Source: Deltaproteobacteria bacterium (GTDB lineage: Bacteria; Desulfobacterota; Desulfobulbia; Desulfobulbales; BM004). From it: a stretch of 26,377 bases of DNA. Below the pieces are notes generated by a model that did not search any database, had not been told where the DNA came from, and worked only from the letters and a program-made list of their open reading frames with translations. Positions 1 to 26,377 of the stretch are shown here, piece after piece (position 1 is the stretch's first letter; every line of letters starts with the position of its first letter). Made by a program: the position numbers and the translations under genes. The stretch covers positions 1 to 26,377 of the forward strand of contig JAFDCR010000002.1 in assembly GCA_019312685.1 (NCBI GenBank), in the 5' to 3' direction.

Positions 1-2319
1 CGTCTGCTGCCGCTGGCTGAAGAGGCGGTCCGTATCGAAGCCTTTATGTGCATCGAAATGGAGCAGCACCGCTTCAAGGATATTACCCTGGCCGTCTATC
101 GCAGGCTGAAGCAGAACGGGCACCTCAAAAAATATCCCTATCTTGGCGTTGTGCTGCAGAGCTATCTAAAGGAAAGCGGCCAGGACCTGGAGGATCTGCT
201 CGCCTGGGCGAGAACGGAAAATATCCCTGTTTCCGTCCGGCTGGTCAAGGGCGCCTACTGGGAGTATGAAACAGTGGTCGCTGCCGCCAACGGCTGGTCG
301 GCGCCGGTCTTCATGCGCAAGGCCGAAACCGATGCCAACTTCGAGGCCATGGCCGCCACCCTGCTCGCCAACCACGAGATGTGCCACCTGGCCTGCGCTT
401 CCCATAACATCCGCTCCATTGCCGCAGTGCAGGAAATGGCCGCATCGTTAAAGGTGCCGGAGGAACGCTGCGAATTCCAGATGCTCTACGGCATGGCCGG
501 CCCGGTCCGGCGGGCCGTGCTGCAGTCAACCGGCCGGCTGCGGCTCTACGGTCCATACGGCCCACTGCTGCCGGGCATGGGCTATCTGGTCCGGCGGCTC
601 CTGGAAAATACCTCAAACCAGTCCTTTCTGCGGCAGCGTTTCTCCGAGGGTTTGGAGACGGAGCAGTTGCTGGAGAATCCTACCAAGGCTGACGGGTTGA
701 CGCCAGAGGAAGAAAAACCTGCAACAACTCCTTCCCCGGCTGTTCTTTCCCCTTTCTACAACGAGCCGGCCGCCGACTTCAGCAGAAAAGAGGTTCGCGA
801 TGCCTTCCCGAAAGCAATCGCGACAATGCGGCAGCAGGGCAGTAGTCACTATCCTCTGCTGATCGACAATAAAGAGATGGAGACCTCTGATATTATTCAA
901 TCCTTCAACCCGGCCGACCCACAGGAGACTGTCGGCAGGGTGGCCCTGGCCGGCCCGGCCGAGATTGACCAGGCGGTGGCGGCCGCTGCCAGGGCCCTAC
1001 CGAAGTGGCGGGCAACCCCGGCGGAAGAGCGGGCCGCCTGCCTGTTCCGGGTTGCGGAGCTGCTGCGCAAAGAAATCTACGAACTGGCAGCCCTGGAGAT
1101 CCTCGAAGTCGGCAAGCAATGGCACGAGGCCCATGGTGACCTCACCGAAGCCATCGACTTCTGCGAGTACTACGGCCGCGAGATGCTGCGGCTGGAAGCG
1201 AAAAGCAGCGCCCTCCTGTCGATGCCCGGCGAAGCAAATCGCTATTTCTACAGGGCAAAGGGAATTGGCGCAGTGATCGCGCCCTGGAATTTTCCCATTG
1301 CCATCAGCTGCGGTATGTGCGCCGCAACCCTGGTCACCGGCAACTGCGTCCTGTACAAACCCTCAGGCCTGTCGCCGGTCTGCGGCGCCAGGCTTGCCGG
1401 GATCTTCCGGGAAGCAGGACTGCCGGCCGGAGTCTTCAATTTCGTGCCCTGCCGTGGCGGGGAGGTCGGAGATTACCTCGTTTCCCACCCCGGCATCCAT
1501 CTCATTGCCTTCACCGGTTCAGTGGAAACTGGAGAACGAATCATCCGGCTCACTTCTGAACGGGCTGCCGGGCAGCACCATCTGAAAAAAGTCATCGCCG
1601 AGATGGGGGGCAAGAACGCAATCATCGTGGACGAGGACGCCGACCTCGACGAGGCGGTCCCGGCAGTGCTGCGCTCCGCCTTCGGCTTTCAGGGCCAGAA
1701 ATGTTCAGCCTGCTCGCGCGTCATTATCGTGGGATCGGGGTACGACCGTTTTGTTGAACGTCTGACCGAAGCGGCCCGGTCCCTGTCAATCGGACCGGCG
1801 GAGAATCCGGCCCATGTCATGGGTCCGGTGGTTGACCGGCAGGCCCGGGATAAAATCCTATCCTACGTGGAGCTGGCCCGGGAGGAAGGGGAGATTCTTT
1901 ACCAGAGCACGGTACCGGAGGACGGCTGGTATGTACCCCTGACCCTGGTGGGCAATATCACGGTGCAGGACAGGATAGCCCGGGAGGAAATTTTCGGGCC
2001 GGTCCTTGCCCTGATGCAGGCGCAGACCTTTACCGAGGCCGTGGCCAAAGCCAATGCGACTGCCTTTGGTCTGACAGGCGGCGTCTTCAGCCGAAGCCCT
2101 GTCAACCTCGCCCTGGCCGCTCGGGAGTTCCGGGTCGGCAACCTCTATCTGAATCGCGTCATCACCGGGGCCCTGGTCGGACGGCAGCCCTTCGGCGGCT
2201 TCAAGATGTCGGGCATCGGCTCCAAAGCCGGCGGCCCGGATTATCTGCTGCAGTTCGTCGATCCGGTGACGGTCAGCGAGAATACCATGCGGCGGGGCTT
2301 TGCGCCGGAAGTGAAATAA
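1..2319 (+). CDS. putA: Bifunctional proline dehydrogenase / L-glutamate gamma-semialdehyde dehydrogenase (5'-truncated by window edge)
   Basis: Frame open from base 1 (RLLPLAEEAVRIEAFMCIEME). PRODH motifs VRLVKGAYW, ASHNIRS, EFQMLYGM, YLVRRLLENTSN. ALDH motifs IAPWNFP, FTGS, EMGGKN, GQKCSACSR, EEIFGP. C-terminus ENTMRRGFAP. Confidence 0.96.
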   Translation, partial: RLLPLAEEAVRIEAFMCIEMEQHRFKDITLAVYRRLKQNGHLKKYPYLGVVLQSYLKESGQDLEDLLAWARTENIPVSVRLVKGAYWEYETVVAAANGWSAPVFMRKAETDANFEAMAATLLANHEMCHLACASHNIRSIAAVQEMAASLKVPEERCEFQMLYGMAGPVRRAVLQSTGRLRLYGPYGPLLPGMGYLVRRLLENTSNQSFLRQRFSEGLETEQLLENPTKADGLTPEEEKPATTPSPAVLSPFYNEPAADFSRKEVRDAFPKAIATMRQQGSSHYPLLIDNKEMETSDIIQSFNPADPQETVGRVALAGPAEIDQAVAAAARALPKWRATPAEERAACLFRVAELLRKEIYELAALEILEVGKQWHEAHGDLTEAIDFCEYYGREMLRLEAKSSALLSMPGEANRYFYRAKGIGAVIAPWNFPIAISCGMCAATLVTGNCVLYKPSGLSPVCGARLAGIFREAGLPAGVFNFVPCRGGEVGDYLVSHPGIHLIAFTGSVETGERIIRLTSERAAGQHHLKKVIAEMGGKNAIIVDEDADLDEAVPAVLRSAFGFQGQKCSACSRVIIVGSGYDRFVERLTEAARSLSIGPAENPAHVMGPVVDRQARDKILSYVELAREEGEILYQSTVPEDGWYVPLTLVGNITVQDRIAREEIFGPVLALMQAQTFTEAVAKANATAFGLTGGVFSRSPVNLALAAREFRVGNLYLNRVITGALVGRQPFGGFKMSGIGSKAGGPDYLLQFVDPVTVSENTMRRGFAPEVK

Positions 2320-2450
2320 GAGAATTGAATCCGGGAAAAGAGATAATTTGGGGCAGGTTGGTTTAACATAGTCAACCCCATTTTGTATTTTAAGCTCTTT
2401 TGAATCGGTGATGTAAGGAGCCCTGTTTTATTTCTATATTTATCCATGTA

Positions 2451-3266
2451 TTACCAGGAATCAGCGACCTGCGGCACCTTCTCTCTTTCAAGCAAAACTA
2501 AGGCATCTTCCGAACAGGTCGGCCGACAGATGCCGCAACCGTAACAGTTGCGGACTTCGATATTACATTTCCCCAAACCACGGTCAAAGCGCACCGCATC
2601 GAAAGGGCATCGTTTCAAGCACTGGCAGCAACCCTTGCAGCGGTCATGATCTATAATCGCCACATACTCCCCTTTCCACATAACCTTGGCCAATTTCTTC
2701 CGGTACTGAAACAGGTAAGCCATGCAATCCTGGTCACAGTTGCAGACGGCCCCGATAAAAGGCGTCTGAAAGGTCCAGACACTATGGGTCAGGCCCTCGG
2801 TATCAAGATGTTTTATTTCCTTTTTTGCCTCGGCGGCAGTAATTCTGTCGAACTGACTGAAATCAGGGACATCTTTCAAAATATGGGTCGTGTCCATCCC
2901 TACTGCATAGCAGACACGTGTTTCAACACCTGAATTGATTCTGCGGCAGATGCACGGCAGGCGGACAACGGAATTCACCCCATCAAGTATATATTCTACA
3001 TCCTCAATTGGTAAAACCTGGCCGAAATGGGTCTTTTTCTGATGATGGGTGATCCATGGATAGATCAGGGAAGAATATATATACGGAATCCTTTTTTTCC
3101 ACTTTTCGGCACGAACCAGACCATCATGCAAACTCTGGGCAAAGTTGCTTAGATAATTCTTTAGTTTTTTGTCTGTACTGACCTGCAGGAACAGCTCACG
3201 GGTATAGTTGGTCATATTCCTATACCATTTCTTGCCCTCCCCATGATTTATACAGAATTCACACAT
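2451..3266 (-). CDS. Cys-rich 4Fe-4S dicluster domain protein, function unknown
   Basis: C-terminal CKGCCQCLKRCP and CYGCGICRPTC ferredoxin motifs; additional MCEFC, CICR and CNCDQDC motifs; 18 Cys in 271 aa. Confidence 0.85.
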   Translation of the reverse strand: MCEFCINHGEGKKWYRNMTNYTRELFLQVSTDKKLKNYLSNFAQSLHDGLVRAEKWKKRIPYIYSSLIYPWITHHQKKTHFGQVLPIEDVEYILDGVNSVVRLPCICRRINSGVETRVCYAVGMDTTHILKDVPDFSQFDRITAAEAKKEIKHLDTEGLTHSVWTFQTPFIGAVCNCDQDCMAYLFQYRKKLAKVMWKGEYVAIIDHDRCKGCCQCLKRCPFDAVRFDRGLGKCNIEVRNCYGCGICRPTCSEDALVLLEREKVPQVADSW

Positions 3267-3431
3267 CCTACTCTACGCCTGTTTTCCCGCTGTTTGGCGA
3301 GTTATTATCCTTTATGGTTCTCTGTGCCTCTTACCTTTCAAACAGCAACTTCAATATATTGCAACAGATTTAAAAATCACGCTTAATCCTCCAGCATAGC
3401 TGGTGAATCCCAGCCATTAGGCGGAAAAGAG

Positions 3432-3553
3432 TTGTCAGGCAGCCTATTCAAGAATCAGTTCCTGTGAAAGGCGCAGGTCCGGTAAAATGTGATACTGAAA
3501 TTGATGATCACGACCGCGCTGGTCATTACCATTATTTTCGGCTGTAAGCGCAT
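3432..3553 (-). pseudogene. Probable degraded 5' remnant of a membrane sensor gene (32-aa ORF 3455..3553 plus frameshifted continuation)
   Basis: MRLQPKIMVMTSAVVIINFSITFYRTCAF, then after a 1-nt shift QELILE*AA*Q. Both stops (TAG, TGA) are one C->T change from CAG (Q) and CGA (R). The family resemblance is from memory and unverified. Confidence 0.4.
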
Positions 3554-3723
3554 ATTCTAATTAAACTGAAAAATATGAATTGGCAACCATACGACTAACC
3601 AGCCGGAATCATATGAGCAATATTTCATCCAGGTCTTCTCATTATTTTCTATTTTATGCCGGGTTAACGGATTTTTTTACTTCAAGGCAAATATATATGG
3701 AGGGAACTAACATTGTATTATAC

Positions 3724-3752
3724 TTGTAAATTTTCCCTAAGGAAGCTAGATT
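3724..3752 (+). promoter_or_regulatory. Candidate sigma70 promoter for the amidohydrolase-ligase-ggt operon
   Basis: TTGTAA (3724-3729), 17 bp spacer, TAGATT (3747-3752); 4/6 match to each consensus box. Confidence 0.3.
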
Positions 3753-3801
3753 ATCCGGTTAACCGCTTATAGTTTATATGTTTATGTGCCTCTTAACTCT
3801 T

Positions 3802-3856
3802 TACAGGTAATAACAATACCTGTAGCAGAAGGTGAAGGAAGTATTTTTCTTCACCT
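3802..3856 (+). promoter_or_regulatory. Two tandem inverted repeats upstream of the amidohydrolase gene
   Basis: TACAGGTA-N7-TACCTGTA (3802-3824) and AGGTGAAG-N11-CTTCACCT (3830-3856), each with a perfect 8-bp stem. Confidence 0.45.
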
Positions 3857-3926
3857 GCGAATTGTATAGAAGCACATATGTTTATTTACTGTCTGCCCCA
3901 AGGCAGCGATACAGGACGCTCCTGAA

Positions 3927-5165
3927 ATGGATGAGATAAAAATTGAACAGTCGCAGTTCCTCCCGGATACACAACTGGTTGAATGGATGCGGGATATCCG
4001 CCGAACCATCCACCAATACCCGGAACTGGGGAATGAGGAACACCGGACCCAGCGCTATATCTGTGAAAAATTAAAGGAACTCAACATCCCCTTCCGGACC
4101 GAAGGTTTCCATACCGGCATAGTAGCAACAATTGATTCTTCCACTGCCGATGACACTGAGGAAAAGCCCTGTGTAGCCCTACGTGCCGACCTGGACGGGC
4201 TGCCGGTTGAGGAAAAGACCGGTCTTGCCTTTGCCTCGAAAGTTCCCGGCATCATGCATGCCTGCGGACATGACGGCCATGTGGCCATGCTCCTTGGAGC
4301 CGCCTCCATGCTGCGCCATACTGAACTTCCGGGCAGAGTGGTACTCCTTTTTCAGCCGGCTGAAGAAGACGGGGACGGCGCCCTGCATATGATTGAAGAC
4401 GGTGGTCTTGCAGGGATACAGGCTATATTTGCCGGCCATATCGACCGCCATTTTAATGTCGGCCAGATTGCCGCTGAACCGGGTCTGATCTGCGCCTATA
4501 CCGACAAATTCCAGATAAAAGTATGCGGCCGCGGCGGTCATGCGGCCCGGCCGCATGAAACCATTGACGCCATTGTGGTCGCCAGTCTGCTTGTCATGAG
4601 CATTCAGACCCTGGTATCACGTGAAATAAATCCATCCTATCCCACGGTTGTCAGTGTGGGGCGTTTCAGCGGCGGCACCGCTTATAATGTCATTGCCGAA
4701 GAGGCCATACTGGAAGGAACCATCCGGGCAACTCATCCGGATATCAGGGCCAAAATCATTGACGGACTCGAGAGGATGGTCGGGGCCATGGACGGATTAT
4801 ACAACGCCAAGACCACCATCCGCTTCCGGGGCGGTCTGCCTCCGGTTATCAATCATCCTGTTGCCGCCCAAATTGCCCGAAAGGCGGCAAAAAAGATTGT
4901 CGGCAAGGAAAGCGTTATGAAGCAGATGCATCCGAGCCTGGGTGGTGAAGATTTTTCCTACTTTCTCCAGAAGGTCCCCGGTTGTCTTGTCCGTTTCGGG
5001 GCCGGGCATCCTGATCTTCCCAATATACCGGCCCACAGCCCCTTCTTTGATTTTGACGAAGGCGTTCTGCCGATCGGCGCAGCATTTCTCGCCCAGGTAG
5101 CCCTGCAGGCCCTGCGGGACAAGGAGCTTTTTACCTGTTCGCAGGTCAGCCCCGCAATAAAGTAA
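3927..5165 (+). CDS. M20D family amidohydrolase (Acy1/hippurate-hydrolase-like)
   Basis: Motifs IHQYPELGNEE, ALRADLDGLP, MHACGHDGH, FQPAEE, GGHAARPH, GGEDFS, HSPFFDFDE; no signal peptide. Confidence 0.92.
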   Translation: MDEIKIEQSQFLPDTQLVEWMRDIRRTIHQYPELGNEEHRTQRYICEKLKELNIPFRTEGFHTGIVATIDSSTADDTEEKPCVALRADLDGLPVEEKTGLAFASKVPGIMHACGHDGHVAMLLGAASMLRHTELPGRVVLLFQPAEEDGDGALHMIEDGGLAGIQAIFAGHIDRHFNVGQIAAEPGLICAYTDKFQIKVCGRGGHAARPHETIDAIVVASLLVMSIQTLVSREINPSYPTVVSVGRFSGGTAYNVIAEEAILEGTIRATHPDIRAKIIDGLERMVGAMDGLYNAKTTIRFRGGLPPVINHPVAAQIARKAAKKIVGKESVMKQMHPSLGGEDFSYFLQKVPGCLVRFGAGHPDLPNIPAHSPFFDFDEGVLPIGAAFLAQVALQALRDKELFTCSQVSPAIK

Positions 5166-5199
5166 AAAAAACCTGACCATTGAACAGAGAGAGAAAAGG

Positions 5200-6312
5200 A
5201 TGACAGATGATAAACAGATAGAGTTTCAGACCAGCAGACCATTTACCCTGGGGGTTGAGATTGAACTCCAGGTTCTGGATAAAAATGATCTGAACCTTGT
5301 CCCCAAAGGACCTGACATCCTGGCCATGGTGCCGGCGGAACTGCAGGAGCGCATCAAAAGAGAATTCATCCGTTCCATGATCGAAATCAATACCGAAGTC
5401 TGCAGCGATATGGAACAGGTAAAGGAAAACCTGAACAATCTGATCAAAAAGGCAGAGGATCTAGCTGCGGCAAACAACTGCATTCTCTTTGCCACCAGCC
5501 TTCATCCCTTTGCCAAGTACAGCGATCAGGAACTTTCCTCGCATCCCCGCTACAGCCGTATCATGAATGACCTGCAGCTGGTAGGCAGAAGGTTCATTAC
5601 CCAGGGGCTTCATGTCCATGTCGGCATGGAGGATCATGAATCAGCCATCAGGGTATGCGACAGCATCCGTCTCTTCCTTCCCATACTTCTGGCCCTGACC
5701 TGTTCCTCGCCTTATTACGAAGGAATCGATACCGGCCTCCATTCATACAGGGCCAAGCTGTTTGAGGCCCTGCCCCTGGCCGGGATGCCCGATGAACTCG
5801 GAAGCTGGGACAAGTACATTGAGATGGTCAACCTGCTTACCAACACAGGGATAATCAGTGAGGTCCGCGATCTGTGGTGGGACGTCCGCCCGCATCCCGA
5901 CTTCGGCACCATTGAAATCCGCATCTGCGACCTGCCGTCCACCTTTAACGAGATCCTTGCCATTGTGGCCCTGATTCAGGGACTTGTGGTCAATATAACC
6001 GAATCCGACAAGCACCTGAACCCCAACATGCAGGTCCTGAAGAGCAACAAATGGCAGGCCGCCCGCTACGGCCTGGAAGGCAGGTTCGTTTACCCCCTGC
6101 TGCAGAAAAAAATATCCATGAAGGAGGCTGCCGCTGAAATATTTGCCAAGGCTGCCCCTGCAATGGAAAAACTGGGTACAAGTCATTACCTCTCTGTGCT
6201 TCAGCGGATTACCGAATCAGGGACAAGTTCGAGCCGGCAAAGAAATATCTTCAACAGGCAGAATGATTTTACCGCAATAATCAAGGAACTGTACCCGAAA
6301 TTCTGGCAATGA
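5200..6312 (+). CDS. ybdK: Glutamate--cysteine ligase family 2 (GCS2, YbdK-like carboxylate-amine ligase)
   Basis: FTLGVEIELQV, IEINT, GLHVHVG, LALTCSSPY, WWDVRPHPDFGTIEIRICD, NKWQAARYGLEG. Confidence 0.92.
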   Translation: MTDDKQIEFQTSRPFTLGVEIELQVLDKNDLNLVPKGPDILAMVPAELQERIKREFIRSMIEINTEVCSDMEQVKENLNNLIKKAEDLAAANNCILFATSLHPFAKYSDQELSSHPRYSRIMNDLQLVGRRFITQGLHVHVGMEDHESAIRVCDSIRLFLPILLALTCSSPYYEGIDTGLHSYRAKLFEALPLAGMPDELGSWDKYIEMVNLLTNTGIISEVRDLWWDVRPHPDFGTIEIRICDLPSTFNEILAIVALIQGLVVNITESDKHLNPNMQVLKSNKWQAARYGLEGRFVYPLLQKKISMKEAAAEIFAKAAPAMEKLGTSHYLSVLQRITESGTSSSRQRNIFNRQNDFTAIIKELYPKFWQ

Positions 6313-7808
6313 AAAAACTCAACAAAGCAATAGTAGCTACCGGGCATCCCCTGGTGAGCAATGCGGCCATAGAAATTTTACAACAGGGGGGCAATGCTTT
6401 TGACGCCACAGTCGGTGCGGGATTTGCAGGAGCGGTGGCGGAACAGACCCTTACCAGCCTCGGCGGCGGCGGTTTCCTGCTGGCCCGGACAAATGGAGGA
6501 AAGGAGGTCCTTTTTGACTTTTTCACTGATACCCCGGGCAGAGGGCTTGACAGCAGCGAACTTGAACCCCACTTCTTTCCGGTTACCATCCACTTCCCCG
6601 GCTCCGACCAGGATTTTAATATCGGCCTCGGTTCGGTTGCCGTGCCGGGTAACCTCAAGGGATTTCTCCATGTCCATAAACGGCTCGGCCGGCTTCCTCT
6701 CGAGGAAATCCTGCAGCCGGCAATCCATCTTGCCAGAGACGGGCTTGAACTCAACGATTGGCAGGGATATTTTCTTAATCTCCTGGAACCTATCATGACC
6801 TATTCCCCTGAGGGGAGAAAACTGTATACTATCAATGGAAAATGCGCCAAGCAGGGTGACCATATAACCAACCCTGAAATCGGTGATTTTCTCTCAAACC
6901 TGCCGGGGGATCAGGGCGAGAATTTTTATAATGGAGATCTGGCCAAAACCATTGAAAAGAATATGCGGTCCGGCCAGGGGTTGTTGACAGCTGCAGATCT
7001 CGCGGCATACCAGGTGATTGAACGCACCCCCCTTTCCATCGGTTACCGTGATTACACCCTGTTAACAAACCCGTTTCCCTCCATGGGCGGCTCTCTCATC
7101 GGCCTGGCGCTTTCCCTCCTGGAAACCCAGGATACAGCAAAGCTCAAATACCATTCACCAGCCCATGCCCTGCAGACTGCCAAGCTGATGACCGAAGTTG
7201 AATTGCTGCGCGAAAAAGGCATAAATGCAGTTTCTCTGGAACAATCCGGAGAAAGGTTGCGTCTGTTTTCCCGCGGCACAACCCATATAAGTGTTGCCGA
7301 TGGTGAAGGCAATGTCGCAAGTATGACCTGTTCAAACGGAGAAGGTTCCGGATATTTTGTTCCGGGTACCGGCATAATGCTCAATAACATGATGGGTGAG
7401 GATGATCTGCATCCGGAGGGTTTTCATGCCAGTCCTCCGGGCCAGAGGGTATCGTCCATGATGTCCCCCTCCCTGCTGCTGAAAAATGATGCGGTTGAAA
7501 TGGTCATCGGCAGCGGCGGCAGCAAACGGATACGCACTGCAATAACCCAGGTCATAAGTTCCATCGTTGATTTTAACATTCCCGTGCAGGAAGCCGTGGA
7601 AGCCCCACGCATCCACTGGGATGGCGAGATGATGCAGGTTGAACCCGGTTACTCCCAGGACGCAATTAATGTCCTTCAGAAACACTGGCCTGTTAACCTC
7701 TGGAACACCATTGACGTATACTTCGGCGGTGTCCATACCGTACTGCCCGGTATAGCCGGCGGCGGGGATCCCCGCCGGGGAGGCTCGGTAAGGGTGTTAG
7801 AAAAATAA
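6309..7808 (+). CDS. ggt: Gamma-glutamyltransferase family protein, apparently cytoplasmic
   Basis: GGNAFDA, LGGGGF, SVAVPG, autoprocessing/nucleophile Thr in GTTHISV, LNNMMG, SSMMSP, GSGGS, EAPRIH, GGGDPRRGG. No N-terminal hydrophobic signal. ATGA overlap with the ligase gene. Confidence 0.92.
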   Translation: MKKLNKAIVATGHPLVSNAAIEILQQGGNAFDATVGAGFAGAVAEQTLTSLGGGGFLLARTNGGKEVLFDFFTDTPGRGLDSSELEPHFFPVTIHFPGSDQDFNIGLGSVAVPGNLKGFLHVHKRLGRLPLEEILQPAIHLARDGLELNDWQGYFLNLLEPIMTYSPEGRKLYTINGKCAKQGDHITNPEIGDFLSNLPGDQGENFYNGDLAKTIEKNMRSGQGLLTAADLAAYQVIERTPLSIGYRDYTLLTNPFPSMGGSLIGLALSLLETQDTAKLKYHSPAHALQTAKLMTEVELLREKGINAVSLEQSGERLRLFSRGTTHISVADGEGNVASMTCSNGEGSGYFVPGTGIMLNNMMGEDDLHPEGFHASPPGQRVSSMMSPSLLLKNDAVEMVIGSGGSKRIRTAITQVISSIVDFNIPVQEAVEAPRIHWDGEMMQVEPGYSQDAINVLQKHWPVNLWNTIDVYFGGVHTVLPGIAGGGDPRRGGSVRVLEK

Positions 7809-7996
7809 TTTTGAATTTTGAGTTTTAAATTCTTAATTATAAAAATACCATCCAACCATAAAGAGGGTTGGTTGAAAGTTAACACAAGGCTTAAAGTTTA
7901 ATCAGAGCCTTTCAATTCAAAATTCAAAATTACTCTTTAAACATAACCAGTTCATTTAATTCAAAACTCATAATTCAAAATTCAAAATTACTCTTT
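7807..7996. repeat. AT-rich heptamer inverted-repeat element, copy 1 (arms separated by an insert)
   Basis: Left arm AATTTTG AATTTTG AGTTTTA AATTCTT AATT (7807-7838). Right arms of AATTCAA units at 7914-7931 and 7958-7989. Perfect 25-bp direct repeat AATTCAAAATTCAAAATTACTCTTT at 7914-7938 and 7972-7996. Confidence 0.85.
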
Positions 7997-8001
7997 CAAT
8001 T

Positions 8002-9072
8002 ATGGCTGCCTATATATTACGACGAATACTGCTGATGATCCCGACCCTTTTCGGGATCATGCTGGTCACCTTTATCGTGACCCAGTTTGTTCCCGGCGGA
8101 CCTGTTGAACGGCTGTTGGCTGAAATCGAGGGACATTCCACCACCGGACTTTCCACAGGCAAGGGGGAAGTCAGAATAATGCCGAAGGGTGACATCTACC
8201 AGGGGGCGCAGGGGCTTGATAATGAAAAAATGGAAAAGCTCCGGGCCCTCTACGGTTTTGATAAACCGCCGGCAGAGCGGTTTCTGACCATGATGAAGAA
8301 TTTCCTGGTCTTTGATTTCGGGACCAGCTACTACCACCATAAAAGTGTAGTCAGCCTGGTCATTTCAAAACTGCCGGTCTCCATGTCCCTGGGTTTATGG
8401 ACCTTTCTGATCGTCTATCTGACCTGCATCCCGCTCGGCATCTACAAAGCGGTTCACGACGGTTCCAGGGTTGATGTTATCTCAAGCACCTTTATCCTGA
8501 TCGGTTATGCCATTCCCGGGTTTGTCCTGGCCATTCTCCTTATCGTACTTTTCGGCGGCGGCAGTTTCTGGAATATCTTCCCGCTGCGTGGTCTGGTATC
8601 CGACAACTGGTCCGAACTCAGCCTTATCGGCAAGATCCTTGACTATCTCTGGCATATGGTCCTGCCGATCACTTCCAGTGCCGTCGGTTCACTTGCAGTA
8701 ATGACCCTGCTGACAAAAAACAGTTTTATTGAAGAGATTCGCAAGCAGTACGTTACAACCGCCCGGGCAAAGGGGCTAAACGAGAACCAGGTCCTATACA
8801 AACATGTGTTCAGAAACGCGATCATTCCGATCATCACAGGCTTTCCCGGTTCATTCATCACTGCGTTCTTTACCGGCAGCCTCCTGATCGAAACGATTTT
8901 CTCCCTTGACGGCATGGGACTCCTGGCCTATGAATCGGTCATGAACCGCGACTATCCAGTCGTTCTCGCCACTCTGTACTTCTTTACCATTATTGGTCTC
9001 ATTTCCAGGCTGCTCTCAGACCTGAGCTATGTACTGGTGGATCCGCGCATAACCTTTGAGAGTGTTGACTGA
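8002..9072 (+). CDS. yejB: Peptide ABC transporter permease, YejB-like
   Basis: MAAYILRRILLMIPTLFG, QFVPGGPVE, LYGFDKP, EAA-type motif TARAKGL, RDYPVV, YVLVDPRI. Confidence 0.92.
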   Translation: MAAYILRRILLMIPTLFGIMLVTFIVTQFVPGGPVERLLAEIEGHSTTGLSTGKGEVRIMPKGDIYQGAQGLDNEKMEKLRALYGFDKPPAERFLTMMKNFLVFDFGTSYYHHKSVVSLVISKLPVSMSLGLWTFLIVYLTCIPLGIYKAVHDGSRVDVISSTFILIGYAIPGFVLAILLIVLFGGGSFWNIFPLRGLVSDNWSELSLIGKILDYLWHMVLPITSSAVGSLAVMTLLTKNSFIEEIRKQYVTTARAKGLNENQVLYKHVFRNAIIPIITGFPGSFITAFFTGSLLIETIFSLDGMGLLAYESVMNRDYPVVLATLYFFTIIGLISRLLSDLSYVLVDPRITFESVD

Positions 9073-10124
9073 TGAAACAGCGGAAAAGACGAGAAAGCCT
9101 CGGAAGGAGGCGCTGGAGAAAATTCAAGTCGCATAAGCGGGGCTATTACAGTCTGCTTATCTTCAGCATACTTTTCGTTATCAGTCTGGGGGCGGAATTT
9201 ATCAGCAATGACAAACCGTTTCTTGTCTACTATGAAAATGCTTTCTACTGGCCGCTTTTCAAGTCCTACCCCGAAACCACCTTCGGGGGAGATTTTGAAA
9301 CCGAGACTGACTACAGGGATTCCTATATTCTCAAAAAAATAGAAGCAGGAGATAATTTTGCCCTCTTTCCTCTCAATCATTTCAGTTATGATACAATCAA
9401 CCTAGATCTTGACACACCGGTACCCTCCCCTCCCACCAAGGACAATATCCTGGGAACAGATGACCGGGGACGTGATGTCCTGGCGCGTCTGCTTTACGGC
9501 TTCAGACTCTCCGTGCTTTTCGGTTTTTCCTTAACCTTTGTAGGCACATCTATAGGCATTCTGGCCGGTTCCGTGCAGGGATATTTCGGCGGCAAGACAG
9601 ATCTTTTCATGCAGCGGTTTATAGAAATCTGGGGGGCCATGCCGGAATTATACCTGCTGATCATCTTCGCCTCCATATTCAAGCCATCGGTCCTGCTGCT
9701 GCTCATCCTGCTGTCCATGTTCGGCTGGATGGGCCTGTCGGATTATGTCCGGGCCGAATTCCTCAAGGGCCGGAATATGGATTATGTAACTGCCGCCAAG
9801 GCACTGGGAGTTTCCAATGTGGTCATCATGTTCCGGCACCTGCTGCCGAACGGTATGACGCCGGTCATAACCTTTCTGCCCTTCAGGCTTTCAGGTGCAA
9901 TCCTGGCGTTGACCAGCCTTGATTTTCTGGGTCTCGGCGTGCCGCCTACAACCCCAAGCCTCGGTGAGCTGCTGGCCCAGGGCAAAAGCAATATTGATGC
10001 GTGGTGGCTGTCAATATCGACCTTTGCCGTCCTGGTGGGAACGCTTATCCTGTTGATCTTCATCGGTGAAGCCCTGCGGGAAACATTTGATCCACGGAAG
10101 CTGGTGAAACAGGAGAAAAAATAA
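9072..10124 (+). CDS. yejE: Peptide ABC transporter permease, YejE-like
   Basis: RRWRKFKSHKRGYYSL, YPETTFGGDF, LGTDDRGRDVLARL, HLLPN, SLDFLGLG, FIGEALR; TGATG coupling to yejB. Confidence 0.92.
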   Translation: MKQRKRRESLGRRRWRKFKSHKRGYYSLLIFSILFVISLGAEFISNDKPFLVYYENAFYWPLFKSYPETTFGGDFETETDYRDSYILKKIEAGDNFALFPLNHFSYDTINLDLDTPVPSPPTKDNILGTDDRGRDVLARLLYGFRLSVLFGFSLTFVGTSIGILAGSVQGYFGGKTDLFMQRFIEIWGAMPELYLLIIFASIFKPSVLLLLILLSMFGWMGLSDYVRAEFLKGRNMDYVTAAKALGVSNVVIMFRHLLPNGMTPVITFLPFRLSGAILALTSLDFLGLGVPPTTPSLGELLAQGKSNIDAWWLSISTFAVLVGTLILLIFIGEALRETFDPRKLVKQEKK

Positions 10125-10182
10125 TTTTTAATTCTAAATTTTAAATTTTTAATTCAAAACTCAAAATTCAAAACTTAAAATT
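10123..10182. repeat. AT-rich heptamer inverted-repeat element, copy 2
   Basis: AATTTTT AATTCTA AATTTTA AATTTTT followed directly by AATTCAA AACTCAA AATTCAA AACTTAA AATT; unbroken 7-nt phase; overlaps the yejE stop codon. Confidence 0.88.
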
Positions 10183-10203
10183 CGAGTCTGAAAGACGGAA
10201 AAA

Positions 10204-11820
10204 ATGTTGCTTGACATCAAAAATCTATCCCTCACCTTCCACACGGAGGACGGAGAAAGCAAGGTACTCAACGATGTCTCCTTTGGGGTGGACAGCGGTG
10301 AAACAGTGGCACTTGTCGGGGAATCAGGATCCGGCAAATCGGTCACGGCCCTTTCCGTCCTCCGTTTACTGGAAATGACCGCCAGCATTAGAAGCAGCGG
10401 CCAAATAAACTTTTCAGGAGAGAACATTCTTGCACTGCCGGAAGCCAGAATGAGGCATATACGCGGCAACAAAATTGCCATGATCTTTCAGGAGCCGATG
10501 ACCTCCCTCAACCCGGTTTACTCTGTCGGCAGCCAGTTAATAGAACCCCTGATGCTGCACCAGCAGCTCACCAACTCCGAATCCCAGGCAAAAGCCGTTG
10601 AACTCTTAGACAGATGCGGCATTCCTGATCCGCAACAGCGCCTGGCCAGCTTTCCCCACCAGCTGTCCGGAGGCCAGCGACAGCGGGTCATGATAGCAAT
10701 GGCCCTTGCCTGTAAACCATCCCTGCTGATTGCCGACGAACCGACTACCGCCCTTGATGTTACTATCCAGGCCCAGATACTCGAACTGCTGAAAGATATC
10801 CAGCAGGAACTCGATATGGCGGTTCTGCTGATAACACACGACTTGAACATGGTACAAAAGATATCCGACCATGTGCATATCATGCACGATGGCAGAATTG
10901 TTGAAAACGGCCCCACCGAACAAATATTCGCCAATCCGCAGGATCCTTATACCATCCATCTGCTCAACAGCGTTCCCAAGGGAGAACCTGAGCCGAAAGA
11001 AAAAAGAAAGGATCTGCTTACAATTACTGACCTGCAGTGCCATTTTCCCATCAAGGCCGGTTTCTTCAAACGCACAGTCGGCAAAATTAAAGCGGTTGAC
11101 GGAGTAAGCCTCACCATCCGGGAAGGCACAACATATGGCGTGGTCGGGGAATCGGGTTCCGGCAAGAGCACATTGGGAATGTGTATCCTGCGGCTGACAG
11201 ATTGCCAAGGAAAGATTATATATGAAGGGAATGGGACCATTCCGAAAGACCTTGTACACCAGTCCAGGGCATCGCTGCGGCCGCTGCGCAAGGAATTACA
11301 GGTCGTTTTCCAGGACCCCTTCTCCTCCCTTTCCCCGAGACTGACAATTGGGCAGATCATCAGCGAAGGCTTGAGGGTTCATAAGATAGGTAAAGACAAG
11401 AAAGACCGTCAGAGACTGGTATTAAAAACACTCCGGGAAGTCGGCCTGGATGAGGAAATGGCCGGCCGCTATCCCCACGAATTTTCCGGCGGACAGCGGC
11501 AGAGAATAGCAATCGCCCGAGCAATTGCCTTAAAACCGAAATTTCTGGTTCTTGACGAACCCACAAGCGCTCTGGATATGACAATCCAGGCCCAGATTAT
11601 TCAATTGTTAAAAAATCTGCAGCAGCGCCATGGTATAACCTATCTTTTTGTCTCCCATGACCTGCGGGTAATACGGGCGATGGCCGACGAAGTTGCAGTA
11701 ATGCAGAACGGCAAAATCGTGGAAGCCGGTCCTGCTGCCGAGGTATTCGACAATCCGCAGCATCCCTATACCAGGAGTCTCTTTACTGCAGCCTTTGAGC
11801 TGAAAGCGAGGACAGAGTAA
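10204..11820 (+). CDS. yejF: Peptide ABC transporter ATP-binding protein with two ABC domains, YejF-like
   Basis: Two Walker A motifs (GESGSGKS), two signatures (LSGGQRQR, FSGGQRQR), Walker B motifs LIADEPT and LVLDEPT. Confidence 0.93.
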   Translation: MLLDIKNLSLTFHTEDGESKVLNDVSFGVDSGETVALVGESGSGKSVTALSVLRLLEMTASIRSSGQINFSGENILALPEARMRHIRGNKIAMIFQEPMTSLNPVYSVGSQLIEPLMLHQQLTNSESQAKAVELLDRCGIPDPQQRLASFPHQLSGGQRQRVMIAMALACKPSLLIADEPTTALDVTIQAQILELLKDIQQELDMAVLLITHDLNMVQKISDHVHIMHDGRIVENGPTEQIFANPQDPYTIHLLNSVPKGEPEPKEKRKDLLTITDLQCHFPIKAGFFKRTVGKIKAVDGVSLTIREGTTYGVVGESGSGKSTLGMCILRLTDCQGKIIYEGNGTIPKDLVHQSRASLRPLRKELQVVFQDPFSSLSPRLTIGQIISEGLRVHKIGKDKKDRQRLVLKTLREVGLDEEMAGRYPHEFSGGQRQRIAIARAIALKPKFLVLDEPTSALDMTIQAQIIQLLKNLQQRHGITYLFVSHDLRVIRAMADEVAVMQNGKIVEAGPAAEVFDNPQHPYTRSLFTAAFELKARTE

Positions 11821-11857
11821 TGAATCCTTAGGTTGTCTTTTAATCTTCAATAATAAT

Positions 11858-13393
11858 TTATTCCTGTTTCCAGTTGCGGATCAACTCGAGCAGAGTTCTT
11901 ACCCCAATGCCTGACGGTCCTTTGTTCGGAATGTAGGACTTTTCCGTAAAGTTATAGGCCGTGCCGGCGATATCAAGATGGGCCCAGGCGGTATCGCCGA
12001 CAAATTCCTGCAGGAATGCCGCCGCCGTTATGGTGCCCGCTGCCCGGCTGCCGATATTTTTTATGTCAGCGACCTTTGATTTTATCTGTTTGCTGTATTC
12101 TGGCCCCAGGGGAAGGCGCCAAACAGGCTCCCCGCTTCTGTTCCCGGCCTCCGTGACCTGCTGGGCCAGATCATCGTCATTGCTTAACAGGCCGGTTCTG
12201 TGATGTCCCAGGCCGATTACCACGGCGCCGGTGAGCGTAGCCAGATCGACAACCGCCTTGGGCTTATACTGCTTGATACCATACGCCAGGGCGTCAGCCA
12301 GAATAAGGCGGCCCTCGGCGTCGGTGTTGAGAACCTCCACTGTCTTACCGCCGTAGATTGTGATGATATCACCCGGCTTCAAGGCACTGGGCCCGGGCAG
12401 ATTCTCTGTAGCCGGCACGATACCGACAACATTGATTCCTTTAGGCTGTTCCTCGCCCACCGCCTGCATGGCACCGAGGACTGCAGCGCCGCCGCACATG
12501 TCGAACTTCATTTCATCCATACCCTTTGGCGGCTTGAGGCTGATGCCGCCCGAATCAAAGGTCAAACCCTTACCCACCATGAGAAGCGTCGGATTACGGG
12601 CAGAGGTCTTATATTCAAGAATTACCATCTTGGGCGGCTGGTCAGAACCGCTGTTAACGCCCAGAATGCCGCCCATTTTCAAACGCTTCATATCGGACTT
12701 GGAGAGGATTTTACAGGATAAACTGTACGTTTTTGCAAGTTTTCGTCCGTGTTCGGCAAAACGGGTCGGGGTCCAGACATTTCCAGGTTCATTTGCCATG
12801 TCTCGGGCAGCCGTTCCGGCCATTGCCGCCGCCTTTCCGGCTGACAGGCCATTGTTGACAGCACCCTTTTCCTTGAGCGAATAAAGCTGGATCTCATTAA
12901 TCCTACTCTGGGGTTCATCCTCTTCAACTGTCTTTTTATATTTCCTGAACTGATAGGCCCCCAGCAGGAGTCCTTCTGTAAGACATTCCGCCGTTTCCCT
13001 GAAGTCAAGAATAAACGGCTCCGGCATGACGGTCATAATTTTAGCGGCTTTGGTTCTCAATGCTGTTGTAGAGCCCCTGCCGCCCGCCTTCCGGTAATTC
13101 TCACGCCAGAGATCAGCACTCGTCATACCGTTTTCCTTTTTTGCCTCCTCCTTTTTTCCAAGGCCGACAACAAGAATTCTTTTAGCCTGGATTTTAGCTT
13201 TGGCTGTCGGATAAAAAAGAAGTGTCTCTCCCTCCTTGCCGACAAAATCCCCGGCTTTAAAGGCCAGTCTTACTGTATCCTGGACATATTTATTATCACA
13301 GACAGGAACCTTCTTATCCTGTTGATAAACACAATAAACAAGCATATCGCCTTTATGTTTTTCAATGTCCCGGGAAGTGTGTTTAATCAGCAT
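11858..13393 (-). CDS. pepA: Leucyl aminopeptidase (M17)
   Basis: VGKGLTFDSGG, MKFDMCGGA, NTDAEGRL, DLATLTGA, AHLDIAG. Start placed at ATG 13393 (GGAG upstream) rather than TTG 13405. Confidence 0.95.
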   Translation of the reverse strand: MLIKHTSRDIEKHKGDMLVYCVYQQDKKVPVCDNKYVQDTVRLAFKAGDFVGKEGETLLFYPTAKAKIQAKRILVVGLGKKEEAKKENGMTSADLWRENYRKAGGRGSTTALRTKAAKIMTVMPEPFILDFRETAECLTEGLLLGAYQFRKYKKTVEEDEPQSRINEIQLYSLKEKGAVNNGLSAGKAAAMAGTAARDMANEPGNVWTPTRFAEHGRKLAKTYSLSCKILSKSDMKRLKMGGILGVNSGSDQPPKMVILEYKTSARNPTLLMVGKGLTFDSGGISLKPPKGMDEMKFDMCGGAAVLGAMQAVGEEQPKGINVVGIVPATENLPGPSALKPGDIITIYGGKTVEVLNTDAEGRLILADALAYGIKQYKPKAVVDLATLTGAVVIGLGHHRTGLLSNDDDLAQQVTEAGNRSGEPVWRLPLGPEYSKQIKSKVADIKNIGSRAAGTITAAAFLQEFVGDTAWAHLDIAGTAYNFTEKSYIPNKGPSGIGVRTLLELIRNWKQE

Positions 13394-13748
13394 GTCAATC
13401 TCCAATTGTAATTATTCTTATAATGACAACCCCATAAACCGGCCTTGGCCGATAATTCCTGGACCGGTTCTTTCCCCTTTCTTCTTTGCAGTCCATTGTC
13501 TAAAATATTTTCAAATCCGTGACGGGAAAAAATAAGCCGGACTGATCCGTGAATTAAATAAATATTCAAAACTTTTATGCCCTACCCTTTTACCATAAGT
13601 TTGCATGATCTCCAATATTGATACATAGATCAAGAGAAGCGGATTTCGAGGGTTTAATAAAACCGTTTTGGCGCTATTTGTTAAATTCAATGATTAAAAA
13701 TAGAATAGATGCTCGGATAATGTTATACTCAACAAACAATACTCGATG

Positions 13749-13804
13749 TTTGAACCAACTTCCGTTAAAATATAATTCTACCAGATGAAAGCTGAAACTT
13801 TCAT
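13749..13804 (+). promoter_or_regulatory. Candidate promoter with downstream palindrome upstream of the CNNM gene
   Basis: TTTGAA/TTGAAC near 13749-13755, perfect TATAAT at 13771-13776, then ATGAAAG-N6-CTTTCAT at 13785-13804. Confidence 0.4.
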
Positions 13805-13867
13805 ATCACATCAATCCCATTCAACACTTTCTTATAAAACCTGTACATTATTACAAGGGGGAATCCA

Positions 13868-14908
13868 TTGGTTACTCAATTGATCTTGGCAACAGGCATT
13901 GCCATTATCGTATCCGCTTTCTGCAGCATCATGGAAGCTGTGCTCTATTCCGTGCCGCAGAGCCAGGTCGAAGTAATGACCCGGTCGGGGAAAAAATCAG
14001 GTATAATTCTGAAAAAGCTTAAAAAAGATATCCAGCGGCCGATCACCGCTATCCTGACCCTGAATACTATTGCCAACACCATGGGTGCTGCAGTTGCCGG
14101 CGCTTCGGCCGCGGTCGTATTCGGCGAAGAAAACCTTGTCTGGTTTTCAATTTTCTTCACCCTTTCAATTCTGCTTTTTTCAGAAATACTTCCCAAAACA
14201 GCAGGGGTTGCCTATGCCAAAAATCTCGCTTCCTGGATCGCTCTGCCGCTCCACGGGCTAGTCAAGTTTATGCGACCGCTTATCTGGCTCTGCCAGGTAG
14301 TTACAAAGCTTATTCCCAAACAGGAAAAAGAACCCCTGGTATCAATTGAAGAAATCGAGGCAGTAGCGGTACTGGGAAGAAAGGCCGGGGAGATCGAACC
14401 GCAGCAGGAAGAGGTCATCGCAAATATTCTCAAGCTGCAGGACAAAACCGTTCGTAAGGTCATGACCCCCCGCACCGTTGTCTTCAGCCTCAGTGAACAC
14501 CTGACAATTTCCGAGGCCCTGGAAATGAAGGAGCAGTGGGAGAGACACAGCCGGGTCCCGGTATATGACGAAAATCAGGACGACGTTGTCGGTATTGTTT
14601 TAAGCCGGGATGTGCTGCGCAGCCTGATTGAAGGTAACGAGAAACAGAAATTATCCGAAGTGATGCAGTCGGTCCATTTTGTTCCGGAAGGCGCACCGCT
14701 CAATAAAATCATGATGGCGTTTTTTGAAAAAAGCGCCCATCTTTTCGTGGTGGTGGATGAATACGGCTCGGTAACCGGTGTCATCAGCCTTGAGGATATT
14801 ATTGAAGAGATAGTCGGCCGTGAGATTATCGATGAATCGGATACTGCCGTTAACCTGCGGGAGTATGCCAGGCACAGAAAACGGCTCCTGCAGAAAAGGC
14901 AAAAGTAG
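13868..14908 (+). CDS. CNNM (DUF21) plus CBS-pair membrane protein, hemolysin/CorB-like
   Basis: SAFCSIMEAVLYS, ILTLNTIANT, FSEILPK, VMTPRTVV, SRVPVY, VVDEYG, LEDIIEEIVG; TTG start with AGGGGG upstream. Confidence 0.9.
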   Translation: MVTQLILATGIAIIVSAFCSIMEAVLYSVPQSQVEVMTRSGKKSGIILKKLKKDIQRPITAILTLNTIANTMGAAVAGASAAVVFGEENLVWFSIFFTLSILLFSEILPKTAGVAYAKNLASWIALPLHGLVKFMRPLIWLCQVVTKLIPKQEKEPLVSIEEIEAVAVLGRKAGEIEPQQEEVIANILKLQDKTVRKVMTPRTVVFSLSEHLTISEALEMKEQWERHSRVPVYDENQDDVVGIVLSRDVLRSLIEGNEKQKLSEVMQSVHFVPEGAPLNKIMMAFFEKSAHLFVVVDEYGSVTGVISLEDIIEEIVGREIIDESDTAVNLREYARHRKRLLQKRQK

Positions 14909-16024
14909 TTACTCCATCCCTTCGAGCTGCAACTCTACCTCGACATGCTCGCTGTCCCGCAGAATTATCAGGATAACTTCATCGCCGATCTGATAATTTT
15001 CCAGTTCATCACGCAGGTCGTTATACGACTCAACCGGCACTCCATTCACTGCTATTATTATGTCTCCGAGTATGATTCTGCCCCGGGTCTCCCTGGTTTC
15101 GCGGATACCTGCCTTGTCAGCCGCGCTTCCCGGTTGGACATTTATCACCAGCAGCCCTTCAATATCGAGTCGCCTGGTAATCCTGTCGCTTGCCAGGGTC
15201 ACCCCGATCCCTGGTCGTATCACCTTGCCGTGACGGATTAATTGCGGCACCACCCGGTTGACAACATCGACCGGAACGGCAAAACCTATCCCGGCGCTTG
15301 CTCCGGAGGGACTGTAGATCGCGGTATTCACCCCTATCAACCTTCCGGCACTGTCAAGCAGCGGTCCGCCGGAATTGCCCGGATTGATCGCCGCATCCGT
15401 CTGGATCACTCCCTGGATGGTTCTGCCGGTAACCGCTGTAATCTCACGGTCAAGGGCACTGACAATGCCTGAGGTAATGGTATGGTCAAGGCCGAAAGGA
15501 TTCCCGATGGCAAAAACCTTCTGGCCGACCTGGAGACTTTGCGAGTCACCGACCGGAATGGGTTTCATGGCTGAGGTGGGGGCATTAATCTGCAGTACCG
15601 CTATATCCTTGTCCGGCGCAGCGCCAACCAGAATACCCTTATAGATTTCGTCGTCACCAAGACTGACCTCGATCCGGCTGGCATCACCGATAACATGATA
15701 GTTGGTTACTATCCTGCCTTCCCTGTCCCAGATAAAACCGGAACCAGTGCCCTGGGGTATTTCATAAACATTGAGACTGAAGAGTGAACGCCGCACCTCG
15801 ATACTCGTGATATAAACCACCGAGGGTGATGCCTCCTGAAACACTGCAATGGTATTCTTTTCATCCTCTGCCAGATCGCCCCGGGCCTCCACCACCCGTG
15901 GAGCCGCCTCCTTATCATACCGGGGTTTCTCGGTCCTGTCTGCAATCAGCCATAACCCTGTGAGGATAAGACCCAGGACAAGCCATAAAGAAAATCTGTT
16001 TTTCTGTTTATCGTATTTTTCCAT
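14909..16024 (-). CDS. Membrane-anchored HtrA/DegS-like trypsin serine protease with one PDZ domain
   Basis: N-terminal TM; catalytic triad contexts TNYHV, DIAVL, INPGNSGGPL; GTGSGF; C-terminal PDZ (GDIIIAVNG). Confidence 0.92.
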   Translation of the reverse strand: MEKYDKQKNRFSLWLVLGLILTGLWLIADRTEKPRYDKEAAPRVVEARGDLAEDEKNTIAVFQEASPSVVYITSIEVRRSLFSLNVYEIPQGTGSGFIWDREGRIVTNYHVIGDASRIEVSLGDDEIYKGILVGAAPDKDIAVLQINAPTSAMKPIPVGDSQSLQVGQKVFAIGNPFGLDHTITSGIVSALDREITAVTGRTIQGVIQTDAAINPGNSGGPLLDSAGRLIGVNTAIYSPSGASAGIGFAVPVDVVNRVVPQLIRHGKVIRPGIGVTLASDRITRRLDIEGLLVINVQPGSAADKAGIRETRETRGRIILGDIIIAVNGVPVESYNDLRDELENYQIGDEVILIILRDSEHVEVELQLEGME

Positions 16025-16142
16025 AACTTTTCATGCATGTTTTAAAAAAAGAATTGTTCCGTTGAGCTTTTTTTAACATTGTGCCTTCCGGACAAAAAAG
16101 CAAGCCGGGATTCTGAAGAAAATCCATTAAATTATAGATTGT

Positions 16143-16322
16143 AGAGTCTCTTGCAAAATGAACATTTACTCCGATCGGCTAAAAATCCCCTGTGCTGTGT
16201 CTTCAAGTTAAAACCGTCCTCACCGTAGCGCTGCTACGCCTCCGGGTGGTTTTTACTTTTATCCTTGCACAGGAAATTTTTTCTCTCGATCTCGCAACAA
16301 CGTTCATTTTGCAAGAGACTCT
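16143..16322. mobile_element. 180-bp MITE-like palindromic element
   Basis: Perfect 21-bp terminal inverted repeats AGAGTCTCTTGCAAAATGAAC (16143-16163) and its reverse complement (16302-16322); imperfect inner symmetry; central CGTAGC-GCT-GCTACG hairpin (16224-16238); no ORF; no exact target-site duplication seen. Confidence 0.75.
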
Positions 16323-16342
16323 TTAAATAAAACGTCTGATTT

Positions 16343-17755
16343 CTATAAATTCAGCAGGGATTTTGCTATAAGGAAATAAGCGAGTACACCGAGAATATCG
16401 ATAGATGTGGTGACGAATGGTCCTGTGGCAATGGCCGCATCGAAATTCAACCTTTTTAAAATCAGGGGCACGAAGGTGCCGACCGTTGCCGCCATTGTCA
16501 TAACAAAAAGCACTGAAAAGCCGACAACGAGACCGAGATAGTCATGTTCCGCATAACCGAAAAATGCCAGTATCCCTAAAAAAAGACCGTAAACAGCTCC
16601 CAGTATCAGGCCGACCCGCATCTCTTTAAAAATAACCTTGGCCAGCTCCTGCATATTGACCCTGCCGGTGGCAATGCCTCTGATTATGATGGTGCTCGAC
16701 TGGGTTGCTATGTTACCGCCCATACCGATGACGATGGGGATAAAAGCGGCAAGGGCCAGAACTTTCTGCAGTTCGTCATGAAAAAAAGAAATGATGAACA
16801 TGGCCATAACGCCGCCCACCCAACTGGCGAATAACCAGGGAGCTCTTGTCATGGCATTGGCCATTGTTGACTTCAGAAGAATTTCGGTATCCTTACCCGC
16901 ACCTGCCATACGCAGGAAATCTTCCGAAGCCTCCTCCCTGATAACATCAATGATGTCATCAACCGTAACAAATCCCACCAGTTTATAACTGCTGTCCACT
17001 ACGGGAACCGCCAGGATATTGTACTGGGAGATAACATGGGCCACCTCATCCTGGTTGGTATCGGTTGTAACCGAAATCACATTGGTGTTCATAATATTCT
17101 TGAGCTGCCGGTAAGGGGGATGTAAAAGAAGCTCGCGCAGCGAAATTACCCCGGCAAGTTGTCCTTCACCATGGGTTATGTAGAGATAAAAAGACATTTC
17201 CATCTCTTCTGAACGTTCCTGGACGATCTTGATGGCATCCCCGACACTGAGTTCTCCGTCAAGTGCCATAAAGTCCGGCGACATGAGTCCTCCGGCCGAT
17301 TCAGGATGATACTGCAGTAGTTCATCAACCTCCTCCCTGTCCTCCTTGACCATGAGCTTGCGGATTTCATTGGCCATCCCTTCAGGAAGAGCTTCAAGCA
17401 GGTCTGCAACATCATCCGAGGCCATTTCAGAAATGACGGCAACCATGAATTTGGGAGTAAGGTCCTGGACAAGTTCCAGCATGATGGACTGGTCAACCTC
17501 GCTCAGAAATTCACCGACCGTTTCCGTCTGGGCAATAATATTGAAAACCTTTTTCCGCTCCTCCGGGACAAGATGCCTGAAAACCCATGCCATATCGGCA
17601 GGATGGGTTTTCTGCAGCAGCTTCAAAAGGTAGGCCACAGCTCCACGCCTATTCAGACGCCGAACAGTATCCAGAAGGACCATCCCTTCATTGCCGATCA
17701 TTTCTCTTTTGAATGCTGCTTCCTTCATGACAGGTACCAGACTGGTCAAACTCAA
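16343..17755 (-). CDS. mgtE: Magnesium transporter MgtE
   Basis: HPADMA, YHPESAGGLM, CBS pair, LARAPW-like MTRAPWL, GMGGNIATQSST, DAAIATGPFVTTSIDILG. Start uncertain (TTG 17755 or ATG 17701). Confidence 0.95.
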   Translation of the reverse strand: MSLTSLVPVMKEAAFKREMIGNEGMVLLDTVRRLNRRGAVAYLLKLLQKTHPADMAWVFRHLVPEERKKVFNIIAQTETVGEFLSEVDQSIMLELVQDLTPKFMVAVISEMASDDVADLLEALPEGMANEIRKLMVKEDREEVDELLQYHPESAGGLMSPDFMALDGELSVGDAIKIVQERSEEMEMSFYLYITHGEGQLAGVISLRELLLHPPYRQLKNIMNTNVISVTTDTNQDEVAHVISQYNILAVPVVDSSYKLVGFVTVDDIIDVIREEASEDFLRMAGAGKDTEILLKSTMANAMTRAPWLFASWVGGVMAMFIISFFHDELQKVLALAAFIPIVIGMGGNIATQSSTIIIRGIATGRVNMQELAKVIFKEMRVGLILGAVYGLFLGILAFFGYAEHDYLGLVVGFSVLFVMTMAATVGTFVPLILKRLNFDAAIATGPFVTTSIDILGVLAYFLIAKSLLNL

Positions 17756-17980
17756 AAATTTATTATATTGTTTAGAATGGCCATAATCCGAAAAAATGGT
17801 TCATGGTCATTTAATAAAATATCAACAAATTACCAGAAAAAATTGCTCTTTCCAATTGCAGTATAAGTTAAATACAAATATTGTATAATACCAGAATACT
17901 CAATAATTACCTAGTATTAATAATACTCTTGATTTTTTATTCGTCTGGAGTTTCTCTCACAGGGAATCATTCAATAAATT

Positions 17981-18997
17981 ATGCAGTCATTTTCCGTCGT
18001 TATTGTCGGTGCCGGTCCCGGAGGTCTGGCGTGTGCCCGTCTGCTGGCAGAGCATGGTCTGGATGTTCTTGTATTGGAAAGGAAATCCGTTGTCGGCCCA
18101 AAGGTTTGCGGTGGGGGTATAACCTGGGACGGACTGCTCAAAAGGGTACCTGGCGACCTCATAGATGGTTCTTTTCCCGCTCAACATATCCGGTCAAATT
18201 ACCAGCAGACAATAATCAGATCATCTGACCCTATCGTTGCAACCGTCCGCAGGGAGGTACTCGGCGAATGGATGTGTCGCCAGGCAGAAAACGCCGGTGC
18301 CGTTATAAAAACATCCTGCCTGGTGAACCGTATTGACCATGACTCCGTTTCAACTAATCTGGGTGATTTCCGCTACCGTTATCTGGTCGGAGCGGACGGC
18401 TCCGGTTCAATCGTTCGGAAGCACCTGCGACTCGGTACTGAAAAGGTTGGAGTCGGTATCCATTTTCAGGTGCCGGGCAATTTTGAAAATATGGAATGGC
18501 ATCTGAATCATAACCGGTTTAATAATGGCTACGGCTGGATTTTCCCTTACAGAGACATGGCCTCAGTCGGTATTTACGGTGCCAAACCCTACAATAATCC
18601 CGGAAAAATGCTTGCCAGTCTTCTCCAATGGACAAAGCAGCGGAAAATCCCGACTGCAGGGATGAAACCACGTGCCGGGCTGATAAATTTTGACTACCGC
18701 GGCTGGCATTTCGGCAATAAAATGCTTATAGGTGATGCAGCAGGACTTGCTTCAGGGCTCACCGGCGAAGGCATGTATTCTGCCCTGGTATCCGGAGAAA
18801 CCGCTGCAGGGATCATTTTAGATCCGGAATTTGACTGCCGTGAATTACAGCGGCTTATCAAAAAACAACAAAAACATCGAAAAATTGTCGAAATTTCTGC
18901 TAAGAATAAGCTTATCAATATAGGATTAATGGAAATTCTCATCCTGGCACTGCGGATTGGCCTGATACCATTCAGCATGCTGGAGATGGCCGACTGA
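17981..18997 (+). CDS. NAD(P)/FAD-dependent oxidoreductase, geranylgeranyl reductase/FixC-like family
   Basis: VVIVGAGPGG, KVCGGG, LVGADGSGS, YGWIFP, LIGDAAGL, TGEGMYSA. Confidence 0.88.
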   Translation: MQSFSVVIVGAGPGGLACARLLAEHGLDVLVLERKSVVGPKVCGGGITWDGLLKRVPGDLIDGSFPAQHIRSNYQQTIIRSSDPIVATVRREVLGEWMCRQAENAGAVIKTSCLVNRIDHDSVSTNLGDFRYRYLVGADGSGSIVRKHLRLGTEKVGVGIHFQVPGNFENMEWHLNHNRFNNGYGWIFPYRDMASVGIYGAKPYNNPGKMLASLLQWTKQRKIPTAGMKPRAGLINFDYRGWHFGNKMLIGDAAGLASGLTGEGMYSALVSGETAAGIILDPEFDCRELQRLIKKQQKHRKIVEISAKNKLINIGLMEILILALRIGLIPFSMLEMAD

Positions 18998-19010
18998 CCA
19001 AGGATACCCA

Positions 19011-19289
19011 ATGAATACCGAAGGAAACAGCAAGAAACGCAAAAACATAATCATCTACAATATCATTTTTGTTTTGGTCTGCGGTGGACTTTTTCTCTTT
19101 CTCTGGAACGCCCCGGAGGAAACCACCAAGCATATGCCCAGTGATGAAGACCATTCCAGGTTCATTAAAATGAATAAAAAAGAAGCGGAAAAATTCTGTG
19201 AGGAGTGCCATTCTCCCGAGGGTGTTGCCCCTCTGCCGGAGGAACATCCTCCCAAATATCGCTGTCTTTTCTGCCATAAAAGAATTTGA
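19011..19289 (+). CDS. Small membrane-anchored diheme c-type cytochrome
   Basis: Basic N-terminus plus TM (IIIYNIIFVLVCGGLFLFLW); two CxxCH motifs (CEECH, CLFCH); extra His residues as possible distal ligands. Confidence 0.85.
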   Translation: MNTEGNSKKRKNIIIYNIIFVLVCGGLFLFLWNAPEETTKHMPSDEDHSRFIKMNKKEAEKFCEECHSPEGVAPLPEEHPPKYRCLFCHKRI

Positions 19290-19562
19290 TCCACCGCATC
19301 CATGGTTATTGTTTTTTCCAAGACATTACAGTATGGTATGTTTGTTGCGCCATAATTATCCCAGGGTTCACAAAGTACAGACATAAAGGTTTTGAAGGCG
19401 GGCATTTATACATTCTGAAAATGGTTGGCAGCAGAAATAACTACCAAACCGTGAAACAAGATTTCGTAATTATTTCTGTAATAGTATATAGAAGAAGTCT
19501 TAACAGAACATCAGCCACCGGTTAGTTTTTATGAAAATAACCTCTTCAGTGAATTCTGCATT

Positions 19563-20126
19563 ATGAATCAAGAAAACAGCAAAGACTGGCACAAAAGAAA
19601 AAAGGTAAACTTCGGAATTAAACGGGATCTCCAGGTATGGCTTCTTACTCGCATTGTGGGCGTATCGCTGCTGACAATTATTATTGCATGTCTTATATCA
19701 TATCTCTACGCCAAGAATGCAGTAGCGGGTGATTATCTCAGATTCCAGATCAATGTCAGAACAGTCGGTGAGGTTTTCCTGCCAATTTTTCTGACAGCTG
19801 TGCTGAGTGTCCTTGTCTCCGGCCTGGCCCTGGTATTATTCTTACCTCTCAAAATAGTCGGCCCCTTATATAGAGTTGAACAGGACCTGTTGCAGATCGC
19901 TTCCGGCGATCTTGCCAAAACCATAAAGGTCAGGTCCAATGATATCCTCAAGGAACATGCAGAGGCGGTCAACATGGCAATGGAGGAACTTGGCGGAATA
20001 ATCAAGGACATCCGGGAATCAAGCAGTAACCTTGAAACAAAAATTATGGAAGGCGATCCAAACGAGACAAAAAAGGCGTTGGAACATCATAAAAAACAAC
20101 TCGATCGAATAAGTAACAAACCGTAA
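19563..20126 (+). CDS. Two-TM HAMP-domain membrane protein with no recognisable output domain
   Basis: Two hydrophobic segments, then HAMP-like GPLYRVEQDLLQIASGDL...NDILKEHAEAVN and a short helical tail. Confidence 0.75.
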   Translation: MNQENSKDWHKRKKVNFGIKRDLQVWLLTRIVGVSLLTIIIACLISYLYAKNAVAGDYLRFQINVRTVGEVFLPIFLTAVLSVLVSGLALVLFLPLKIVGPLYRVEQDLLQIASGDLAKTIKVRSNDILKEHAEAVNMAMEELGGIIKDIRESSSNLETKIMEGDPNETKKALEHHKKQLDRISNKP

Positions 20127-20397
20127 TTAACGGGCAAACCATTTCATTTCTTGAAACGTTAAATCCAAACCTACTCCTGAAATATCAATACCTGCCCCAC
20201 CTTTAAGGATATCTGGAGCAATCCTTTACTATCAAGCAAGCAGCGGCAACACTGCTCGGCAATTCCTCAGCCTAAAACAAATAGCACAGGTTCTTTTCAT
20301 TTTAACCAAATGGAGTCATTACCAAGGCAACCCCATCCCCAAACCGTAATATCCCGTGTCAAGCATTACTGGCAAACTGCTTTAAGAACCATTACGC

Positions 20398-20426
20398 TTG
20401 ATAAAAATGAGCTCTACCATTATAAG
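20398..20426 (+). promoter_or_regulatory. Candidate sigma70 promoter for the binding protein/two-component operon
   Basis: TTGATA (20398-20403), 17 bp spacer, TATAAG (20421-20426); 5/6 match to each box. Confidence 0.4.
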
Positions 20427-20497
20427 CTAATAAATTTAAGCTGATATCTGCTGTTATTAAACCGAATATGTCAGGATCAAACCGATAGCTGAGTGCC

Positions 20498-21727
20498 ATG
20501 CGGAATTTAATTCATCCAAAGGGATTACGTTTCAGATTCATAATGTATACATTTCTGTTTCTGGCAGTACCGCTGTTCTCCTCTTTTCAAGCAAACGCCC
20601 AGGACATCCCCTGTCTCCATAATTCATATGTGTTCGGCATGTCCACGGTCCTGTCCGGCCCTGCAGCCCATCTTGGTATCAATATGCGCAACGGGGTACT
20701 GGCAGCCTTGAAAGAGATAAACCTGCAGGGCGGCATAAATGACAGGAGTCTTTGCCTTATAGCCCTGGATGATCGCTACGAGCCGGAAATAACCGTAAAA
20801 AATATGCACAGGTTGATCGAGCAGGAAAATGTTCTGGCCATCATAGGTAATGTCGGCACACCCACGGCAATTGCCGCAGTCCCGATCGCCAACCGGAACC
20901 GTGTTCCCTTTTTCGGTGCTTTTTCCGGGGCAGGTATTCTCCGTCGGATTCCACCGGATCCATATGTGGCAAATTACCGTGCCAGTTATGCTGAAGAAAC
21001 AGCAGCCATGGTCCAGGCGCTTATAACTTACGGTGGCCTGCAACCTGATGAAATTGCCTTTTTTACGCAAAGAGATGCTTACGGGGATTCAGGTTTTCTC
21101 GGCGGCATTGCTGCATTAAAGAAAAACGGCTTGAAAGATGAAACACAGATAACCCATGGCTGGTATGAACGGAACAGCCTTGCGATTGAAAACGGCCTAG
21201 CCGATATACTGCTTGCCGACCCCGAGCCAAAGGCTGTCATTATTGTCGGCACCTATGGCCCTTCAGCAAAATTTATCAAGCTGGCCCGGAAATACAACCT
21301 GAATTCTTTATTCCTCAATGTCTCCTTCGTTGGTGCAGCCCCTCTGGCCCAGGCCCTCGGTCCTGGTGAGGACGGCGTCATTGTTACCCAGGTGGTGCCG
21401 CATTTGAATTCCTCCTTGCCGACCGTGAAAAAATATCACAGGGCCCTGAGCCTTTTCAACCCGTCAATTGCTTCCACATTCGGCTCACTCGAAGGATATA
21501 TAACGACACGAATTCTTCTGCTTGCTTTGAAAAACATCAAAGGAGAAATTACCAGAGAGTCAATAATGAATGGGCTTGAAAGCCTGGGAGAGTTTGACAT
21601 CGGGCTGGATTCTCCTCTGAAAATATCCTCGACCGAACATCAGGCCAGCCACCAGGTCTGGCCGACCATTATCCGTAATGGAGAAGTTCTGCCTTTTGAC
21701 TGGCACCAGTTGGAAATTACACCATGA
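20498..21727 (+). CDS. Periplasmic binding protein, type I (LivJ/branched-chain amino acid-like)
   Basis: Signal-like N-terminus; GMSTVLSGPAA, INLQGGI, LDDRYEP, GNVGTPT, NYRASYAEE, VIVTQVVP. Confidence 0.88.
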   Translation: MRNLIHPKGLRFRFIMYTFLFLAVPLFSSFQANAQDIPCLHNSYVFGMSTVLSGPAAHLGINMRNGVLAALKEINLQGGINDRSLCLIALDDRYEPEITVKNMHRLIEQENVLAIIGNVGTPTAIAAVPIANRNRVPFFGAFSGAGILRRIPPDPYVANYRASYAEETAAMVQALITYGGLQPDEIAFFTQRDAYGDSGFLGGIAALKKNGLKDETQITHGWYERNSLAIENGLADILLADPEPKAVIIVGTYGPSAKFIKLARKYNLNSLFLNVSFVGAAPLAQALGPGEDGVIVTQVVPHLNSSLPTVKKYHRALSLFNPSIASTFGSLEGYITTRILLLALKNIKGEITRESIMNGLESLGEFDIGLDSPLKISSTEHQASHQVWPTIIRNGEVLPFDWHQLEITP

Positions 21728-23589
21728 GCAAACTTCCGGAAAATACAAAAAGGGGGGAAAATCCTGTCAAGCTTGTCTGGCTGATTACACTGCTCAGCTT
21801 TTCAGTTGGTGTGTTCATGGTTTACCTTGTCTGGTCCACGCTCACAGGCCTAAGGACGGAACGGGAAAATCTGTTCGAATTACTGGAGACATTCAACTCA
21901 ATACAGGCGGAACTTGAAAGCGGCATTGCCAAGCAGAAGTCCGAGGTGGCAGATCTGCTTGAAACAAAAATTGCTCACGACAGTTCAAAGGAAAACCTTC
22001 GCCTGCTGAATCTTATCGGGCAATATCGTCAGGTGGTATCCAGCCATGAACTGATAAATTCATTTGACAGGCTTGAACAGAACATAAAGTCTCTTTTCAC
22101 TGTCAAGGAGAAATTAACCTGGTGGGCAAGTGCTTATAACCGGACGATTCCCAGAATACCACCGGCCCGCAAAAAAATTACAGACAGCCTTAACCGGCTA
22201 TACGAAACCGTTGATCAGGCCGAGGGGCAGCTGCGGATCGAACGGGCAGCTAAGATAAGGGAGTTGCGGCACACTCCCGGTGAAATAAATATATCTGCTA
22301 TCAATGAAATTGCCGCATCCAATGTCTTTTCCCTTATCCGCCGCGATATCACTGACCTGCTGCAGTTAAATGATCGTTTACATATAATAACTGAAGCAGA
22401 CAACCTCGCGGACCTCAAAGACAATAAGATCAGAACGCTTCTGGCCAGGTTGCGTCTCAATACCCAGCTCTACGCCGGTGAAAAATCTCCCGTCAAAATC
22501 AAACTCAACAGTTTGTTGGATGACTATGAAAGAGCATTATTCGGTCAGGGTTACAGTATCGATGATGACCATCAGCTAATTAACCTGGGACATGATGGCG
22601 AATACGGCTTAGTCCAGGACCAGTTAAAGATGGTTGCGGAAAAAAATACTTTACGGAAAGAGGCGTACATCACTTATGACAAAATCGAAGCAGCTTTGGC
22701 AGCAATCTCCTCCCAAACTGATAAAATTGCCCAGTATGAAGTTACGAAAGTTGAAAACATTTTGGCTCAGACCTGGCGCACAATGGTGATTATCCTGCTT
22801 GTTACCAGCATTATTTATGCAATGCTGGCCTATGAAATTATCACGGCTGCAAAACTGCAGGTCAAGGCAATCGAAGATTCAAATATTGAACTGGAAGAAA
22901 TGGCCAGTGAACTGAAAAAGTCTGAAGAGCGTCTGCACCGTCTGTCCCAGGATCTTTTCACTGTCCAGGAAAATGAAAGAAAAAGGATATCGCTGGAACT
23001 GCACGATGAATTGGGGCAAGCCATGGCAGCCTTAAAACTGCAGGTAGGCTCCATTACCAGACGTTTAGGATCTGATTCAACAGAGGACCTCATAAATGTC
23101 TGCGAAGAAATGAGTAAGAATATAAACCAGATTATTGAAAATGTCCGGAGGCTGTCCAGGGATCTCAGTCCGGTTGTTCTTGATGATCTAGGTTTACAGG
23201 CTGCAATTGAATACCTTGTGAATAATTTCTCAAAAATTTATAATGTAGAAATCAAATATAAATATAAAGACATTAATCACTTCTTTAATGAGGATTAACA
23301 ACGCATAATTTATAGAATTCTGCAGGAAGCCTTAACCAATATCGGCAAACATGCACAGGCGAATAATGTCTCGCTCATTATTGAAGAACAGGACAATGCA
23401 ATCCAATTCACTGTCAGGGATGACGGTAAAGGCTTTAATGTTCAGAAAACTCTGGACACAAAGGGGGTTGATAGGGGCATGGGACTTGAGGCTATGGCTG
23501 AACGGGTCCGGATTCTTGGTGGAAAAATCAATATTGTGAGTCGCCCGGGTATTGATACCACTATTATTTTTACTGCCCCAATCAAATAA
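21724..23589 (+). pseudogene. NarX-like (HisKA_3) sensor histidine kinase interrupted by an in-frame TAA at 23296-23298
   Basis: Two TMs and H-box ERKRISLELHDELGQ. The same frame continues past the TAA: QRIIYRILQEALTNIGKHAQA...VRDDGKGF...GMGL...RVRILGG...IFTAPIK* ending at 23589, i.e. the HATPase_c domain. Confidence 0.88.
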
Positions 23590-23602
23590 TAAGGAGGCTG
23601 TT

Positions 23603-24259
23603 ATGGCAAAGTACAAAATTATTTTGGCAGATGATCACGTTCTTATCCGTCAGGGCTTGAAAAAGCTCATTGAGGAGAATGTAGATCTTGAAGTAACCGG
23701 TGAGGCCGGTGATGGTCTTGAACTTCTCGATTTGCTGGAAAATATCAGACCGGATCTGATTATTCTTGACATCTCAATGCCTCACCTGCGTGGCATAGAA
23801 GTCATAAATGAAGTGAAGAAGCTCTGCCCTGGTGTTAAGATTCTTATGATAACCATGCATAAAAGCGAACAGCATTTTCTTTGTGCCATGTCTGCAGGAG
23901 CCGACGGTTACCTTTTAAAGGAGGACTCAGACAGCGAGCTATTAAATGCAATCGACGTGGTAATGCAGAACGAGATGTACATTTCCCCGCATCTGGCTGA
24001 AGAGTTCTCCGATGAAGTTATCAAGGCCTACCGAGAAAAAGGGGTATTCCCATGCGAAACCCTGACAAACCGTGAAATAGAAGTTCTGAAACTTGTTGCT
24101 GAAGGGCTCACCAGTAAGGAAATTGCAGAAATATTATCCATAAGTATCAGGACAGTGGAACACCACCGTGCCAATCTCCTGAAGAAGCTTAACCTGAAAA
24201 ATACGGCTGATCTGATTAAACATGCAATCCAGAATGGCTTTATCAATACAACAGAGTAA
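23603..24259 (+). CDS. NarL/FixJ-family response regulator (REC plus LuxR HTH)
   Basis: ILADDH, LDISMP, GYLLKE, LTNREIEVLKLVAEG, TVEHHRANLLKKL; AGGAGG upstream of ATG 23603. Confidence 0.95.
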   Translation: MAKYKIILADDHVLIRQGLKKLIEENVDLEVTGEAGDGLELLDLLENIRPDLIILDISMPHLRGIEVINEVKKLCPGVKILMITMHKSEQHFLCAMSAGADGYLLKEDSDSELLNAIDVVMQNEMYISPHLAEEFSDEVIKAYREKGVFPCETLTNREIEVLKLVAEGLTSKEIAEILSISIRTVEHHRANLLKKLNLKNTADLIKHAIQNGFINTTE

Positions 24260-24288
24260 AAGAGTAATTAATAAAGTGGGGGAAAGTT

Positions 24289-24600
24289 ATGAGCCAGTAT
24301 TCCAAAAACTATAAGTGGCTTTTAGACAAATTCGGCCCGGTTATGGAAAAACACCAAGACCTTGGCAAGGCCCTGCGCGAGGCCGGTCCGATTGACGAGA
24401 AAACCTCCCAGCTCATTCAGCTCGGTGCTGCTGCCGCCTCCAGGGCGGAAGGATCTGTCCACTCCCACGTTAAACGGGCTCTTACTGCCGGCGCAACACA
24501 GGATGAGATCTATCACACCATAATTTTATTAACCAGTACAATCGGTTTTCCGGCAGTTGCAGCGGCTCTTTCCTGGGCCAGGGATATTATAAGGGACTGA
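24289..24600 (+). CDS. Carboxymuconolactone decarboxylase (CMD/AhpD-like) family protein lacking CxxC
   Basis: GPIDEKTSQLIQLGAAAA, SHVKRALTAGATQDEI, IGFPA; no Cys residues. Confidence 0.82.
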   Translation: MSQYSKNYKWLLDKFGPVMEKHQDLGKALREAGPIDEKTSQLIQLGAAAASRAEGSVHSHVKRALTAGATQDEIYHTIILLTSTIGFPAVAAALSWARDIIRD

Positions 24601-24606
24601 AAAATC

Positions 24607-24816
24607 GTGCCAGAATCCCAATCGGAAAAATCCCTCTCTTCTGGAGAGCAGAAAGAACTGGAGAGGAGACTTTCAAGTGCGTCCAAAGAAAACCGCATAC
24701 CCTGCTCCAGTGCCCTTGCCATTGCTAAGTCGCTCAACATTCCTGCTAGGGAAGTGGGGAAAGCAGCAAACAAACTTAAAATCAAAATCAGCAAATGCCA
24801 GCTTGGCTGTTTCTAG
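24607..24816 (+). CDS. Small Cys-containing hypothetical protein ending in CQLGCF
   Basis: IPCSSALAIAKSL...EVGKAANKLKIKISKCQLGCF; GTG start; fits tightly between two same-strand genes. Confidence 0.75.
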   Translation: MPESQSEKSLSSGEQKELERRLSSASKENRIPCSSALAIAKSLNIPAREVGKAANKLKIKISKCQLGCF

Positions 24817-24840
24817 GCAGCTTCGGCAGCTTCTCTTCCC

Positions 24841-25635
24841 ATGAAAACCCTGCATGAAGCCCTGATTATCCGTTTGAAAGGTGATCACCCCCAGGAGACA
24901 ACCGACCGGATTGCCACGGAAATAGGCTTTTCCCTTAAGGTCAATGACAAACAGGTGGTGACCCTGTTATGCACCCCGTCAGAACTTGACGCCATGGCTG
25001 TCGGCTTTCTTCTCTCCGAAGGGCTCCTGCAGGAGCAAAATGAACTGCTGGACTTGCAGGTTGATGAAAAGGAATTCACAGTCTCAGTCACTCTCAAGGG
25101 ACTTCCTGAAAATATTGATAATGCCTTTCATAAGAAAACCATTACCTCGGGCTGCGGCCGCGGCATTACCTTTACTGATGCCGAAAGCCTGAAACATCTG
25201 CCGCCGAACAGGTCTGATCTAAGAATTGCTAAAGGGGACATACCGGACCTGATGAGAAAATTCCGTTCGATTTCAAAACTCTTTCTGGAAACCGGCGGAG
25301 TCCACTCAGCAGCACTGGCAGACAGAGAGAACATTCTCCTTTTTGCCGAGGATATCGGTCGACATAATGCGGTTGACAAACTCATCGGCAAGGCATTCCT
25401 TGAAGAAATACCCGTTACAGATAAAATACTGCTTTCCAGCGGCAGAATTTCAGGGGAGATAATGACCAAGGTGATCCGCAACCGCATACCTGTGATTATC
25501 AGCCGGACGGCCCCGACCTGCATGTCAATAACCCATGCGGAGGACCACGGTGTCACCCTTATCGGCTTTGCCCGGGGCGACCGGATGAATATCTATACAC
25601 ACCCTCAAAGAGTAATTTTGAATTCTGAATTTTAA
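24841..25635 (+). CDS. fdhD: Formate dehydrogenase accessory sulfurtransferase FdhD
   Basis: LAVGF-like MAVGFLLSEG, TSGCG, TGGVHSAA, EDIGRHNAVDKLIG, SSGRIS, SRTAPT, LIGFARG. Confidence 0.94.
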   Translation: MKTLHEALIIRLKGDHPQETTDRIATEIGFSLKVNDKQVVTLLCTPSELDAMAVGFLLSEGLLQEQNELLDLQVDEKEFTVSVTLKGLPENIDNAFHKKTITSGCGRGITFTDAESLKHLPPNRSDLRIAKGDIPDLMRKFRSISKLFLETGGVHSAALADRENILLFAEDIGRHNAVDKLIGKAFLEEIPVTDKILLSSGRISGEIMTKVIRNRIPVIISRTAPTCMSITHAEDHGVTLIGFARGDRMNIYTHPQRVILNSEF

Positions 25636-25677
25636 ATTTTAAGTTAATTCAAAACTAAAAACTCAAAATTTAAAATT
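25614..25677. repeat. AT-rich heptamer inverted-repeat element, copy 3
   Basis: AATTTTG AATTCTG AATTTTA AATTTTA agtt AATTCAA AACTAAA AACTCAA AATTTAA AATT; includes the last codons and stop of fdhD. Confidence 0.88.
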
Positions 25678-25728
25678 AATAATAATACTTGCTGATTAAT
25701 GAAAAATCCTAACTCTTAAACGTAATTA

Positions 25729-26377
25729 ATGGCTTCCACACATAAGCAATCCAAAGACATGCTTGGCCGCACGGATACGGTCAGCCTCAAACAAGCCCTG
25801 AAACTTTTGGAGCAGAACCTGCCGCCCTGCCCTGCCCGAACTATTACCTTAACGCTTGATGCCGCACTGGGACGGATCTGCGCTGGGAATATTTACTCTC
25901 CGGAGAATCTGCCCCCATTCCCCCGTTCAACCATGGACGGTTACGCCGTAAATTCCAAAGATACTTTCGGTGCCAGTGATAAACTTCCTGCCTATCTGGA
26001 TGTTACCGGCAATGTACTTATGGGCGAATTCCCCGAAAACGGCCCGCAATCAGGGGCCTGTTTTCATATTGCCACCGGCGGCATCCTGCCTCCGGGCACC
26101 GATGCGGTTGTCATGCTGGAACATACGGTTGCAGTGGATGAGAGCATGATAGAAGTCGTGCAGCCTGTAGCAGCGGGAACCAATGTCATTGATACGGGAG
26201 AGGATATTGACAAAGGCGGAACATTGCTTCCGTCCGGACATCGTATACGACCCCAGGATATAGGTCTGCTGGCCGGTGTCGGATTTGAAAGCATTACTGT
26301 TTTCCGCCGGGTCAGGGTCGGCATTATTTCCACGGGCGATGAAATTGTCCCTCACGACCAACAGCCTCCCCCTGGTA
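25729..26377 (+). CDS. moeA: Molybdopterin molybdotransferase MoeA (3'-truncated; absent from the ORF track)
   Basis: Manual translation from ATG 25729: ...ALGRIC...LPPFPRSTMDGYAV...IATGGILPPGTDAVVMLE...GEDI...RPQDIGLLA...VGIISTGDEIV. Alternative start ATG 25759. Confidence 0.94.
   Translation, partial: MASTHKQSKDMLGRTDTVSLKQALKLLEQNLPPCPARTITLTLDAALGRICAGNIYSPENLPPFPRSTMDGYAVNSKDTFGASDKLPAYLDVTGNVLMGEFPENGPQSGACFHIATGGILPPGTDAVVMLEHTVAVDESMIEVVQPVAAGTNVIDTGEDIDKGGTLLPSGHRIRPQDIGLLAGVGFESITVFRRVRVGIISTGDEIVPHDQQPPPG

What the first reader, a model, noticed from the sequence alone, without database searches (positions are those of the whole stretch)
3927..7808. Candidate uncharacterised gamma-glutamyl make-and-break module: M20D amidohydrolase, GCS2 ligase and cytoplasmic GGT
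Seen: three same-strand genes with a 34-bp gap and an ATGA overlap, none with a signal peptide. Established: GCS2/YbdK enzymes form gamma-glutamyl amides with ATP (E. coli YbdK has only weak Cys activity, so true substrates are often unclear); GGTs remove or transfer gamma-glutamyl groups; M20D enzymes hydrolyse N-acyl amino acids or dipeptides. Inference: a self-contained cycle that glutamylates and then releases an unknown amine or amino acid. Options are a gamma-Glu-Cys-type thiol with recycling, a gamma-glutamyl protecting-group catabolic route analogous to putrescine PuuA/PuuD, or osmolyte turnover. I do not recall this trio being characterised, but cannot exclude it.
Basis: partly seen in the sequence, partly recalled or inferred. 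Interest (0 to 1): 0.7.

Follow-up and report, generated by a model that had tools for sequence, protein, structure and literature searches.

The report
Conserved cytoplasmic gamma-glutamyl make-and-break gene trio
Three neighbouring genes (an amide-forming ligase and two amide-cleaving enzymes) form a module kept together across ten families of sulfur-cycling anaerobic bacteria; I found no paper describing it, it probably builds and recycles a small gamma-glutamyl peptide that is still unidentified, and several hosts are cultured, so this can be tested.

Summary
M20D amidohydrolase (3927-5165), GCS2/YbdK ligase (5200-6312) and a leaderless GGT homologue (6309-7808) lie on one strand, with a 34-nt gap and an ATGA overlap.

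- **Co-occurrence:** of 401 sampled Thermodesulfobacteriota genomes, 22 in 10 families carry this ligase clade and 20 of those hold all three genes. Sixteen have them adjacent. Three gene orders occur.
- **Co-inheritance:** pairwise identities of the three proteins correlate at r about 0.9.
- **Gamma-glutamyl chemistry:** in one metagenomic lineage the GGT is replaced by an unrelated AIG2/GGACT-type gamma-glutamylcyclotransferase gene abutting the ligase.
- **Unusual GGT:** it keeps the catalytic Thr and the processing arginines. It has an invariant Phe where canonical GGTs have the donor-binding Arg114, and it has no lid loop.
- **No glutathione system:** GshA and GST were not found, and GshB only as weak hits.

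Best reading (0.45): endogenous synthesis and controlled turnover of a gamma-glutamyl-X dipeptide. X = Cys is the leading guess and is unproven. Rivals are salvage of imported peptides and a protecting-group route.

The scan has flagged this trio on at least eight other genomes. I found no paper on it. I rate it a new variant of a known kind, interest 0.55.

The parts
3724..3752 (+). Promoter-like element TTGTAA-17 nt-TAGATT, 175 nt upstream of the M20D start
   Evidence: It lies within the only stretch of the 660-nt intergenic region that is conserved in relatives L002, L003, L007 and L008 (blastn; alignment A2). The consensus scan did not flag it (8 of 12 matches). A promoter function is inferred from conservation and spacing.
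3927..5165 (+). M20D-family metallo-amidohydrolase (N-acyl-L-amino acid / dipeptide type), 412 aa, cytoplasmic
   Evidence: PF01546 + PF07687; TIGR01891 at 358.6 bits against 153.75. It falls below the CpsA and DoeB2 equivalog cut-offs. Best solved relatives are ILL2, YxeP and S. aureus 4ewt. HACGHD, E146/E147, H171, H205 and H370 are invariant in 17 relatives.
5200..6312 (+). GCS2/YbdK-family ATP-dependent carboxylate-amine ligase, 370 aa
   Evidence: PF04107 positions 1-291 of 291; TIGR02050 above its cut-off; all glutamate-cysteine-ligase equivalogs below theirs. E. coli YbdK (1r8g) matches at E 1e-53. It is the only GCS2 gene in the genome. It belongs to a distinct clade whose representatives score about 257-430 bits, above a plateau of generic YbdK-like proteins at about 34% identity.
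6309..7808 (+). Leaderless GGT-family Ntn-hydrolase homologue of a distinct subfamily (Phe72 in place of Arg114, no lid loop), 499 aa
   Evidence: PF01019. The subfamily profile matches E. coli GGT at 325 bits over the full length. Thr324, T340, S383, G404, R434 and R489 are invariant and S382 is kept in most. The 'DFF' motif is invariant where canonical GGTs of the same phylum have 'DFRE'.
8002..9072 (+). YejB-like peptide ABC permease; linked to the trio only in this order (Desulfobulbales)
   Evidence: NF011712 at 459.9 against 445. It follows the GGT in close relatives (L002, L003, L006; a partial copy in L004) and in L015, Desulfogranum mediterraneum. It is absent next to the trio in the other families.
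9072..10124 (+). YejE-like peptide ABC permease
   Evidence: NF011596 at 397 bits (below the 439 cut-off); PF00528 and OppC_N. Its start overlaps the yejB stop.
10204..11820 (+). YejF-like double ATPase of the peptide ABC transporter
   Evidence: NF011713 at 695 bits (below 834); two ABC_tran domains. No binding-protein gene is in the operon. One SBP_bac_5 gene with a 629-aa open frame lies on contig C33.

Best explanation
The three genes are one functional unit: a cytoplasmic module that makes a small gamma-glutamyl-type amide and takes it apart again.

**Proposed steps.**
- The GCS2/YbdK ligase uses ATP to join a carboxylate, most likely the gamma-carboxyl of glutamate, to the amino group of an L-amino acid X. 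This gives gamma-Glu-X. Cysteine is the leading candidate for X and is unproven.
- The leaderless GGT homologue auto-processes at Thr324. It then removes or transfers the N-terminal gamma-glutamyl-type group.
- The M20D enzyme hydrolyses an N-acyl-L-amino-acid bond. That bond could be in the ligase product itself, in a precursor that supplies X, or in a C-terminal extension.

The substrate is made inside the cell. The hydrolases set the pool size and recover the building blocks. In this order of bacteria the module is also joined to a Yej-type peptide ABC permease.

**Shown:** gene presence, family membership, retained catalytic residues, co-inheritance, and replacement of the GGT by a gamma-glutamylcyclotransferase-type gene.

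**Inferred:** Glu as the acyl donor, the identity of X, which bond each hydrolase cuts, and how a futile cycle is avoided.
For: **Linkage.**
- In a 401-genome sample of the phylum, 22 genomes in 10 families carry this ligase clade. All three genes are present in 20 of them. They are adjacent in 16; in the other 4, M20D and the ligase are adjacent and the same GGT subfamily sits on another contig.
- The GGT subfamily was found in only 3 genomes that lack the ligase.
- Three gene orders occur: M20D-GCS2-GGT, GCS2-GGT-M20D and GCS2-M20D-GGT.
- No other neighbour is conserved.
- Pairwise identities of the three proteins correlate at r = 0.89-0.92 over 10 loci.

**Chemistry.**
- In contigs L048, L049 and L050 a ligase 49% identical is abutted by a PF06094 GGACT/AIG2 gene instead of a GGT.
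- M20D-GCS2 pairs extend to ligases of 33-38% identity.

**Competent enzymes.** Catalytic and metal-binding residues are invariant in all three families.

**Endogenous substrate.**
- Most lineages have no transporter next to the trio.
- One host, Thermodesulfatator indicus, is a chemolithoautotroph (my own knowledge).
- No other glutamate-cysteine ligase (PF04262) is present.
Against: - A ligase and two hydrolases acting on the same bond in one compartment would waste ATP. No regulator or riboswitch was found.
- The GGT subfamily has an invariant Phe where Arg114 binds the donor alpha-carboxylate. The lab mutants EcGGT R114L and BlGGT R109F have no detectable activity (PMC8062742). The donor may therefore not be an ordinary L-gamma-glutamyl group.
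- Two genomes of family f26 (95% and 91% complete) keep M20D-GGT with no GCS2 gene, so the hydrolases can have a substrate without this ligase.
- GST was not found, and glutaredoxin only in 2 of 5 module genomes. A thiol-buffer role therefore has no visible client enzymes.
- The ligase scores below every glutamate-cysteine-ligase equivalog cut-off.
Confidence: 0.45

Rival explanations
1. Salvage of imported gamma-glutamyl peptides. A glutathione-like tripeptide, or other gamma-Glu-X(-Y) peptides, enter through the Yej-type ABC system. The GGT homologue removes the gamma-glutamyl group and the M20D enzyme splits the remaining dipeptide or N-acyl amino acid. The ligase re-captures a released amino acid (for example Cys as gamma-Glu-Cys).
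For: - M20D-GGT pairs exist with no ligase in the genome (f26). This fits a two-hydrolase catabolic core.
- In the window's close relatives and in Desulfogranum mediterraneum the trio is directly followed by yejB and yejE.
- The genome has one unlinked binding-protein gene of YejA size.
- A leucyl aminopeptidase gene lies convergent to the operon here and in relative L003.
Against: - The transporter link is confined to one order. Loci from the other eight families sampled show no transporter beside the trio.
- The ligase is present in 22 of 25 genomes that carry the GGT subfamily.
- GGACT-GCS2 pairs have neither M20D nor a transporter nearby.
- Autotrophic vent hosts have little reason to depend on exogenous peptides (my own knowledge).
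- Phe72 argues against glutathione as an ordinary donor.
Confidence: 0.2
2. A gamma-glutamyl protecting-group or carrier route. The ligase masks an amine with glutamate. Unlinked enzymes modify the masked intermediate. The GGT (or GGACT) and M20D enzymes then remove the mask, as in the Puu pathway or in butirosin biosynthesis (BtrJ/BtrG).
For: - Pairing the ligase with an AIG2-type cyclotransferase gene mirrors BtrJ/BtrG (my own knowledge).
- A non-canonical donor pocket in the GGT would suit a modified gamma-glutamyl conjugate.
- This route avoids a futile cycle.
Against: - No oxidoreductase, transferase or other modifying gene is conserved beside the trio in any of 20 distant loci.
- The module is self-contained in very different genomic contexts.
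Confidence: 0.15
3. Recycling of cell-wall peptides. YejBEF-type permeases import muropeptides. The GGT and M20D enzymes cleave the gamma-D-Glu-meso-diaminopimelate and neighbouring bonds of the stem peptide. The ligase re-uses a fragment.
For: - YejBEF with an unlinked binding protein (YepA) imports muropeptides in Agrobacterium (PMC9790009; title and abstract seen).
- This operon likewise has no binding-protein gene.
- A D-configured or N-blocked glutamyl donor could explain the loss of Arg114 (inference).
Against: - The Yej link is lineage-restricted.
- The GGT mechanism needs a free alpha-amino group, and the conserved acidic residue E364 is retained. The stem-peptide glutamate is N-acylated by L-Ala.
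- No other peptidoglycan-recycling gene is nearby.
Confidence: 0.05
4. No joint function: three ordinary housekeeping enzymes that happen to be neighbours.
For: Each family is large and each enzyme could act alone. One genome lacks the M20D and one lacks the GGT.
Against: - All three genes are present in 20 of the 22 genomes with this ligase clade, across 10 families.
- Three gene orders occur, with frequent start/stop overlaps.
- Divergence of the three proteins is correlated.
- The GGT belongs to a subfamily that is specific to the trio.
Confidence: 0.03

Closest known systems
Gamma-glutamyl cycle / glutathione turnover (glutamate-cysteine ligase, GGT, Cys-Gly dipeptidase; yeast DUG pathway with the M20 peptidase Dug1)
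   Same: It uses the same three enzyme activities in principle: an ATP-dependent gamma-glutamyl ligase, a gamma-glutamyl-removing Ntn hydrolase and a metallo-dipeptidase.
   Different: - All three enzymes are cytoplasmic and encoded in one operon.
- GshA and GST were not found, and GshB only as weak hits, in module genomes.
- The GGT lacks the donor-binding Arg.
- The peptidase is M20D, not M20A.
- The substrate is unknown.
E. coli YbdK (PDB 1r8g), a carboxylate-amine ligase with weak gamma-Glu-Cys ligase activity
   Same: Same Pfam family and NCBIfam subfamily, and a full-length match at E 1e-53.
   Different: - The trio ligase scores 285.5 bits on the model NF010040, whose cut-off is 425.
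- Generic YbdK-like relatives of the window ligase, at about 34-36% identity, stand alone or beside MFS transporter genes.
- The trio ligases form a separate clade that is always tied to hydrolase genes.
Intracellular, lid-loop-negative GGTs of Bacillus and of extremophiles (Geobacillus, Thermus, Deinococcus, Thermoplasma), and YwrD
   Same: Some of these have no signal peptide and all have no lid loop, and their physiological roles are unassigned (PMC8062742). The autoprocessing Thr is kept.
   Different: - The trio profile matches E. coli GGT (325 bits) and B. licheniformis GGT (300 bits) better than the B. halodurans 2nlz chain (208 bits) or the Thermoplasma 2i3o chain (165 bits).
- The 'DFF' motif with Phe for Arg114 is invariant in this subfamily. 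It is absent from the other GGTs of the same phylum that I aligned.
E. coli Puu pathway (PuuA / PuuD) and butirosin BtrJ / BtrG gamma-glutamyl protecting groups
   Same: They share the logic of adding glutamate with ATP and removing it later. BtrG is an AIG2-type cyclotransferase, like the gene that replaces the GGT in L048-L050 (pathway details from my own knowledge).
   Different: - The enzyme families differ: PuuA is glutamine-synthetase-like, PuuD is a class I amidotransferase-type hydrolase and BtrJ is an ATP-grasp enzyme.
- No modifying enzymes are conserved beside the trio.
YejABEF peptide / microcin C importer, and YejBEF-YepA muropeptide importer
   Same: The YejB model is passed above its cut-off. 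YejE and YejF are the best-scoring families. The binding protein is unlinked, as with YepA.
   Different: - YejE and YejF score below their cut-offs.
- The substrate is unknown.
- Linkage to the trio is seen only in Desulfobulbales.

Membership tests
GGT / MEROPS T03 (PF01019) | Sequence membership over the full length | tested here: met
   PF01019 at E 3e-98. TIGR00066 at 358.0 against a cut-off of 357.85, only just above it. The subfamily profile matches E. coli GGT at 325 bits over profile positions 3-502.
GGT / MEROPS T03 (PF01019) | N-terminal nucleophile Thr at the autoprocessing site (Ec T391), plus the processing arginines (Ec R513, R571) | tested here: met
   Thr324-Thr325, R434 and R489 are invariant in 14 relatives. 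Thr324 aligns with the first residue of the solved small subunits. The residue roles come from PMC8062742 and from my own numbering of the E. coli sequence.
GGT / MEROPS T03 (PF01019) | Arg that binds the donor alpha-carboxylate (Ec R114, Bs R113, Bl R109) | tested here: not met
   Phe72 is invariant in the motif 'DFF' in all 16 trio- or M20D-linked sequences. Five canonical GGTs of the same phylum read 'D[FY]RE.AP'. The same pairing appears in the HMMER alignments to E. coli and H. pylori GGT.
GGT / MEROPS T03 (PF01019) | Remaining donor pocket and oxyanion hole (Ec N411, Q430, D433, S462, S463, G483, G484) | tested here: inconclusive
   - S382 and S383 are kept (S383 is invariant).
- G404 is kept, but the second Gly is Ser405.
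- D433 aligns with the invariant Glu364.
- Q430 aligns with Met.
- The N411 position is Ser or Asn.

All. There were no coordinates to check the geometry.
GGT / MEROPS T03 (PF01019) | Hydrolysis or transfer of gamma-glutamyl groups | not testable with these tools
   This needs an enzyme assay.
GCS2 / YbdK carboxylate-amine ligases (PF04107) | Sequence membership over the full length | tested here: met
   PF04107 positions 1-291 of 291 at E 8.6e-52. TIGR02050 at 290.4 against 176.4. 1r8g matches at E 1e-53.
Glutamate-cysteine ligase equivalogs within GCS2 (NF010043, NF010042, NF010044, NF010045, TIGR02048) | Score above the curated equivalog cut-off | tested here: not met
   The best score is 339.5 against a cut-off of 409. 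NF010045 scores 218.3 against 395. The cyanobacterial gshA model scores 93.6 against 249.
M20D amidohydrolases (TIGR01891; PF01546 + PF07687) | Sequence membership and conserved metal-binding and catalytic residues | tested here: met
   TIGR01891 at 358.6 against 153.75. C113, H115, E146, E147, H171 and H370 are invariant in 17 relatives. Assigning these residues as metal ligands rests on my own knowledge of YxeP and ILL2 structures.
M20D equivalogs CpsA carboxypeptidase / DoeB2 deacetylase | Score above the equivalog cut-off | tested here: not met
   349.1 against 500, and 315.2 against 550.
Glutathione system | GshA, GshB and glutathione-dependent enzymes in the same genomes | tested here: not met
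   - PF04262: 0 of 5 genomes.
- PF02955: only 23-28-bit hits in 3 of 5 genomes. This model also matches control genomes that I do not expect to make glutathione, such as B. subtilis and M. jannaschii (my own knowledge).
- GST_N_3: nothing above the cut-off.
- Glutaredoxin: 2 of 5 genomes.

G000 is only 73% complete. The other four genomes in each search are 95-100% complete.
YejABEF-type peptide ABC transporter | Four components YejA, B, E and F | tested here: inconclusive
   YejB is above its cut-off (459.9 against 445). YejE (397 against 439) and YejF (695 against 834) are below theirs. No binding-protein gene is in the operon. One SBP_bac_5 gene lies on contig C33.

The most novel reading that the evidence does not exclude
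The trio makes and recycles a so-far undescribed low-molecular-weight gamma-glutamyl compound. This could be a gamma-Glu-Cys-type thiol serving as cytoplasmic thiol buffer or sulfur (persulfide) carrier in sulfate-reducing and sulfur-disproportionating Thermodesulfobacteriota in which I found no glutathione system. The Phe-for-Arg GGT subfamily would then be a new specificity class that recognises a non-canonical donor, such as one that is alpha-modified, D-configured or lacks the alpha-carboxylate.
Probability: 0.2. Interest if true: 0.8.

Novelty: new variant of a known kind. Interest (0 to 1): 0.55.

Why it matters
**An open question becomes testable.** The physiological role of YbdK-type ligases has been unclear since the 2004 E. 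coli structure, and so has the role of intracellular GGTs. Here both are locked into one conserved module. That gives a defined context for finding their real substrates.

**The hosts matter.** They are anaerobic sulfur-cycling bacteria in which I found no recognisable glutathione system. A gamma-glutamyl thiol or peptide made by this module would fill a gap in what is known of their redox or sulfur-carrier chemistry.

**It can be tested directly.** Hosts named by their protein records include cultured species: Thermodesulfatator indicus DSM 15286, Desulfogranum mediterraneum, Thermosulfuriphilus ammonigenes and Desulfolithobacter dissulfuricans. Dissulfuribacter thermophilus is named from a metagenome-assembled record.

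**Enzymology.** The natural Arg-to-Phe change in the GGT donor pocket is of interest, because the same change abolishes detectable activity in Bacillus licheniformis GGT.

Tried and rejected
- **Rfam.** Nothing reached gathering thresholds on the whole window. At E up to 1 on 3200-4000 there was only a chance-level sRNA match. No riboswitch clue to the metabolite.
- **Conserved neighbours in 20 distant loci.** None beyond the trio. The recurring genes of family f10 gave no functional lead. Judged from their N-terminal sequences they look like histidine-biosynthesis and murA genes (not scanned).
- **Neighbours of the unlinked GGT (f96) and of the M20D-GGT pair (f26).** Flagellin, FolE2, an acyltransferase and others; nothing informative.
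- **The 895-aa open frame in G282.** This is a GGT with a spurious high-GC N-terminal extension, not a fusion.
- **ESM Atlas feature search.** It returned only generic GGT and YbdK clusters.
- **Literature.** No paper on the trio. Recent YbdK mentions are incidental. Two sulfur-disproportionation genomics papers do not mention these genes.
- **Sequencing runs.** No RNA holder is listed, and the DNA holders carry small shares of the words. Co-transcription is untested.
- **Complex prediction and structure prediction.** Not run. I make no binding claim, and the tools return no coordinates, so the pocket around Phe72 could not be inspected.
- **Placing the ligase against named EgtA or haloarchaeal GshA sequences.** Not possible, because those sequences could not be fetched. 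NCBIfam scores served as a proxy.

Full report
**1. The observation**

The window is contig C2 of a 2.0-Mb, 73%-complete metagenome-assembled genome. Its nearest public relatives are Desulfobulbales / Thermodesulfobacteriota MAGs.

The ORF list gives three + strand frames at 3927-5165, 5200-6312 and 6309-7808. The 34-nt spacer carries a purine-rich ribosome-binding stretch. The ligase stop and the GGT start overlap as ATGA.

Pfam and NCBIfam assign the three proteins as follows:
- an M20D amidohydrolase (TIGR01891, 358.6 against 153.75);
- a YbdK-family carboxylate-amine ligase (PF04107 end to end; TIGR02050, 290.4 against 176.4);
- a GGT (PF01019; TIGR00066, 358.0 against 357.85).

None has a signal peptide. 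The GGT begins directly in the conserved domain: its residue 7 aligns with residue 25 of the E. coli GGT chain in structure 2e0w.

The same strand continues with yejB, yejE and yejF-like genes for a peptide ABC transporter, with no binding-protein gene. A leucyl aminopeptidase gene lies convergent.

Upstream is a 660-nt AT-rich intergenic region. Only about 50 nt of it is conserved in relatives, and that stretch contains TTGTAA-17 nt-TAGATT at 3724-3752. I read this as the operon promoter.

**2. Is the trio a unit?**

Close relatives at 77-87% identity keep M20D-GCS2-GGT-yejBEF, but at that distance synteny says little. I therefore sampled 401 genomes of the phylum.

- **Ligase clade:** it occurs in 22 genomes from 10 families. 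One further hit is a distant paralogue at 28% identity.
- **Adjacency:** I fetched 20 of these loci. M20D and GGT homologues lie beside the ligase in most of them, and no other gene family is conserved around it.
- **GGT across the same 401 genomes:** the four family-f96 genomes with only M20D-GCS2 adjacent carry the same GGT subfamily (54-56% identity) on another contig.
- **Tally:** 16 genomes have the trio adjacent and 4 have all three with the GGT unlinked. One (G313, 100% complete) lacks the M20D. One (G192) lacks the GGT and has an in-frame stop in its M20D.
- **GGT subfamily without the ligase:** found in only 3 genomes. Two of them (family f26) have an overlapping M20D-GGT pair and no GCS2 gene at all.

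Three gene orders occur: M20D-GCS2-GGT, GCS2-GGT-M20D and GCS2-M20D-GGT. Pairwise identities of the three proteins across 10 loci correlate at r = 0.89-0.92.

Related genomes are not independent samples. Even so, linkage that survives rearrangement in ten families, together with retention of the GGT when unlinked, is strong evidence for a shared function.

**3. Limits of the clade and a telling replacement**

An exhaustive search of 1.84 billion cluster representatives shows a distinct ligase clade at about 257-430 bits. Below it lies a plateau of generic YbdK-like proteins at about 34% identity.

- Two members of the distinct clade, looked up on contigs, carry the trio or the M20D pair.
- Two plateau members stand alone beside MFS transporter genes.
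- Among 80 metagenomic loci, further M20D-GCS2 pairs appear at 33-38% ligase identity.
- Three contigs (L048-L050) carry a ligase 49% identical to the window's. There the gene abutting the ligase start is a PF06094 GGACT/AIG2-type gamma-glutamylcyclotransferase homologue. No GGT or M20D lies within those contigs.

A structurally unrelated enzyme that breaks the same kind of bond has taken the GGT's place. This is the best available evidence that the ligase product carries a gamma-glutamyl-type amide. Earlier notes of this scan report GCS2-M20-ChaC-like clusters in Actinomycetota. I did not test those.

**4. The enzymes**

*Ligase.* The conserved acidic, His and Arg positions of the family are invariant in 16 relatives. 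It scores below every glutamate-cysteine-ligase equivalog cut-off.

*M20D.* HACGHD, E146/E147, H171 and H370 are invariant. Its best solved relatives are N-acyl-amino-acid hydrolases and a dipeptidase.

*GGT homologue.* It belongs to a distinct subfamily.
- Kept: Thr324 (nucleophile), T340, the Ser-Ser motif, one oxyanion Gly, and the two arginines needed for autoprocessing.
- Changed: an invariant Phe72 ('DFF') stands where canonical GGTs have 'DFRE'. Met replaces Gln430, and Glu364 replaces Asp433.
- Missing: the lid loop.

Five canonical, leader-bearing GGTs from the same phylum keep the Arg and the lid loop. According to a 2021 review, this Arg binds the donor alpha-carboxylate, and EcGGT R114L and BlGGT R109F have no detectable activity (PMC8062742).

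The trio GGT is therefore probably an active Ntn hydrolase whose donor recognition differs from textbook GGT.

**5. Cellular context**

In five module genomes I found no GshA and only weak ATP-grasp hits to the GshB model. There was no GST above the cut-off, and glutaredoxin in two of five. So there is no recognisable glutathione system, and the trio ligase is the only glutamate-cysteine-ligase-like enzyme.

The Yej link is confined to Desulfobulbales, that is the window's close relatives and Desulfogranum mediterraneum. A YejA-sized binding-protein gene lies elsewhere in the genome.

Hosts named by their records are Thermodesulfatator indicus DSM 15286, Desulfogranum mediterraneum, Thermosulfuriphilus ammonigenes, Dissulfuribacter thermophilus (from a MAG record) and Desulfolithobacter dissulfuricans.

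**6. Explanation and rivals**

*Best reading (0.45).* Endogenous ATP-dependent synthesis of a gamma-glutamyl-X compound, with dedicated turnover by the GGT homologue and the M20D enzyme. X = Cys is the leading guess and is unproven.

Points in favour:
- The ligase accompanies the hydrolases in 22 of 25 genomes.
- The ligase-cyclotransferase pair stands alone, without M20D or a transporter.
- Most lineages have no transporter beside the trio.
- At least one host is an autotroph (my own knowledge).

Points against:
- The futile-cycle problem.
- Phe72 in the GGT.
- The ligase-less f26 pair.
- The absence of visible thiol-dependent client enzymes.

*Rivals.*
- Salvage of imported gamma-glutamyl peptides (0.2).
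- A protecting-group route with unlinked modifying steps (0.15).
- Cell-wall peptide recycling, by analogy with YejBEF-YepA (0.05; PMC9790009).
- Chance neighbourhood (0.03).

**7. Novelty**

The families are known, and the logic resembles the gamma-glutamyl cycle. In the libraries I searched I found no description of this operon, of its ligase clade or of the Phe72 GGT subfamily.

The scan itself has noted the same trio on at least eight other genomes. One follow-up there called it an independent module. This window adds little that is unique beyond the Yej fusion.

I rate it a new variant of a known kind. It is moderately interesting, and it is directly testable in cultured hosts.

Noticed in passing
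window 7809-8001: The AT-rich GGT-yejB spacer holds a 25-nt direct repeat, AATTCAAAATTCAAAATTACTCTTT, at 7914-7938 and again at 7972-7996. The second copy ends 5 nt before the yejB ATG. This overlaps another first-reader note on heptamer hairpin elements.
   Followed up: no
window 3800-3926: The leader between the conserved promoter-like element and the M20D start is about 100 nt longer than in relatives. It contains two hairpin-forming inverted repeats, at about 3803-3823 and 3831-3855. No Rfam family matches.
   Followed up: partly
window 11858-13405 (-); L042 12432-13886; L043 336-1595: A leucyl aminopeptidase (M17) gene lies convergent to the operon here and in relative L003. M17 homologues also lie about 3 kb from the unlinked GGT in two f96 genomes. 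M17 peptidases can cleave Cys-Gly (my own knowledge). The recurrence may be chance.
   Followed up: partly
L048 789-1196, L050 1255-1662, L049 3-263: An AIG2/GGACT-type gamma-glutamylcyclotransferase homologue (YGSNL motif) abuts the start of a ligase 49% identical to the window's. It sits in the GGT's place.
   Followed up: yes
G192:C4:36098-37255 and G361:C29:15450-16967: In G192, the genome that lacks the GGT, the M20D has an in-frame TAA. The GGT of G361 has an in-frame TGA. These could be decay, sequencing errors or recoding.
   Followed up: no
L039 6775-9580 and L040: Family f26 genomes carry an overlapping M20D-GGT pair of the same subfamilies but have no GCS2 gene in the genome.
   Followed up: partly
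window 2451-3266 (-): The divergent 271-aa gene has a C-terminal 2x[4Fe-4S] ferredoxin domain and an N-terminal part of about 190 aa with no family match. It is not conserved beside the trio in relatives.
   Followed up: no
window 19563-20126 (+): A 187-aa ORF has no Pfam match.
   Followed up: no
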